From: Shigella phage MK-13
Direction: 5' to 3' (one strand)
Sequence record: MK509462
Length of the DNA stretch: 64,000 nucleotides
The notes beneath the pieces were generated by a model. It saw only the letters and a program-made list of their open reading frames with translations. It did no database searches and was not told the DNA's origin. Within the stretch, counting starts at the first letter, position 1, and each line of letters begins with the position of its first letter. Shown here in pieces: positions 1 to 64,000 of this stretch. A program made the translations under genes and the position numbers.

Positions 1-764
1 CCGCTATTCAAGAAACCGAAAACGCTGCCAACGTCGAGCGCCTGCGTCTGGTTGAAGCTCATCAGTCTGAGATTGCTCAGCTGAAAGAGTCTCACTTGAT
101 GGAGATCGCAACCAAAGTTGACAGCTTCCTGAACGCTGTTGTAGAAGAGTGGGCTAACACCAACGCTCCTGCAATCGATGCTCAGATCAAGCGTGAAGCA
201 GCTGAAAACCTGCTGACTGGCCTGACTGGCGTTCTGAAAGAAGCTGGTATCAACTTTGCGACTGACGAAAACGGCCAGATCGCTGCGCTGACTGCCCGCC
301 TGACAGAAGCAGAACAACGCGCTGCGGCTGCTGAAAGCGAAAACCGTCAAATCAAAGAAGCCGCGAATGCGACTCTGCGCGACTCTGTGATCGCCCGTAT
401 CTGTGAAGGCATGGTCGACACCAAGAAAGCAACGGTTGTCAATCTGCTGGAAGCGGTGCAGTTCACCACCGAAAGCGAATTCGCTTCCCGCGTACACACC
501 TTCCGCAACCTGGTAGAAGGTAAGTCCGCGAAGAAAGAAGGCGATGACGATGACGACTTCCAGGATAAAGTCGGCGGCAAAGATGGCGACGACGACAACA
601 AAGGCGACAAAGACAAAGTCGACGAAGGCAAAAAGTCTAAGAAAGAAGGCGATGACGGCGACGATGATGGCAAAGACGATGAAGATGAAACAGACAAAGA
701 GCTGAAAGAATCTATCAAGCGTCAGTTGGCCGACTATAATCGTCGCTTCGGCATCAACGGCTAA
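1..764 (+). CDS. prohead core scaffold protein, gp22-like (5' partial; reading frame opens at nt 3)
   Basis: Open frame runs to window start; coiled-coil then acidic K/D/G/E low-complexity tail; sits immediately upstream of gp23 homolog as in T4. Confidence 0.6.
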   Translation, partial: AIQETENAANVERLRLVEAHQSEIAQLKESHLMEIATKVDSFLNAVVEEWANTNAPAIDAQIKREAAENLLTGLTGVLKEAGINFATDENGQIAALTARLTEAEQRAAAAESENRQIKEAANATLRDSVIARICEGMVDTKKATVVNLLEAVQFTTESEFASRVHTFRNLVEGKSAKKEGDDDDDFQDKVGGKDGDDDNKGDKDKVDEGKKSKKEGDDGDDDGKDDEDETDKELKESIKRQLADYNRRFGING

Positions 765-846
765 TTTTAGCAGCCACAGCCCTCGAAAGGGGGCTTGATT
801 TTGAACTACTAAGTAATTTCAACTTAACTGAATATCAATGTAAGGA

Positions 847-2178
847 ATGACCATCATGGCTAAGAAACTTGTTACTGAACAAATGCGCGAGCAGTGGCTG
901 CCAGTTCTTCAGAAAGAATCTGAAAGTATCCAGCCGCTTTCTGCCGAAAACGTTGCTGTCCGCCTGCTGCAAAACCAGGCTGAGTGGAACGCCAAAAACC
1001 TGGGCGAATCTGACGCTCCTGGTTCTGTGAACAACTCTGTGGGCAAATGGCAGCCAGTCCTGATCGACATGGCAAAACGTCTGGCTCCGATCAACATCGC
1101 GATGGACTTCTTCGGCGTACAGCCGCTGTCTGGTCCTGACGGTCAGATCTTTGCTCTGCGTGCTCGCCAGGGCGTCGGCGACTCATCCAACACCCAACAG
1201 TCCCGTAAAGAACTGTTCATGCAGGAAGCTGATTCCGGCTACTCTGGTGACGGTACTGTACAGGCTGGCGATCCATCTGGCTTTACTCAGGCCGAGATCG
1301 AAGGTTCCGGCGCTGGCGTGACCACCATCGGTAAAGGCATGCCAACCACCGACGCTGAACTGCTGGGCACCACCACCAACCCATGGGCGCGTGTTGGTAT
1401 CACCGTTCAGAAAGCAACCGTGACTGCGAAGTCTCGTGGCCTGTACGCTGACTACAGCCATGAACTGCGCCAGGACATGATGGCGATCCACGGCGAAGAC
1501 GTTGACAGCATCCTGTCCGACGTGATGGTAACTGAAATTCAGGCGGAAATGAACCGTGAGTTCATCCGTACCATGAACTTCAGTGCAGTACGCTTCAAAA
1601 AATTCGGCGCAAACGGCGTTGTAGACATCTCCACCGACATCTCCGGTCGTTGGGCGCTGGAAAAATGGAAGTACATGACTTTCATGCTGGAAGTTGAAGC
1701 GAACGGCATCGGTGTTGACACCCGTCGTGGTAAAGGCAACCGTGTTCTGTGTTCTCCGAACGTAGCATCCGCTCTGGCAATGTCCGGCATGCTGGATTAC
1801 GCTCCGGCGCTGCAGGAAAACACCAAGCTGGCGATCGACCCAACTGGCCAGACCTTCGCTGGTGTTCTGTCTAACGGTATGCGTGTCTACATCGACCCGT
1901 ATGCAGTAGCAGAGTACATCACCCTGGCATACAAAGGCGCGACCGCGCTGGATGCTGGTATCTTCTTCGCGCCGTATGTGCCGCTGGAAATGTACCGCAC
2001 CCAGGGTGAAACCACCTTCAGCCCACGTATGGCGTTCAAAACTCGTTACGGCATCTGCGCGAACCCATTCGTACAGATCCCAGCGAACCAGGACCCACAG
2101 GTTTACGTGACTGCCGATGGTATCGCTCAGGACAGCAACCCTTACTTCCGTAAAGGTCTGATCAAAGGTCTGTTCTAA
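847..2178 (+). CDS. major capsid protein, T4 gp23-like
   Basis: N-terminus MTI..., blocks FFGVQPLSGPDGQIFALRA and NPW...KSRGL...ELRQD...EIQAEMNRE match T4 gp23; highly biased codon usage; alternative start at 856 has better RBS spacing. Confidence 0.85.
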   Translation: MTIMAKKLVTEQMREQWLPVLQKESESIQPLSAENVAVRLLQNQAEWNAKNLGESDAPGSVNNSVGKWQPVLIDMAKRLAPINIAMDFFGVQPLSGPDGQIFALRARQGVGDSSNTQQSRKELFMQEADSGYSGDGTVQAGDPSGFTQAEIEGSGAGVTTIGKGMPTTDAELLGTTTNPWARVGITVQKATVTAKSRGLYADYSHELRQDMMAIHGEDVDSILSDVMVTEIQAEMNREFIRTMNFSAVRFKKFGANGVVDISTDISGRWALEKWKYMTFMLEVEANGIGVDTRRGKGNRVLCSPNVASALAMSGMLDYAPALQENTKLAIDPTGQTFAGVLSNGMRVYIDPYAVAEYITLAYKGATALDAGIFFAPYVPLEMYRTQGETTFSPRMAFKTRYGICANPFVQIPANQDPQVYVTADGIAQDSNPYFRKGLIKGLF

Positions 2179-2197
2179 TCTAACAGGCTGGTCCTAC

Positions 2198-2224
2198 AAA
2201 ACCCCGCTTCGGCGGGGTTTTTCA
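2198..2224 (+). terminator. rho-independent terminator after capsid gene
   Basis: GC hairpin aaaccccgcttcggcggggttt followed by T-run. Confidence 0.7.
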
Positions 2225-2270
2225 TTATGGGGATTCGCTATATGATGTGCCAAACTAATTGGAGGCCATC

Positions 2271-2498
2271 ATGAACGATAAAGAAATAGACATCCGTGCT
2301 ATAGAGCTACAGGGCGCGAAGAAATACATCATGGGACAGATTGAAGAAGCGGAAAAGGAGTTGAGGCGTTTGAAATCTGGTATCTTCAGCTCATTCATGA
2401 ATTCCAAATCGATATTGGCTGTAGAGGTCTACAAAGATACGATGAGTATTCTGCTAGACGACATCAACAAGAAGATCGCTAGACACATTCCGAGTTAA
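2271..2498 (+). CDS. hypothetical protein (75 aa)
   Basis: ORF with GGAGG RBS 6 nt upstream of ATG. Confidence 0.4.
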   Translation: MNDKEIDIRAIELQGAKKYIMGQIEEAEKELRRLKSGIFSSFMNSKSILAVEVYKDTMSILLDDINKKIARHIPS

Positions 2499-2590
2499 TT
2501 CCTTTATCGTGTCGATTTAATACCCGCGTTGTTCAATACACCTGCCTGTTGTATGCTTGTACAGTCAACCATACAACAGGAGTACAAATC

Positions 2591-2923
2591 ATGTCAAGTA
2601 ACCTCGTATCACCAACACAATCCGTGTCCCAAATTCTGGTCAATGCTCGTTCTCATAAAGAGCGTTTGTGCAACCTCCTCACCAATATCAGAAACATCCG
2701 TATCCAACTCGACGGTGATTACCCAACCGCTCAGAAAGGTGAAGATAAAGAAATGGCCGCGCCTGGTCTGGTCGGCTCGGTGATTGACGTCCAGTCTGAC
2801 CAGGACGATATTATCGACGCTATCTTTACCCATCTGGATGTAATCCATGAAAAACTAGGCACTTCATGTCATCCAGAATGTGAAGATGGGGTTGGTTCCC
2901 AGAATATGACTTTGGCTGGATAA
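2591..2923 (+). CDS. hypothetical protein (110 aa)
   Basis: ORF with AGGAG RBS; start chosen by RBS rather than first ATG. Confidence 0.4.
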   Translation: MSSNLVSPTQSVSQILVNARSHKERLCNLLTNIRNIRIQLDGDYPTAQKGEDKEMAAPGLVGSVIDVQSDQDDIIDAIFTHLDVIHEKLGTSCHPECEDGVGSQNMTLAG

Positions 2924-2983
2924 AGAGTTTCAAAGATTGCATGATGGTATTATTACCCTCTCTATTAATCGAGGAAATCACAA

Positions 2984-3183
2984 TGAGCCTGAAAGAAGAT
3001 TCTGTAAACACCACAGTCGCCAACTCCACCTTCCGTGAGTGGCACGACGTATTGTGCAAAGTCGCGAAAAGCCAGGGTGGTTCAGCCGCCGACGCCGACG
3101 CCTGGCGTGATGATTACGAAGCGGGCAAGACCCCTCGCCAGTCTTGGGAAGATGAATGGGGTTGGGAAGAACAAGAAGGATAA
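2984..3183 (+). CDS. hypothetical small acidic Trp-rich protein (66 aa)
   Basis: ORF with GAGGAA RBS. Confidence 0.3.
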
Positions 3184-3243
3184 CAGTTTTCAATAACGGG
3201 GTGAGAGGTATTATTGCCCCGTCTACTATCCGAGGGCTGTGCC

Positions 3244-3471
3244 ATGTACCTGAAAAAGATCGTGAAGAAGCCGAAAGGTGATGTTGTCGAAGTATGTCTC
3301 ATTGAGGCTTACGTTGACTCCTGGAACAACGAGCAGCGTTACTTCATGGTCGACACGATGGTGTATGTGCCAGCCTCTCACCTGAACCGTGATTTCATCA
3401 CAACCGAAAATGTCGTCCGCTGGGAGATTGCAACGCAGTCCGATATCGACGAACATCCCATTTTGAACTGA
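3244..3471 (+). CDS. hypothetical protein (75 aa)
   Basis: ORF with GAGGG RBS. Confidence 0.35.
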   Translation: MYLKKIVKKPKGDVVEVCLIEAYVDSWNNEQRYFMVDTMVYVPASHLNRDFITTENVVRWEIATQSDIDEHPILN

Positions 3472-3483
3472 AGGATCTATATC

Positions 3484-3927
3484 ATGTGTGATAAGAATTT
3501 CATTTTCATTAGTCCCGCCAAGAAACAGTTCTTCCGTAGCTCCGTTGGGGACAAGGTGGAAGGTTTCCGTAAACTCAAAGATTATCGCCTGGCATGCGGT
3601 GATGTTGATTTTCAGAGCTTCGACAATGATCGCCAGGATTTGAACGATGAGGGTTGGACAGAAGTTCCATCCCCACAGTTTATCGACGTCAAGCTGTACT
3701 ACATGAAGGACAGTGGGAAGTATTATTCAGAAGGTGTGATCAAAATCAACCGTGGGGAGGCCGAGGCCGAACCTGCTAAGTCCTGGATGGAGACTATGGA
3801 TAAAATCCGCTATCTGCTTGACTCAGGCAATTTGCCTGGTTTGGTTAAAGGTGCCCGGTACGAGGTCTTCGTGACCGGAGAAGGGCATCCAGGTGGGTAT
3901 CCGGCGGCATTCCACATTAACAACTGA
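3484..3927 (+). CDS. hypothetical protein (147 aa)
   Basis: ORF preceded by conserved aaggaNctatatcATG initiation context. Confidence 0.5.
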   Translation: MCDKNFIFISPAKKQFFRSSVGDKVEGFRKLKDYRLACGDVDFQSFDNDRQDLNDEGWTEVPSPQFIDVKLYYMKDSGKYYSEGVIKINRGEAEAEPAKSWMETMDKIRYLLDSGNLPGLVKGARYEVFVTGEGHPGGYPAAFHINN

Positions 3928-3934
3928 GGTCATC

Positions 3935-4171
3935 ATGAGAATCAAAAAGATCGGCGCAAGTCCTCTCACTGGGACAATCTTCCAGGGCACCCTGAACACC
4001 AAGACCAGCATGTGGATCGGTGAGAAGACTGATGTGACCGAAGACTGCGTGGCGGCCACGGCTGAACACATGCGACACATCAAGAAAGACTATTGCTTCC
4101 CAACGACGGATGGTAAGTTCTTGGTGCTGTCAGCTGAACTGCACGACACCCTTCCTGACCGTTTTAAATAA
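3935..4171 (+). CDS. hypothetical protein (78 aa)
   Basis: ORF with GAGG RBS. Confidence 0.4.
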   Translation: MRIKKIGASPLTGTIFQGTLNTKTSMWIGEKTDVTEDCVAATAEHMRHIKKDYCFPTTDGKFLVLSAELHDTLPDRFK

Positions 4172-4195
4172 ATTCAATAAAAAGTTGAATACGGG

Positions 4196-4224
4196 GTTTA
4201 CTTCTTCAATAAACCCCGTATACT
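4196..4224 (+). promoter_or_regulatory. T4-type early promoter (-35 GTTTAC, 17-nt spacer, -10 TATACT) embedded in stem-loop
   Basis: acggggTTTACttcttcaataaaccccgTATACT; hairpin spans the -35 (PeSL-like cassette). Confidence 0.5.
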
Positions 4225-4273
4225 TCATTCCATAAGCAGCACAACACTGACTCTGAAATGAAGGAAATACATC

Positions 4274-4540
4274 ATGGCACGTTCAATCCACGATTTTAAA
4301 GACTCTGATATCCTGGCTTTCATCATGGACGGTCGAATGGTAGTTGTAAACGATGGCGACGACCGCCACAATACCACTCTGGTGATGAACAACGAAGTTG
4401 TTTACAGCAACACCCGCGAAGGCATGATCAAGATGCTTCAAAACCCTCAGCGCTTCGGCAGCAAAATACACAAAGATTACAAAAGCCGCTGCCCGATGCT
4501 GGCTCAGCGCCTGATTTGGGCGATGCAAAGCGCCGCATAA
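4274..4540 (+). CDS. hypothetical protein (88 aa)
   Basis: ORF with AAGGAA RBS downstream of promoter cassette. Confidence 0.45.
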   Translation: MARSIHDFKDSDILAFIMDGRMVVVNDGDDRHNTTLVMNNEVVYSNTREGMIKMLQNPQRFGSKIHKDYKSRCPMLAQRLIWAMQSAA

Positions 4541-4545
4541 CAAAC

Positions 4546-4565
4546 AAGCCCCTCCGGGGGCTTCT
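4546..4565 (+). terminator. intergenic GC hairpin, probable terminator
   Basis: aagcccctccgggggctt followed by T-containing tract. Confidence 0.5.
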
Positions 4566-4595
4566 GTCTCCCATTTGAATTGAAGGAACTATATC

Positions 4596-4877
4596 ATGAC
4601 AACTAAAGCGCAATTGATCGAAGCCCTGAATGCTGGCGCTATCACCCACTCTCGTTACAAAGTAACATTGCAGCAATTTGTTGGTATGGCCGTCGGAAAT
4701 GCCAAATTCACCCCAATCTCTTCCCCTGAAAAATTTCCAGTTAAGGCCAGCCAGCCGAAGTTTTCGGTAGTTTGCCAGGGTGAAGAAATCACCGCTCTGT
4801 GGGAATATGATAACATGTATTTTGAATGTTCTGACGGCGTGTTAGCATACCATGTGGAAGGCGAGCATTTGTTCTAA
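4596..4877 (+). CDS. hypothetical protein (93 aa)
   Basis: ORF with conserved aaggaactatatcATG context. Confidence 0.45.
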   Translation: MTTKAQLIEALNAGAITHSRYKVTLQQFVGMAVGNAKFTPISSPEKFPVKASQPKFSVVCQGEEITALWEYDNMYFECSDGVLAYHVEGEHLF

Positions 4878-4936
4878 ACCTTTGAACGGGGTATGTTAAC
4901 CGCATACCCTATCCCCTACAAATAGAGGACTTTATC

Positions 4937-5257
4937 ATGGCTAACAGCATCCCAATTTTAGAAGCGGTCGTAAAAGAGAACCCTCGTGCGCGCAAATCGC
5001 GTCGTCGACTGGTCACCAAGCTGGACCTTCTGAAACAGAAGTTCGGCGACCACAGTGTGTTCGCTCGTATCCGTAATGCATTAAAGGAAGGAAGAACCGA
5101 GCTGGAGCTTTATCGCCCGAACGGTTCGACACGCGCGTATCAAACCACTGACGGCTTACTGGAACTGATCCGCCTGAGCGGGATGACAATCGAACCCCGT
5201 TCGTCAGGCACTCCTCTGTGCTCCCTGTATGTCATCGGCAATCTTGGGGCGCTGTGA
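4937..5257 (+). CDS. hypothetical protein (106 aa)
   Basis: ORF with GAGGA RBS after hairpin. Confidence 0.45.
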   Translation: MANSIPILEAVVKENPRARKSRRRLVTKLDLLKQKFGDHSVFARIRNALKEGRTELELYRPNGSTRAYQTTDGLLELIRLSGMTIEPRSSGTPLCSLYVIGNLGAL

Positions 5258-5262
5258 GTTCC

Positions 5263-5685
5263 ATGAAGAAATATATCGTACTCGTTACAGGTTCCCGCTC
5301 AATCACCGAGCGGGATAAGGTATTCGCCAAGCTGGACGAACTCCTCGATCCTCATGAAGTCTATACGTTGATCGAGGGTGAGGCCACGGGTGTCGACACG
5401 ATTTGCCGTGATTGGGCTGAAATCAATTATGTTCATACCACTCCTATGCCAATCCCTCCGAGCTATTATGAAAAGTATGGGAACGGGATGGGCAACAAAC
5501 GCAATCAGGACATGTTAGACAAGGCATTGGATCTCGCCAGGCAGACCAAGCTGGAAGTGTATCCGATTGCGATGTGGGATGGTTCGTCCACTGGCACCCT
5601 GGACATGATCAACCGTTGCAAGAAAGCTGGCCTCCCTGTGGACATCACACTGATGGGCAAGCCGAAGACCAAGCGCCTTTTGTAA
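5263..5685 (+). CDS. hypothetical protein, possible Rossmann-like (SLOG/LOG-like) fold
   Basis: N-terminal MKKYIVLVTGSRSI motif resembles Rossmann-type nucleotide-binding families; weak call. Confidence 0.35.
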   Translation: MKKYIVLVTGSRSITERDKVFAKLDELLDPHEVYTLIEGEATGVDTICRDWAEINYVHTTPMPIPPSYYEKYGNGMGNKRNQDMLDKALDLARQTKLEVYPIAMWDGSSTGTLDMINRCKKAGLPVDITLMGKPKTKRLL

Positions 5686-5726
5686 CATACCATAAATAAT
5701 TTGAGTTCACACAGCGGAGATACATC

Positions 5727-5894
5727 ATGTTTGTCGTCAATCTGTTCTGCTATATCTTCACGGCGTACTTCCTGGGAGCAGTAGGGTTCGAGACCTACAA
5801 TGACCTGAAGGAGGGCGAATACGCCGACTGGAAGGTCTATGCCAAGAAGTTCGCTCGGAAGTTCTGGTCCAACTTCGTTTACAAACTGCCATGA
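5727..5894 (+). CDS. hypothetical small hydrophobic protein (55 aa)
   Basis: ORF below 60 aa with GGAGA RBS, hydrophobic N-terminus. Confidence 0.3.
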   Translation: MFVVNLFCYIFTAYFLGAVGFETYNDLKEGEYADWKVYAKKFARKFWSNFVYKLP

Positions 5895-5931
5895 TCACCT
5901 AAATACCCCCATCATCCATGGGGGTATTTTC

Positions 5932-6661
5932 TATGAACGCACAGATCTATGACGCCCTTGAGCAGGGCAACGCATTTAACAATCCTCTCCCGTCCCTCAG
6001 CAGCACGTCTCAGGGTTTAATCACCAGCGGCAAGGCGACTACAGCTGCACTGGCAAACACCGGAAATACGCAAATCCAGGGCGCTCTGACGGCAGGCGGT
6101 CTAACCACGGCCAAGCTCAATGAAACGAACACGATGTTCACCTCTGCCAACACCAGCCTCACCACGCTGAACAACTATGGTGATCAGACTGTGAACGAAG
6201 CGTATTCCCGCATCGGGACTTCCGTGTCGTACAAATCTGGCCTGAAGTCAATCGAGCGCGAGCCGACCAACTGTGATCTGATCAATAATGCCTTCGGCGT
6301 CATACAGACTCTTGGGCGCCAGTGGATCGGCGCTATGGAGGGCGCTCTCAGCACTGTTACCGCCAAGATGGCCGAACTGGCTGAGTTAGTTGCGCAGGGT
6401 GTGAGCGCTGGCCTGGCAAAGATCCAGGCGCTGGCCGCCGAAGTTACCGGATATATCAACGATGCTATTGCTCAGGTGGCGCAAATCGGTCAGGATATCG
6501 CCAATGGTATTGCCTCAGAGTTGGCCCACATCCAAGACATGGTCAGCAAGTGTCTGAACTTCTCGTTCGCCAATGTACTGTCTGAGTGGGCTAAAGACCT
6601 GTGCGCTGGTGGTGTTATCAACAACATCGGTTCTGATAATCTGAAGAGCGCCCTGAAGTAA
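5932..6661 (+). CDS. hypothetical Ala/Thr/Gly-rich protein (243 aa)
   Basis: Long ORF; low-complexity T/A/G-rich N half, helical C half. Confidence 0.5.
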
Positions 6662-7312
6662 TCAGCGCTCCCGCGCCGGAAGAACTCCCACTGGTTCGAT
6701 ACCGTCCAACAGTAGGGAGTTCACCCCGACGTTGCTCAGCCTGATCCAGATCGTCCCCTCTGGCTTCACTTCGAAGATGTTCATCTCATTCCCAACAGCA
6801 TCGTTGTTGACAAACACACCCTGAGTTGCGATTCGTACTGGCTTGTCTGAGTCATTCATGATCTTGAACGTCACGATTATATCCGATGTTTCACTCAGTC
6901 GCCCAACCATGTGTTGCTTCAGTTTGGCGTAGAATGATGGATTAAAAGTGATGATGATGCTGTTGTTCTGAGAGTAATAAATACTTGCTGATAGGTATGG
7001 AATCTTCCCTTCATCGCCACGACGCAGGAGGGGAATCGTGGTCTTCCAGTATGGCTTGAGGGTGCTCGTGTTCTCCTCGAAGCAACCCAAAGGCACGAGC
7101 TTCTGGAAGGTCTGGAACTCTTGCACGATGATGTCCAGCATACCCTTGTTACAAGTAGGAACACTGGCCGACAACGTCACGGGCACGGTGCGTACTTCTG
7201 GGTTCCAGAGTTCGGAAACAGAAATTATTGGCGTGACAAAGATGCGACAGCTCGTAAGCAAGAGCATCGCGCATGCCAACAACAATCTACTGATCCCGCG
7301 CATCAGGGTCAC
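6662..7312 (-). CDS. putative lipoprotein
   Basis: N-terminus MTLMRGISRLLLACAMLLLTSC has signal-peptide shape with lipobox-like L-T-S-C; GTG start with GGAGA RBS (ATG alternative at 7303). Confidence 0.45.
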   Translation of the reverse strand: MTLMRGISRLLLACAMLLLTSCRIFVTPIISVSELWNPEVRTVPVTLSASVPTCNKGMLDIIVQEFQTFQKLVPLGCFEENTSTLKPYWKTTIPLLRRGDEGKIPYLSASIYYSQNNSIIITFNPSFYAKLKQHMVGRLSETSDIIVTFKIMNDSDKPVRIATQGVFVNNDAVGNEMNIFEVKPEGTIWIRLSNVGVNSLLLDGIEPVGVLPARER

Positions 7313-7341
7313 AAAATATCTCCACAGCAAAAGGTGCTATT

Positions 7342-7842
7342 ATGTCCGACGTACAATTCAAGAACGAAAACCCTAATTTCGCGGCGTCCGATAAGTGGCG
7401 TCTGACTATCGGAGACCTTGTACTCCTAACCCGTAACATCCACGACTTCAGTATACCAGGAGTGTACTCTGAAGGCATCGATGGTCCGTCTCCTGGCGAC
7501 GTACTGGTTTCTATCCCTTCAGAACGTTTAACCTATGATCCCGTCGTATTTACTTTCGTTATAGACGAGGACTGGAAATCATGGTTACAGATCCACCAAT
7601 GGATCACCAGCAACGTCGGCAAGGATTTGGCTGTCTCCAAGGACATTACCATTGAATTACTGGATAACCTCAACCGACCGATTGGCCTCACTCTCGTGCT
7701 GGAGGAAGCCCGTCCGACTGCTCTGGACAACGTACTGGTGGATGTGGACGCGGCTGTACCTCAGCTGGTGACGACAGTGACGTTCAAGTTCCAGCAGCTG
7801 GTCCCACTATCTGGTGGGAAGGTGATTGATTCTAATCCATGA
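7342..7842 (+). CDS. hypothetical protein (166 aa), weak resemblance to tail-tube/gp19-like fold
   Basis: Some sequence pattern similarity to T4 gp19 family by eye; not decisive. Confidence 0.4.
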   Translation: MSDVQFKNENPNFAASDKWRLTIGDLVLLTRNIHDFSIPGVYSEGIDGPSPGDVLVSIPSERLTYDPVVFTFVIDEDWKSWLQIHQWITSNVGKDLAVSKDITIELLDNLNRPIGLTLVLEEARPTALDNVLVDVDAAVPQLVTTVTFKFQQLVPLSGGKVIDSNP

Positions 7843-7884
7843 AATACGGTATAATTCTATGACATTGACAAGCTGGGATATTTT

Positions 7885-8337
7885 ATGAAAGAACAACTAC
7901 AGACAATGGCAACCGAGGACATCATGAACGAACTGGAGCCGCTGATTACAGTGGACCCAGAAGACATGAACCTTGACCAGATCTCACTGAAAATCGGGCG
8001 CTCTTGGATGGCCGTACAACGGCATTATCTGCGTGAGGGGCGTTATCTTGAATTCCTCAACGGGCGCTTCCGCCAGATCGATCTCTATCTGCGCCGCTAC
8101 TACGCAGGGGAGTTACCCCCGAACATCTACGCAGAGCGCCCCCTGAAGGTTCGCCCCCTGAAGTCTGACCTGGACACATGGGTCAAAGCCGACGATGACT
8201 ATGTAGAACTGTCTGTTCTGTTACAAGAACAAAAAGCAAAAGTCAAGTTCATCGAGACTTGTTTGGATCGCCTGAACAAGCTGGGATACGAAGTGAAGAA
8301 TGCCATCGATTGGCGAAAATATATGGATGGTTCCTGA
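7885..8337 (+). CDS. uvsY: recombination mediator UvsY-like
   Basis: Size and C-terminal block TCLDRLNKLGYEVKNAIDWRKY resemble T4 UvsY; adjacent to uvsW. Confidence 0.6.
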   Translation: MKEQLQTMATEDIMNELEPLITVDPEDMNLDQISLKIGRSWMAVQRHYLREGRYLEFLNGRFRQIDLYLRRYYAGELPPNIYAERPLKVRPLKSDLDTWVKADDDYVELSVLLQEQKAKVKFIETCLDRLNKLGYEVKNAIDWRKYMDGS

Positions 8338-9083
8338 TGGCATCTCTCCAAGCCCTGCGCAAGCTGAACGACTTCGAAAATCGTCATTACACATTCCAGC
8401 AGTACGAACTTCCTCATAAGGAACTGGAGTGTGTGACGACGGAGAACGGTCGTCATTATGTGTCACCAACTGGTGTCAAGCTGACGTCTGTAACGACGAT
8501 GCTGGGGCGTACTGGTGATCATGAATGGCTTGAGGCTTGGAGGGAGAAGCTGGGTGCAGAGGCCGCCGACCTTGAGACCATGCGTTGCGCTGACCGAGGG
8601 GAGAAGCTGCACCTCGCATGTGAACTGTATTTGAAGAACCGCCCAATGAAAGAAGTGTTGGAAGCGGCTGGCGAATACATGTTCATGTTCAAGCAGCTGT
8701 TCCCCTATCTGAACAAGATGACAAAGATCTATGCTCAGGAGATCCCGTTATATAGCGAGGTGCTTGGTCTCGCAGGTCGAGTGGACCTTATCGGGGTTTA
8801 TGAGGGTAAGCCTGCTATCATCGACTTCAAGACATCGAACACCATGAAGACGCGGGGAATGATCGAGGACTACAGTATCCAGCTGTGCTTGTACTCTGTT
8901 ATGTTCCAGCAGATGTTCGGTGTCAAGATCACCCGCCTCATCAATGTGATTGCCAACGAGTCATCGTTGACGCCAACCATCATAGAGTTCAACCGCGATG
9001 ACATACTGACGAAGATGTTTGAGCGTGTTCGTCTGTACCATCGCATGGATAAAGAACAGAACGGAGTCTGGCCGGATCGCTAA
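8337..9083 (+). CDS. PD-(D/E)XK superfamily nuclease (YqaJ/Cas4-like exonuclease fold, no Fe-S cysteines)
   Basis: Motif GRVDLIG...IIDFKTS (D...D-x-K) typical of PD-(D/E)XK nucleases; start overlaps uvsY stop (ATGA). Confidence 0.5.
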   Translation: MASLQALRKLNDFENRHYTFQQYELPHKELECVTTENGRHYVSPTGVKLTSVTTMLGRTGDHEWLEAWREKLGAEAADLETMRCADRGEKLHLACELYLKNRPMKEVLEAAGEYMFMFKQLFPYLNKMTKIYAQEIPLYSEVLGLAGRVDLIGVYEGKPAIIDFKTSNTMKTRGMIEDYSIQLCLYSVMFQQMFGVKITRLINVIANESSLTPTIIEFNRDDILTKMFERVRLYHRMDKEQNGVWPDR

Positions 9084-9111
9084 ATACCCCATATATCTTG
9101 GGAGATTTTGT

Positions 9112-10620
9112 ATGGCAGACATTCAGATTGTTAAGGTTAACGAAGTCCGCATGCGTTGCATCGCAGATCTTTCTATCAGGGAAGAGCTGAATGACTACTT
9201 CAAATTCGAAGACCCGAACTTCGTTCCCAACCCCTTCTCTAAATGGGACGGGGTTGTTCGCTTGTTCACCAAGTCATCCGGTCTGATTGATATCGGCCTA
9301 CTGTTTGAGGTGTTCAAGTTCTGCAAGAACAACAAATACACCATTGAACTGGATCCGGCTCTGAAGTACATTCAGGACATCCCAGATCAAGAAATCCATG
9401 ACTTCATCGACAGTCTCCATCCAAAGATCCGCACCGAAAATCACGAATACATCGATGCTGAGACCCGCGACTATCAGTACGACACCATCGCCAAGGCTAT
9501 GCGTCAAACCAGATGCGTCTGTGAACTGGCTACGAGTGCTGGTAAGTCCTTTATTCTGTATGTCATGGCGCGGTACTACAGGCAGCGCAGAGAAGCTCTC
9601 GAAAGTCCTCTGAAGACGCTTATCGTGGTGCCGTCGATTCACCTGGTCACTCAGCTGTACGACAACTTTGAAGAGTACGCACACGGCAGCGATTGGAAGC
9701 CCGTTGCCAACACTCAGTTGATCTTTGAGGGCGCGACAAAGGAAATCAGCAAACCAATCGTCATCAGTACATGGCAGGGCATTCAAGACCAGCCGAAAGA
9801 ATGGTTCCACCAGTTCGGTGACATCGTGGTGGATGAAGTGCACACCTCCAAGTCTGAGAAACTGTCCTACATCCTCAACAACTGCATCTACGCCGACCAG
9901 CGCCTGGGGGTTACAGGTACGCTGTCGAACACCAAAGTTGCCGGGCTTCAGGTGGTGGCTCACTTCGGGGCGTACCATAAGATCATCACGGCTCGCGACC
10001 TTATCAATCTCGGGTACGCCACTGACATCAAAGTGAAGATGATTCAGCTGAAGCACACTCCGGCGGATGCTGTTGGTCTGGACGGGGATTATACCAAGGA
10101 AATAGAATACCTTATTACACACCAGTCCCGCAACGAACTGATCGCCAAGATGGCACTGAATCTGAAAGGGAACGTGGCCATCATGTTCGAGCGTATTGAC
10201 GCCCACATGATGGTTGTGTACGATATGCTGAGCGCAGTCAAGCCCAACGTGTTTGTCATCAACGGGGAAGTGAAGATCGAAGACCGCCGCCGCATACAGA
10301 AAGCGATGGAGGATGGAGAGGATATCACGTTGTTGGCTTCATACGGGACAATGCAACAGGGTGTGTCAATCAAGAAGCTACACCACCTTGTACTGGCGCA
10401 CCCGAGCAAGTCATATATCCGCGTCATACAGACATTGGGTCGTCTGATGCGTCAGCACTCCTCCAAGGACGTCGCGTGGATATGGGACTTAGTGGATGAT
10501 GTGTCGTACAACGCCAGCACGAACCACGCTATCAGGCACTCTCATGAGCGATACAAGTTCTACCTGACAGAGCGCCACCCTGTGGAGTTCATGAAGGTGG
10601 CGCTGGGTAATCACGACTGA
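9112..10620 (+). CDS. uvsW: UvsW SF2 DNA helicase
   Basis: Colinear similarity to T4 UvsW: N-terminal domain, Walker A ATSAGKS, DEVH box, VTGTLS, helicase C motifs. Confidence 0.9.
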   Translation: MADIQIVKVNEVRMRCIADLSIREELNDYFKFEDPNFVPNPFSKWDGVVRLFTKSSGLIDIGLLFEVFKFCKNNKYTIELDPALKYIQDIPDQEIHDFIDSLHPKIRTENHEYIDAETRDYQYDTIAKAMRQTRCVCELATSAGKSFILYVMARYYRQRREALESPLKTLIVVPSIHLVTQLYDNFEEYAHGSDWKPVANTQLIFEGATKEISKPIVISTWQGIQDQPKEWFHQFGDIVVDEVHTSKSEKLSYILNNCIYADQRLGVTGTLSNTKVAGLQVVAHFGAYHKIITARDLINLGYATDIKVKMIQLKHTPADAVGLDGDYTKEIEYLITHQSRNELIAKMALNLKGNVAIMFERIDAHMMVVYDMLSAVKPNVFVINGEVKIEDRRRIQKAMEDGEDITLLASYGTMQQGVSIKKLHHLVLAHPSKSYIRVIQTLGRLMRQHSSKDVAWIWDLVDDVSYNASTNHAIRHSHERYKFYLTERHPVEFMKVALGNHD

Positions 10621-10988
10621 TCTTGATTCACATAGGCGGGGGTGGCCTCGCCTTCATCAGATACTGCGCCGAACAATTTGTCCAGAGAAACCAGACATTG
10701 TGCGTTCAGGTGTTCACTGATAGTGTCCTTCAGCATTTGTTCGCTGCCCAATTTGAATGGCAGAACCTTCGCTTCGACGCCGTTTTCAAACGTCACCACA
10801 CCGACATACAGACCAACTTTCAGGCCTGCCATCAAACCCAGAGGGACAAATCGCGGCTCCGATGGTAAGTTCTTGTCTGACGCCAGCTGCGCCAGATAAA
10901 CTGGGGTGCCTGTGACAAATTGCCCTGCGGTGAGGATGGCGTCTGGCTTACTGCATCCGACCGCATATAATCCTACGAACTGTTTCAT
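10611..10988 (-). CDS. hypothetical protein (125 aa)
   Basis: Minus-strand ORF with GAGAG RBS, convergent with uvsW. Confidence 0.4.
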   Translation of the reverse strand: MKQFVGLYAVGCSKPDAILTAGQFVTGTPVYLAQLASDKNLPSEPRFVPLGLMAGLKVGLYVGVVTFENGVEAKVLPFKLGSEQMLKDTISEHLNAQCLVSLDKLFGAVSDEGEATPAYVNQDQS

Positions 10989-11328
10989 ATATTACTCTCG
11001 TGTGTTGGTTAACATGACATACATATTATTTCGCGTGCATGTTTAGACCAAATAAATTAATTTTGCTGTTGAATAAAAATTGCTTTCCTGTTGAACAAAT
11101 GGCGCGGTATTATACGAGTTGTGAGTGTTAACGAACAACGAGTATTTGTTTTATGAGCGAAGCGAATAGGATTAATAAAGGTTATTATCTTTAATAAAGT
11201 CCATAAATGCCGAAGGCATTTATTAATAACGCGTAGCGCAATTTGCCACTTGTTCTATAAGCACAACACAGCGATACTAGATTGCGTCAAACATGACTTG
11301 AACCCCACTATATTTTGAGGATACATAA

Positions 11329-11997
11329 ATGCAAGAGATCACTCTCTCCGAACGTACACTCCAGTTGCTGGCCAACTTTGAGACCATCAACCCATCTATC
11401 GTTCTGACACCGGGTAAGATGCTGCGCAGCATTAACGATTCGTCTACTGTTATCGCCGTGGCACAGATCGAAGAAGACTTCCCGTTTGAGTTCCCTATCC
11501 TGGACCTGACCAAACTTCTGGCCATCCAGCGCCTGCCTTCCTTCAAAGGCGGTAAAGCCGAATTCCATCAGGACTACATCCTGTTGAAAGGCGAAAGCTC
11601 TCAGCTGCAATTCTGGCGTTCTGCTAAAGAACTCACTGTTGTTCCGGCTGACACCATTGAACTGCCGTCTGTCGACTTTGAAGCGATCATCACTCCAGAG
11701 AAGATGAAAGAACTGACCCGCGCCTGTTCTACCCTCGGTCACAAGACTGTGCGCCTGGTTGCTCAGGGTGGCAAAACTCGTCTGGTTGCAACCACCACTA
11801 CCCTGGATAACTCCAACAACTACACCGTTGAGCTGGGTGAAACCGCGCTGCCGGACTTCGTCATGCCACTGGACGTTGCCAACCTGAAGATGATCGAAGG
11901 CAACTACACTCTGCGTGCCTGCGCTGAGCTGCAGATGGTGAACTTCCAATCATCCGACGCGACGATCAATTACTTCGTCGGCGCACAGATTGAGTAA
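11329..11997 (+). CDS. sliding clamp, gp45-like
   Basis: Length and sequence pattern match T4 gp45; precedes gp44/gp62 as in T4. Confidence 0.9.
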   Translation: MQEITLSERTLQLLANFETINPSIVLTPGKMLRSINDSSTVIAVAQIEEDFPFEFPILDLTKLLAIQRLPSFKGGKAEFHQDYILLKGESSQLQFWRSAKELTVVPADTIELPSVDFEAIITPEKMKELTRACSTLGHKTVRLVAQGGKTRLVATTTTLDNSNNYTVELGETALPDFVMPLDVANLKMIEGNYTLRACAELQMVNFQSSDATINYFVGAQIE

Positions 11998-12078
11998 TCA
12001 ATCTCCAGCCTGATGCTATAATGTGTGGGCGGGGGCGTTCCCCGCCTATTTGAAATGATTCTTCTACACGAGGCTGAA

Positions 12079-13068
12079 ATGTCTAATATCACTATCGTTT
12101 CCGACCAGTACGCATGGGAAAACAAGTACCGCCCTGACAACCTGGACGAGATCATCATCCCTCAAGACGTCCGCGCTAAAATCCATGGCTACATTACCAG
12201 TGGCAACGGTAACATCCCGTCTATGCTGTTCTACTCCCCTCAGCCTGGTACTGGCAAGACTACCTCTGCCCTGGCCGTGTGTAATGAAATCGGCTGTAAG
12301 CAACCACTGATGATCAACGCATCCCTGGACAACAGCATCGACGTTATCCGTGACCGCGTGATTCAGTACTCTACTGGTGTGAGTGTATTCGGTGGCCGCA
12401 AAGTCGTTATCCTCGACGAAGTAGAGCGTCTGTCTATGGCGGCACAGGAGTCGCTGAAGGGTATTGTGGAGAAGGTCTCCAAGAACTGTTCATTCATCCT
12501 GACCACCAACGCCAAGCAACGTGTGAACGAACCTCTGCGCTCTCGTTGCCGTGAAATCGACTTTATCTGGAATGAGACCGAGGCTGATGAGGTAAAACTT
12601 CAGTTCATGCGCCGCTGTGCTGAAATCCTTCGCAGCGAAGGTGTTGAGTATGACCCTCCTGTGTTGGCTGCTATTGTCAAACGTCATTTCCCCGATAACC
12701 GCCGCATCATGGGTGCCCTACAGGATAACGTCACCACCTACGGCAAGATCGATGAACGCGCCCTCGCCGTATTGAAATCTGCCGACATGGGTGTGTTGGT
12801 TGATATGCTGAAAGGCAATGACTGGGCTGGCATGAAGCAGTGGGTGACTGACAACCAGAACTACATCACCGAAGACTTCTATTCCCGCTTCTTCCAGTTC
12901 TGTGTACCACAGGATAAAGAGAAGCCGATGCTGGTTCAGAATGAGTCTATCCCTGATCTGGTATGCGTATGTGGTCAGTCTCAGATTGAACACCGTCAGG
13001 TCGGCGATGTCTGGCTGCATGCTGTGTTTTTCCTGACCAACGTCATGCTCAACATCAAGTGGAAGTGA
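12079..13068 (+). CDS. clamp loader large subunit, gp44-like (AAA+)
   Basis: Walker A PQPGTGKTT, DEVE box, SRC motif; T4 gp44-like N-terminus. Confidence 0.9.
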   Translation: MSNITIVSDQYAWENKYRPDNLDEIIIPQDVRAKIHGYITSGNGNIPSMLFYSPQPGTGKTTSALAVCNEIGCKQPLMINASLDNSIDVIRDRVIQYSTGVSVFGGRKVVILDEVERLSMAAQESLKGIVEKVSKNCSFILTTNAKQRVNEPLRSRCREIDFIWNETEADEVKLQFMRRCAEILRSEGVEYDPPVLAAIVKRHFPDNRRIMGALQDNVTTYGKIDERALAVLKSADMGVLVDMLKGNDWAGMKQWVTDNQNYITEDFYSRFFQFCVPQDKEKPMLVQNESIPDLVCVCGQSQIEHRQVGDVWLHAVFFLTNVMLNIKWK

Positions 13069-13072
13069 TACT

Positions 13073-13495
13073 ATGGCCGCCCCTGGATTGTTCGATTACC
13101 TGGCTGCTCTGAACAGCAGCAAAGAAAACCTTCTGCAGTCTGATGACCCAGAAGTGTTGAAAGGATTCGACCCGTTTATGACGCGGCGTGGTTTAGCTCA
13201 GAGCAAAGACACTCTGGTGACTGCACAGCAGATGAACAAGCTGCATGCCGTTACTCCATGGATGCAATGGTCATATGCCTTTCACACCATTCCGGCGCGG
13301 AAACGCTACGACAAATGGTCTAAGAAAGGTCCGATTGATCCTGACGTGAAGTTGCTCTCCGAGTACTTCTACATCAGCATGGAGAAGGCATCCGAGTACG
13401 TCCGTTTCTTGCCGAAGGAAGTCCTGGCCGAGATACGCGAGAAGATGGGACGTACTGAGCTGAACGCCAAAGCGAAACCGCGCAAGGCTAAGTAG
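13073..13495 (+). CDS. clamp loader small subunit, gp62-like
   Basis: Position after gp44 and block ARKRYDKWSKK resembling T4 gp62 RGKRYGKWAKL. Confidence 0.75.
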   Translation: MAAPGLFDYLAALNSSKENLLQSDDPEVLKGFDPFMTRRGLAQSKDTLVTAQQMNKLHAVTPWMQWSYAFHTIPARKRYDKWSKKGPIDPDVKLLSEYFYISMEKASEYVRFLPKEVLAEIREKMGRTELNAKAKPRKAK

Positions 13496-13524
13496 TTCAA
13501 ACTATTGTAAAAGGGGAATGAGTC

Positions 13525-13989
13525 ATGGCGCGCAATACGCTAGACATATTGAACATTTCAGCCGTCAACGATGAGGCCAGCATCGTTGATTGTATGGTTG
13601 AAGTTCAATTGAACCAAGATCGGCCAGGAATATTCCTGGGGATCAAGGAAACACTGAGCCGAATTGGGGTAAACACGCGCCAAGAGCCGAATACTCTGTA
13701 TCAGACTTGTCATATTCTTCACAAGTATGGCAAGTATTATATCGTCCACTTCAAGCATCTGTTTATGCTGGACGGGCATTACAACGGGTTTAACCGCGAA
13801 GATGTCCTGAGGATGAACCGCATCATCAAGCTGCTCGAGCAGTGGAATATGGTGAAGGTCATTCATCCCGAGCAGGTCACCGAAGCCGCCGATATGTCAC
13901 GCATTAAAGTGGTTAAACACGATCAGGTTCCTGAATGGAAGCTGGTTCCAAAATACATTATCCGGCCTACAAAGGCCAAAAGCGAATAA
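13525..13989 (+). CDS. regA: translational repressor RegA
   Basis: Strong similarity to T4 RegA (LYQTCHILHKYGKYYIVHFKHLF...EWKLVPKYIIRP). Confidence 0.85.
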   Translation: MARNTLDILNISAVNDEASIVDCMVEVQLNQDRPGIFLGIKETLSRIGVNTRQEPNTLYQTCHILHKYGKYYIVHFKHLFMLDGHYNGFNREDVLRMNRIIKLLEQWNMVKVIHPEQVTEAADMSRIKVVKHDQVPEWKLVPKYIIRPTKAKSE

Positions 13990-14005
13990 CTGGAGTCGCT
14001 AAATC

Positions 14006-14875
14006 ATGACAACTACATTTTCTAAGAACGTGAATCTGAATCTGGCTTTCGGTAATGCAAAGGGCGATGTCACATCGCCCGACTTTGGTAAGATCCGCAA
14101 TCAGGCGAAACTGGTGCTGGAAGAGACCCGTGAACTGTTGGAGGCGGCGTACTACGATTGCGATGTGAAACTGGATCTGGTGCTCACACCTAAACAAGAA
14201 CCTTACCAGACCAGAACCATTCAGGAAATCCTGAAGGATATCATGGACGCCCAGGGTGATATCACCACTGTCAACGACGGTGTGGCTCATATTGCTGGTT
14301 TCGACGGTGACGAATGCTTACAGCGCGTGTATGCCTCTAACATGAGCAAGTTCATTCGTAATGAAGGTGAAGTTGTGCCTGCACTGGATTACTACTACAA
14401 CAAAGGCTTCCCACGCGAAAGTCTGCGCATCGAAGGGGAATTCCCCCAGGCGTGCATCAAAGTGGTAGACACCATCACCGTCGACGGCAAAGAGTACCCG
14501 GCTGGTAAGTTCCTGAAGAACATGGCAACCTTCAAAGAGCCGGACTTCAGTGATATGCTGACCACCGAGCCTAAGCGCCAGATCACCGAAATCATTCTGA
14601 CGGGCACGGCTACCCCAGGTCGACTCGGATGCAACGAACACGCTGGTGTTGCCTTCGCTCCGTTCGACTTTGTTGACGAGATCGTGGGATACACCAAGAT
14701 GGGCTTCCAGGCGTTCTCTGGCGAAACAGTCGAGAGTTATATTCCCGTGTTTGTTTTCAATGAAGACAACTTCCCAACTCTACCGTTGATCTGGGGTGAA
14801 TGGAAAGCCAACGTCCGTATCTATGTGGCCAGCCCAGTGCAATCATCTATCACCCAGCTGACCCGTATCGATTAA
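14006..14875 (+). CDS. hypothetical protein; N-terminus possibly MazG/gp56-like all-alpha NTP pyrophosphatase
   Basis: LVLEETRELLEAAYYD resembles the EExxE metal-binding helix of MazG-type enzymes; rest unassigned. Confidence 0.3.
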   Translation: MTTTFSKNVNLNLAFGNAKGDVTSPDFGKIRNQAKLVLEETRELLEAAYYDCDVKLDLVLTPKQEPYQTRTIQEILKDIMDAQGDITTVNDGVAHIAGFDGDECLQRVYASNMSKFIRNEGEVVPALDYYYNKGFPRESLRIEGEFPQACIKVVDTITVDGKEYPAGKFLKNMATFKEPDFSDMLTTEPKRQITEIILTGTATPGRLGCNEHAGVAFAPFDFVDEIVGYTKMGFQAFSGETVESYIPVFVFNEDNFPTLPLIWGEWKANVRIYVASPVQSSITQLTRID

Positions 14876-14944
14876 GATATACAGTTATTCACTAAACAAC
14901 AGAGGCTATAATGGCCTCTGTTTTTCGTATTCTAAGAGGATACC

Positions 14945-16165
14945 ATGAAAGATAAAGCCCTGGACGTCCCGTACTGCGGTGTCCGTGAAGAAAAGATAAA
15001 GTCGGCCAAACCGGTTCTCAGTCCGACCCATACCCGCCTTTCTTACGAATGGATGAGCGAGCGCTATAAGATCCACGTCAAGAAGGACGTCCAGCGTCTT
15101 CCTGCTCCTTGGACGAATAATCCTATACTACGGCAGGTCAAGTTCTGTAACGTCCGGAGAGAGCACGACAGGCAGTCTCTTAACCTGATCAACAACATCG
15201 TCAACAACGATGCTCTGGGTATGGCAGACAAGATGTTTAACTGCGTGCTGTTCCGCATGTTCAACCTCTGGGATCCGATCCAGGCTATCGGCGGCGCGAT
15301 GGCGATCAAAGAATTCGCCAAGATCAACCTTGACGCAACCCGCGAACGACTTCAGAAGTTCGAGGCCGACGGCGGCAAGGTGTTCACCAATGCCTTCAAC
15401 ACAGGCGGCCTGAAGCAATGCCTGGCTTTCCCTGAGCTGGTTGTCAACCACAAAGAGCAGCGCTTCGGTGGGATGATGGTGAACCTGATCTGTAAGGACG
15501 GTTCGACCCAGAACATGGATTATAAGGAAGCCAAGGCTATTGCTGAAGCAGAGCCGGACTTCTACACCATAGAAGGCTGGGAGCCGTACATGCCAATGCG
15601 TGTCATCCGTTCCCTGAAGGCATTCGTCAACAAGTATCCAAATTACTTCCATGACCTACTGCGCCTTGGTACTCCTCTGGAAGTATACCAGCGCATGTAC
15701 GACGACATCGAAGGTCTTGGTCCATTCCTGGCCTATCAGATCTGGGTTGATTTCACGTACATGCCTGGTTATCCGTTCAGTGAGAACCACTTCACGATCG
15801 CCGGACCGGGCTGTCGCGCAGGTATTGATCTGCTGTTCCTGAACAAGGACGGCATGACTCACGAAGAATGCATATTCTGGCTACGGGATAATCAGGACGC
15901 AGTATACTCCCAATATGGGTATGTTCGCGAGCAATTCTGGTCGGCCGAAGAGCCTGTAGACCAATGCATGAACGTTATGCAGCTGGAGAACATGTTCTGT
16001 GAACTGAGCAAGTACACTCGCTGTGTTGAGGCGGTTGGGCGCGGTGAAAAACCTCGGGGCAAGGTCAGCTATGACGGCGGTGGGGAATACAAAAAGCGCT
16101 GTGATGAAGTCGTGCTCAAACGTGGTTCCGTCAATTTGCTGGACCGTTTGAAGAAACCTGAATAA
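14945..16165 (+). CDS. hypothetical protein (406 aa)
   Basis: Long ORF with AGAGGA RBS; no motif recognised. Confidence 0.6.
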   Translation: MKDKALDVPYCGVREEKIKSAKPVLSPTHTRLSYEWMSERYKIHVKKDVQRLPAPWTNNPILRQVKFCNVRREHDRQSLNLINNIVNNDALGMADKMFNCVLFRMFNLWDPIQAIGGAMAIKEFAKINLDATRERLQKFEADGGKVFTNAFNTGGLKQCLAFPELVVNHKEQRFGGMMVNLICKDGSTQNMDYKEAKAIAEAEPDFYTIEGWEPYMPMRVIRSLKAFVNKYPNYFHDLLRLGTPLEVYQRMYDDIEGLGPFLAYQIWVDFTYMPGYPFSENHFTIAGPGCRAGIDLLFLNKDGMTHEECIFWLRDNQDAVYSQYGYVREQFWSAEEPVDQCMNVMQLENMFCELSKYTRCVEAVGRGEKPRGKVSYDGGGEYKKRCDEVVLKRGSVNLLDRLKKPE

Positions 16166-16280
16166 AGATTCCCTTTACTTCATTCTTCAATAACTTTTTT
16201 CAACGTATTATTGACCTCACTTAAACGAAGCGCCCTGGCAAACGGGGCGCACATTTGAACTGAAACAGGAAGACTACATC

Positions 16281-18299
16281 ATGTCAGAATTTAAGCCCTT
16301 CGCAGTAGCCGTAAACAATAATGTGCTGGCCATGTCAGCAACTGGTCTGTTCATGACCAACATCGATAAAGATGCTCTGTGGGATCTGTACCTGAACTCT
16401 TTCCCTGCTGGCACCAACCCGCTCTACCGTGAGCGCACCGAGCACGACTGCACCTGCTGTAAACAATTCATCCGTAACATCGGCGGTGTGGTGACCATCG
16501 ACGCCGACCTGAACGTGATCTCTATCTGGGATAACATTCAGCTGGGTAACGAATACGACGTTGTCGCTGCGGCGCTGTCTGCGTATGTCAAGCAACACGC
16601 AATCGTCGACGTGTACTTCAACGATACCAAGAAAGTCGGTGTTGAGTCGAATCACGAAATGAAAGACGGTAATGTCCGCACCTACAACCACTTCCACACC
16701 GACCTGCTGCCCAGCTATGTTCTGCGGGCTGATGCCATCGCTTCTAAGAAGGGTGAAATCCGCCAGGCGATTGAAGTGTTTGAGCGCGGCCTGCGTGAAC
16801 TGTCTCTGGAATCGGCCGAAATCGTTCTGGAACTGATTGATCAGAATTCTCTGTATCGTGGTGAAGAGCACAAAGCTGCTGTGCAGGCGTTCGTGACGAG
16901 CAAGACCATGTACGAACAAACTGCAGAAGAGAAACGCGCTCTGTGGGCTTGGCGTACTGGCTACCGTGCAAACGGACACACCCCTCACGGCATCCGCAAT
17001 ACCGTGATTGGCTCTCTGTTGGTAGACCTCAATGAAGGTCGGGATCTGGAAACCGCCGTGAAGTCCTTTGAAGCCAAAGTCGCTCCGACGAACTACAAGC
17101 GCCCAACCGCGCTGGTCACGAAGTCCATGATTGAAAACGCGCAGAAAGAAGTCGAAGCGCTGGGTCTGACTGATTCACTGGGTCGCCGTTATGCCGTGTA
17201 TGACGATCTGACCATCAACAACGTTTTGTTTGCCGACCTGGCAGCACAGAAGAAGATGGACCCGTTTGCTCAGCTGGCGTCTGAAGTGAAGACTCCGACC
17301 AAGTCCCTGGACAAGGTTGAAGAGATCACCATCGACGACTTCCTGACCAACGTGTTGCCAAAGGCGCATTCCCTGGAAGTGCTGGTTGAGAACTCTCACA
17401 CTGGCAACCTGATGTCCCTGATCGCCCCGGCTACGGTGGGTGCTCCTAACCTGTTCAAGTGGAACAACGGCTTCAGCTGGTCATACAATGGCGAAGTGGC
17501 CGACTCCATCAAAGAGCGCGTGAAGACAGCAGGCGGCAACGTCGACAGCTTCCTCCGTGTGTCGCTGGCGTGGCATAACAACGACGACCTGGATCTGAGC
17601 CTGAACGATCCTCTTCACAACCACGTGTATTTCAACAACCGTCGTTCGGCAACTGGTGCAACCCTGGACATCGACATGAACGGTATGGACGGTATTGACC
17701 CGAACCGCCGTCCGGTGGAGAACATCTTCTTCAGCGATGAACGCAAGCTGCGTGACGGGAACTATGAGTTCTATGTCACCAACTACAGCAAGCGCGAAAC
17801 CTGCGATGTGGGCTTCGAAATCGAAGTTGAATACAAAGGCCAGACCAAGCGCTTCTCGCATCCTGGTCTGGGTAACAAAGACCGCACGTTGGCTGTTGTG
17901 GTTCAGGTACGCGCTGGTCAGGTGGTCGACATCAGTTCTACCCTGAAAGACGACGCTCGCTCTCAGGAAATCTGGGGCATCAAGACCTCCGTCTTCCAGA
18001 AGGTACAGCTGGTTCTGAACTCACCAAACCATTGGGACGGCGAGCAGACGGGCAACAAGCACGTGTTCTTCATCCTGGAAGGTTGTGCTAACCCTGTCGG
18101 CACCCGTGGCTTCTACAACGAATATCTGAAGCCGGAACTTGATAAACACCGCAAGGTTTTTGAAATGTTAGGTGGTAAGATTAAAGTACAGCCAAGCACT
18201 GAGCAGCTGTCCGGTCTGGGCTTCTCTACCACCCAACGCAACCACGTGTTCGTGAAGGTGAGCGGCTCGTTCAACCGCACTGTGAAAGTTGTGTTCTAA
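16281..18299 (+). CDS. hypothetical large protein (672 aa) with N-terminal Cys cluster
   Basis: Long ORF with AGGAAG RBS; HDCTCCKQF motif; no catalytic family recognised. Confidence 0.6.
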   Translation: MSEFKPFAVAVNNNVLAMSATGLFMTNIDKDALWDLYLNSFPAGTNPLYRERTEHDCTCCKQFIRNIGGVVTIDADLNVISIWDNIQLGNEYDVVAAALSAYVKQHAIVDVYFNDTKKVGVESNHEMKDGNVRTYNHFHTDLLPSYVLRADAIASKKGEIRQAIEVFERGLRELSLESAEIVLELIDQNSLYRGEEHKAAVQAFVTSKTMYEQTAEEKRALWAWRTGYRANGHTPHGIRNTVIGSLLVDLNEGRDLETAVKSFEAKVAPTNYKRPTALVTKSMIENAQKEVEALGLTDSLGRRYAVYDDLTINNVLFADLAAQKKMDPFAQLASEVKTPTKSLDKVEEITIDDFLTNVLPKAHSLEVLVENSHTGNLMSLIAPATVGAPNLFKWNNGFSWSYNGEVADSIKERVKTAGGNVDSFLRVSLAWHNNDDLDLSLNDPLHNHVYFNNRRSATGATLDIDMNGMDGIDPNRRPVENIFFSDERKLRDGNYEFYVTNYSKRETCDVGFEIEVEYKGQTKRFSHPGLGNKDRTLAVVVQVRAGQVVDISSTLKDDARSQEIWGIKTSVFQKVQLVLNSPNHWDGEQTGNKHVFFILEGCANPVGTRGFYNEYLKPELDKHRKVFEMLGGKIKVQPSTEQLSGLGFSTTQRNHVFVKVSGSFNRTVKVVF

Positions 18300-18343
18300 A
18301 CCTGATTTGAAATTGTAACCCATTCATCATTGAGGATAGTAAA

Positions 18344-18715
18344 ATGTTTGATAAAGCAACCCGTCTGAAACTGCGCTTCGAATCCAACAAAGGTCTGCTG
18401 TCTGTTGAGCAGGTCTGGGATCTGAGCCTGACTGCCCTGAACGAAATGGCGAAAAGCCTGAGCCGTCAGGTGAAGGCAGCGGAAACCGATGAAGAAGATT
18501 TCATCGGCACCAAAAGCAACGTTGACTCCGAACTGCAGCTGCGCTTCGACGTTGTCAAGCACATCATCGGCGTTAAGCTGAAAGAGCGTGACGACAGCAA
18601 AGACGCGGCAGAGCGTAAGGCGAACAACCAGGTTATCCTGGAGCTGATCCAGCGTAAGAAACAGCAGGAGCTGGAAGGCAAATCTGTTGAAGAACTGGAA
18701 GCGCTGCTGAAATAA
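18344..18715 (+). CDS. hypothetical charged helical protein (123 aa)
   Basis: ORF with GAGGA RBS, followed by terminator. Confidence 0.5.
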   Translation: MFDKATRLKLRFESNKGLLSVEQVWDLSLTALNEMAKSLSRQVKAAETDEEDFIGTKSNVDSELQLRFDVVKHIIGVKLKERDDSKDAAERKANNQVILELIQRKKQQELEGKSVEELEALLK

Positions 18716-18730
18716 CCTGTCGGCCTGAGC

Positions 18731-18757
18731 AACCCCGCCATGTGCGGGGTTTCTTTT
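18731..18757 (+). terminator. rho-independent terminator
   Basis: aaccccgccatgtgcggggtt followed by T-run. Confidence 0.7.
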
Positions 18758-18768
18758 GGACAAAGAAT

Positions 18769-19170
18769 ATGAAACCTGTCATCTGTGATTACTGCGGCCT
18801 CCCAGCCGAATTCGTCGGTGGTGACGTCCTCCACCCTCATCGCCCTGACCTCCGCAATCTGAAGTTCTGGGTATGCACTCCATGTGGCGCTCGCGTCGGT
18901 TGCCATGCCCATGGCGACGGTAGACAACCTCTGGGAAGGATGGCGAATGCCGCTCTCCGTGCCGAGAAGCGAAAAGCCCATAGATCGTTTGACCCATTGT
19001 GGAAAAGCGGAGAGAGGAGCAGGAGCGACGCTTACAGTTGGCTGGCGCATAAGCTGGGGATCAAGAAGCGTGATTGCCATATCGGCTTGTTCGATATCGA
19101 CATGTGCCGTAAAGTAGTTGTTGTATGCAACCAATTACGGGAAACACAGAATGGCAACCATCAATCGTAA
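18769..19170 (+). CDS. zinc-finger protein (Cys/His-rich, 133 aa)
   Basis: CDYC...C..CGARVGCH Cys/His cluster. Confidence 0.5.
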   Translation: MKPVICDYCGLPAEFVGGDVLHPHRPDLRNLKFWVCTPCGARVGCHAHGDGRQPLGRMANAALRAEKRKAHRSFDPLWKSGERSRSDAYSWLAHKLGIKKRDCHIGLFDIDMCRKVVVVCNQLRETQNGNHQS

Positions 19171-19945
19171 TGAACCCAAAGGTGTTGAGCTGAAGGGTAA
19201 ATCTGTTCGCGAAGGTCTGAAGCTGTCTCCAGACCTCCTGAAGTCCCACATTGCTGAAGTCATCTATGAAGACCGTGAAGTCGGTGGTCATCGTGTCATC
19301 ACCTGCCATTTCAAGATGGACAACGGCTTTGTCGTCTTTGGTAAGAATAGCTCTACTTCCATCGACCCTGCCAACTTTGATGAAGAGTTGGGCAAGAAGC
19401 TGGCCTATGACAAGACTTTCTCCCAGTTGTGGGAACTGGAAGCCTACCGCGCCGTTGTGGAGAAGCAGATGTTGGAGGTGGCTACCGCCGATGCGAAGAT
19501 AGACATTTTCCAGTACATCTTCGAAAGGGGGAAGATAAACCAGATGGCTGGTATGGCATTCTTGAAAGGTCATAGCCAGTCTTTCGTGTTCCATCATCCA
19601 CGAGACCCAAGTCGCGGATTCGGTGCTGAATTTATTCATACCGACAACGAACTTCACAATGACCAACACAACAGCAAAGTCCAGGCCAGAGTGGAAACAT
19701 ATTTGCGTTCACACATGCGGCCTGATGAACTGTATTCTGAACTCGTTGTTCGCCTGGCCAAGACTTGCACGGCGGCTTACAAGGGTGGGATCTACTTTAA
19801 TGCCACCACTTGGGATAAGATGAGCGCCGAAGAGCAGAAAGGCTGCTGTGAAGACATTAGGCGGCTCTTGCTGGCTCCGGCGGATTATATCCCAACCGAC
19901 CAGAAGGACGCGCTGTTCAAGGCCATCGTCGATTCCTACAAATAA
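19151..19945 (+). CDS. hypothetical protein (264 aa)
   Basis: ORF overlapping upstream gene end; no motif recognised. Confidence 0.5.
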   Translation: MATINRNEPKGVELKGKSVREGLKLSPDLLKSHIAEVIYEDREVGGHRVITCHFKMDNGFVVFGKNSSTSIDPANFDEELGKKLAYDKTFSQLWELEAYRAVVEKQMLEVATADAKIDIFQYIFERGKINQMAGMAFLKGHSQSFVFHHPRDPSRGFGAEFIHTDNELHNDQHNSKVQARVETYLRSHMRPDELYSELVVRLAKTCTAAYKGGIYFNATTWDKMSAEEQKGCCEDIRRLLLAPADYIPTDQKDALFKAIVDSYK

Positions 19946-20055
19946 CTGAATTATCAAACTCCTTCAATATCAATGACGCCCAGTATATTTGCTGGGTGTT
20001 TCAATTTGTGCATCACAGTATAATACGGCTGTACAATACACCATGAGGCTACATT

Positions 20056-20910
20056 ATGTTTCGTTTGAAATTGAACGACCAAGATGTGTTCTACAAACAC
20101 TTCACCTTCCCAGGTGGTGAGGAACATATCAAGATCCAAAAGTCTGGTATCCCTATCGGCCACGTCCAGAACGTGGCGATTGATGCTCACATCAAATCAT
20201 CAGCCGACTTCGTTGAGCTGGCACTGCTGGTTAACGCCGTGCGCGGCCTGGGTAACGTGGACCGTCTGACGACCTTCCATGCGTATATCCCTTACTTCCC
20301 GTATGCTCGCCAGGACCGCCATTGCGACTTCGGCGAGCCTCTGTCCGTGAAGTGGGCGGCTGAGTTCATCAATAGCATGAACTTTGACCGCGTGGCGATC
20401 AAAGACCCTCACAGCCATGTTGTGTCTTCTCTTATCAACAACGTCCATGTGGTCCCGCAAGATTACATCGTGCGGCAGTATCTGGGCTGGTTCATCCGTG
20501 GGAACAACGCTGTGTTGGTAGCCCCTGACGGCGGCGCGGCTAAGAAGACCGAAGCCCTCAGCCTGTCTCTGGATGGCGTTCCTGTTGTCTACGGACACAA
20601 GAACCGTGACGCCAAGACTGGTGAGATCATTGGGGTGAGTATTACAACCCCTGAACTGATCAAAGACCGTTATCTGGTGGTGGTCGATGATATCTGCGAC
20701 GGTGGGCGCACGTTCGTTGAGTTAGGCAAAGAGCTTCAGAAGCACAAGCCCAAACACATGACGCTCTTCGTTACCCATGGCATCTTCAGCAAAGGGCTTT
20801 CCGTGTTCGACGGGATCTACGATGCTGTGTATGCCGACACTGTCTGGTGGGAGAATATCACCGCCGACGGTCTTCCTTTCAAAACTGAAAATACAGGACG
20901 TGTAAAATGA
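20056..20910 (+). CDS. ribose-phosphate pyrophosphokinase (Prs)-like; candidate ADP-ribose pyrophosphokinase
   Basis: Prs signature YFPYARQDR and PRPP-binding loop VVVDDICDGGRT. Confidence 0.85.
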   Translation: MFRLKLNDQDVFYKHFTFPGGEEHIKIQKSGIPIGHVQNVAIDAHIKSSADFVELALLVNAVRGLGNVDRLTTFHAYIPYFPYARQDRHCDFGEPLSVKWAAEFINSMNFDRVAIKDPHSHVVSSLINNVHVVPQDYIVRQYLGWFIRGNNAVLVAPDGGAAKKTEALSLSLDGVPVVYGHKNRDAKTGEIIGVSITTPELIKDRYLVVVDDICDGGRTFVELGKELQKHKPKHMTLFVTHGIFSKGLSVFDGIYDAVYADTVWWENITADGLPFKTENTGRVK

Positions 20911-22571
20911 GCATGCGCCACTTAGACCCAATCCATGCAATCGACTTCTACAAATCAGGGCACATCTATCAGTTCCCTGAAGGCAGCGAGCTGGTGTTCT
21001 CCAACGGAACTCCGCGCTCCAACAAACTGTTCAACTCTCACCTGCCGAAGAACGGCGTGGTGGTCTGGGGCATCCAGGGTTTCATGACTTGGTTCCATGA
21101 ACTGTTTGACGAAGCATTCTTCCAGCGCCCGAAGGCCAAGGTGTTGAAGAAGTATGCCCGTCGCATGAACAAAGTCCTGGGTCCAGGCCGCGTCGGCACA
21201 GAGCATATTGAAGCCCTGCATGACCTCGGCTACCTGCCTATCGAAGTCCGCGCGCTGCCTGAAGGCACCATGTGCCCGTATGGCGTTCCGGTGTATGTGA
21301 TGTTCAACACCCTGCCGGAGTTCTACTGGCTGACCAACTATCTGGAGACTGTGTTCAGCTCTGAGATCTGGAAGCCGATGACGAACGCCACTATCGCTCT
21401 GCATTACAAGGCACTGATGGTGAAAGCTGCCCTCGCTACAGGCGTGTCACCGGACCATTGGTTCATCGACTACCAAGGCCACGACTTCTCCTTCCGTGGC
21501 ATGAGCGGGTGGCATGACGCGGCGTCTTCCGGTTCCGGTCATCTGGTGTTCTTCAAAGGCACCGATACCAACCCTGCCCTGGACTTCGTTGAAGAGTATT
21601 ATGGCGCAGACATCGACGAAGACTATGTCGTTGCTGGCTCCGTTGCGGCTACAGAACACGCCGTGATGTGTATGGGTACGAAGGATGGTGAATTCGAAAC
21701 CTTCCGCCGCCTGGTGCAGGACGTGTATCCTGATGGCATCGTCAGCATCGTGTCTGATGCGTGGGATTACTGGCAGGTCATCGACGACTATCTCCCTCGC
21801 CTGAAAGATATTATCATGGCGCGTAACGGTAAAGTCGTGATCCGCCCTGACTCGGGCGACCCAGTTCATATCGTCGGCGGCTACCGCATTGAGGGGTTCA
21901 AAGACCGCGCCACGCTGAACATCAGCGGCGTGTCTAGCAGCACTGAAGTCATTCACATCGAAGAGACGAACACCTATCACCTGATCACAGGCGAAGGCAC
22001 GATCAACTCTCTGATGGCAGACGACCGTAATATCATCAGCCGTTCTGAAGCAGTCGGCTCTATCCAGCGACTGTGGGAGATCTTTGGCGGTACTCAAACT
22101 GAAACTGGCCACTTCCTGTTGGACGAACACATCGGTCTGATCTACGGTGACTCCATCACCCTGGCGCGTGAAGACCAGATCTTTAGCCGTCTGGCTGGCC
22201 GGAACTTCGCTTCCATCAACGTGGTGTTCGGTATCGGTTCCTACACCTACCAGATGAACACCCGTGACAGTACTGGCACGGCGGTGAAAGCAACGGCTGG
22301 TAAGGTGAACGGTGAATTCCGTGAGATCTTCAAAGAGCCGAAGACCGACAAAGGCGGGACTAAAAAGTCTGCGCGTGGTTTCCTTAAAGTCATTAAAGAC
22401 TCTCAGGGTAAACTAGTGTTGGTTGACGGTATCACCTTTGATCAGGTGCAAGACGCCGACAACCAGCACCAGCTGGTGTATCGTGATGGCAAGTTCTTCA
22501 ACACTCAAACTCTGGAAGATGCGCGTGTCCGCGCCGCTCCTCTGGTAGCAGAACTGGCATCACAAATCTGA
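20907..22571 (+). CDS. nicotinamide phosphoribosyltransferase (Nampt/NadV)-like; candidate nicotinamide ADP-ribose transferase
   Basis: N-terminal DFYKSGHIYQFP matches Nampt DSYKVTHYKQYP block; length 554 aa; start overlaps Prs stop (ATGA). Confidence 0.85.
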   Translation: MSMRHLDPIHAIDFYKSGHIYQFPEGSELVFSNGTPRSNKLFNSHLPKNGVVVWGIQGFMTWFHELFDEAFFQRPKAKVLKKYARRMNKVLGPGRVGTEHIEALHDLGYLPIEVRALPEGTMCPYGVPVYVMFNTLPEFYWLTNYLETVFSSEIWKPMTNATIALHYKALMVKAALATGVSPDHWFIDYQGHDFSFRGMSGWHDAASSGSGHLVFFKGTDTNPALDFVEEYYGADIDEDYVVAGSVAATEHAVMCMGTKDGEFETFRRLVQDVYPDGIVSIVSDAWDYWQVIDDYLPRLKDIIMARNGKVVIRPDSGDPVHIVGGYRIEGFKDRATLNISGVSSSTEVIHIEETNTYHLITGEGTINSLMADDRNIISRSEAVGSIQRLWEIFGGTQTETGHFLLDEHIGLIYGDSITLAREDQIFSRLAGRNFASINVVFGIGSYTYQMNTRDSTGTAVKATAGKVNGEFREIFKEPKTDKGGTKKSARGFLKVIKDSQGKLVLVDGITFDQVQDADNQHQLVYRDGKFFNTQTLEDARVRAAPLVAELASQI

Positions 22572-22613
22572 TAACCGAAGGGGAGGAAACTCCCCTGTTT
22601 TGAGGGAAACCTG

Positions 22614-22973
22614 ATGTCTGTGAAGATGAAAGGTGTCGAGTTCAATGCGTACTACCACGATGATGAATATTGGGTGAACGGCGCTTGGCACGACGATCAT
22701 TGCATCAAAGTCAATGGTGAATATCGCGAAGATGTAGACGCAGATATCCCCGATGACGCCGATGTGGTTATTGAATCCGGCGTGGTCTATGTTCCTGTGA
22801 ATGGCGAAAGCGGGGTGGAAGAAAAAGACATCTCACTCGTCACCCATTTCAAGAACTGGCGCAAACAGAAGAATTTCTCCTTCATTGTCGTGACGGTGGA
22901 GAAGAACAAGGTCGCCGATGTTCGCCAAGCCCTGCGGTCGATCCCTGGTGTCACCGAAGTCAAAGGTGGCTGA
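22614..22973 (+). CDS. hypothetical acidic protein (119 aa)
   Basis: ORF with GAGGGAAA RBS. Confidence 0.45.
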   Translation: MSVKMKGVEFNAYYHDDEYWVNGAWHDDHCIKVNGEYREDVDADIPDDADVVIESGVVYVPVNGESGVEEKDISLVTHFKNWRKQKNFSFIVVTVEKNKVADVRQALRSIPGVTEVKGG

Positions 22974-22975
22974 CA

Positions 22976-23145
22976 TGGCCAAACCATTTGAACGTGCGGG
23001 CGTCGACAACCTCGACCGCCGCTTTAGCCCATCGGAAACGCTGATGAGTCAGATTGAACTCAATCGCGATTTCCTGGAACACATGCTGGTCAAGCCGGAA
23101 GGTGAGGCCGAAGACAACCCTGAAGAAGGCAATAACGATGATTGA
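22976..23145 (+). CDS. hypothetical small acidic protein (56 aa)
   Basis: Short ORF tightly packed between neighbours. Confidence 0.3.
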
Positions 23146-25339
23146 ATCATTAGAATTTAAGAATGCGGTTGAGACTGCTGCCCCGTCCAACCATGTAATC
23201 GTTGTGGACATCTCTTATTCGATGTACCGTGCGCTCCCTGAAGTCCGTAAGCATCTGAAGGAGAACCTGCCTTCTCTGGTGAAACCGGAAGACACTGTGA
23301 GTGTTCTGTATTTCTCCTCCAAAGGCGACTTTGGCACAGTGTTTGCTGGTCGTCAAATCAGCGCGGCTTCCGACCTGAGTGAGATGAACAAACTGATCGA
23401 CCGCTTCCTACAACCGTCCGGATGCACCGGATTCGTGGAACCTCTGGGTCTGGCTGTAGACACCGCTCGTAGTCTGAAGAAGCCTGGTTATGTCAACAAC
23501 CTGGCATTCATGACCGACGGCTATGACAACTGCTGGCGCTCCAATGAAATCCTGGCCGTCGCCGAAACCCTGCCATTTGCTTTCGATAACATTACATTTA
23601 TCGAATACGGCTGGTACTGTAACCGCGAACTGCTGGCTCTGATGTCTGAGCGCTCCGGTGCGACCCACGTGTTTGCCGAAGGTCAGGTTGAGTATCAGGC
23701 CGAGCTGGAAACCGTGCTGAAGTCTTCAGTGCCGAAGGTGGTTGTTGATGTGCCTCTGCTATACACCCACGCCATCTATGTTGAAAACGGCGTGGCAACT
23801 GTTCTGGCAGTACAGGCAGACTCAGAGCATCCCGTTGGCCACGTGAGCATCCCTGAGAGCGTCACGAAGCTGTGGGTCGTCAATCCTAACATGATCGACC
23901 AGCTTGATGCGCTGGCGGACATCCAGGCGGCATACGTGCTGGCGTTCTATGGCGTACACATCATGGACGCCGATTTGGTATGGGCTGCCCTGAAGAAAAC
24001 GGGTGACGTTCGCTTCATCAAACAGTACAGCAACTGCTTCACCAAGCAGGACTACTCCAACATCAAGATCGATCTGGTTCAGGCTATTGTTGACGACCAG
24101 CTGCGCGGCGTTGACGGTATTGACTATGACCTGGTTCCAGCTGAAGATGCGACGACCGTCGTTGACGTGCTGACGTATCTGGCTGAAGCTGGCGTGTGTG
24201 TTGCTACCAAACATCCTATGTTCTCCTACAAGAGCATCGGTCGCGGTACGGCTCAGAAACTGGACGATACCGAAGACAAGCTGGCAGAACAGATCGCGAA
24301 CGCCGAGTCCAAAGAAGAGCGCAAAGCCCTGGCTCTCAAGCTGGCCGAGCACGAAGAGTGGAACCCGACGTTCGAACCTAACAACGATCTGGGTGTTGTG
24401 CCAATCAGCGATTTGGTCTATAACTCCGAACGCCCTAATATCAGTGTACGCACTGTCCAGCACGGCACTGTGGCGATTCCGGAGTTCGTGCAGAAGAAGT
24501 TCGGTCTGCCTGAAGAACTGGATACTTTCCAATGGCGCAACTACACCATCGTCAAAGACGGCATCATCAACGTGAAGACTCTGCCGTTCAGGGCTGATGT
24601 TGAAGTTGTAACCAATCTGTGCCAGATGGGCGTCCATGTGTTCGGTGGTCCGGAAGTGTTTGTCCTGAACCTGGAAAGCGTACCGCTGGTCAACCGCGCC
24701 ATGGTCAAGAACATCAGTGCTGCTCAGTTCTTTGCGGATAATGTCCGTCTGGAAGCCCTGAAAGGCAAGCAGAAGGTGCTGAAGTTCTTCCGTGATGAAC
24801 TGGTTGGCAAAGGTAACGCCAAAGGCCTGGCAGTACAGTACGGTGCTGAGGCGGCCGAGTTCCTGTCCTTCTACGGCATCCGTGATTACGGCTTCTCACC
24901 GAAGACCGAACTGAAGGACTCCACGGATGTCTACATGAGCCGTGAGCTGAACGTTAAGATCGCTGGAGCGTCTTCTCTGCCTAGCATCGCGGCAGTACAG
25001 AAGAAGATTGCCGAGAACAAGAAACTCAATGCGGGTGACTTGTTCATCGCCAATGCTCTGAAGGAATACGAAGCATTCGTGAAGTCTCCTGCGATCACTG
25101 CCGTGCCTGAAGCCGTACAGAAACAGCTGATCGAAAACTGGATCGACGCTGCTGCCAAGGCGGCCATCACTGAAGTCCGCGCCCTGAACAAGACGCTGTC
25201 TAAAGTGGTGTATGGTATCGTTGCTGGTCACGGCTGGTTCACCGACCTCGACCTGGAAGAGTCCACCATGGAAGTTGAAGTGGATGGTGTGAAGTACAAG
25301 GTCACTGCCGAACTGGCAGAGAAAGAGATCAAAATCTAA
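23138..25339 (+). CDS. von Willebrand factor A (vWA) domain protein (733 aa)
   Basis: MIDAS-like VVVDISYSM (D-x-S-x-S) near N-terminus followed by TDG...D elements; long C-terminal extension of unknown function. Confidence 0.65.
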   Translation: MIESLEFKNAVETAAPSNHVIVVDISYSMYRALPEVRKHLKENLPSLVKPEDTVSVLYFSSKGDFGTVFAGRQISAASDLSEMNKLIDRFLQPSGCTGFVEPLGLAVDTARSLKKPGYVNNLAFMTDGYDNCWRSNEILAVAETLPFAFDNITFIEYGWYCNRELLALMSERSGATHVFAEGQVEYQAELETVLKSSVPKVVVDVPLLYTHAIYVENGVATVLAVQADSEHPVGHVSIPESVTKLWVVNPNMIDQLDALADIQAAYVLAFYGVHIMDADLVWAALKKTGDVRFIKQYSNCFTKQDYSNIKIDLVQAIVDDQLRGVDGIDYDLVPAEDATTVVDVLTYLAEAGVCVATKHPMFSYKSIGRGTAQKLDDTEDKLAEQIANAESKEERKALALKLAEHEEWNPTFEPNNDLGVVPISDLVYNSERPNISVRTVQHGTVAIPEFVQKKFGLPEELDTFQWRNYTIVKDGIINVKTLPFRADVEVVTNLCQMGVHVFGGPEVFVLNLESVPLVNRAMVKNISAAQFFADNVRLEALKGKQKVLKFFRDELVGKGNAKGLAVQYGAEAAEFLSFYGIRDYGFSPKTELKDSTDVYMSRELNVKIAGASSLPSIAAVQKKIAENKKLNAGDLFIANALKEYEAFVKSPAITAVPEAVQKQLIENWIDAAAKAAITEVRALNKTLSKVVYGIVAGHGWFTDLDLEESTMEVEVDGVKYKVTAELAEKEIKI

Positions 25340-25381
25340 TCCAACGGGCGGGGCAACCCGCCTTTCTTTGGGAGAAGTAGC

Positions 25382-25708
25382 ATGAGCAGTAAACCAACAT
25401 ATGTTGAAGTCATGCGTCATCTGGCTCAGTACGCCACTGACAATCTGAACTTAGATGCAGACGAGGTGAAATACCCAAACGTCAAGAAAATGATTGACGG
25501 TGAAGTTGCCACAGACGATGCGTTGGATAAGTTTGCAGGCCTCCGCACCAAGAAGGATCTCGGCGGTGATGAACTGGACGCTATCGAAATTGTAATGGAC
25601 CTCGAAGAAGAGTTTCAGGTCGAAATCGACGACGGTTGGCTGGGTAGTAAAGGCGATGACCCGACCATGGGTGAACTCGCTGAACTCGTGGTTGCCCTGC
25701 GCAAATAA
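25382..25708 (+). CDS. acyl carrier protein-like protein lacking the phosphopantetheine-attachment serine
   Basis: DLGGDELDAIEIVMDLEEEFQVEI aligns with ACP helix II [24 protein letters not shown] but has Glu where the modified Ser should be. Confidence 0.7.
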   Translation: MSSKPTYVEVMRHLAQYATDNLNLDADEVKYPNVKKMIDGEVATDDALDKFAGLRTKKDLGGDELDAIEIVMDLEEEFQVEIDDGWLGSKGDDPTMGELAELVVALRK

Positions 25709-25714
25709 CAGAAG

Positions 25715-25739
25715 TCCCCAACGTTTGTTGGGGATTTTT
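25715..25739 (+). terminator. rho-independent terminator
   Basis: tccccaacgtttgttgggga followed by T-run. Confidence 0.7.
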
Positions 25740-25749
25740 ACTTTTAGGG

Positions 25750-25779
25750 GTTTACTTCCTCTAAGGAATATCCTATTAT
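25750..25779 (+). promoter_or_regulatory. T4-type early promoter (-35 GTTTAC, -10 TATTAT)
   Basis: GTTTAC, 18-nt spacer, TATTAT directly after terminator. Confidence 0.45.
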
Positions 25780-25831
25780 TCAATAACTGGCGAACGATGG
25801 GGTTCACCAGGTTGAAAGGTAAGATTATATC

Positions 25832-26071
25832 ATGAAGAACAAAATGGTCGAAACTTCAGTAGAGATTGATCGCAATTGGGGCTTGCTCCGCGCTAAAGGG
25901 TTCCGCCGTGTGTATGCGACCAAAGAGGTATATGCCCAGCGCCGTGACGTTATCATCAGCAAGAAGGGCAAAGAGTGGGTTGCTGAAGAAGTCGATGTTG
26001 AGACAGGCGTCGTCGGCAAGGTGAAAGCCAAGGCCGCGATCCTCTTCGCTCTTCTGAAGCACATCAGCTAA
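25832..26071 (+). CDS. hypothetical protein (79 aa)
   Basis: ORF with conserved aaggtaagattatatcATG context. Confidence 0.4.
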   Translation: MKNKMVETSVEIDRNWGLLRAKGFRRVYATKEVYAQRRDVIISKKGKEWVAEEVDVETGVVGKVKAKAAILFALLKHIS

Positions 26072-26083
26072 TTCTATAAACTC

Positions 26084-26133
26084 CGGCGGGGTATGATTAC
26101 CCCGTCTATTTGAAATGCAGGAACTATATCATG
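26084..26133 (+). repeat. intergenic hairpin cassette copy 1 (near-identical copy at 26643..26692)
   Basis: cggcggggtatgattaccccg...atttgaaa...tatatcATG; about 40 of 50 positions shared with copy 2. Confidence 0.7.
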
Positions 26134-26637
26134 ACCGATCAACAAATTCAAGATTTATTTTACCTCGCCCATGATAAGTCCCACATCATGCGCCCCGGTA
26201 CTGTTTCCCCTGCCGTCCGTGATCTGGTGCAAGAATTACGCGAACCACAGACGACCACACTTTATCGCGGGCTGCCTAAGGAGGACGTTGCGCGTTTAGA
26301 GATGTTGTTTGAACGAGGCGACATGTTCCAGACATGGGATTCTTGTCTTAGCTTCAGTGAACTGAAGCATGTGGCCAAACAATTTTCTAAATCGTACGGA
26401 ACCAAAGCTGTTGCCCGCATTTGTTACAAACATCGAAACGGACTCCCGGAGGGGCTTAATGTCTATGGTTCTCTAGAAAAATTTGTGAACAAAGGCGATG
26501 AATCAGAAATGGATATGCTGGACTTGGCGTCCATGGAGAAAGAATGGATATTCTGCCAGCCTCGCGTCATACCAGTTTCAAGAAAAATGGCAACAGACGG
26601 GACGATGGTTTTTACCGTATCACTTGTTACCCTATAA
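26131..26637 (+). CDS. hypothetical protein (168 aa), flanked by direct-repeat cassettes
   Basis: Start placed at ATG after conserved ctatatc context; bracketed by the 26084 and 26643 repeats. Confidence 0.5.
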   Translation: MTDQQIQDLFYLAHDKSHIMRPGTVSPAVRDLVQELREPQTTTLYRGLPKEDVARLEMLFERGDMFQTWDSCLSFSELKHVAKQFSKSYGTKAVARICYKHRNGLPEGLNVYGSLEKFVNKGDESEMDMLDLASMEKEWIFCQPRVIPVSRKMATDGTMVFTVSLVTL

Positions 26638-26642
26638 ACCCA

Positions 26643-26692
26643 CGGCGGGGTATGATTACCCCGCCCATTTGAAACCAAGAGACTATATCATG
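26643..26692 (+). repeat. intergenic hairpin cassette copy 2
   Basis: See copy 1. Confidence 0.7.
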
Positions 26693-27064
26693 AAAAAGTT
26701 AATCCTCGCTGTTGCCCTGCTGGGTGCTTCCTTTGCTGCTGTTTCCGCCCCTCCTGTCATCACCGGAGTGTCTACCAACGGCGTTTATGCTTTCAAGGCG
26801 TATGGCCAAGACCTCGTTCTGTATAAGAACGGGAAGATGATTGAGCGCTGTGTAGCGGATGGTGTAAACCGTGGGATCGACAATCAGGGCAGTCCGTTCA
26901 TCCTGGACTTCTATGCCTGCTCCAACGGGACGAAGACCTTTGGTGTCAAGACCTTCGGCAACGTCGCCGACGGCGGCTGGGGCTTCATGATCGAAACCCG
27001 CAACCGCCGCCCGGTCACGACCATTGAAGAAGAGTTCTTGATCTCTGTCGGGGGCACGTTATGA
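26690..27064 (+). CDS. putative secreted protein (signal peptide, 124 aa)
   Basis: N-terminus MKKLILAVALLGASFAAVSA is a classical Sec signal peptide. Confidence 0.5.
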   Translation: MKKLILAVALLGASFAAVSAPPVITGVSTNGVYAFKAYGQDLVLYKNGKMIERCVADGVNRGIDNQGSPFILDFYACSNGTKTFGVKTFGNVADGGWGFMIETRNRRPVTTIEEEFLISVGGTL

Positions 27065-27348
27065 CACCATCAGAGAGAAGTTCTATCAAGGAGATGATCA
27101 GAGACAAGGCGTGTGTTGGCCATACTCAGTCAGAGAACATCTTGCGCCTGATGGAGGTCAAGAATCATATCGACAATGGCCGATTCCAATCAGCGTTGTA
27201 TGGTATGCTGGAGTTTATATCGCGGTCATCTGATCTTGGCACGGTCCGATATCTTGACGATCTGACCAAGCTGCTGAACACGGGCGGGGAAACTTTCGAC
27301 ACCGCTCGTATCCTGATTGACGGTGGACCTGAAGAAGACGAGGTGTGA
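27061..27348 (+). CDS. hypothetical protein (95 aa)
   Basis: ORF overlapping upstream stop (ATGA). Confidence 0.45.
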   Translation: MTPSERSSIKEMIRDKACVGHTQSENILRLMEVKNHIDNGRFQSALYGMLEFISRSSDLGTVRYLDDLTKLLNTGGETFDTARILIDGGPEEDEV

Positions 27349-27458
27349 TGGTGGACATTGAATTTTGGGGTTGGCTTATTGGATGTTCATTGGGCGTCTT
27401 GCTCGTTTTGTTGTGTGAATATCTCGGAGCCGTACTGTGTAAGACATTTCACGCCTAA
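27348..27458 (+). CDS. hypothetical small membrane peptide (36 aa)
   Basis: Sub-threshold ORF, start overlaps upstream stop; single hydrophobic helix GWLIGCSLGVLLVLL. Confidence 0.3.
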   Translation: MVDIEFWGWLIGCSLGVLLVLLCEYLGAVLCKTFHA

Positions 27459-27491
27459 CTAAGGGATAATCCATATCCCGAGGTGAATCTC

Positions 27492-27941
27492 ATGTTCATG
27501 TCTTCCTTCATAGACTGGTTGAACATTATCAACGGCCTGAGGATTCCTGTCGGAAACCTCGGGCTTTCTCGTTCTTCTATGCCACAGATCGACGATGACA
27601 AGCAGCAGGCGTTCCATGACTACCTGGAGGAACTTGGCATCACCATCGACGCTGGCCAGGTTCCTATCAAATCCCTCCGTCTCACCCAGAACGAAATCAA
27701 CAAGATGAAGGTCTGGAAGATCATGAAGAACATCAGAAACAAGAAGCCCATGGGTCGGGTTTGGGTGTCTTCTGATAACTATGTGGTCGACGGCTCGCAC
27801 CGCTATGTCGCCGCCCTGAACATGGATGACCGTCAGCGCATCAAGGTCTACAAAGTGGACATGCCAGCGATGGAGTTCGTCAAGGTCGCCAAGCAGTTCA
27901 AGGGTGTGAAGTTCAGAACCGTGTCTGACGCTCGCTTCTGA
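27492..27941 (+). CDS. ParB/sulfiredoxin-like nuclease-domain protein
   Basis: VVDGSHRYVAA resembles ParB N-terminal-domain GxxR-type motif; GAGG RBS. Confidence 0.45.
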   Translation: MFMSSFIDWLNIINGLRIPVGNLGLSRSSMPQIDDDKQQAFHDYLEELGITIDAGQVPIKSLRLTQNEINKMKVWKIMKNIRNKKPMGRVWVSSDNYVVDGSHRYVAALNMDDRQRIKVYKVDMPAMEFVKVAKQFKGVKFRTVSDARF

Positions 27942-27963
27942 ATACGATAGTTTATTGAAACCC

Positions 27964-27992
27964 TTTACTCAACATGGTGATCCGCCTATCAT
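27964..27992 (+). promoter_or_regulatory. T4-type early promoter (-35 TTTACT, 17 nt, -10 TATCAT)
   Basis: cccTTTACTcaacatggtgatccgccTATCAT. Confidence 0.4.
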
Positions 27993-28020
27993 TTCATCCA
28001 ATGAAATAAGGAGAATCACC

Positions 28021-28707
28021 ATGAAACGTTTAATCCTCGGGGTCGTGCTGGCTGGTCTGGCATTACCCGCCGTCGCCAAGCTGAACTCCACAGGTGACAA
28101 ACTGTGGTCTGATCTTTCCTACTGTGCTGGGTTCTCCCAGGCAGTCGCCATCGACAAGTCTGGTTCCATAGAGAACTTTGCTGAACTCTGGAACACAGGC
28201 AACGTCTCCACTGCAGTTGTTAACGCTGGGATTGAGTTCAACCGTTACAAACAGGGAGCCTATAACCTCAAGGGCTACCTCAATGACGACGAATTTAATC
28301 GAGGCGGCATGGAGGCTGGCGATCTTATCATGACTGGGCGTATGGGCACCCAAGGCCGAATGACAGTCAGACAGTGCCGTTCTCTCCCTTCTCCGGCATT
28401 ACAGAAGGGTGTGCAGATAGGCCGCCGCCACCTGAACCTCATCAACGATGGCAATCAGTGCATCAAAGTATTCGAATACAGCGCTACGCAGACCTCTGAT
28501 CGAGTCCTGAAGAAGGAATGGCGCACCCGCGCCCTCGACCTCAGGGCATGGTTGGTGGAGAACGATTATTACTTTGAAGACAGGGTTCAGAACGGCCTGA
28601 AAGACCTGGCCACGAATCTGAGCGTGAACCTTGATGATCCTCGCATGTCGCGCGAACTCCAGCAGACTCGTGTTGACTGCGACAATATGATGAAGGAGAA
28701 CGAGTGA
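28021..28707 (+). CDS. putative secreted protein (signal peptide, 228 aa)
   Basis: MKRLILGVVLAGLALPAVA signal peptide; AAGGAG RBS. Confidence 0.55.
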   Translation: MKRLILGVVLAGLALPAVAKLNSTGDKLWSDLSYCAGFSQAVAIDKSGSIENFAELWNTGNVSTAVVNAGIEFNRYKQGAYNLKGYLNDDEFNRGGMEAGDLIMTGRMGTQGRMTVRQCRSLPSPALQKGVQIGRRHLNLINDGNQCIKVFEYSATQTSDRVLKKEWRTRALDLRAWLVENDYYFEDRVQNGLKDLATNLSVNLDDPRMSRELQQTRVDCDNMMKENE

Positions 28708-29021
28708 TGAAAGGTAAAATCCTACTCCTGCTGTTACTGATGGCCGGGTGTGTAAACGCCACACCACCGTCTAAACTGAATACCTGCGCCGCCTGGATGG
28801 AGACGTATCAGCAATTCCATCCGGACGACAAAGATACATCTATCCTCCTGTCTGACTTCGAGGGAGAGCTGAAGCGCCTTGATCTGTTCAGTGTTGATCA
28901 GATAGAGAATGCGCTGGACCTACCAATGATGATGTCTGCGGCCGAAAACAGCCCACAAACGAAGAAAGACCTGATGTATTGTCGGGGGATTGCCCAGGAC
29001 TTTGTCGGATTTCAAAAATAA
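28707..29021 (+). CDS. putative lipoprotein (104 aa)
   Basis: MKGKILLLLLLMAGC: signal peptide with lipobox L-M-A-G-C. Confidence 0.5.
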   Translation: MKGKILLLLLLMAGCVNATPPSKLNTCAAWMETYQQFHPDDKDTSILLSDFEGELKRLDLFSVDQIENALDLPMMMSAAENSPQTKKDLMYCRGIAQDFVGFQK

Positions 29022-29072
29022 GTTTCGGGTTAAAATTTAGCCCTACATTGTGAACTGAAGGAATACACTGTG

Positions 29073-29978
29073 ATGCTCCTGACCAAATCAATCGCTGCGG
29101 CGATTATCGAAAAGAATAAGGCTTTTGCCCCCAACACAGCCAAAGTTATGTTGGTACACGAAGACGCTCGCGTGATCTTCGCCGAGAAGTTCGAGATGGG
29201 TGCGAAGTTCTGGTATGCCGACAACTTGCGTGAGAGCAAACTTCAGGGCATCATCCACAAACTGACTCTGGTCGCCAAGCGTAATGACCAGGGTGACTGG
29301 GTCGGTGTTTCTGACTTCAGTACGAAGATCACCCCAAAGGCTCCACTTTCTCGTCAAGAGCGCATTCTGGAAGCCCAGGAAAAGCTGCGTGCGGCTCGGA
29401 GTACCCCAAAGGCGAAGCCAGATGCAAGCCCGGTCATAACTCCTGCCACCAAACTGCCTCCGGTGAGTGACAAGTCCGTCGAGCAATATGCGGAGAAGCG
29501 CAACGGCAACGGGATGTCTGTATCCAAGATGTCTAAGACTGTTGAGCCATTTAAGACGAATCCGGCAGTTGAAGTTGTGTCCGCAGTAACTGAAGTTGTC
29601 AGTAAAATTCGCGAAGACATGATCGCCCTGGGTGCATTGGACGATCCCTCTGAATTTATCTCCCTGCGTGAACTCGAGCCACCCACCCGCCGCCGTATTG
29701 CCAATGAGATGTTTGTGTCGTTCAGGTCGGATGGCAAGATCATCCTGTGTAAAGCCTTGCGTGACATCATTCCGTGGACCACGTTGAACATGATGGTGAC
29801 ACGCGACTTCAAGCGCTTCGGTATTATGCAAGGCAAGGACTACAACGTCAACCAGAGCGGGACTTATGTCAATCGCGCCATGTGCTCTAAGCTGTCATTC
29901 CCTGAAGATACCGGAACGATCCGCGTCGTTCTGAACTGGGATGACAAGCTGAACATGTATGTTGGCGATTTCCAATAA
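29073..29978 (+). CDS. hypothetical protein (301 aa)
   Basis: Long ORF with conserved gaaggaatacac context; opposite-strand ORF rejected. Confidence 0.5.
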   Translation: MLLTKSIAAAIIEKNKAFAPNTAKVMLVHEDARVIFAEKFEMGAKFWYADNLRESKLQGIIHKLTLVAKRNDQGDWVGVSDFSTKITPKAPLSRQERILEAQEKLRAARSTPKAKPDASPVITPATKLPPVSDKSVEQYAEKRNGNGMSVSKMSKTVEPFKTNPAVEVVSAVTEVVSKIREDMIALGALDDPSEFISLRELEPPTRRRIANEMFVSFRSDGKIILCKALRDIIPWTTLNMMVTRDFKRFGIMQGKDYNVNQSGTYVNRAMCSKLSFPEDTGTIRVVLNWDDKLNMYVGDFQ

Positions 29979-30036
29979 ATCAATAACCTCGGGCGGCTAT
30001 CATAAAGTCGCTCCCTTTCATTTGAGAGACTATATC

Positions 30037-30699
30037 ATGGAAAAACTTTATTCTATTATCGTCGGTCCTGATCCTGACGGATTATTCTTCGCCCCGTTGT
30101 CTTATATTGCCCACGCCCGTATCGGCAGCCATTACGCATATTGCACACGTGGCCACGACGGTTCCAATGTCCTCCATTATAGCCGTTTTAACGATTTCCT
30201 GGCACTTCAACCAGAAGATGTTGTGTTGGCGCGTCGCGTGTTCATCGACTTCAACGCGATGCACAACAACGAAATCGACGCTCGCTATCATGCCATGCGT
30301 TCTATGGAAGGGGGAGACTGCATTTATCGCATCGACCATTTCGGCAAGTATGTTGAATCCATTGATTGGTTTATCTCTGATAAAGTGATGGGTGAAAGAA
30401 TCGTCACGACACCATGGGCGCATGCAGACCAACTTCGGGTGTCTACCGATGCGTACAAAGAAGTCGACAATCTGTGCAACAAGTTCCGCATCTCCGTGAC
30501 CTGTAATCAAGACCTGGGCGAAGAGATCCAATGGACAGCTGAGTCTCCTCATTTCAGCGACCTGGTGATGACGGCCGAAACCCGTTCCCGCGCTGTCGTT
30601 CAGTTGGTTCTGTGGGCATTCTACCAGCGCACCCCATTCTCCTACATGGGGCAGAAAGCTATTGACGAACTCCTGAAGTCTCACGCGGTGGAGGTATAA
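30037..30699 (+). CDS. hypothetical protein (220 aa)
   Basis: Conserved agagactatatcATG initiation context. Confidence 0.5.
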   Translation: MEKLYSIIVGPDPDGLFFAPLSYIAHARIGSHYAYCTRGHDGSNVLHYSRFNDFLALQPEDVVLARRVFIDFNAMHNNEIDARYHAMRSMEGGDCIYRIDHFGKYVESIDWFISDKVMGERIVTTPWAHADQLRVSTDAYKEVDNLCNKFRISVTCNQDLGEEIQWTAESPHFSDLVMTAETRSRAVVQLVLWAFYQRTPFSYMGQKAIDELLKSHAVEV

Positions 30700-30700
30700 C

Positions 30701-30985
30701 ATGGCTGGCGTATGGTGTGATGTCTTGCTGGTTCGTTACAGTGTAAATGGGTGCGCCCAAGTGTGTTCTGCTTTCTATCCGGTCCCATTCTCTTCTGGTG
30801 GCCTGACGGTTCAGCGAGTTCTCGACGTTGAGGCAGAACTGAACAAACGATCTTGGGGTGTGCGTGATGTGCAAGTCCTGGGGTACGATCTTCTGAACGA
30901 AATGTTGATCGATGAAGATCGTGTAGAAACGATTATTTCCCGGGCAGACATGGCATCATTCATCTCCAAAGGAAACACCCAATAA
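30701..30985 (+). CDS. hypothetical protein (94 aa)
   Basis: GGAGG RBS; adjacent to upstream stop. Confidence 0.45.
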   Translation: MAGVWCDVLLVRYSVNGCAQVCSAFYPVPFSSGGLTVQRVLDVEAELNKRSWGVRDVQVLGYDLLNEMLIDEDRVETIISRADMASFISKGNTQ

Positions 30986-31075
30986 TTCCGCTTTATTCAA
31001 TAAAATTTGTTAGTTAAACTGTAGTCCTCTTGTAGTGAACATGAAAGTAAACATTAACCCAACGGAGAAATCCAG

Positions 31076-31354
31076 ATGAATCGTACTGAATTTGTTGCCC
31101 ACATTGCTTCGACCCAGAACATCACCAAAGGCGAAGCGGAGAAAGTAGTGGCATCCTTTATCGACGGCGTTAAAACTGCAGTTGCTGCAGGTGCGTCTGT
31201 ACAGCTGGTCGGCTTCGGCGCGTTCGAAGTGAAGCACCAGGAAGCTCGTGAAGGTCGTAACCCTCTGAACGGCCAGACCATTCAGATCGAAGCGAAAAAC
31301 GTTGTGAAATTCAAAGTGGGCGAAGGTCTGAAGAACGCTGCCAACGGCAAGTAA
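31076..31354 (+). CDS. HU/IHF-family DNA-binding protein
   Basis: Near full-length match to bacterial HU: MNRTEF...VQLVGFGAFEVKHQEAREGRNPLNGQTIQIEA. Confidence 0.85.
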   Translation: MNRTEFVAHIASTQNITKGEAEKVVASFIDGVKTAVAAGASVQLVGFGAFEVKHQEAREGRNPLNGQTIQIEAKNVVKFKVGEGLKNAANGK

Positions 31355-31406
31355 TTCTATCTGACGCGCGGCCTGGCTCTGCGACGCAGGGCATGGCAAA
31401 AGAGAA

Positions 31407-31434
31407 AGCCGGAGCATTGTACTCCGGCTTTTTC
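31407..31434 (+). terminator. rho-independent terminator after HU gene
   Basis: agccggagcattgtactccggctt followed by TTTT. Confidence 0.7.
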
Positions 31435-31483
31435 GTTCCTGGGAATCGGTTAAACTAAAGGCGAATCCTATAGGAGGAAGAAA

Positions 31484-33202
31484 GTGACAGCATTCAACCA
31501 ATATACCAAGGCGCTTGATGGCGTCGGACCAGTTAGCATAGACCGCATCAAGTCTCTTGCCACTGAGTTCTTCCCATACGACACCGCCAACCCAGGACAG
31601 ATGGAGTGCATCGTTGAAGCCGTTGATGCCCTTGTGAATAAGAAATTCAAACACGTGATCATCGAGGCTCCGACTGGTGTGGGCAAATCCCTCATTGGCA
31701 CTACCATCCATAACGTGCTTCGCCATCTGGTTCTTGAGCGCAACCCATATGGTCAGTTCCGCACGTCTATCACAACACCGACCAAAGGGTTACAAGATCA
31801 GTATGCGGCTGAAAGGGCAGTGGCGATAGACATCCTGAAGGGCAAGAAGAACTATCGTTGTCATATCAGCCCTGACCTGTATTACAATGCTATCCAGTGC
31901 CGTATGGCATGCCGAGATGGCCACTGTAATAAAAATCGTTGCCCATATGTTCAGGCTCGTCGTCTTTGGACGGACATCTCTTCTCTGCGCTGCACCAACG
32001 CCGCCATGATGGTGGAGATGTGCACGACGATCTGTATGAAGCCCGAAAACCGCGCCGATATGCTGATCCTTGACGAGTGCCATAAAATGCCCTCTACGCT
32101 CCTAGAGCACACGATCATGGAATACAGCATAAAGGCTGTGGAAGGGTTGCTTACGATCCCCGAGGGAGTGCCTATCGTGGAACTCATCAAGGATATCATC
32201 ATCCGCACAGAGAACTATGAATTGGGCAAGCTGTATTCCCTGTCTGGTGAGATGCATGCGATATTTGACGACCTGCATGACAAGGTTGAAGCCCTGCTGG
32301 AAACCCTTGAGGAACTGGTAGAGGACGAGCGCCTGACTGAAGCCCAGGTGATGAAGTTGTCGGACATCATTGACACCCTTCACAACCTCAGCGACTACTG
32401 TGGGATCATGGGGCAGACCAACGCCAGCACCTTCATCGTGCAGGAGAAGGACAAGGGCATGATTCAGTTCAAGCCTGTCATCGCATCTGATGTATCCCAG
32501 TTCGGCCTGTTCCGCAAGGGTGACTACCACGTTCACATGTCGGCGACCATTTGTGGGATTGACTCGTACGCTCGGTCACTGGGTATCCGTGAGGGCGAGT
32601 ACCACAAGATTCAGATCGGAAACCCTATCCCGATTGAGAACCGGAAAGTCAACTACATGCCCATCATGAAGATGACGGCGAACATGGGTGACTATGAGAT
32701 GAAGAAGCTGGCCGAATACGTGGATGAAATCATCGCATTCCACCCTGGGCAGTCTGGCATCATTCACACAGTAAGTTATGACCGCGCCCTGGCTCTACAG
32801 AAGTTCAGTAAGTACCGGAATATGATTCACGTTCCTCGTACTCGTAAGGCTCTAATGGACATCATGGAACACGCGTTCCGGACCAAGAAGCCTTGTGTCA
32901 TCGCCAGTCCGGCTATGGAAGAGGGGTATGACTTCAAAGGCGATTACAGCCGATTTCAGATCTTGATCAAGGTTCCATACGATTACCTTGGTGATCCTCT
33001 GGTGGCTCACGTCAACAGTGTAGACCCATCGGCGTACTTCAGGATGGCGGTACTGCGTATCGTTCAGATGTGCGGGCGTTCGGTCAGGGGCGTGAATGAC
33101 TGGGCTGCGACATACATCCTTGATTCTTCTTTTGAATCACTGATGATGCGCAACCCAGAGTTCTTCCCCGCTTGGTTTACTGATGCCGTGTTCGAGGTTT
33201 AG
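31484..33202 (+). CDS. DinG/XPD-like SF2 helicase with Cys-rich (Fe-S-type) insertion
   Basis: Walker A APTGVGKS, DECH box, eight Cys between them; GTG start with TAGGAGG RBS. Confidence 0.7.
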   Translation: MTAFNQYTKALDGVGPVSIDRIKSLATEFFPYDTANPGQMECIVEAVDALVNKKFKHVIIEAPTGVGKSLIGTTIHNVLRHLVLERNPYGQFRTSITTPTKGLQDQYAAERAVAIDILKGKKNYRCHISPDLYYNAIQCRMACRDGHCNKNRCPYVQARRLWTDISSLRCTNAAMMVEMCTTICMKPENRADMLILDECHKMPSTLLEHTIMEYSIKAVEGLLTIPEGVPIVELIKDIIIRTENYELGKLYSLSGEMHAIFDDLHDKVEALLETLEELVEDERLTEAQVMKLSDIIDTLHNLSDYCGIMGQTNASTFIVQEKDKGMIQFKPVIASDVSQFGLFRKGDYHVHMSATICGIDSYARSLGIREGEYHKIQIGNPIPIENRKVNYMPIMKMTANMGDYEMKKLAEYVDEIIAFHPGQSGIIHTVSYDRALALQKFSKYRNMIHVPRTRKALMDIMEHAFRTKKPCVIASPAMEEGYDFKGDYSRFQILIKVPYDYLGDPLVAHVNSVDPSAYFRMAVLRIVQMCGRSVRGVNDWAATYILDSSFESLMMRNPEFFPAWFTDAVFEV

Positions 33203-33966
33203 TAACCAGCGATAAACGACAGATGGCATTTGACATTCGGCTCCAGGGAAGTAACAGAGACTGTCATGCTATCTGTGTCTTGACTGAAGTCAATGGTGGC
33301 GAGAGGTTTGGTCTGAACATGGTTGTAGACGCTGTAGAACAGATCCTCGCCACGATATCCTACTTTTCCGTCGGTGTCCTGCCAATGACCCAGTGTCTCA
33401 TCGTAGACATGCACTCTGAACTCGATCATATGGAAGAGCGCCTTGGGGATGTCCTTGAGTACGCTGGTGCCAACCACAGGGATCTCAATGGAAGAGTCAT
33501 TGGAGTTCCCTTCATAGACCGAAGCCCATGCAAAGGTAGGATCACCCCCAGCAACCGGGGTACGCTTCCAGTATTGGAATTCGGGGTTGCCTGAAGCGTT
33601 CTTCTGAAGTAGAATGACCTCACCACCCGTGAAGTTCGCGGTGTCGATGTCGCCTCGCTCAAGTTCATCTGCCGGAGACCCAATAAATTTCCAGCCTTCG
33701 CGATCCAGTAAAGACTTATAATAGTCAGTGAACACGTTGCTGTCTTCTGCAGCGTTGATGGCATCTTTGAGGCCTTGGCCTGTTACCATCTCGTTGAGCT
33801 TCAACCACATGTTCTTGACGGCAGACGCTGCTGCGACTTGCCCAACAGTCCCACCTGCAGCATAATCATAGATGATATCTTCTGACTTGATAGCATCATT
33901 GATAGAAAGGAGCAATTGCTCAATCTGCGGGGCGGTGAGACTGAAACGATATGCGCGGGGTGCCAT
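33199..33966 (-). CDS. hypothetical late protein (255 aa), probably virion-associated
   Basis: Minus-strand ORF with GAGGAA RBS and an exact TATAAATA late-promoter motif about 35 nt upstream. Confidence 0.5.
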   Translation of the reverse strand: MAPRAYRFSLTAPQIEQLLLSINDAIKSEDIIYDYAAGGTVGQVAAASAVKNMWLKLNEMVTGQGLKDAINAAEDSNVFTDYYKSLLDREGWKFIGSPADELERGDIDTANFTGGEVILLQKNASGNPEFQYWKRTPVAGGDPTFAWASVYEGNSNDSSIEIPVVGTSVLKDIPKALFHMIEFRVHVYDETLGHWQDTDGKVGYRGEDLFYSVYNHVQTKPLATIDFSQDTDSMTVSVTSLEPNVKCHLSFIAGY

Positions 33967-34001
33967 AGTTTCATTCCTCTTTCTATAAAACCAGTTTGGG
34001 A

Positions 34002-34009
34002 TATTTATA
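34002..34009 (-). promoter_or_regulatory. T4-type late promoter motif TATAAATA (minus strand)
   Basis: Exact TATAAATA on minus strand upstream of 33966 start. Confidence 0.5.
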
Positions 34010-34011
34010 TC

Positions 34012-34539
34012 ATGATAGAAATTTATTCTGACGGGGGTTCTAACCCGAAGACCAACCAGGCCGCAGGATGGGCATTTGTCATCAGGCCAATATCGGGTAT
34101 GCAATGGAAGGTGTTCTTCGGTCACCTGCCTCCCCCGTCCACCAACAACATCGCCGAGTTGTTGGGTGTGACCAACGCATTGAAGCTGCTGTGGGCATTC
34201 TCAGGAAAGGGTGAGCGCAGAATACCAAAGGCAACAATTTGGTCTGACAGTCAATACACCATCAAGAGCGTCACCGAATGGCGAGCGAAGTGGGAGTATC
34301 AGGGTTTCCCAGACAAGAACGTTGAACTCATCAAAGATCTGTTCAGAATCTATGATCTCGTTTGTTCAATTTGTGAAGTTGAACTAAAATGGGTTAAGGG
34401 TCATGCGGGGCACGAAGGTAACGAACTTGCCGATGACTGGGCCACAGCAGCCAAAAACGACAGCAACTTCCTGATTGAGAATGACAAGATCTCAGTGAAG
34501 AAGGTTGTTGGATCTTTTGATGAATTTATCGGTATCTGA
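34012..34539 (+). CDS. rnhA: ribonuclease HI
   Basis: DGG...TNNIAEL...SDSQY...KWVKGHAGHEGNELADDWA matches RNase HI DEDD active-site pattern. Confidence 0.85.
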   Translation: MIEIYSDGGSNPKTNQAAGWAFVIRPISGMQWKVFFGHLPPPSTNNIAELLGVTNALKLLWAFSGKGERRIPKATIWSDSQYTIKSVTEWRAKWEYQGFPDKNVELIKDLFRIYDLVCSICEVELKWVKGHAGHEGNELADDWATAAKNDSNFLIENDKISVKKVVGSFDEFIGI

Positions 34540-34550
34540 GGGTTCCCACA

Positions 34551-35279
34551 ATGGGTATGAATTATGTTGATCGTGGCGAGAATGTCGTCAAATATTTCAC
34601 GGACGAAGATAACGAGCGTGTCATCAGTATCCTTCGTGATTGGATCCCTGCTCGTAAGAAGGCTCTGGCTGAAGGCACCAGGCTTCCAAAGATCCCCAAC
34701 TATGTTGCTCTACAGGTCCAGCGCATCATCACCAAGATGAGCACCCGCTACAACTATCGCGACTATCCCTTCCGTGAAGACATGGTCTCTGAAGCAATCG
34801 TCAACATCCTGCGTTACCTCCACACCTTTGACGTCGACCACATTGGAAAGAAAGGGAAGATCAACTTCTTCTCTTGGGTGACCATGTGTGCGGATCGCTC
34901 ATTTGCTCGTAAACTGAATATCGAAGAAGAACATACGTACATCAAATTGCGCTCATTTGAAGAGGCGGGTGGGTTCGCAGGCCTAGCAGACGATCCCGAC
35001 TTCCAACAAGAGATCTTTGTTGACGCGACAGGGATTGGTATGGACTTCCGTGAACGTATCGGCAACTTTGAGAACAAAAAGGACGCTCAAAGGCAGAAGG
35101 AGCGAGAGAAGGTGGAGGCAGCTCGTCTCGCAGAATCGAATAAAAAGATTGCGAAAGGCATACTTCAATACATGGCGCAGGCTAAGAATACGGTAACAGC
35201 GCAGGCCGAAGACAATTCAGATCAGGACTTCGGCAAAACCCAATTCGATTTGGACGAAACCGAAGGAGAAACAGAATAA
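34551..35279 (+). CDS. late-transcription sigma factor, gp55-like
   Basis: Central region resembles T4 gp55 (ILRDW...NILRYLHTFD vs IIDW...IKGLHNFD); precedes gp47/gp46 as in T4. Confidence 0.7.
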   Translation: MGMNYVDRGENVVKYFTDEDNERVISILRDWIPARKKALAEGTRLPKIPNYVALQVQRIITKMSTRYNYRDYPFREDMVSEAIVNILRYLHTFDVDHIGKKGKINFFSWVTMCADRSFARKLNIEEEHTYIKLRSFEEAGGFAGLADDPDFQQEIFVDATGIGMDFRERIGNFENKKDAQRQKEREKVEAARLAESNKKIAKGILQYMAQAKNTVTAQAEDNSDQDFGKTQFDLDETEGETE

Positions 35280-36394
35280 TGGCGATTGCTAAAATCGGCG
35301 ATCTGCATATCGGGAGCCGTAATGGTTCCCGTTACGTTCGCGACTTCATCAAGAACTACCTCATCAATTATTTCATCCCTGAACTTGTCGCCTCCGACAT
35401 CCATGAGGTGTGGCAGTTTGGTGACACATTTGATGTCCGCAAATTCATGTACGGTCGTGACAAGGACTGGTTGAAAGATGAGCTGACTCCGGCGCTGAAA
35501 GAGGCTGGTATCAAGTGGAATGGCATTGTTGGCAACCACGACATCACCCTGGAAGAGTCCAACCGCATCAACTGGCCATCCTACCTGAACGAACTCGACC
35601 CAGATGTGTACTGCTACTACAGCGAACCGACCGAAGTGATGATCGAGGGTGTCAAGACTCTGCTCCTACCGTGGATCAATAAGGAAAACTACGATGCATC
35701 TATTGCGGCGATACACGCTACGGACGCCAAGTACTGTTTTGCGCATCTGGAGTTGGCGGGGTTCAAAATGTACCAGTCCTCTACTTGTGATCACGGTCAG
35801 ATCGACGTTGCGCTCCTTTCCAAGTTTGACAGGGTCGACACGGGGCATTTCCATACCCGTTCGATGGAAGGTAACATTCAGTATCTTGGGACTCCGTATC
35901 ACCTGAATTGGGAAGACTACAAAGACGGCACCAACCGTGGCTTCTATGTGGACGACATGCGCGGCGGAGAGGTATTCATCCCCAACAGCGAGCACCAGAC
36001 GTTGTTCCGCTATGTGGAGTATGACTACACCAAGCTGTCCTCAGACGATGAGGGTAACTGGATCGACCCGGAATGGCTGAACACAGGCTTGGGTATTGAA
36101 GGACAGATCGTTAAGGTAATCGTACAGAACCGCGACAATGCTAAGCATTATGAAAAGTTCTGTGATGCCATGAAGCGCTGCAAGTGCATTGACTACAACT
36201 TCATCGACCGGACTATCACCGTGGCGGCTGAGAAGGTTGAGGTCACCGAAGAGATGGTGGCAACCGATGCAGTGGAAGTCCTGAAGAAGGATATCCGCGC
36301 CGGGAACAACATCCAGCGCCCTGAAAACGTCTGTAAACTTGCAGAGCACTTCTACAATGCTGCCCAACAACGCCTGAACAAACTGGACGCATAA
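35279..36394 (+). CDS. recombination nuclease subunit gp47-like (Mre11 family)
   Basis: Phosphoesterase motifs GDLH, GDTFD, GNHD, H..H; T4 gp47-like. Confidence 0.85.
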   Translation: MAIAKIGDLHIGSRNGSRYVRDFIKNYLINYFIPELVASDIHEVWQFGDTFDVRKFMYGRDKDWLKDELTPALKEAGIKWNGIVGNHDITLEESNRINWPSYLNELDPDVYCYYSEPTEVMIEGVKTLLLPWINKENYDASIAAIHATDAKYCFAHLELAGFKMYQSSTCDHGQIDVALLSKFDRVDTGHFHTRSMEGNIQYLGTPYHLNWEDYKDGTNRGFYVDDMRGGEVFIPNSEHQTLFRYVEYDYTKLSSDDEGNWIDPEWLNTGLGIEGQIVKVIVQNRDNAKHYEKFCDAMKRCKCIDYNFIDRTITVAAEKVEVTEEMVATDAVEVLKKDIRAGNNIQRPENVCKLAEHFYNAAQQRLNKLDA

Positions 36395-36395
36395 C

Positions 36396-38732
36396 ATGAC
36401 TCAGAGCACAGATATCCTGGCCAAATTTGGCAATCTTTTGAAGGAAGCCGACACTCCGGTTGAGGTCGAAGTCCCATTTGAAGTGCGTGACAACATTACG
36501 CACAAACTGACCTTCCGCAAAGGCCGTGCCAAGAACTTCCGCTCCATCGGTAATCAGTTCATGGAGATTGATTACCAGCGCAACCCGGCTACCCTCGTCA
36601 CGTCTGACGATAACGGCGCGGGTAAATCCACGATGCTGGTGTGGCTGCTGTTCTTCGTACTGTACAACGACACGTACAGCAAGAAGGAGAAGAAGGCAGG
36701 CCTGGTAAACTCACAGAGCCGCAAGGAATGTGTGGGTGAGGTGGAGTTTGCCTGCCGTGGTAGCGAATGGAAGGTTCGCCGTGGCATTAAACCTGACTTT
36801 GTTGAAGTCTACCAGATGGTGGACGGCAAGTGGTTGCAGATCGATAACGAAGCAGCCAAAGCCGACATGAACAAGTACATCGTGAACCTCATCGGCGTGG
36901 ACCAGAAGATGTTTGAGAACTCTCTGGTGCTGGGCAAAGAGAAGTTCATTCCGTTCACGGAGATGTACACCGCCGACCGCCGCGCCATGGTGGAGACTAT
37001 CTGGGACTTGGGCTTCTTCAGCCTGATGAACGAAGATGTCAAGGCGTCCATCAAGAAAGCGAACGAAAAGCTGGACACGATCGCGAATGAATGTGCGTTG
37101 AAGGTTGTTGACCACACCAACAAGAAGACGCAGCTGCAGCAGATAGAGCAATCCAATGCCCTTATCCAACAGCAGTCGGCCGATATCCTTGTACAGCAAC
37201 AGGAAGCCCTGGTATCGCTGGACGCTGACATTGCCGCGCAGAATGAGGAGCGCACCCGTCTCACTGCCGTGGAATTCGAAGCCACTCAGGAAATGAAGAC
37301 GGTGGAAAGCCGCCTGCATGACGAATCCATGGTGGAGATCGAGGCTGTCAAGAAAGACTTTGAAGCCAAGATCCAGGCGGTGAAGGATGCCGCTCAGGAA
37401 AAGGCCGATGATTATGAGCGCATCGAAGTGTCTACTGCGGAGCATGATCTTCAGGTCTTGCGTGACCGCGCCTTTACGGTGGCCGAAAGCAAGAACACCC
37501 TGCTCACCGAGCGCAACGCCAACCTGGACACCCTGAACGCTGCTATCCAGCGCCGCCAACAGGGTGAGAACTTCCGTATCCGTTTCCAAACAGAAATGGA
37601 TGGTCATCAAGCGGCCATCAAGCGCTTCCACGATATGGGGACTTGCCCAACATGCACCCAGCTGGTGTCCGACGATACCAAAGCGCGCATTGAGAGCGAG
37701 TACAGCCCTCAGATACAGGAACTGCAGGCGAAGTTGGATCAGCTGGATAAGGTCACTGCCGATGTCACAACCCTGATTGATGGTCACAAGGCTCAGGACG
37801 ACAAGCTGGTTGCTGACATTGCTGTGTTGGATGCCGAACTGGATGCAATGCGCAAGCAGGCCGACGAAATCGTTGACAACATCAAGCAGCTGCACCGTGA
37901 CATTCAGGGCTTCCATGAAGCGGCCACGATTGAGTGTAATTCGCTGAACCGTGAATGCCAACAGAAGATCCTTGACATCCGCAAGGCGTTGAACGTTCGT
38001 TTTGAAGATATCACTGCGTCGCTGCAACAGACGCGAGAGAATGCCGTCAGCGGGATTAAAGCCGTCGATGATAAGATCGCCGAGCTGAAAGCCCGTCGTG
38101 CTCCTCTCGTGGCGTCCATTGCCGATCTGGAGCGTAAACTGGCTGTAAAGCCGACGCCTACCGCCGACCTGGAGAACTCTATCGCTGCGTTGGAAGGTGA
38201 ACTGGAGGCTCTGTATGAACTCCGTGAAGATGCAGATGAGGAACTCCAGGATCTACAGCACCTGTTATTCTTCCTGAAGGATGACCAGACCAAGGCGCGC
38301 ATCATCGCCCTGTACTTGCCATTCCTCAATAGCAAGATCAACGAGTATCTTGAAGCCCTCAACATGTTCTTGGACATCGTTGTTGACGATACCTTTGAGA
38401 TCACGATGAGCGCAGCAGGCCGCAAGGGGCAGAGCATCTTCTCCCTGTCTACTGGCCAACGCAGCCGCCTGAACCTGGCTGTGACACTGGCTCTGCGCGA
38501 CGTGGCTAACCTCAAGGCATCGGTGCAATGTAACCTGTTTGTCCTGGACGAAATCCTTGAGAACATGAGCGAGCGCGGGGTGCAGGAATCGGTTGAGATG
38601 CTGAAGCATAAGTTCGGCGGGAACAACCTGTTTGTCATCAGTCAGCGTGAGCAGGAGTTCCAAGAGTACTTCCCTCACAACATCCGCTATGGCCTGCGCA
38701 ACGGCCTGACCGAAGTTATCAAGAAGGATTGA
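36396..38732 (+). CDS. recombination ATPase subunit gp46-like (Rad50/SbcC family)
   Basis: Walker A DNGAGKST, long coiled coil with CPTC zinc hook, C-terminal signature and D-loop (LFVLDE). Confidence 0.9.
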   Translation: MTQSTDILAKFGNLLKEADTPVEVEVPFEVRDNITHKLTFRKGRAKNFRSIGNQFMEIDYQRNPATLVTSDDNGAGKSTMLVWLLFFVLYNDTYSKKEKKAGLVNSQSRKECVGEVEFACRGSEWKVRRGIKPDFVEVYQMVDGKWLQIDNEAAKADMNKYIVNLIGVDQKMFENSLVLGKEKFIPFTEMYTADRRAMVETIWDLGFFSLMNEDVKASIKKANEKLDTIANECALKVVDHTNKKTQLQQIEQSNALIQQQSADILVQQQEALVSLDADIAAQNEERTRLTAVEFEATQEMKTVESRLHDESMVEIEAVKKDFEAKIQAVKDAAQEKADDYERIEVSTAEHDLQVLRDRAFTVAESKNTLLTERNANLDTLNAAIQRRQQGENFRIRFQTEMDGHQAAIKRFHDMGTCPTCTQLVSDDTKARIESEYSPQIQELQAKLDQLDKVTADVTTLIDGHKAQDDKLVADIAVLDAELDAMRKQADEIVDNIKQLHRDIQGFHEAATIECNSLNRECQQKILDIRKALNVRFEDITASLQQTRENAVSGIKAVDDKIAELKARRAPLVASIADLERKLAVKPTPTADLENSIAALEGELEALYELREDADEELQDLQHLLFFLKDDQTKARIIALYLPFLNSKINEYLEALNMFLDIVVDDTFEITMSAAGRKGQSIFSLSTGQRSRLNLAVTLALRDVANLKASVQCNLFVLDEILENMSERGVQESVEMLKHKFGGNNLFVISQREQEFQEYFPHNIRYGLRNGLTEVIKKD

Positions 38733-38734
38733 TC

Positions 38735-39043
38735 ATGGGTAGTCTGATCCGTGTTTCAAAGAAATCCAAGGGCGCTGAAAAGCGCCTGTACAAAGCCGTC
38801 CGGTTGATGATTCTCTACAAATACATTGCTGAGAATCAGTGCTGGCGCAAGAAGACACGTGTCCGTTATGAGGTCGCGCAGTATAATATGAAACAACGTG
38901 TGATCCGTCTGGCGTTGAAGATCGCGGGGAATTACAGTTATTGGACATGTGATGCCGTGGGCAGCCGCAAGGCCATTGACCTCATACATGGCCGGAATCT
39001 GTCCTTCTTGATCAGTCTGTCTAACCATGAGGATATGTCATGA
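38735..39043 (+). CDS. hypothetical protein (102 aa)
   Basis: ORF with GAAGGA RBS directly after gp46. Confidence 0.4.
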   Translation: MGSLIRVSKKSKGAEKRLYKAVRLMILYKYIAENQCWRKKTRVRYEVAQYNMKQRVIRLALKIAGNYSYWTCDAVGSRKAIDLIHGRNLSFLISLSNHEDMS

Positions 39044-39201
39044 CTAATGTTCTGATTGCCACCGTTTTTCTAATTGCTTCTATAACCACGTTCATCTTAG
39101 GTTACAGGCGTGTATTTCAGGCCGATATTATCACTGGCCTGATGTATATCGCGCTGGGTTCATTTCTGGCGTTCGGCTTCTCTGGGTTTACGTTAGAATG
39201 A
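39040..39201 (+). CDS. hypothetical small membrane protein (53 aa)
   Basis: Sub-threshold ORF with ATGA overlaps at both ends; two hydrophobic segments. Confidence 0.35.
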   Translation: MTNVLIATVFLIASITTFILGYRRVFQADIITGLMYIALGSFLAFGFSGFTLE

Positions 39202-39527
39202 AAGTCGTCCACTTCAAGAAGGAGCCATACGACATCTACATTGGTCGTCCGGGCAAATGGGGGAACCCGTTCGAGGTCAGAGACCACGGGCGGGGCAACT
39301 GCGTAGAGTTGTTTGAGGACGACCTGTATGCGCGCCTGATTGAAGGAAATATCACCGAGGATGAACTCCTTGAGCTTGATGGGAAGATCCTGGGGTGCTG
39401 GTGTAAGCCGCGCCCCTGCCATGGAGATGTTTACGTCAAAGTCATCGGGCGTATTAAACTATTCCGCAAGCTGGGTAAATCCTTTACTGAACACCTGAGA
39501 CAAACATATGTCAGAAAACAAAGATGA
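39198..39527 (+). CDS. DUF4326-like protein
   Basis: YDIYIGRPGKWGNPF ... LGCWCKPRPCHGDV matches the DUF4326 signature as recalled. Confidence 0.55.
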   Translation: MKVVHFKKEPYDIYIGRPGKWGNPFEVRDHGRGNCVELFEDDLYARLIEGNITEDELLELDGKILGCWCKPRPCHGDVYVKVIGRIKLFRKLGKSFTEHLRQTYVRKQR

Positions 39528-39792
39528 AATTCAGGAATCCTGTGACATTGCTGTGGAGATATGGAACCGCCGGAACCCGCATTACCAGGTGACAGTCACG
39601 CCAAATCGCTACCTTGAGCAGGGCGGTTTGATTGTTGTTGATGCTGTGCTTGCGTTCAACAAGTACACCGACATGCAGATCTTGGACGGCAACTTCACCG
39701 TCGCGACCAAGACGGCTTGGGATGACCCGATGGAGTTCGTCTACGGCTGGCTAGAGTGTATCGAGGAATCCTACCACCTCATCTACGAATAA
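39508..39792 (+). CDS. hypothetical protein (94 aa)
   Basis: ORF overlapping upstream gene end. Confidence 0.4.
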   Translation: MSENKDEIQESCDIAVEIWNRRNPHYQVTVTPNRYLEQGGLIVVDAVLAFNKYTDMQILDGNFTVATKTAWDDPMEFVYGWLECIEESYHLIYE

Positions 39793-39891
39793 GGGTGAAG
39801 GGCACTAAATACCACGTGCCCTTTATCTTTTAACCCCTGTCAGGAGGCTCAAGCGAGCTGCAAGTCGACAATCCACATAAGGAACGCCATC

Positions 39892-40506
39892 ATGACGATG
39901 ACAACGTTGAAGGCCATGGCCTTGTCCGTGACCTTTACCATTGCCAGCGGGAATGTGCACGCTTCCCAAAATACAAGTCAATGTGTTTATGATTTCTCTG
40001 AGCAACAACTTAATACGCTGGCAACTGCCTATCACATAGGCAAGACACAAGATCTTGGTTACACCCTGGCTGCCATATCTTGGCGAGAGAGCCGTGCTGG
40101 TGAAGATGTAGTGTCAATGCGCTACGGTCTCAAGGCGGCCAACATGGGAGCCTTTCAGAACAAGGTGAAGACAGTTGGCGATCGCGAAGGTTGTAAGAAT
40201 CGCAAGTGCTATGCCAATGTCGCCATCAAGTTGTTGACCGACCAAGAATATGCCGCGCAAGCCGCCCTCGATGAGATGCAGTTCTGGCTGACCTATCACA
40301 AGCAGAATGTACGCAAATCCCTCTCCTCTTACAATGCTGGCTTCGCCCGTAATCCCGCATCGAACGCTTATGCCGCTGACGTCGTGAAGAAAGCTAAATA
40401 TCTTCAGAAATGTGTGTCCTTCAAAGGCCGGACCATCTCCGAGGTAGATCCTCGGGTGATCGCCATGAACAAGCGCACGATAGAGAAACTGAAGAGGACA
40501 AGATAA
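39892..40506 (+). CDS. putative secreted protein (signal peptide, 204 aa)
   Basis: N-terminal signal peptide ...ASGNVHA; AAGGAA RBS. Confidence 0.5.
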   Translation: MTMTTLKAMALSVTFTIASGNVHASQNTSQCVYDFSEQQLNTLATAYHIGKTQDLGYTLAAISWRESRAGEDVVSMRYGLKAANMGAFQNKVKTVGDREGCKNRKCYANVAIKLLTDQEYAAQAALDEMQFWLTYHKQNVRKSLSSYNAGFARNPASNAYAADVVKKAKYLQKCVSFKGRTISEVDPRVIAMNKRTIEKLKRTR

Positions 40507-41144
40507 TGAACATCACTCCATCTCAGACCGGATATGAACATATCTTGGTCTTCATCGCTCTACAGGGCGCGAAGGAAGGCATCATCGTATCCGAGTACTC
40601 GGGGACTGTGCGCCTTGCCGATTACGTCGCACCCGAGGCATTCATTAAGAAGTGCATTGATGCATGGTGCCTCTATGCCCTCGGCACGTATCCTGCTCCT
40701 CCTGAGGGCGAGCTGTTGTTTACTGTACCGACTCCGGCTGCTGGCGATACGGACGCGATCTTTGCCGATATGCTGGCCAAGGGGTATCTGGTGTATGACA
40801 TCACTCACGATGTCTACTCCTTCACCTCGCTGAACACCGTGTTTGGATTCACCATCACATCTGAAGCCAACATCCCTGACTGGGGCATCTTGGCGTGGGG
40901 TGTTGACGGTCTGGGTGCAACCTACGCATCGTCTGACGTCGGTGCGGTTCTGATTGATGAGGGTGTCACCATGGAGCAGTACCTTGCCCAGTTCCCTCAG
41001 CACAATATCACAGGCAGCGACATCATTTTAGTTCAGCCTGGTGCTATCGCTCTCCCCCGTTTGGTGGATGGATGGAAGCCTCAGCTGAAGGATATCATCG
41101 CCGGGATCAGATTCCATATTCCTGTGGTGAACCCAACGCCGTAA
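40506..41144 (+). CDS. hypothetical protein (212 aa)
   Basis: ATGA-overlapped start; opposite-strand ORF rejected. Confidence 0.5.
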   Translation: MNITPSQTGYEHILVFIALQGAKEGIIVSEYSGTVRLADYVAPEAFIKKCIDAWCLYALGTYPAPPEGELLFTVPTPAAGDTDAIFADMLAKGYLVYDITHDVYSFTSLNTVFGFTITSEANIPDWGILAWGVDGLGATYASSDVGAVLIDEGVTMEQYLAQFPQHNITGSDIILVQPGAIALPRLVDGWKPQLKDIIAGIRFHIPVVNPTP

Positions 41145-41156
41145 AAATAATTCAAT

Positions 41157-41177
41157 AAAAGGGGCTTTCGCCCCTTT
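41157..41177 (+). terminator. terminator hairpin of promoter cassette
   Basis: aaaaggggctttcgccccttt. Confidence 0.6.
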
Positions 41178-41203
41178 ACTTCTTCAATATCCTTCCCTAT
41201 ACT
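41175..41203 (+). promoter_or_regulatory. T4-type early promoter (-35 TTTACT, 17 nt, -10 TATACT)
   Basis: Same cassette as 4196..4224; downstream leader is near-identical. Confidence 0.5.
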
Positions 41204-41251
41204 TCATTCCATAAGCAGTACGACACCAACTTGAAACGAAGGAACTATATC

Positions 41252-41623
41252 ATGAACGCGATCAAAACAGATTTCACCAAACCAGAAATGTCTATCCTTG
41301 AATCCCTTGGCTTCGGCGTTGTAACCCTCGAAGGTCAGATTGTTGACCGTGGTTTGGTAGACAACGTTGAAATGGGTATCACGACAAACGGTGATCGCGA
41401 CGCTACGATGAAAGCGGTCCACGCAAAATTCCTGGCTGAAGGTTGGAATTTCAAAAATTCCCCAGTGAATGGTTTGCCAGTTGACCACATGCACCACACG
41501 ATCTTCCTGAAAGATGGGTTCCAGATTGGATTCTACTCCATGGACGCCATCGTCAAATCCGGTAAAGAACTGATCGAGTCTAAAGATCACTACCTTTCCG
41601 TAAGTAAATCCACCTGGGCATGA
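41252..41623 (+). CDS. hypothetical protein (123 aa)
   Basis: Conserved aaggaactatatcATG context. Confidence 0.45.
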   Translation: MNAIKTDFTKPEMSILESLGFGVVTLEGQIVDRGLVDNVEMGITTNGDRDATMKAVHAKFLAEGWNFKNSPVNGLPVDHMHHTIFLKDGFQIGFYSMDAIVKSGKELIESKDHYLSVSKSTWA

Positions 41624-41700
41624 TCTGACAAGAGAGCTTCGGCTCTCTTTTGGTTTCGCTAATTAGAAGAAACCGCCATAATTCCATCAGGAGATACAAA

Positions 41701-43746
41701 ATGTCAAAGCCAAATTTCCTTCAGTTCATGCAGGAAAAGGATCAGTTGGACGAAGCGTTCAACTCCGCTCCGTATGAGCTGACCATGGGCAAGAAGAACG
41801 CAGGCGATGTGTTCTTCACCTTCATCGACGAAGATGAAAAGGAATACCGCATTCAGTTCTATACCCCTCAGGGGCTGGGCAAGAACGTTCGTCAGGTATT
41901 CATCGGCCAGAAGCGCGGCTCTGTCTATCCTGATGCCATCGCTCGCTTCAAGAACCCAATGCGCGTTATTGCTTCCATGATCGAAGCGACCAAGCAGTTC
42001 CTGGCGACCCCTCTTGGCAAGACTATCGATGGCTATGCTGTCAACTTCTCTAAGAAAGCGCTGGAACGCGGGATGACACTGATTCCTAAGATCATCCGCC
42101 AGTCCGGCCTGAAGCAGAAACTCAATGTCATGGACCTGACCTACGCGCCTGTCCCTGACCGTGGTTATGTGTGGCTGGTTCGTAAGGGTAAAGATCCGGC
42201 TCAGGTATTCGACGGTCCGAAGATGCAGGGCATCACTTGGGATGATCCAGACAAGGTTGGTGACGTTCCGGTTCAGAACAACACCCCTGATGTGGGGACT
42301 TCGTCAAACAACCCCGACTGGAACATTTCCGTCATGGCGAAATCCAACGGTATCTTCAGTTCTGTTGTGAAGGTAGTCGGTGCCAACGACGTGACTCTGA
42401 GTTCCAACGATCTGGCCATCATGGTCAAAGACGGCGCAATGGCGAAGATTGCTCGCACCCAAACCATCGCTCAGGTGACTGTGTTCAACAAAGAGTATGT
42501 TGGTCGTGGTGAAGTAGATCGCAAACTCATGGCGGCTTCTGACCGTCAGGGCATGGGTTGGGAACTGAAGTCTGGTGGTAAGATTGTGGCTTATGTTGAA
42601 TTTGGCGTTGGGGCTATACAGTCCAATCCCGACTATGAAGATAAAGGACAATGGAAATACGACAACCGCAATCAGCGCGGTAAACAACCTCAGATGGTGT
42701 ATTCTATCACAAAAGGTCGAAACACTTATTCGGCCATGCTATCTGCTCATTCTTCTGAACCAGGCACGTATGTACTTCATGGCAGCGATGGCAAATCATT
42801 TCGTGGGCCATCTGCCGATCTGATTATTGGGCAAGCTCGTTTGCCGTCTCCCCCTATTGATATGTACAACCAGTTCACACGCGATTCCAAAGAATTCTGG
42901 GCACAGATCGACATCACCGAAGGCGTGAAAGTTCCCAGCAATGGTGAGGTCATCACCAAAACCAAATCCACCTTCACCATACGTTGGAACATGGGATTTC
43001 CTCCATCAGGGCCATACGCTGGGGCAGTGCTAGAAACAACGGTACTGCGGGTGCGTGAAAATGACTACGTGATAAGCAACATTGCGTCCACTAAAAACAA
43101 AACTCTGAATGATTTGAAGTCATATGACTACAGAGGAGATATTAACTCTTTGTTGAAAGAAGAGGGCGAGCGTTATTCTTTGGCCAACTCCCAATTGTCT
43201 ACACTGACTTCTATTTCCTATAACCCAAATAAACTGGGATATGACCTTGTTTCTGTAGGGAGTTACGGGGAAGTCAGGTTCAATGGTCAAGACATCGGCC
43301 TCCCTAGTAATCGGCAGGTTGTGATCAACGCCGTAATGAAGATGAACAATGAATACGAGAAGACTGGCGGTGGTAAGAAGACTGGTGTTGACCTGGCAAC
43401 ATACGCAGGCTCCATCCGCGACAACGCTCCAAAAGGCCGCGACCTGGATTGGCAGATCTATGCAAGCCGCGATGGCCAGACCCTGAACGTGGACTGGGAT
43501 ATCACCTTCCGCCGCAACACAACTGAAGGTGCATATCGCGAGTTCAAAGCTCAGATTGACCGCGCCAACCAGTACCTGCAGACTCTGTACCAGGATGCGA
43601 AGTCCAAGGGTTACAACCCGACTGAACCAAACCTGATGACTCTGGCTCGCGCCCAGCAGTCTGACCAGTGGGCGAAAGACGACGGGGAGAGCGCATACAG
43701 TGAGTATGAGCAGTCCCTGGGCGGCAACATGCAGATTAAAATCTGA
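41701..43746 (+). CDS. large hypothetical protein (681 aa) with capsid-targeting-like N-terminus
   Basis: N-terminus MSKPNFLQFMQE resembles T4 capsid targeting sequence MKTYQEFIAE; located just upstream of internal-head-protein genes. Confidence 0.55.
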   Translation: MSKPNFLQFMQEKDQLDEAFNSAPYELTMGKKNAGDVFFTFIDEDEKEYRIQFYTPQGLGKNVRQVFIGQKRGSVYPDAIARFKNPMRVIASMIEATKQFLATPLGKTIDGYAVNFSKKALERGMTLIPKIIRQSGLKQKLNVMDLTYAPVPDRGYVWLVRKGKDPAQVFDGPKMQGITWDDPDKVGDVPVQNNTPDVGTSSNNPDWNISVMAKSNGIFSSVVKVVGANDVTLSSNDLAIMVKDGAMAKIARTQTIAQVTVFNKEYVGRGEVDRKLMAASDRQGMGWELKSGGKIVAYVEFGVGAIQSNPDYEDKGQWKYDNRNQRGKQPQMVYSITKGRNTYSAMLSAHSSEPGTYVLHGSDGKSFRGPSADLIIGQARLPSPPIDMYNQFTRDSKEFWAQIDITEGVKVPSNGEVITKTKSTFTIRWNMGFPPSGPYAGAVLETTVLRVRENDYVISNIASTKNKTLNDLKSYDYRGDINSLLKEEGERYSLANSQLSTLTSISYNPNKLGYDLVSVGSYGEVRFNGQDIGLPSNRQVVINAVMKMNNEYEKTGGGKKTGVDLATYAGSIRDNAPKGRDLDWQIYASRDGQTLNVDWDITFRRNTTEGAYREFKAQIDRANQYLQTLYQDAKSKGYNPTEPNLMTLARAQQSDQWAKDDGESAYSEYEQSLGGNMQIKI

Positions 43747-43770
43747 TCATCTAAAGCCCCTTCGGGGGCT

Positions 43771-43778
43771 TATAAATA
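43771..43778 (+). promoter_or_regulatory. T4-type late promoter motif TATAAATA
   Basis: Exact TATAAATA 26 nt upstream of internal head protein gene start, after a terminator hairpin. Confidence 0.55.
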
Positions 43779-43803
43779 ACTGAAATCCCCGAGGAGATTC
43801 AAG

Positions 43804-44373
43804 ATGAAACCGTTCCTTCAATACTTTAAAGAACAAGCTGCTCAGCCTCAGACCCATGCTGGTGTCCAGGGCAAAAGCGTATCCATCACCAAGCAAGCTG
43901 ACGGCACTCAGTGGTGCTCCGGTGCTACCGTGACCCAGATCACTCCTGACAATCAGGCGGATGTCTACAACCTGGAGTTAACCAACGGCAACACCATCAA
44001 GGTGAAGCTGACCCCAGACCAGACTCACGGTATCTCCCAAGGTCAGGAAGTCGTTGCTGTCCATGACGGCTTCGAATTCTTCTTTGGCAAGTCTGCCGAC
44101 AAAGGCCAGGTGACCGAAGCCTACGCTCAGGAACTGGCGAACATGGACAAGATGATCGGTAAAGCACTGGGTGTTGGCAAGTCTCGCAAGAGTGGTCGCA
44201 CTGAGTTCGAATACTCTGGCATCCCTGGCATCGGCAAGGCGATCACCGTGAACTTCGGTGGTGAAGATGACCCGTATGTGATCGTCACCTGCAACGGCAA
44301 GGAGCAGGATATCAGCAAGGGTAAAAACCTGGCTGCTGACATTGCCAAGTTCCTCGGCGTTAAGCCTGTGTAG
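43804..44373 (+). CDS. internal head protein-like (capsid targeting sequence)
   Basis: N-terminus MKPFLQYFKE fits CTS and prohead-protease L/I-x-E cleavage pattern; late promoter upstream. Confidence 0.6.
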   Translation: MKPFLQYFKEQAAQPQTHAGVQGKSVSITKQADGTQWCSGATVTQITPDNQADVYNLELTNGNTIKVKLTPDQTHGISQGQEVVAVHDGFEFFFGKSADKGQVTEAYAQELANMDKMIGKALGVGKSRKSGRTEFEYSGIPGIGKAITVNFGGEDDPYVIVTCNGKEQDISKGKNLAADIAKFLGVKPV

Positions 44374-44381
44374 GGGGATGT

Positions 44382-44864
44382 ATGAAAGGGTTCCAGGACT
44401 TCCTAACGGAGGTCAAGCAAGTTGGTTGGCGTTTAGTCAAGACTGAATGGACTTGTTCCCTTGTGTACGACAGCAAAGGTCCGAGCTATTCAATCTATCA
44501 AGGCAAGACTCCTGGTACGTTCTACGGGCACAAGTCCCCTAGTGGTTCGACCATCAAAGGTGAGCCACAGGAATTGGCCGAGAAGCTGAAGCTGCCCCCT
44601 ATCCCAGACGATCTACTCAAAGCATTCCTGGAGGGGGTTAAGAATCTAAAGACCGAAGGCGTGGATCACCGGGCGCTGGGGAAGCGCGGCCAGTATGACA
44701 TCACCGATGTTGGCCGCCCAACCAAAGGCGAACTGATCGACTACTACAACCGCAACGGCGACAAGCGACAAGGGAAAGTGAAGTCTGTGAACGCACAAGA
44801 CGTCATGACCCTGACAGACACCGACACGGGTGAAACCGTCAAGATGACTCTGGTCAAGCCATAA
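44382..44864 (+). CDS. internal head protein-like (capsid targeting sequence)
   Basis: N-terminus MKGFQDFLTEV, near-identical pattern to T4 IP N-terminus MKTYQEFIAEA. Confidence 0.6.
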   Translation: MKGFQDFLTEVKQVGWRLVKTEWTCSLVYDSKGPSYSIYQGKTPGTFYGHKSPSGSTIKGEPQELAEKLKLPPIPDDLLKAFLEGVKNLKTEGVDHRALGKRGQYDITDVGRPTKGELIDYYNRNGDKRQGKVKSVNAQDVMTLTDTDTGETVKMTLVKP

Positions 44865-44867
44865 AAG

Positions 44868-44889
44868 AAACCCCGCTTTTGCGGGGTTT
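44868..44889. terminator. bidirectional terminator between convergent genes
   Basis: aaaccccgcttttgcggggttt flanked by A-run and T-run. Confidence 0.7.
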
Positions 44890-44891
44890 TG

Positions 44892-45497
44892 TTATTTCAC
44901 ATACATACTGACTTGTACTTTCTTACCTTTTTCGTTTTTGACGTCCATCAGTTTGGATGCACCATTCAGTTTCATGACGGTTCCGCGTTCTTTGCCGCCA
45001 TTCGGTAACTCGTATTCAATATCTTCCCCAGGAGATGGCATACCCGCATGAGGTCCCATAACCATGGCGATCTTATAACGAGCCAAGCCGGGGCGACCGC
45101 CTTTATACGCATACCAACCACCTTCGGTCATTTCTTTCCATTGCTTGTTACCGTCAATGGAGATAAAGGAATTGCCCATACCTGATTTGACATCCAACAA
45201 GTCAATATATTTGCCTGATTTGTTGTACTTGACAGCGGTGTCAGTATCAACCTTGTCAATCATCTGGGCACTGGCAAACTGCCCATCTTTCAATCCAGAT
45301 GCTGAGATGATGTCTTTAGCACCCGTCAGGATTATCTTGCGACCGTCAGGGGTTTCAAAGGTGGCTTTGTCGCCACTAACACTAACTCGCAAGAAAGTGC
45401 CGATATTGTCTTCGGTGGATTTGCCGATCTTGTCTGCCTTGATATGAACAGACATCGGCGGCACGGCTTCGGTCAGAAAGTCTTGAAAAGTTTTCAT
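44892..45497 (-). CDS. internal head protein-like (capsid targeting sequence)
   Basis: N-terminus MKTFQDFLTEA closely matches T4 IP CTS MKTYQEFIAEA. Confidence 0.6.
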   Translation of the reverse strand: MKTFQDFLTEAVPPMSVHIKADKIGKSTEDNIGTFLRVSVSGDKATFETPDGRKIILTGAKDIISASGLKDGQFASAQMIDKVDTDTAVKYNKSGKYIDLLDVKSGMGNSFISIDGNKQWKEMTEGGWYAYKGGRPGLARYKIAMVMGPHAGMPSPGEDIEYELPNGGKERGTVMKLNGASKLMDVKNEKGKKVQVSMYVK

Positions 45498-45586
45498 TTT
45501 CGTTCTCCAGTTATATTATTCTATATAGTACCTCATGGACCCATTAACACTAAATACTAGATGGTTCACAATACAGGAAACAAATC

Positions 45587-45940
45587 ATGGTTAACGCGAG
45601 TATTTTCATCAACCGTGGACTGCTTGCTATAGCCCACTCTCATGCCCTGCACTTCGTTACAACGTCCTACGCCAAGCACAAGGCGCTCGGGGAGTTCTAC
45701 GGGGAACTGGAGGACTTGCTGGACACGTTTACCGAAGCATACATCGGTGCGGGTGGCCAGTACGTTCCGTCGTTTGAGAACATCAAGCTCTATAACCCAG
45801 ACCCTATCTCCTATGTCAACAGCGTGGTGATAGACGTCGATGGCATCTACAGGCAGTGCGACTCCCACCTTCAGAACACGCTTGATGAAATCAAGACGCT
45901 GTGCTATCAGACGATCTACAAACTGAAGCAGCTGTCGTAA
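45587..45940 (+). CDS. hypothetical protein (117 aa)
   Basis: ORF with AGGAAA RBS. Confidence 0.45.
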   Translation: MVNASIFINRGLLAIAHSHALHFVTTSYAKHKALGEFYGELEDLLDTFTEAYIGAGGQYVPSFENIKLYNPDPISYVNSVVIDVDGIYRQCDSHLQNTLDEIKTLCYQTIYKLKQLS

Positions 45941-46002
45941 GTCAATACGAAATAAAGGCATATAATTTTGCTCATTATTCACCGAAAGGAAAGGAAAGGA
46001 CA

Positions 46003-46614
46003 ATGAGCAAAATCTTTACCCCGACACATCGTGAAGGATGTGAGATCGCGGCCAACTACCTGCGCGGTCGCATGAACTGCGGCGCTGTCTTCATCGAGCC
46101 AAATTCGTTTGACAACAAAGAATCACCTGATGCCATCGGGTTTCGTTCAGGCGGGTGCTCTGTCCTGATGGAAGTGAAGGTGTCCCGCGCCGACTTTCTC
46201 ACTGACAAGAAGAAGCCCCATCGGATGGACCCCACAACAGGGATGGGTGCATACCGCTTTTATGTCTGCCCTCAGGATGTGATCAGGGTTGAAGACCTGC
46301 CACCAAAGTGGGGGTTGTTCTACTTCACACCCCGCAAGTCCCTGATGCCAGTTCATGTGCCAGACATGCAGTACTCTTCATTGTCATCACCAGAGCATTA
46401 TCAGAAGTATCTTGATGAACAGATCAAGAGAGGAAGAACCGTTACCCGGCATATGCGCAGCTACATGGATCTCCTGGACGGCTTCGCCCACTTTGAGCGC
46501 AACACTGCCGGGGAGCAGAATATCCTGTATGGGGCTTGGCGCCAACTGTGTATAGCTCAAAGTCGTGGTGTAGACTATACTGTGACCGAAGTGTTCCAGA
46601 GGCCAGCGATTTAA
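46003..46614 (+). CDS. hypothetical protein, possible PD-(D/E)XK-like nuclease fold
   Basis: DAIGFRSGGCSVLMEVKVSRADF gives a D...E-x-K arrangement; weak. Confidence 0.4.
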   Translation: MSKIFTPTHREGCEIAANYLRGRMNCGAVFIEPNSFDNKESPDAIGFRSGGCSVLMEVKVSRADFLTDKKKPHRMDPTTGMGAYRFYVCPQDVIRVEDLPPKWGLFYFTPRKSLMPVHVPDMQYSSLSSPEHYQKYLDEQIKRGRTVTRHMRSYMDLLDGFAHFERNTAGEQNILYGAWRQLCIAQSRGVDYTVTEVFQRPAI

Positions 46615-46623
46615 GAGGTCATT

Positions 46624-46908
46624 ATGTCATTAGAAGCATACAACAGAGAGTTTTCAGAAATCAACTATGGTCTAATGTTCGCCAGAGAAAAACGATTTAT
46701 CCAGGCAAGTGAATATTTGGAAAGACATGGGATGGTTTCTGAGTACAAAAATAAATTGAATATGAAAGCCGCTATGGCTTCTGTGGAACTTGGCGCTGAT
46801 TGTGCTGAAGCCCAATCGTATTCCCGTCAAACTGATTACGACCAGGACATGGTGGAAGAGTATAAATCTATCCTTTTCCGTACCGGGTGGATAAATGAAA
46901 TTTCTTGA
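46624..46908 (+). CDS. hypothetical protein (94 aa)
   Basis: ORF with AAGAGG RBS. Confidence 0.4.
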   Translation: MSLEAYNREFSEINYGLMFAREKRFIQASEYLERHGMVSEYKNKLNMKAAMASVELGADCAEAQSYSRQTDYDQDMVEEYKSILFRTGWINEIS

Positions 46909-47953
46909 CGAGCAATTTATCAACAACGTGTCGCCCCGCCTTGACAAGTTCAAGTGGGAGCGCGTTGGTACTGTCGCAAACTTCCGTTGTCCCCTGTGTG
47001 GTGACTCCACGAAGTCTGCTAACAAGCGCCGTGGATACTTCTTCTATGATCGGGATCATGACTGCTTCCGGTTCAAGTGCCACAACTGCAACCAGATGAA
47101 TGGCTGGTCATTTGAGTTCTGGCTGAAGAAGTTCGACGAACGCCTCTCATCCGAGTACAACATGGAGAAGTTCCGTCTGCTGGGTGATACGTCGGGCAGA
47201 CCACTTCCTTCCCTGAAGCCGTTGCCGAAGCTGACACAGACCGCCCGTATTGGCTCAGTGGCGGCAAAACGCGACGAGAGCCTCCTCGGCAATATGCTCC
47301 GGCTTGATCTACTACCGCCTGACCATAAGGCTCGACAGTACGTACAGTGGCGAGGGCTGCCGGAGAGCACTTGGTCCTTACTGTACTACACACAGCGCTT
47401 TCGTGAAGACCTGAAGCTGTTTGAAACAGACCCCGAAAAGCAACTGAAGATCCCTGATGACGAACGGCTGGTGATTCCATTCTGGACGCAAGACGGGCGG
47501 ATGAAGGTCGTTCAGGGGCGTGCATTCGACAAGAACGCGACCCTGCGATACGCGACAGTCAAGCCCAAGGACGAGGACACCAAAGTCTATGGGGAAGACC
47601 GGGTGAACATTCACAAGACCAAGCTGGTGGTGGAAGGTCCGATTGATAGCCTCTTCCTGCCGAATTGTATGGCGTCAGCAGATGCCGACTTGTTGAGCGT
47701 GAAGGGCGACATCTATATCCCTGATAATCAGTACCGGAACCCGCAGGTCTGTGATGGTATTCAGAAGATGATAGATAAAGGTGTCAAGGTCGTGCTGTTC
47801 CCACCGGACGTTCCGTGGAAGGATATCAACGACATGGTCATGCCATCAAAGGGCAACATGCCGATACAAGACCTCCTGAAGCTGATCGCCAAGAACGTCT
47901 ACCAGGGTATGGCCGCTTCATTGCAATTCGCTGAACTGAGGAAAGTGAAATGA
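46895..47953 (+). CDS. DNA primase, gp61-like
   Basis: Zinc ribbon FRCPLCGDS...CHNC and TOPRIM VVEGPIDSLF match T4 gp61. Confidence 0.9.
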   Translation: MKFLDEQFINNVSPRLDKFKWERVGTVANFRCPLCGDSTKSANKRRGYFFYDRDHDCFRFKCHNCNQMNGWSFEFWLKKFDERLSSEYNMEKFRLLGDTSGRPLPSLKPLPKLTQTARIGSVAAKRDESLLGNMLRLDLLPPDHKARQYVQWRGLPESTWSLLYYTQRFREDLKLFETDPEKQLKIPDDERLVIPFWTQDGRMKVVQGRAFDKNATLRYATVKPKDEDTKVYGEDRVNIHKTKLVVEGPIDSLFLPNCMASADADLLSVKGDIYIPDNQYRNPQVCDGIQKMIDKGVKVVLFPPDVPWKDINDMVMPSKGNMPIQDLLKLIAKNVYQGMAASLQFAELRKVK

Positions 47954-48156
47954 CGTTAGAAGAACTGAACAAACTGGACGACGGGGAGATCGTGCGGGGA
48001 TACTTGAAATCTCGTGAGGGGTATGTCCTATCTGGGGAAGAGTCCCCGAGTTTCATCCACGGCTGGAAGAATGGCCAGGTGGACTTCCATGGGGTTCCTA
48101 TCAGTGCTGAGCAGGCCGAATTGGCTCGCGAGTTTGTAAGAGTTCGCCCGAGCTAA
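47950..48156 (+). CDS. hypothetical protein (68 aa)
   Basis: ATGA-overlapped ORF with GAGGAAA RBS. Confidence 0.4.
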   Translation: MTLEELNKLDDGEIVRGYLKSREGYVLSGEESPSFIHGWKNGQVDFHGVPISAEQAELAREFVRVRPS

Positions 48157-48249
48157 AACTTTTTACTTCACATCACCTCCCTCCAGGCCTCGTCGAATGA
48201 GGCCTTTTAAAATACTTCAAAATTATTTTAAAAATTTATTGAAAAAGAC

Positions 48250-48278
48250 TTTACTCTTCAATAATGATGCACTATTAT
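48250..48278 (+). promoter_or_regulatory. T4-type early promoter (-35 TTTACT, 17 nt, -10 TATTAT) with AT-rich upstream element
   Basis: ctTTACTcttcaataatgatgcacTATTAT preceded by a 40-nt A/T tract. Confidence 0.5.
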
Positions 48279-48351
48279 AGTTCACATAGGGCGGCAACAC
48301 ACCGCCGAATGAAAAGTGAAACGAACCAACTACATTATGAGGAATTACATC

Positions 48352-48840
48352 ATGGCTACTACCAAAACTCTGATCACCAACGGCACCATCTCTTTCGAAC
48401 TGAACACCGAAGTTGCTAAAGTTGAAATGTTCCGCATCGCTCAGGCAGCTGGCTTCACTGGTGGCAAAACTTCCTTCATGAACCTGCTGAACGGCAAAGT
48501 AAAAGCGACCAACGGCTTCACCCTGGTAGAGCAGGTTGTGGTTGACAAAGCTGTGGTTGCTAAGACCGCCGACAAAGTTGGCATGCTGAAAGACCTGGGT
48601 CACGACATCCACGTTGTCGAAGCGAACACCGAAACTTACGGCACCATCGTAGTCGGTAAAGGTCGCATCCAGCTGAACCCACTGAACAACGGTTCCTTCT
48701 CTGTGATGGTCTTCCCTAAGAAAGGCTACGCAAACGAAGACATCGTGAAAGCGGCTGGTGGTGAAGCAAAAGCTCAGTACGTCAAAATGGGTAAACTGGC
48801 CGCCAAAGACGTTCAGACCCTAGTGAGCAAACTGGCTTAA
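48352..48840 (+). CDS. hypothetical protein (162 aa), probably abundantly expressed
   Basis: Strongly biased codon choice similar to capsid gene; strong promoter and terminator flank it. Confidence 0.55.
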   Translation: MATTKTLITNGTISFELNTEVAKVEMFRIAQAAGFTGGKTSFMNLLNGKVKATNGFTLVEQVVVDKAVVAKTADKVGMLKDLGHDIHVVEANTETYGTIVVGKGRIQLNPLNNGSFSVMVFPKKGYANEDIVKAAGGEAKAQYVKMGKLAAKDVQTLVSKLA

Positions 48841-48894
48841 TCGAAAGGGGGAGGAAACTCCCCTCCTTATTCAGATTTTTGGTGGGAGACCATT

Positions 48895-49083
48895 ATGTCC
48901 CGCGCTGTCATCCAAGCCTCTTCAGGCGCTCTCTGGGTTGCCGACCGCATTCCGAACAAAGTCTTCCCTCAGTTCCAAGAGGAACTCGAGCAGGCGATGC
49001 TGGCAGTCCTTGAAAAATACGGGTACGACGTCGAAGTTCGTACGTCCTTCAGAGAAGTTATGCCAGTGGTGGTAACAAGATGA
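48895..49083 (+). CDS. hypothetical protein (62 aa)
   Basis: ORF with GGTGGGAGA RBS. Confidence 0.35.
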   Translation: MSRAVIQASSGALWVADRIPNKVFPQFQEELEQAMLAVLEKYGYDVEVRTSFREVMPVVVTR

Positions 49084-49415
49084 AACTAACAAAACAAGAG
49101 GCTTTGGCCATAACAGAGCCAGGTAAACCAGAAGGCACTCCAAAGAATAACTTGGAATTGTCAAGATTGGCTCTGTATGAACTCAAAATTTCTTTGGGCC
49201 AGGTGGACTGGGAAATACTCAGAAACATAGAAGGCGCAGACATCAAAATGTGTCGTAAGTCGTTTTTGATGACCTACCATCAGTATGAGAAACTTTGGTC
49301 GGCGAAAATCATCGGGTGGGATTCATTAGAAGGGCGTGGCAAATCGGCTCCGGAAGCGTACATCAGTTTGCGCAAGAAGGTGGAATTTATGGCAACGCTG
49401 CTCAAAGAAATGTAG
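49080..49415 (+). CDS. hypothetical protein (111 aa)
   Basis: ATGA-overlapped ORF. Confidence 0.4.
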   Translation: MKLTKQEALAITEPGKPEGTPKNNLELSRLALYELKISLGQVDWEILRNIEGADIKMCRKSFLMTYHQYEKLWSAKIIGWDSLEGRGKSAPEAYISLRKKVEFMATLLKEM

Positions 49416-49483
49416 TACACACTCCCTCAAGTAGTTCACTTTCACTTTAAATACCTTCGCATTCATTGCGGAGGTATTTTCTT

Positions 49484-50278
49484 ATGGCCATTCTAAAACT
49501 TGGCAACCGTGGCACTGAAGTGAAGGCACTTCAGCAGAGCCTCAACAAAATCGGCTTCACCCTCGTCGCTGACGGCATCTTTGGTAAGGCAACAGAGAAC
49601 GCTGTCAAGACTGTTCAGGCGGGTGCGGGGCTTGTCATTGATGGTATTGTGGGTCCAAAGACCTCCTATGCTATTCGCAACGCCGGAGACGCCCATCAGG
49701 ATCACCTGACTGAGGCTGACCTTATCGACGCGGCCAACCAGCTGGGAGTTGACCTCGCCTCTGTGAAGGCAGTCAATCAGGTTGAATCCCGTGGCACTGG
49801 CTTCACCAAGTCTGGTAAGATCAAGACGTTGTTTGAGCGTCACATCATGTACAAGAAGATGATGGCGAAGTTCGGGCAGGCTCGGGCGAATGCTGCTGGT
49901 CAGATGTATCCAACCCTTGTCAGTCCAGTGGCAGGCGGGTACACGGGCGGCGACGCGGAGTTGGATCGACTTCACGCAGCCATCAACATCGATGAGGATT
50001 GTGCGTACGAGAGCGCTTCATACGGCCTCTTCCAGATCATGGGCTTCAACTGCCAGGTCTGTGGGTACGCCAACGCCAAGGAGATGTTCAATGACTTCCT
50101 GACGGGCGAACGTGCTCATCTGATGGCATTCGTGAAGTTCATCAAGGCCGATGCCAAGCTCTGGCAGGCTCTGAAGGACAAGAACTGGGCTGAGTTTGCG
50201 CGGCGCTATAATGGTCCGGCGTATGCCAAGAACCAGTACGACACGAAGCTCGCTGCTGCATACAAGAGTTTCAGTTAA
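49484..50278 (+). CDS. endolysin: peptidoglycan-binding domain plus N-acetylmuramidase-type catalytic domain
   Basis: N-terminal PG-binding repeat pattern (ALQ..L...GF....DGIFG..T..AV..FQ) and C-terminal ESASYGLFQIMGFN muramidase-like block. Confidence 0.7.
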   Translation: MAILKLGNRGTEVKALQQSLNKIGFTLVADGIFGKATENAVKTVQAGAGLVIDGIVGPKTSYAIRNAGDAHQDHLTEADLIDAANQLGVDLASVKAVNQVESRGTGFTKSGKIKTLFERHIMYKKMMAKFGQARANAAGQMYPTLVSPVAGGYTGGDAELDRLHAAINIDEDCAYESASYGLFQIMGFNCQVCGYANAKEMFNDFLTGERAHLMAFVKFIKADAKLWQALKDKNWAEFARRYNGPAYAKNQYDTKLAAAYKSFS

Positions 50279-50282
50279 CTCA

Positions 50283-50306
50283 AAGGCCGGAAACGGCCTT
50301 TTTCTT
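50283..50306 (+). terminator. rho-independent terminator after endolysin
   Basis: aaaggccggaaacggccttttt. Confidence 0.7.
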
Positions 50307-50382
50307 TATCCACCCCTCGGGTATGCTGGGTGTGTCGCCTTAATTAAAGGTGATGACACCCCTGAGATATAGGAAGGTTCCC

Positions 50383-51225
50383 ATGCAATCTGCCACCAAA
50401 GTTGTAAGTATGAAGCCAGCGGGCAAGACCAAGTCAGCACGTAAGAAAGAGACTGTTCAGAAAGAAGATGACTGGATGAAGTTCTCCAAAGGTGACTTCA
50501 GAATCGCTCCGTTCAATGGCCTCTCAGAGAATCAGAACCTCGCATATCAATCTGCTCTTGAAGAAAACCTCACCATCGCGATCGGTCCTGCTGGTACAGG
50601 TAAATCGTACTGTGGTGCCTCAGCCGCCGCCAAGCTCCTGATCGATAAAGTTGTCAGCAAGATCGTCATCACGCGCTCTCCGCTGCCAACAGGCCAGACA
50701 GCAGGCTTCCGTCCTGGTGACACGTACGAAAAGCTCATGCCATACCTGATGCCCCTGATTCAGACGTTGAAGAAGGTGCTGAAGACCGACACAGGGAGCG
50801 ACGGTTTCTTCAACTATCTGTGGGAGAAGCGGATCATCGAGATCCAGGATCTGGAGACCATCAAGGGGATGACCTTTGACGACACCTTCTTGATCATCGA
50901 AGAAGCCCAAGAATGCGATATGGAGCAGCTGAAGAACCTGCTGACTCGCGCATCTGATTCAACCTACATCTTTGTCAACGGTGATATCAAACAGTCCAAC
51001 AAGCGCCTGCGTGATAGCGCCCTGGAAAGGTACGTCGGTTCCTTCCGCGACTTCAACGCCAAGCTGGAGGCCGGAACTCTGAAGATCGATGGTGTTGGTG
51101 TCGGTGATGAATATCCTGAATGGGTTCAGCCGTTCAGCATCATCGAATTCAACAAGACCGACCGCAACGGGCGCGGGGACTTCACCCGCCTGATGCTGGA
51201 AGTCAACGATCTGTACGACATTTAA
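50383..51225 (+). CDS. phoH: PhoH-like ATPase
   Basis: Walker A GPAGTGKS and PhoH-family architecture; AGGAAGG RBS. Confidence 0.8.
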   Translation: MQSATKVVSMKPAGKTKSARKKETVQKEDDWMKFSKGDFRIAPFNGLSENQNLAYQSALEENLTIAIGPAGTGKSYCGASAAAKLLIDKVVSKIVITRSPLPTGQTAGFRPGDTYEKLMPYLMPLIQTLKKVLKTDTGSDGFFNYLWEKRIIEIQDLETIKGMTFDDTFLIIEEAQECDMEQLKNLLTRASDSTYIFVNGDIKQSNKRLRDSALERYVGSFRDFNAKLEAGTLKIDGVGVGDEYPEWVQPFSIIEFNKTDRNGRGDFTRLMLEVNDLYDI

Positions 51226-51310
51226 GTAACTCACCAACACTCCCCGCCGCCTTCAATCTACGAGGGCGGCGTATAATAAAACCTGCTTATAACACAAACC
51301 GAGGATCGCT

Positions 51311-53590
51311 ATGATTAACGTCATTAAGCGGGACGGATCTTCTGTCCCCTTTGATATTGAGAAACTACACGCAGTCGTAGACCGCGCATGTGACGGCCTG
51401 ACTGGTGTATCAATGTCAGAGGTAATCGCTGCATCGAAGATTCAGTTCACCGACAACATGAGAACAGATCGCATTCAGGATATCCTCATCCAGGCTGCGG
51501 CTTCACTGATCTCTGTAGACAAACCCAATTACCAGTATGTGGCTGCTCGTCTGAAGTCATATGATCTGCGCAAGGCTGTCTATGGCCAGTACAAGCCGCC
51601 TCACCTGCTGGATATCTTCGTCAAGAACATCAAACAGCGCGTGTACGATCGTGAGTTCCTTGATCTCTACACGACCGAAGAGTTCAACGAGCTGAACGAT
51701 GTCATTAACCACAAACGCGATAAGAACTTCACGTGGGCGGCCATGGGCCAGCTGACAGAGAAGTATCTGCTGCGCGACCGTTCCAAGAAAGACAGCAAGA
51801 TCTTCTACGAAACCCCACAGGTCATGTACATGGGCATCGCCATGGCGTTGTTCTCTAACTGGGACAAAGACAGCCGCCTGGAGATGGTGAAGAAGTTCTA
51901 TGAATATGCCAGCACAGGCAAGTTCAGTCTTCCCACCCCGATTATGGCAGGTGTTCGTACTCCTACCCGTCAGTTCAGTTCCTGTGTCCTGATCAAAACT
52001 GGTGACACCCTGGACTCTATCAACGCAACGGCCAAGACCATCGTTGACTATGTGTCCAAACGTGCGGGTATCGGCTTTGACGTCGGGGCTATCCGTGGGA
52101 TTGGCAGTCCTATTCGCGGTGGAGAGATGGTTCACACAGGCCTGATCCCATTCATCAAGTATCTCACTGGGGCGCTCAAGTCGTGCTCCCAGGGCGGCAT
52201 TCGTGGTGGTGCGGCGACAGCGTACATCCCTCTGTGGCATTACCAGTTCGATGACGTCGTTGTACTGAAGAACAACCGTGGCACTGAAGAAAACCGCGAA
52301 CGCCGTATCGACTACGGTATTCAGATCAACCGCGTGATGTTTGAGCGCCTGGTTGCCAAGCAGCCTCTGTATCTGTTCGACCCGAAAGACAACCGCGAAA
52401 TGTACGAAGCATACTTCGCTGACGTTGACAAGTTCCGTACTCTGTATGAGAACATGATCAAGGCCGCCGATGCAGGCCTGGTTCGTTCTAAGAAGCTGCA
52501 GGCCGAAGAAGTGTTCCAGATGCTGTTAGACCAGCGTTCAGACACAGGCCGCATCTACATCGCATTCGTCGATCACATGAATGAATACAGCCCATTCAAC
52601 CTCGACACCATCTACAGCTCCAACCTGTGTCTTGAAATCGCCCTGCCGACCCGTGAGTTCGAGCAGTACAACGATGAAAACGGACGCGTGGCTCTGTGTA
52701 CCCTGGCTTCCTTTAACCTGACGGCGTTCGAAGACCCGACCGAAATGGAAGACGTGGCGTTCGTGTTGGTGTCTGCGCTGGACATGCTGCTTGAATATCA
52801 GGACTATCCAGCGATTCAGGCTCGCAAGGCTGTTGAAGACTATCGTCCTCTGGGTGTTGGTATCGTGAACGTGGCTCACTTCCTGGCCAAGAACTTCACG
52901 GGCTACGGCTCACCAGCTGGTCTTGAGATGTTGGATGCGTGGATGGCACACCTTCACTTCTATCTGGTCAAGGCTTCCAACCGTCTGGCTATGAAGTTCG
53001 GCGCTTGCAAACGTGGAACCATCCATGGTATGGGTCAGGTCACCGCCGATCTTCAGCCGCTTCCGCTTGACATCCTGCCAAATGGTAAGAAGCCGGAAGG
53101 CATGGCATATGGGCTGGACTGGGATGACCTGAAGGATGACCTGAAGACCTATGGTATCCGCAATGCCACCCTGCTGGCAGTAGCCCCTACCGAAAGCTCC
53201 TCACAAGTCCTCAACGCAACGAACGGCATTGAGCCACCGAAGGGCTTGGTAAGCATTAAGGGCAGCAAGGACGGCACGTACAAACAGGTTGTTCCGGATG
53301 TAGAGACCCTTGGACCGCTGTATGACCTCAAGTGGGACCTGGACTGCATCGAGTACCTGAAGACTGCTGCTGTCATCCAGCGCTGGGTTGACCAGTCCAT
53401 CAGTACCAACACGTGGTATGACCCAGAGAAGTACCCAGATGGCAAGATCCCTCGCGCCAAGATGATGCAGGATATCCTGTCCTTCTATATGTGGGGTGGT
53501 AAGACTCTGTATTACAACACGAACAAGGACGCCAAGGAAGACGAAGAGTTGAAACAGGCTGAGGAAATTTGTGACACCTGTGTTGTCTGA
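51311..53590 (+). CDS. nrdA: ribonucleotide reductase class Ia large subunit NrdA
   Basis: ATP-cone N-terminus VIKRDGS..PFD..K; full-length match to NrdA including C-terminal Cys pair. Confidence 0.95.
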   Translation: MINVIKRDGSSVPFDIEKLHAVVDRACDGLTGVSMSEVIAASKIQFTDNMRTDRIQDILIQAAASLISVDKPNYQYVAARLKSYDLRKAVYGQYKPPHLLDIFVKNIKQRVYDREFLDLYTTEEFNELNDVINHKRDKNFTWAAMGQLTEKYLLRDRSKKDSKIFYETPQVMYMGIAMALFSNWDKDSRLEMVKKFYEYASTGKFSLPTPIMAGVRTPTRQFSSCVLIKTGDTLDSINATAKTIVDYVSKRAGIGFDVGAIRGIGSPIRGGEMVHTGLIPFIKYLTGALKSCSQGGIRGGAATAYIPLWHYQFDDVVVLKNNRGTEENRERRIDYGIQINRVMFERLVAKQPLYLFDPKDNREMYEAYFADVDKFRTLYENMIKAADAGLVRSKKLQAEEVFQMLLDQRSDTGRIYIAFVDHMNEYSPFNLDTIYSSNLCLEIALPTREFEQYNDENGRVALCTLASFNLTAFEDPTEMEDVAFVLVSALDMLLEYQDYPAIQARKAVEDYRPLGVGIVNVAHFLAKNFTGYGSPAGLEMLDAWMAHLHFYLVKASNRLAMKFGACKRGTIHGMGQVTADLQPLPLDILPNGKKPEGMAYGLDWDDLKDDLKTYGIRNATLLAVAPTESSSQVLNATNGIEPPKGLVSIKGSKDGTYKQVVPDVETLGPLYDLKWDLDCIEYLKTAAVIQRWVDQSISTNTWYDPEKYPDGKIPRAKMMQDILSFYMWGGKTLYYNTNKDAKEDEELKQAEEICDTCVV

Positions 53591-53659
53591 GTTGGTCTAA
53601 ACCTGCTACCGTTATATCATCAGGGGTGAGAGATCACCCCTATTCATCAGGAAAGAAAC

Positions 53660-54763
53660 ATGAGCGAACAGAAACAATTCTCCGTATTCGACCCAAGCTC
53701 GAACAACACTGGTCTGCCGTTCTTCGGTGACCCAGTGAGCATCCAGCGCTATGATATTGTGGCCTGGCCATTCGTACAGAAGTGGTATGAGAAAGGTCTC
53801 AGCCAGTTCTGGCGTCCTGAAGAGGTGGACATCACCAAGGACAAGGCCGACTATGCAACCCTCACACCTGCTGAAAAGCGCATCTATGAGAGCAACCTGA
53901 AGCGCCAGACCATGCTGGATTCTATTCAGGGTGCGGCTCCGTTCGAGGCGTTTGGTCCGTGGGCGTCTACCCCTGAAATGCAGTTCGCCGTCCTTGAGTG
54001 GACACGCCAGGAAGCCATTCACTCTCTGTCGTACACCCACATCCTGCGCAACACTGTGAACGATCCTGGCATCGTGTTTGACCACGTGTTGGACGTTGCA
54101 GAGATCGTGGATTGCGCGCATCAGATTAGTACTCACTATGACGATATGGTTCGTTACAGTGGCATGCGTATGGCTGGTCGCGCCTTTACCCGTGAAGACA
54201 TTATGAATGCCAAACGTGCATTCTGGCGTGCTCTGTTTGCTGCCAACACACTGGAAGGTATCCGCTTCTACGTGTCCTTTGCATGCTCTTGGGCGTTCAC
54301 ACAGTTCCAGAAGAAGATGGAAGGCAATGCTAAAATCATTCGCCAGATCGCCCGTGATGAGCAAGATCACCTGATCCTGACCCAGACTCTGCTGAACCGC
54401 CTGCCTGGTATGGACCCTGACTTCGAAATCATCCGTGAGGAACTGCGCGGTGAGATGACCCAGATGTTCTTGGACGTGGGCAATCAGGAGAAGCAATGGG
54501 CTGACTATCTGTTCCAGGACGGCTCTATGCTTGGTCTGAACGCGAAGATCCTACACCATATGGTAGACTGGTTGCTCACCCACCGCATGGGTGCTATCGG
54601 ACACCCATATCCTGGGGAACCACGTAAGGAATGCCCAGTGCCATGGATCAACGAGTGGCTAAATAATAAGACAATGCAGTACGCGTTGCAGGAAGCTGAA
54701 GCTCCTGATTATCTGATGGGTGTACTGACTGGTTCAGTATCCGACGGCCTCAAATTCGCTTAA
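53660..54763 (+). CDS. nrdB: ribonucleotide reductase small subunit NrdB
   Basis: Diiron/tyrosyl-radical R2 pattern; immediately after nrdA. Confidence 0.9.
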   Translation: MSEQKQFSVFDPSSNNTGLPFFGDPVSIQRYDIVAWPFVQKWYEKGLSQFWRPEEVDITKDKADYATLTPAEKRIYESNLKRQTMLDSIQGAAPFEAFGPWASTPEMQFAVLEWTRQEAIHSLSYTHILRNTVNDPGIVFDHVLDVAEIVDCAHQISTHYDDMVRYSGMRMAGRAFTREDIMNAKRAFWRALFAANTLEGIRFYVSFACSWAFTQFQKKMEGNAKIIRQIARDEQDHLILTQTLLNRLPGMDPDFEIIREELRGEMTQMFLDVGNQEKQWADYLFQDGSMLGLNAKILHHMVDWLLTHRMGAIGHPYPGEPRKECPVPWINEWLNNKTMQYALQEAEAPDYLMGVLTGSVSDGLKFA

Positions 54764-54772
54764 AGGTGAGAA

Positions 54773-54997
54773 ATGATTACGATCTATTCCAAACAAGGTT
54801 GCGCTCAGTGTGTAACAGCCGAAAATCTGTGCAAGATGAAAGGGCTGGAACACAAGATCCTCAAGCTGGACAAAGACTACCAGCTGGAAGAACTTCAGAA
54901 GTTGACTGGTAAACAGCGCATGTCTATGCCTGTTATCGTCCTCGCTGACCAGACCGTGACCGACGTTAGTGGACTCGCCGCCAGCCTCAAACGCTGA
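54773..54997 (+). CDS. glutaredoxin/NrdH-like redoxin
   Basis: CAQC active-site motif near N-terminus, about 74 aa, follows nrdB. Confidence 0.65.
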   Translation: MITIYSKQGCAQCVTAENLCKMKGLEHKILKLDKDYQLEELQKLTGKQRMSMPVIVLADQTVTDVSGLAASLKR

Positions 54998-55003
54998 TCT
55001 GTC

Positions 55004-55026
55004 AAAGCCCCTTTATTAGGGGCTTT
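55004..55026 (+). terminator. terminator hairpin of promoter cassette
   Basis: aaagcccctttattaggggcttt. Confidence 0.6.
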
Positions 55027-55050
55027 ACTTTTCAAAACAATTTTTATAGT
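55024..55050 (+). promoter_or_regulatory. possible early promoter (-35 TTTACT, -10 TATAGT, short 15-nt spacer)
   Basis: gcTTTACTtttcaaaacaattttTATAGT. Confidence 0.3.
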
Positions 55051-55098
55051 ATTCTAGGCCGCGGCAACAATGCCGCATTTGACCAGAAGGACTATATC

Positions 55099-55485
55099 AT
55101 GGATCTACACTCCCGTAGTATGTTAGACGCCACCACCGCTTTCCCTATCCAAGGCCTGGCTTTGTCTTTACCATTTAAACAATATGTGCCATATATGTTT
55201 ACAGTTATCGGGGAAGAGTATCCCCGCTCTATCATCAGAGCGTTGCGTGATGCTCTTCATGGGGGCGCAGCGTTATCCAAGGAGACTATGCGCTCGAAGA
55301 ACGTTATGGTAATTGATCCCGAATGTTTGTCTGAAGACCAAAAATTATACAAAGAGTTTCAAGGTAATGCTCAACATGCGGAATTTCTGTATCAATCTGA
55401 ACGCCTCACGTTCAGAAAGGACAACCAACTCTTGTACGTGATCGACCGTGGCACAAACTTGCCGTTGGCTCTCTATATTCAATAA
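55099..55485 (+). CDS. hypothetical protein (128 aa)
   Basis: Conserved aaggactatatcATG context. Confidence 0.45.
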   Translation: MDLHSRSMLDATTAFPIQGLALSLPFKQYVPYMFTVIGEEYPRSIIRALRDALHGGAALSKETMRSKNVMVIDPECLSEDQKLYKEFQGNAQHAEFLYQSERLTFRKDNQLLYVIDRGTNLPLALYIQ

Positions 55486-55500
55486 AATACAGTAAATTCA

Positions 55501-55521
55501 AAGCCCTCACTGAGGGCTTTA
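55501..55521 (+). terminator. terminator hairpin of promoter cassette
   Basis: aagccctcactgagggcttt. Confidence 0.6.
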
Positions 55522-55546
55522 CTTTTGAAACGCCCTCCCCTATACT
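55518..55546 (+). promoter_or_regulatory. T4-type early promoter (-35 TTTACT, 17 nt, -10 TATACT)
   Basis: gcTTTACTtttgaaacgccctccccTATACT. Confidence 0.5.
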
Positions 55547-55596
55547 TCCCAGTAATTCATTGGCATTCGCCACAAATTGAAAGCGGGAACTATATC

Positions 55597-55836
55597 ATGA
55601 CCGACTCCGAAGTCTACGACGCCTCAATGAAATACCACGCCATGACAGCCAAACGCGGCTGTGCTGCTGACAAGGTCTATTGGATAGGTGAACTCAGAAC
55701 CCTCCGCGCCGTGGTCAACCACGAAATCATTATGAATCGCGGCAACAACGGTCAAGGTAAAGACCGGGAAGAATTGAAGGTTGCTCGTGAACGCCTTCGC
55801 TTTGGTCTGACCAAAGCCCTTGAATATGTGAAATAA
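55597..55836 (+). CDS. hypothetical protein (79 aa)
   Basis: Conserved gggaactatatcATG context. Confidence 0.4.
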   Translation: MTDSEVYDASMKYHAMTAKRGCAADKVYWIGELRTLRAVVNHEIIMNRGNNGQGKDREELKVARERLRFGLTKALEYVK

Positions 55837-55847
55837 GGAACTATATC

Positions 55848-56309
55848 ATGACAAACAAAGTACTCACCAACCCACTGCACAACTTCGGTTACATTCAACT
55901 CCCTCTGGTGATCGACACCCTGTACGCCGACGACAAAGAAGAGATCTGCTGGTCACCCGCTGCACTGATTGAACGCGAAATCTTCAAGTCTGTTGTTGAT
56001 GTTATGTTCCGTATCGGTCGCAATGGACCTCTGGTCTACCTCGGCAAAGTAACTGAACTGAAGACAAGCCACAGTGAACGCTTCCTGCGTATTGATACCA
56101 CAGGGTGCTATCAGCAGGACTTCAACACACTGCGTAACTATGTACTGATCAACCGTCCGGTCAGCCAGCACCGCCCGTACCTGACGTCAATGCACATCGA
56201 CAATTTCATCACCGACGTACACCTCCGCGCCGAAACCCTCCATGAAGAGGAAACAGGCCGAGCTATCGACACAGTCTTAAATATGGTTGTGATCACCCTG
56301 GCGGAGTAG
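55848..56309 (+). CDS. hypothetical protein (153 aa)
   Basis: Conserved aaggaactatatcATG context. Confidence 0.45.
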   Translation: MTNKVLTNPLHNFGYIQLPLVIDTLYADDKEEICWSPAALIEREIFKSVVDVMFRIGRNGPLVYLGKVTELKTSHSERFLRIDTTGCYQQDFNTLRNYVLINRPVSQHRPYLTSMHIDNFITDVHLRAETLHEEETGRAIDTVLNMVVITLAE

Positions 56310-56314
56310 ACCTC

Positions 56315-56665
56315 ATGCAAGATTACAAAGAGTTGAGAATGCAGCTGGCAGTCCCCATACCAGACAAAGGTTTATACCAGAACCTGCAACATCTGATGTC
56401 TGAAGGGCACATGCTACCATTGCGGTCTGAGGATGGATCTCAGATCGGTTATGCCACCAGTTGCGTGGTCTACGACAAACCAGGAGACGAAGAGCGTGGG
56501 AAGGTCAGTGTCGGTTCCAGATTTGTGTTGAACAAGAAGCTGGAGGGATCAGTGGTTGACGTCAGACCGATGATTATCCTCTACCACTTCAACGGTAAAG
56601 AGATGTTCAGGTTATTGAGCCACTTTATGCTGGTCGTGGCTCCGGCATTCAGGACGAAATTCTAA
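56315..56665 (+). CDS. hypothetical protein (116 aa)
   Basis: ORF closely following upstream gene. Confidence 0.45.
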   Translation: MQDYKELRMQLAVPIPDKGLYQNLQHLMSEGHMLPLRSEDGSQIGYATSCVVYDKPGDEERGKVSVGSRFVLNKKLEGSVVDVRPMIILYHFNGKEMFRLLSHFMLVVAPAFRTKF

Positions 56666-57042
56666 TTCGTCCTTTTCAACCACACGGTGTCTGTTATTGG
56701 ATCTGGATTGTTGACCACATAGAATGTGATGGTCACACCCAGAGAATGGTAATCCTCTGACAGACTCACCGTGACTTCTTCTACCTCGGCTCGCCGTTCA
56801 TACAGAGCAATAGCATCTTCAACTTTGTTCTTCACATCTACCTGAATCGTTGGGGTGGTGTTCTCTCCAAGGAGATTATACAGCCCTGCGCCGATCCCAG
56901 GATAAGTGGGCCAGTCACCGACTGAAGACATGACGATATTCCGCACAGATTGCAAGACAGCGTATACGCCTGATTTCATGGTGACATCTTTGGTCACCGG
57001 GTGCATGCCGAACTTCAGATCGACATCTTTGTACTCTTTCAT
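56662..57042 (-). CDS. baseplate wedge protein, gp25/GPW-like
   Basis: Size and pattern (PGIGAGLYNLLGE..., ...YVVNNPDPI...) resemble T4 gp25; adjacent to gp5 homolog. Confidence 0.7.
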   Translation of the reverse strand: MKEYKDVDLKFGMHPVTKDVTMKSGVYAVLQSVRNIVMSSVGDWPTYPGIGAGLYNLLGENTTPTIQVDVKNKVEDAIALYERRAEVEEVTVSLSEDYHSLGVTITFYVVNNPDPITDTVWLKRTN

Positions 57043-57115
57043 TTCGCGATCCTCTCAGGATGCCTATAAGGAGCAGAGAGGCATGCTGCCCCTCTGCCAC
57101 TAAACTTATACCAAC

Positions 57116-58726
57116 TTACTCTTCGGTGCCGAAATTACCACCATTGTCTTTTAATTCTGCCTTGATATCAATCTCACCTGGTCCCGTAGGGGATGCAGGG
57201 GTTGCACCTGACAGAGAAGAAGCGCGACCAGCACCTTCGGCATATATGATGTTACCATTAATCGTCTGAGCAACCGTCAGTTTGTCGGCGATGATCTCTG
57301 TTGCCAGAATCTTAGGAACCTTCAACGTCCCGCCGACCTCCAGAGTCTCGCAGATGATGCGCAGAATATTCTGTGCTTGCAACTCAGCCAGGTCACTGAA
57401 TTTCATCAGCGCTGTACCCGCAACCACGTTGGAGTAGTTGTTGGAGTGAAGGTGATAGACCTCGCCAGTCTTGCGCTGCACTTCAGTTCCTTTGACCGTC
57501 AGGTTGTGGTCCCCGCCGACATAATAGCGCTTGTCAAACATGGTCAGGTCATAATGATCCTTCACTGACTTGTTGACGACGTCGCCGTTCGGGAGCATCT
57601 GTTTGTAGGAGCCGGACATGTGCATCCAATGAAGACGCTCACCACCAGGAGTGTCGTCCACCTCCATTATGTGACCTGCTCGGGATGCCATGACGTTGTT
57701 GTACGGGTACTTGGAGCCACCCGCTGCCGGAACCATAGTTTCGCCCGTGTTATCAATATCCTGTACGCGCCCTGTAGGAGCCGGAGTTGCCTGCTCTTTT
57801 GGGGTACGATCAGGGATAGGCTCAGACCATTTCCCGTTCTGTTGTGCTGGGGCGGCTGAAGCTGTATTCGCCGGACCAGGCCAGCGGTAGCCCAGGACTG
57901 ACGAACGGCTGAATCGGCTGACCTTCACTGAATCGGATTGGTTGCCACCGATACACCAGACATAGTTTGCATCGAACTTCTGTACAAACGCCACGTGTCC
58001 AAATGTAGGGTTGTTACCGCGCCGGAAGACTACGATAGCACCATATTGTGGCGCTGACAGTGCACTACCCCATGTAAGGTAAGATCGGGCAAGAGCGGAG
58101 CGCGTAGACGTGTATCCAGCCTGCAACATAACCCAGCCCACGAACGCCGCACACCACGACACTTCATCTTCAGAAGCACCAAGGGAGGTTGTCTTGTGAT
58201 ATTCTATAATGCGCGGGTTGTTGTTGAACTTTCCGGCGTACTCCTTGACACCCAGCTCACCACGAGCGATGGTCATCCATTTTTCAGGATCATACCCACC
58301 AACAGGTGGTTGTGGATCTGGTTGTGGTTCGTCTTCTTGTTTCACAGGAACGTCAGTGACGGCGTTGTACGCCTGACGTTCTACCGATTGAACGACCTGT
58401 CCGAGAGCCAGCGGGTTCGTGTCAGCTCCATCAGTGGGACTTGCCCCAGGCCAAGTCCAAGTGATACGCAGGTTCTGGTATGCTTCGTCAAGGGCGAACC
58501 CCATAACCTCAGTGCCAGGAATGATACCCGTTGGAGACCAACCTAAACCAGCAGAGGAGGCGTTTGAAGCAGGCATCAGTACCTTCGCCCATGGGAGTTT
58601 GTCCGTAGGCAGGAGGACGGTGTCATCAGTGTGGACGCCATAGATGCGGACGGCGACGCGCCCGTTTTGGTCTGGATCGTTGACATCTTCAACGGTGCCA
58701 TAAAACCATCTCATATTGTCTAACAT
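57116..58726 (-). CDS. baseplate central spike gp5-like with CHAP-type peptidoglycan hydrolase domain
   Basis: N-terminus MLDNMRWFYGTVEDVNDP matches T4 gp5 OB-fold start; central WCAAFVGWV...GHVAFV resembles CHAP Cys/His peptidase rather than T4 lysozyme. Confidence 0.7.
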   Translation of the reverse strand: MLDNMRWFYGTVEDVNDPDQNGRVAVRIYGVHTDDTVLLPTDKLPWAKVLMPASNASSAGLGWSPTGIIPGTEVMGFALDEAYQNLRITWTWPGASPTDGADTNPLALGQVVQSVERQAYNAVTDVPVKQEDEPQPDPQPPVGGYDPEKWMTIARGELGVKEYAGKFNNNPRIIEYHKTTSLGASEDEVSWCAAFVGWVMLQAGYTSTRSALARSYLTWGSALSAPQYGAIVVFRRGNNPTFGHVAFVQKFDANYVWCIGGNQSDSVKVSRFSRSSVLGYRWPGPANTASAAPAQQNGKWSEPIPDRTPKEQATPAPTGRVQDIDNTGETMVPAAGGSKYPYNNVMASRAGHIMEVDDTPGGERLHWMHMSGSYKQMLPNGDVVNKSVKDHYDLTMFDKRYYVGGDHNLTVKGTEVQRKTGEVYHLHSNNYSNVVAGTALMKFSDLAELQAQNILRIICETLEVGGTLKVPKILATEIIADKLTVAQTINGNIIYAEGAGRASSLSGATPASPTGPGEIDIKAELKDNGGNFGTEE

Positions 58727-59069
58727 ATTGAGTTCCGGTTGTCAAACAAGGATTTGAAGGTATTTATGCGCAGCGGATTTTGCCTTATATACTATAGGAA
58801 GCTCTGCTTCCGTTCATTTTATTTGTTATTCGATCCTATTCGCTTCGCTCATCACACCGCCTTATGCAGGCAGCACCATTCCAATGCCATGGAGGCATAA
58901 GAGCGAGGCAATAACTGTACACCTCAGAACACTCCTTGAAAAATGGTATTTTACTGACAATCTGATTCAAAATAGACGATCCCCAACAAATGACTCAGGA
59001 ACAAGCCCATTATAACAATTTCAGGTAAAGAGAGCACGCGTTAACCTGTTTTACAGTTAAGCCAATAAA

Positions 59070-59089
59070 AATCCCGCCGAAGCGGGATT
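59070..59089 (-). terminator. rho-independent terminator (minus strand)
   Basis: aatcccgccgaagcgggatt with A-run upstream on + strand, i.e. T-run downstream on minus strand. Confidence 0.6.
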
Positions 59090-59236
59090 ACTGTTTCTTA
59101 GACAACCTGACCTTGAGGGCTTCGGTTAACAAGTCAAGATGCCACGGCATCGACTCGTTGATTTCAAATATGCTATAGCCGTGTAACTTCAATTCATCAC
59201 ACATCACGAAGTAGGATAGTAAATCAGTTTCAAACA

Positions 59237-60043
59237 TTAGATGAAAATTTCATTAATGCTATTGAATTCGATCTTGTGTTCCTTACCACACTTCGGACAC
59301 TTGATTGAACTCTTGTAGTGGATGCGCGGTATTTTGTGGAAGAAGTTCTTCGTAATGCTGTCGATGACATCTGATTCGATGTTATCCTTCACCCACCCAA
59401 CAAACGCTTCTTTCACACGGCGGCGCTCGGTGGCCTCTTCCGGAGTGATCCCGATTTCTTCAGGATTCTCAACCTTCCACACCTGACCGTCATCGTCGTA
59501 CAGACAGTCGATAAAGGTGGCCAGCATCATCTCAACACTTGCAGCATCAGACAGCGCCGTAGCGTCTGAGAAGGAAGGTTGGCGCATCTTGAGGTGATAT
59601 CCGCCTGGCAGGTCAAACGTCTCCTGGAAGCCGTCCTGTGCAATGCATTTTACATTGTTCAGCGGGATAGGCAGAGTCAGTTCCTGCTCACAGGGAACCA
59701 TCTGGCGCTTTTCTTGGCCATCTCCCAGATCGATCGTTTCTTCAACCTGATTATTGCACTTGTAGCGAATCTTCATCAATTCGCCGATGGCGATCATGCG
59801 CATACGGATGAACACTTCCTCAACAACACCGATTGGCAGTTTGCTGAAAGGCGCACCTGCATTCACACACTCGCTGAAGAGGCTCTCCATCATGGCCGCG
59901 CGTTCTTCAATCGGCGTTTGCGGATCTGACACCTGAAGTAATAAAGTTTGTTGCCCCGCAGTAAAGGCGCGATATTTGATCACAGTAGGCCAAAAGTCGC
60001 TTTTATATGTCTTTTCTGTTCTGGGCAATGATGGCAAATTCAT
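59237..60043 (-). CDS. hypothetical protein with C-terminal zinc ribbon (268 aa), possibly baseplate-associated
   Basis: GGAG RBS; CPKCGKEH near C-terminus; upstream of gp5 on same strand. Confidence 0.5.
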   Translation of the reverse strand: MNLPSLPRTEKTYKSDFWPTVIKYRAFTAGQQTLLLQVSDPQTPIEERAAMMESLFSECVNAGAPFSKLPIGVVEEVFIRMRMIAIGELMKIRYKCNNQVEETIDLGDGQEKRQMVPCEQELTLPIPLNNVKCIAQDGFQETFDLPGGYHLKMRQPSFSDATALSDAASVEMMLATFIDCLYDDDGQVWKVENPEEIGITPEEATERRRVKEAFVGWVKDNIESDVIDSITKNFFHKIPRIHYKSSIKCPKCGKEHKIEFNSINEIFI

Positions 60044-60092
60044 AATGTATCTCCACGGTATATTGTAAGAGTAATTATAACGAGGAATGAAA

Positions 60093-60617
60093 ATGCGCGG
60101 ATTTTGTTTTAGTGAAATAGGCAAAGAATTGTCTATACAATATCCCGATCCCAACACAGACTTCTTTATCTTCCTGTCCGATTATGCCAAGAAAGAGAAT
60201 ATTCTCCAGGTGGCAATGAAGCACGAAGATTATAAGTTCTGTCGTCTGGGCGTCAAGGATTTATTGTCGTATGGCCTACAGGTGGTCATCGTAGACCCGT
60301 GCTACAGCCCTATCGACGATGAAGAAGTGTTGCCTGTCTATGTCCACCGCAATATTGACACCCTTGACAAAAATTATCCCGATTGTATTGTTATCGGTGA
60401 ACTCATCTCTTATTATCATCGTGGGCGAAAGCTGGAACAGATTAAAAGTTATTTTCAAGAGGGGGTTGGTCAATATAAGATGAATGCCCTCAGTAGTGGA
60501 TGGAGGGTGCTGTCTTCAGCAGGTGGTGCCGACTATATTAAGATGCGTGTCTACCAATATGTTGTGGAGCGCGATTATGAACTGGAGAAAAGTAATGCAA
60601 AACGAAAAACCCGTTGA
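60093..60617 (+). CDS. hypothetical protein (174 aa)
   Basis: GAGGAA RBS; second ATG chosen by spacing. Confidence 0.45.
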   Translation: MRGFCFSEIGKELSIQYPDPNTDFFIFLSDYAKKENILQVAMKHEDYKFCRLGVKDLLSYGLQVVIVDPCYSPIDDEEVLPVYVHRNIDTLDKNYPDCIVIGELISYYHRGRKLEQIKSYFQEGVGQYKMNALSSGWRVLSSAGGADYIKMRVYQYVVERDYELEKSNAKRKTR

Positions 60618-61086
60618 ACGTGCTCCGATTGAGGAAGTACAACAACACGTCCTGGACCTTATGAAACACACAGTTTCTGATGCCGAAGGTAAAGTGCCGG
60701 ATGAGTTCATCGGTGCGTTCGATCAGGTGGCTTTCGATACCGAGGGAGTTCCTTTGATCCAGACGATCGCTGGTATGGTGTTGTTTGACCCGACAGCAGC
60801 AGAAAACGGCGCTATCGTCTACTCAGCCAACATCGGCGTTGACGGTGAATCCCTGTCGCTGGAAGTCAGCAACATCGCCAAGTACCTGATGAAATGCGGG
60901 TATGATCTGCAGGTTGTGTCGGCTCATTATATCGATCCTCAGGGGCAGATCTCTTATGGTGATGAGGCTCGCAAAGTGAAACGCCACATCGACACTACCG
61001 TGATCCTGCAGAGTATCCAACAGATGCAGAAGAACCTGGACCACCCTGGTCTGATCCTGCCTGATAGCAAAATCATCACCCGTTAA
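60595..61086 (+). CDS. hypothetical protein (163 aa)
   Basis: GGAG RBS; overlaps upstream gene end. Confidence 0.45.
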   Translation: MQNEKPVERAPIEEVQQHVLDLMKHTVSDAEGKVPDEFIGAFDQVAFDTEGVPLIQTIAGMVLFDPTAAENGAIVYSANIGVDGESLSLEVSNIAKYLMKCGYDLQVVSAHYIDPQGQISYGDEARKVKRHIDTTVILQSIQQMQKNLDHPGLILPDSKIITR

Positions 61087-61094
61087 CCCGGCGT

Positions 61095-61136
61095 AAATAG
61101 CCCATACACCAATGAAACTTCGTTATGGGCTATTTA
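61095..61136 (+). promoter_or_regulatory. perfect 12-bp inverted repeat hairpin directly upstream of resolvase gene
   Basis: aatagcccata ... tatgggctatt with 16-nt loop, ending 2 nt before ATG. Confidence 0.4.
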
Positions 61137-61137
61137 C

Positions 61138-61728
61138 ATGAAATATTGCGGAATCGACTACTCCTATGGTTGCCCATCCCTGTGCTTCTGGGATGACAAA
61201 GACCCTCTTGATTTTGATCATCTGCGCTTCTACGCATATTATACTGTGGAGAAGTACTGCACTCAGATTCGCCAGAACATCCTCATCATGAAGCAGCCGA
61301 AGTGGGAGACCCCAGAAGAGCGCTTCTATAACATCTGTAAATGGGCTGAGGCTGTCCTGTTGACCGAGAAGCCGGATGCGATCACTCTTGAAGGGTATGC
61401 CATGGGCAACTCTAAGAACTCCAACAACATCTGCCAGACCGCAGAGAATACCTCTCTGTTGAAGCAAGCCCTGCGCCGTAACAATTTCGACTTCCAGATC
61501 GTGACGCCATCCCATGTGAAGAAGATGTTCACCGACAAGGGCAACGCGGATAAACACGCCATGATCGCTCACTTCGAGTCGCTGTTCAATGTTAATATGC
61601 GCGGTATAATGGACATGTTGGAAGTTAAGGATCCCAAGCCAATCGATGACCTCGTGGATTCGTTTGCGATAATGGCTTGTGGCTCTTACTTCATTGAGAA
61701 TAATCCAGACTTCAACAGAGGTGTATAA
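61138..61728 (+). CDS. RuvC-like Holliday junction resolvase
   Basis: MKYCGIDYS (GID), ITLEGYA (E), DLVDSFAIMACG (D..D) fit RuvC-fold catalytic residues. Confidence 0.6.
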   Translation: MKYCGIDYSYGCPSLCFWDDKDPLDFDHLRFYAYYTVEKYCTQIRQNILIMKQPKWETPEERFYNICKWAEAVLLTEKPDAITLEGYAMGNSKNSNNICQTAENTSLLKQALRRNNFDFQIVTPSHVKKMFTDKGNADKHAMIAHFESLFNVNMRGIMDMLEVKDPKPIDDLVDSFAIMACGSYFIENNPDFNRGV

Positions 61729-62039
61729 TGGTCGATTACTGGTTGTTGGCGAACTTCCTGACGTTCGCTTTGTTGTTAGTGGTTGTCTTGGTCTGGGTGA
61801 AGTCGTTCTTCACTCTGGTTCATGCGTATGTGTACCAGATCAACTTCTACACACTGTCACCACATCGTGACACGAACGTTCGTGCCGATCAACAGGCCGA
61901 GGCTATCCTCTCATATCAGTTCATTCAGATCCGTGACAAAATGATTAAACGCATTGTGTTTTCTACAGTGTTGCTGCTGGTTATCATTATGGTTCGTTTT
62001 GTGCTGACAACTGTGGGGGTGTTCCATGCCGCTGTATGA
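61728..62039 (+). CDS. hypothetical membrane protein (103 aa)
   Basis: Two hydrophobic segments; AGAGG RBS; ATGA overlap. Confidence 0.45.
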   Translation: MVDYWLLANFLTFALLLVVVLVWVKSFFTLVHAYVYQINFYTLSPHRDTNVRADQQAEAILSYQFIQIRDKMIKRIVFSTVLLLVIIMVRFVLTTVGVFHAAV

Positions 62040-62271
62040 TTATCAATGCAAGGGCTGTGGTAACGCGTTGACACTGCGTAAATCTATTGCAGATCGCCAT
62101 GAGCCTGAATCCAACCCCTGCACTGAGTGCGGAGGGGAGATTAAAATGGTGGTGGGTGCTCCCAAGATTGTCTCTGGGGTGAAGGGACCACAATCGGCTC
62201 CAGACGGCTTCAAGGACGTCTTGCGCACGATAAAGAAGGGTTCGGGCAAGGGGAACACGATCGATGTCTGA
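62026..62271 (+). CDS. FmdB-family zinc-ribbon protein
   Basis: MPLYDYQCKGCG...CTECGG pattern. Confidence 0.6.
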   Translation: MPLYDYQCKGCGNALTLRKSIADRHEPESNPCTECGGEIKMVVGAPKIVSGVKGPQSAPDGFKDVLRTIKKGSGKGNTIDV

Positions 62272-62509
62272 CGAAAAACTACCAGCGCTTGTAATGACAC
62301 CAGAATCATTTTCTGAAATTGTCCTACTGCGCGCCGCCCAAACCAAGGATAGTATCCTTGAGACTCTGGCTGCTGTCTGTGAAGAGAACGACATAGACGA
62401 AACCAAAGTCAGAAAGATGATTACAGCACCATTGTTGTCGCGACTGACAGCTGAGTGCTCCGATGCGCGCCTGATCAAAGACACGCTGAAGTCCAAGAAA
62501 TTAGTGTAG
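62264..62509 (+). CDS. hypothetical protein (81 aa)
   Basis: ORF overlapping upstream stop. Confidence 0.4.
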   Translation: MSDEKLPALVMTPESFSEIVLLRAAQTKDSILETLAAVCEENDIDETKVRKMITAPLLSRLTAECSDARLIKDTLKSKKLV

Positions 62510-62516
62510 GTTTATT

Positions 62517-62756
62517 ATGAGCAAAGAATCAATTTACAGCGCAATGAAAGCTGCCGAGTTTCTTCCTGGCGCAATGCGCTGGCGAGTGGGTAGCCTGAAC
62601 GAGCATGCCGACCAGACGGATCGTATTCGTTACGTTACCCCTGATGGTCGCTCATATGTCGTTGAGTACCATACCCACGAGGAAGGCAAGAAGACGTTTT
62701 CGGACGTGTTCGACATTATTGAAATTGACCCAGCAAATCAAGTGCTTAAAGGTTAA
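62517..62756 (+). CDS. hypothetical protein (79 aa)
   Basis: ORF with short intergenic spacing. Confidence 0.4.
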   Translation: MSKESIYSAMKAAEFLPGAMRWRVGSLNEHADQTDRIRYVTPDGRSYVVEYHTHEEGKKTFSDVFDIIEIDPANQVLKG

Positions 62757-62854
62757 ATCAATGTAGTATCGGGGTATAATTACCCCGCTTGTAACAAAAC
62801 TGAAAATACATGTAACAGAATAGCCCTGAGGGGCGGAAACAGAGGAATTAAGAA

Positions 62855-63886
62855 ATGGGTAATTTATTCGATCGTCTGAAAGCGTCCCGTGGCCAGCAAG
62901 CTGACGCAATGCAGGCGCGTCTTGCACAGCAAGGCCAGAAGTCCGGCTTCCAGAAGGATCCTCGCATCTGGAAATGGACTTGGAACAAAGATGGCATCTC
63001 CGAGAACACCATCCGCTTCCTACCAGTCCCACTGGTAGACATCAAGGCACAGGAAGAAGGAACGATCGATAAAGATCAGATCCTGACCCCTTGCGCCATG
63101 ATCATGAAGCATCAGTTCCAGGGACCTGGTGGTTGGTACATTGAGAACTCACCTCAGACGTTCGGCAACGACGATCCGGTGCGCGACCATGACCGTCCGC
63201 TGTGGGCGCAACAGAAAGAAACGAACGACGAAAAGCTGAAGGACATCCTGAAGAAACGTCTGCCTGACACCAAATACTACGCCAACATCCTGGTGATCAA
63301 CGATGTCAACGTACCGGAAAACAACGGCAAGGTCTTCCTGCTGGAGTTTGGTAACGCCATCAAGAAAATCCTGGATCAGGCGCAGAATCCTAAGTTCCCA
63401 ACCGACCCTAAATTCGATCCGTTCGATCTGTGGGAAGGTGCCAACCTGAACCTGAAGCTCTTTGGTGAGCAGAAGAAGTTTGGGAACTGGGAAGGTCTGG
63501 TGGCCAACTTCTCCAACGTCAGTTGGGCTGCTCCGGCTCCACTGAGCGACGACGAAGCCTACATGGAAGACGTGTGGTCTCGTGAACACAGCCTGTTTGA
63601 ATTCTTCAATCCGGCTAACTTCAAAGACTACGACTCTCTGGAAAAGCGTCTGCGTAAAGTTCTGGCAATCCCTGATGGCCAGCCTCTGGTTGAAGGTGGT
63701 GCGGCCACGATGGCACATGCCCCTAACACCCAGACTGCTCACCAGCAGCCAACTGCTCAAGACAGCCTGAAACAACAGCAGGCCGCGCCGTCACAGACTC
63801 AGACTCAAATTCAGTCTCAGCCTACACCGGATGCCAAGAACACGGCTTCCATTGACGACTTCGAGCAGTATCTCAAGTCTAACTAA
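62855..63886 (+). CDS. single-stranded DNA-binding protein, gp32-like
   Basis: IRFLPV, WY, ANILVINDVNVPENNGKVFLLEFG, WEGANLNLK match T4 gp32; acidic low-complexity C-terminus. Confidence 0.9.
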   Translation: MGNLFDRLKASRGQQADAMQARLAQQGQKSGFQKDPRIWKWTWNKDGISENTIRFLPVPLVDIKAQEEGTIDKDQILTPCAMIMKHQFQGPGGWYIENSPQTFGNDDPVRDHDRPLWAQQKETNDEKLKDILKKRLPDTKYYANILVINDVNVPENNGKVFLLEFGNAIKKILDQAQNPKFPTDPKFDPFDLWEGANLNLKLFGEQKKFGNWEGLVANFSNVSWAAPAPLSDDEAYMEDVWSREHSLFEFFNPANFKDYDSLEKRLRKVLAIPDGQPLVEGGAATMAHAPNTQTAHQQPTAQDSLKQQQAAPSQTQTQIQSQPTPDAKNTASIDDFEQYLKSN

Positions 63887-63891
63887 TGAAC

Positions 63892-63916
63892 AAGCCCTCT
63901 TCGGAGGGCTTTTTAT
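63892..63916. terminator. terminator hairpin between convergent genes
   Basis: aagccctcttcggagggctt followed by T-run. Confidence 0.65.
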
Positions 63917-64000
63917 TTGCCCATCACGTCTTGCAATATCCCCAACAGGTTTGTCTTCTCCGCCGCCGTCAGGTTATCGTTGCCCATGATGTCACGAGAG
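63913..64000 (-). CDS. hypothetical protein (3' end only; gene continues beyond window)
   Basis: Minus-strand open frame entering from window end, stop at 63913..63915. Confidence 0.3.
   Translation of the reverse strand, partial: SRDIMGNDNLTAAEKTNLLGILQDVMGK

Follow-up and report, generated by a model that had tools for sequence, protein, structure and literature searches.

The gap upstream of the baseplate gene gp5 appears to encode a functional structured RNA on the gp5 strand, a view supported by purifying selection, covariation, strand-specific G·U pairs and the lack of a shared reading frame. The fuller picture favoured here, to which about even confidence is attached, is of a structured RNA of about 200 nt, specific to its phage family, that would be made early from its own extended -10 promoter, would end or be attenuated at a stem-loop (D), and probably acts via a protein at a tandem-G·A hairpin shared with a second locus. 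The window referred to below is the whole stretch of DNA analysed, 64,000 nucleotides long, and all positions are counted from its first letter.

Gene order and extent of the gap

The 801 bases around the region (58600-59400) are 100% identical to the reverse strand of Shigella phage Ag3 (phiSboM-AG3), a ViI-like phage of the genus Agtrevirus in the Ackermannviridae. The distance from the region to gp45 differs by 1,377 bp between the window and the Ag3 GenBank record. No tRNA or tmRNA genes were found within the 64-kb window. The genes that bound the region are:

59237-60157, minus strand: gp26, baseplate hub
59088-59237, minus strand: 49-aa gene (orf00083 of Ag3), recognized by peptide and codon-position conservation
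57116-58726, minus strand: gp5, baseplate hub and tail lysozyme

In minus-strand order gp25 comes next after gp5, and gp33 is annotated nearby. The start of orf00083 overlaps the stop codon of gp26 (TAATG), and its peptide is conserved from Agtrevirus to the Vibrio phages. Identity to Kuttervirus and Taipeivirus is about 90% at the first two codon positions and about 60% at the third; judged by this codon-position-specific conservation, orf00083 is a real small gene. The first-pass annotation had described 510 bp free of open reading frames. No frame of at least 60 aa is indeed present on either strand, but orf00083 covers the upstream 150 bp of that stretch. Since 59088-59237 on the minus strand is a conserved 49-aa gene, the actual non-coding gap is 58727-59087, or 361 bp. 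The block formed by orf00083 and the gap is 94-95% identical between Agtrevirus and Limestonevirus, synonymous sites included. A metagenome scan with the orf00083 peptide returned a single truncated contig.

Conservation of the gap and absence of coding

When 58600-59400 is used as an 801-nt query, 279 phage records match, nearly all of them from Ackermannviridae, and 264 cover at least 80% of the query. The 361-bp gap alone has 94.5% identity to Limestonevirus, and the stretch from about 58787 to 58942 has 82% identity to Kuttervirus. Comparison with related phages, which had been recommended as a check, thus finds the region conserved across genera, with a core that is 76-97% identical. In the alignment of 24 distinct relatives, the identities relative to Ag3 are:

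Limestonevirus: core (58838-58930) 97%; third codon positions of gp5 61%
Kuttervirus: core (58838-58930) 83%; third codon positions of gp5 48-49%
Taipeivirus: core (58838-58930) 76%; third codon positions of gp5 53%

Core identity is far above that of the gp5 third positions, so the gap is not a spacer. By this measure the core is under strong purifying selection, with a constraint similar to that on first and second codon positions. The 5′ domain (58931-59002) is conserved within subfamilies only and drifts in a near-neutral way between genera, as does the A-rich linker downstream of the core. The AT-rich parts are the least conserved.

Within the conserved blocks, indels of one and two nucleotides separate the clades, and the frame in which conserved nucleotides such as AAGGCGGU are read differs from clade to clade. 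No open reading frame is common to all clades of the 24-relative alignment beyond the first 11 codons, and a conserved frame is ruled out because of these frame-shifting indels. The opposite-strand frame annotated in ChubbyThor and the frames annotated in Bullseye and Mansal were rejected on the same grounds, none being conserved and all being interrupted by frame-shifting indels. Apart from a few short hypothetical frames that are absent from relatives, the structured core is unannotated in the records inspected.

The conserved fold and its strand

The helices were derived with RNAalifold and by inspection of the alignment, and were scored over 22 distinct sequences. The 29 base-pairs, in seven helices, are 99.7% paired. 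Double (compensatory) changes are found in 6 of the 29 pairs; few clades are sampled, and each compensatory class may go back to one or two events only. In 500 shuffles the observed percentage paired, number of cells changed on both sides and covariation score were never reached, and controls with slid partners are 33-48% paired. On the opposite strand the same positions are 90.9% paired, as against 99.7% on the minus strand, with 56 G·U cells. The G·U pairs and this strand asymmetry indicate that the fold belongs to the gp5 (minus) strand. Its predicted elements, in 5′ to 3′ order, are:

58797-59002, minus strand: putative ncRNA of about 205 nt, with both ends predicted
58931-59002, minus strand: 5′ domain, from conservation
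58838-58930, minus strand: core, from conservation and covariation
58915-58927, minus strand: short helix CUG/CAG, 98.5% paired
58884-58898, minus strand: stem-loop A, AUGCC-UCCAU-GGCAU, with an invariant stem
58889-58892 with 58876-58879, minus strand: possible H-type pseudoknot between loop CCAU and AUGG, with one covarying pair
58856-58874, minus strand: hairpin B, GCUGCCU-GCAUA-AGGCGGU, 7 bp, 100% paired
58838-58852, minus strand: tandem-G·A hairpin, A-Y-GA-GC-(loop of 3-4)-GC-GA-R-U, from conservation and covariation
58812-58837, minus strand: A-rich linker, 44-61% identical between genera with the A-rich character kept
58797-58811, minus strand: stem-loop D, GGAAGC-AGA-GCUUCC (helix 7), candidate 3′ end or attenuator

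The short helix is maintained in Taipeivirus-type sequences as CUG/UGG by means of wobble pairs. The stretch GGCAUUGGAA within 58876-58898 is invariant. The pseudoknot is a possible element that rests on a single covarying pair (119/131), which changes from A-U to C-G in 9 of the 22 rows, possibly as one event, with zero unpaired intermediates. In hairpin B, two pairs have double changes (C-G to U-A and U-A to C-G) and one U·G pair is invariant, while the loop varies in sequence and length. Miltonvirus and the Erwinia and Vibrio phages have other hairpins in place of stem-loop A and hairpin B.

A nested hairpin had been pointed out in this part of the gap. It is present, and its inner CCAU/AUGG pairing covaries (A-U to C-G), but it lies at 58861-58901, about 4-5 nt away from the position given. 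Its outer helix, CUUAUGC/GCAUAAG, is 93.4% paired with zero double changes, being broken at one position in nine rows of Kuttervirus-type sequences. This helix cannot form together with stem-loop A and hairpin B, for which pairing is 100% and two double changes are seen, and the two arrangements could be alternatives. The nested hairpin makes up only part of the conserved fold and is probably not the main one. Folding of the single sequence is uninformative (z = -1.1 for the RNA strand and -2.7 for the other strand). A long-range helix between AUUUGUU near the 5′ end and AACAAAU in the linker, seen in the minimum-free-energy fold of Ag3, was rejected, being absent from the Limestonevirus and L020 alignments.

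Transcription signals around the fold

The signals that flank the fold on its two sides are:

59064-59089, minus strand: intrinsic terminator closing the gp26-orf00083 transcript, from a scan and covariation
59041-59060, no strand assigned: imperfect dyad TTAACTGTAAAACAGGTTAA, conserved, between the terminator and the -10 box
59009-59017, minus strand: candidate sigma-70 extended -10 promoter TGTTATAAT, from position and variant compensation
58791-58796, minus strand: -10-like TATAGT, directly after stem-loop D
58761-58768, minus strand: T4-type late promoter CATAAATA for gp5, published and invariant in relatives

The terminator is made of AATCCCGC-UUCG-GCGGGATT followed by the tail TTTTTATT, with an 8-bp stem that contains five G-C pairs. 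It thus has the G+C-rich stem-loop, the U-tract and the location after a stop codon that define an intrinsic terminator. The stem covaries between genera (CCCGC/GCGGG, CCCCGC/GCGGGG and CCCCAC/GTGGGG), and the same terminator is annotated in LIMEstone1. An earlier call of a terminator at 59070-59089 on the minus strand is borne out by the stem, the UUCG loop, the tail and these compensatory changes. The dyad pattern GCTTAnnTGTnnnAnAGGT persists between genera and is found in Miltonvirus and Erwinia phage Bue1 as well.

The extended -10 sequence TGTTATAAT noticed in the first pass exists, but at 59009-59017 on the minus strand, 20 nt from the 58989-58997 assigned to it. There it agrees with TGnTATAAT, the form of a sigma-70 extended -10 promoter; the pattern TGNTATAAT has four occurrences in the window against 0.87 expected. 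The alignment position of the box is identical in 24 of 24 relatives. In half of them the box ends in C or A. The TG extension is kept in all 12 rows with TATAAC or TATAAA, and the seven rows that lack TG all have a hexamer ending in T. Such compensation between TG and the last base is, at the level of the alignment, what a functional promoter of the sigma-70 extended -10 type would be expected to show. No -35 partner was found at normal spacing. Transcription is predicted to start near 59002. A literature search for Ackermannviridae transcriptomes, primer-extension data or ncRNAs found nothing relevant.

At the other end, stem-loop D is preceded by an invariant AACGG and followed by UAUA(A/G)UA. 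Its stem varies between AA/UU, AU/AU and CU/AG, and is GGCGGC/GCCGCC in Erwinia. There is no U-tract after it on the RNA strand, a T-rich run lies on the opposite strand, and the terminator scan called it on the opposite strand only. Since stem-loop D has no U-tract, it may terminate inefficiently and the RNA could run on into gp5. The -10-like box that follows reads TATAAT in Kuttervirus, Taipeivirus and Erwinia. A -35-like TTGAAC lies only 15 nt away in Kuttervirus, and a -35 is absent in Ag3 and Taipeivirus.

The late promoter CATAAATA is located 34 nt before the gp5 ATG (58726), and its ATAAATA is invariant in 24 of 24 relatives. It is a putative promoter of T4 late type, judged by its TATAAATA-like box, and is also annotated before gp5 in LIMEstone1. 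The near-late-promoter sequence placed about 35 nt before gp5 in the first pass is confirmed by this box, which had already been published as Porf084 (PMC3121705). The invariant late promoter comes after the structure, which therefore cannot be part of the late gp5 mRNA, and a role as a leader is possible only for transcripts from the upstream sigma-70-type promoter. No pairing between the upstream sequence and the gp5 ribosome-binding site, of the kind that would sequester it in T4 style, is conserved across clades.

The tandem-G·A hairpin and the gp45 leader

The tandem-G·A hairpin is the most widely conserved module of the fold and the only one that reaches Miltonvirus, Erwinia phage Bue1 and Vibrio phage K362. 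The tandem G·A itself never varies, while the Y-R closing pair changes between C-G and U-A. In K362 the hairpin sits directly before the gp5 ribosome-binding site, in the 5′ UTR. The RNA from the gp5 locus has one such hairpin in Ag3 and two in Miltonvirus and Erwinia. Elsewhere in the genome the hairpin occurs only in the leader of the sliding clamp gene, gp45:

11118-11172, plus strand: two tandem-G·A hairpins in the gp45 5′ leader, from sequence match and covariation
11329-11997: gp45, sliding clamp

Positions 11153-11172 on the plus strand are a 20-nt exact copy of 58833-58852 on the minus strand. A second hairpin of the same type precedes this copy and also covaries, and another stem-loop follows the two. 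The motif occurs twice, and no more, in each Aglimvirinae genome. Tandem-G·A hairpins in general show no enrichment in the window, and it is the GAGY...RCGA type alone, at these two loci, that stands out. A further match at 25675-25689 is antisense within an open reading frame and was judged to be due to chance.

In every lineage examined, the gp5 and gp45 loci share the closing pair and the 3′ flank:

Aglimvirinae: AUGAGC..GCGAAUAG at both loci, then GA except at the Limestonevirus gp5 locus (AU)
Kuttervirus: ACGAGC..GCGAGUAG at both loci
Taipeivirus: ACGAGC..GCGAGUUGA at both loci
Erwinia phage Bue1: AUCCGAGCGUAGCGAGUGAUAA at both loci

Concerted evolution of this kind, as read from the alignments, suggests that one trans-acting partner serves both loci or that gene conversion takes place between them. 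The gp45 cluster has the order gp45-gp44-gp62-regA, its last member being a homolog of the translational repressor RegA (PF01818, E = 1.9e-34, 13525-13989). The hairpin might be the operator of a phage RNA-binding regulator such as this RegA homolog, and the RNA upstream of gp5 a decoy or co-regulated partner that titrates it and so times clamp expression relative to baseplate assembly. This specific version is doubtful. The targets of T4 RegA are start regions without structure, which makes any link of RegA to the hairpin speculative. In T4-type phages the sliding clamp is also a co-activator of late transcription. If the proposal were true, the phage would carry a protein-sponge RNA whose recognition motif is new.

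Comparison with known RNAs

An Rfam 15 scan of Ag3 58000-60000 (E up to 10) found no family on the core and gave sub-threshold matches on the terminators only. Rfam searches of the Kuttervirus, Taipeivirus, Miltonvirus, Erwinia and Vibrio loci and of the gp45 leader (E up to 1) found no family. The covariance search for structured RNA suggested in the first pass, when run against Rfam, thus places the core in no catalogued family. The core motif has zero matches in 185,579 bacterial and archaeal genomes, and zero matches in E. coli genomes with E up to 10. In IMG/VR beyond Ackermannviridae it has chance matches only, and the extended motif is found only in Ackermannviridae contigs. As far as these searches reach, the fold is probably an RNA family specific to Ackermannviridae and absent from Rfam.

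T4-type phages have other compact structured RNAs. The pseudoknot in the leader of the T4 gene 32 mRNA binds gp32 and is located in the leader of the gene that it controls, while the small stable RNAs C and D of T4 are in a tRNA cluster and have no known function. The RNA upstream of gp5 resembles them in kind, but apparently has no sequence or positional homology to them.

The arrangement Y-GA-GC-loop-GC-GA-R is the layout of G8 A9, stem II and G12 A13 in the hammerhead ribozyme. The rest of the hammerhead core (C3, G5, A6, A15.1), however, is not conserved at the G·A hairpin. Ag3 reads GUGAUGA there, which is box C-like, and two relatives read CUGAUGA. The hammerhead was rejected, as CUGAUGA is found in only 2 of 24 sequences, the others having GUGAUGA, UUGAUGA, GUUACGA or UUCACGA, and no Rfam ribozyme matches. 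As for a k-turn, the Y-R covariation favours a continuous helix without a 3-nt bulge; the bulged alternative pairs poorly in Taipeivirus and has no room in Vibrio phage K362.

Lambda-type nut sites consist of boxA and boxB, and HK022 has put RNAs. In Ag3, CGCUCUUA is identical to the lambda boxA and stands directly before a hairpin whose stem has 5 bp and whose loop has 5 nt, and the unit lies between a promoter and a stem-loop. Unlike in a nut site, there is no spacer between the boxA-like octamer and the hairpin. A lambda nut site was rejected because the octamer is found only in Ag3 and Limestonevirus types and is lost in Kuttervirus (CGCCUUUA) and Taipeivirus (CGCCUUAU). The resemblance to boxA is probably coincidental.

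Like CsrB and RsmY, the RNA would be an ncRNA that carries the same candidate protein-binding hairpin as an mRNA leader, but in Ag3 it has one G·A hairpin per RNA and no repeated GGA loops. A CsrB-like RNA was rejected, the weak RsmX and RsmY matches in Rfam falling on the terminators and below threshold. An Hfq-dependent sRNA was also discarded: stem-loop D is followed by UAUAGUAUAU, with no 3′ U-tail, and a terminator is called on the opposite strand only. Hairpin B is, presumably, only loosely similar to a type I-F repeat. An RNA anti-CRISPR that mimics a repeat was rejected for it, since the stem varies between genera and no CRISPR direct-repeat family in Rfam matches.

Alternative explanations

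The structure could act in cis as a leader or attenuator, with sigma-70 transcripts crossing it and stem-loop D into gp5, and a bound protein or ligand gating the early or middle transcription, or the translation, of gp5 by riboswitch-like attenuation or processive antitermination. The order of promoter, aptamer-like fold, stem-loop and gene is that of known attenuators, and the two mutually exclusive conserved folds (93.4% versus 100% paired) are the pattern expected of a switch. Read-through at stem-loop D is plausible since it has no U-tract, the K362 hairpin is within the gp5 5′ UTR, and the gp45 hairpins are in a leader and are followed by another stem-loop. The main gp5 mRNA, however, would escape such control, as the invariant late promoter stands between the structure and gp5. 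Moreover, no conserved pairing connects the structure with the gp5 ribosome-binding site, no conserved alternative pairing overlaps stem-loop D, and no riboswitch or leader family in Rfam matches. On this balance, control in cis is rather unlikely. A protein of 18-37 codons is hardly credible. Its frame, which begins at an ATG at 58898 with MPPWHW(N/K)G, stays open in all clades, with similarity over the first 11 residues, but the ATG has no Shine-Dalgarno sequence before it and is buried in an invariant stem, the clades read AAGGCGGU... in different frames after residue 11 owing to indels of 1-2 nt, and conservation reaches well upstream of the ATG.

Two further explanations were considered. 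Composite promoter/stem-loop cassettes (PeSLs) of T4-like phages terminate upstream transcription and shield late genes from early read-through (PMC2839356, PMC4122927). The gap could be punctuation of this type and nothing else, that is, a terminator, an early promoter, a stem-loop and a late promoter, with conservation that reflects DNA signals or recombination of cassettes. It resembles the PeSLs (PMC2839356) as a compact intergenic unit with a candidate sigma-70-type promoter and a stem-loop, here D directly before TATAAT or TATAGT, and the 94-95% identity of the orf00083-plus-gap block between Agtrevirus and Limestonevirus could reflect recent exchange. The PeSLs, though, are tens of base-pairs long, multi-copy and found in hyperplastic regions, with near-consensus -35 and -10 sequences (Arbiol et al. 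2010, PMC2839356; Comeau et al. 2014, PMC4122927), whereas the element upstream of gp5 has no proper -35 and is single-copy in a conserved baseplate block. Many dispersed copies were not found in the 64-kb window, where covariance model R1 finds one full copy and a weak match at gp45 that is driven by the G·A hairpin. The element also has about 100 nt of extra conserved, covarying RNA structure that is absent from PeSLs; between genera this stretch, from the promoter to stem-loop D, is as well conserved as first and second codon positions, and DNA signals leave unexplained the covariation and G·U asymmetry in hairpins that are neither terminator nor promoter. Punctuation by itself is accordingly improbable. 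An origin of replication is more improbable still. In T4, oriE is found in the region of gene 5 and requires early transcription, and by analogy with oriE and oriF the promoter transcript here would be an R-loop primer in the late region near gene 5. A promoter-like box does occur in the late-gene cluster, and the local G+C content falls, in a moderate dip, to 37-45%. Of the small RNA, structured leader or origin-type element first proposed for the region, a structured RNA on the gp5 strand fits the first two. An origin does not agree with the absence of iterons, repeat arrays and repeat families beyond chance pairs, with a constraint on RNA-type pairing that includes G·U, or with AT-rich parts that are the least conserved, and is very unlikely.

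Proposed function and significance

In the favoured reading, that of an early, family-specific structured RNA, host RNA polymerase would start near 59002 early in infection and produce an RNA of about 205 nt, whose 3′ end or attenuation point would be stem-loop D (58797-58811). The RNA would act mainly through a factor in trans that recognizes the G·A hairpin, most likely an RNA-binding protein of phage or host, while the pseudoknot and hairpin B would serve as a scaffold or provide additional contacts. The same factor would link the RNA upstream of gp5 to the control of the gp45 clamp mRNA. Stem-loop D may also guard the late gene gp5 from early read-through, as the stem-loops of PeSLs do in T4-like phages.

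The ViI-like phages of Ackermannviridae, among them CBA120, Det7 and LIMEstone, have found wide use in biocontrol and therapy, and several hundred of their genomes have been deposited. A tightly conserved RNA, with a hairpin that co-evolves with the clamp leader, suggests that these T4-related phages have a layer of control, post-transcriptional or transcriptional, that has gone unrecognised, and the G·A hairpin is a short RNA motif, open to testing, with which the partner protein can be sought. Even if the element were only a cis attenuator, it would still account for the tolerance of an early promoter within a late baseplate operon.

Structured elements upstream of gp45 and gp5

The sliding-clamp gene gp45 is preceded by a conserved structured leader, whose architecture parallels that of the gp5-upstream element, the conserved structured RNA region in the gap between gp5 and orf83.

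10990-11328 (+), divergent 340-bp intergenic region upstream of gp45, conserved structured leader
11118-11139 and 11148-11172 (+), tandem-G·A hairpins of this leader
13525-13989 (+), homolog of the translational repressor RegA (PF01818, E = 1.9e-34)

Besides the two tandem-G·A hairpins, the gp45 leader contains a -10-like TATTAT and an AU hairpin, together with a stem-loop of 9 bp, AUAAAUGCC-GAAG-GGCAUUUAU, that lacks a U-tract. The gene order is gp45, gp44, gp62 and then the regA-type gene, as in T4, where the RegA gene likewise follows these three; the homolog in the window has about 23 additional residues at its N-terminus. The distance from gp5 to gp45 is 1,377 bp longer in the window than in the GenBank record of Ag3 (NC_013693.1), even though the gp5 and gp45 loci themselves are identical in sequence. 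Either a segment, possibly a mobile gene, was gained or lost at some point along the intervening DNA, or the window derives from another isolate.

Within the gp5 gap, two RNA segments that flank an AU hairpin are complementary to the gp5 5' UTR, and stem-loop D, the candidate 3' end of the predicted RNA, has a second potential role on the opposite strand.

58955-58960 and 58932-58937 (-), UUGUCA and CAAGGA segments, either side of the AU hairpin
58737-58750 (-), UCCUUG-UU-UGACAA in the gp5 5' UTR, on the gp5 side of the late promoter
58797-58830 (+), stem-loop D followed by a T-rich run (GTTCATTTTATTTGTTATT), scoring as a terminator

The complementarity is confined to Aglimvirinae and is absent at the homologous positions in Kuttervirus and Taipeivirus, so that it may be due to chance. 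Since stem-loop D scores as a terminator on the (+) strand and the linker beside it keeps its A-rich character in all genera, it could also terminate antisense transcription leaving gp5.

The 49-aa gene orf83

59234-59240 (-), overlap of the orf83 start with the gp26 stop, compared with the homologous positions in L008-L023
60229-60256 (-), near-consensus sigma-70 promoter candidate, TTGACG-16-TATAAT (11/12 matches)

The ATG of orf83 that overlaps the gp26 stop (TAATG) is restricted to Aglimvirinae. Kuttervirus, Taipeivirus, Miltonvirus and the Erwinia phages have ATT in its place (TAATT), from which the peptide (IFEIDLLSYF...) is nevertheless kept, with no ribosome-binding site there; this combination suggests a non-AUG start with termination-reinitiation coupling, or fusion to gp26 by frameshift. 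The promoter candidate lies in the divergent region upstream of the late-type gene gp26, and because of it the gp26-orf83 unit may be transcribed early too.

When 58727-59237 was compared between Ag3 and Limestonevirus (L006), identity was 95.5% at the third codon positions of orf83 and 94.5% in the gap; at the third positions of the adjoining gp5 it was just 61%, and the gp26 end is likewise clearly diverged. This block of about 0.5 kb would reflect either recent exchange between genera or an extra nucleotide-level constraint on orf83.
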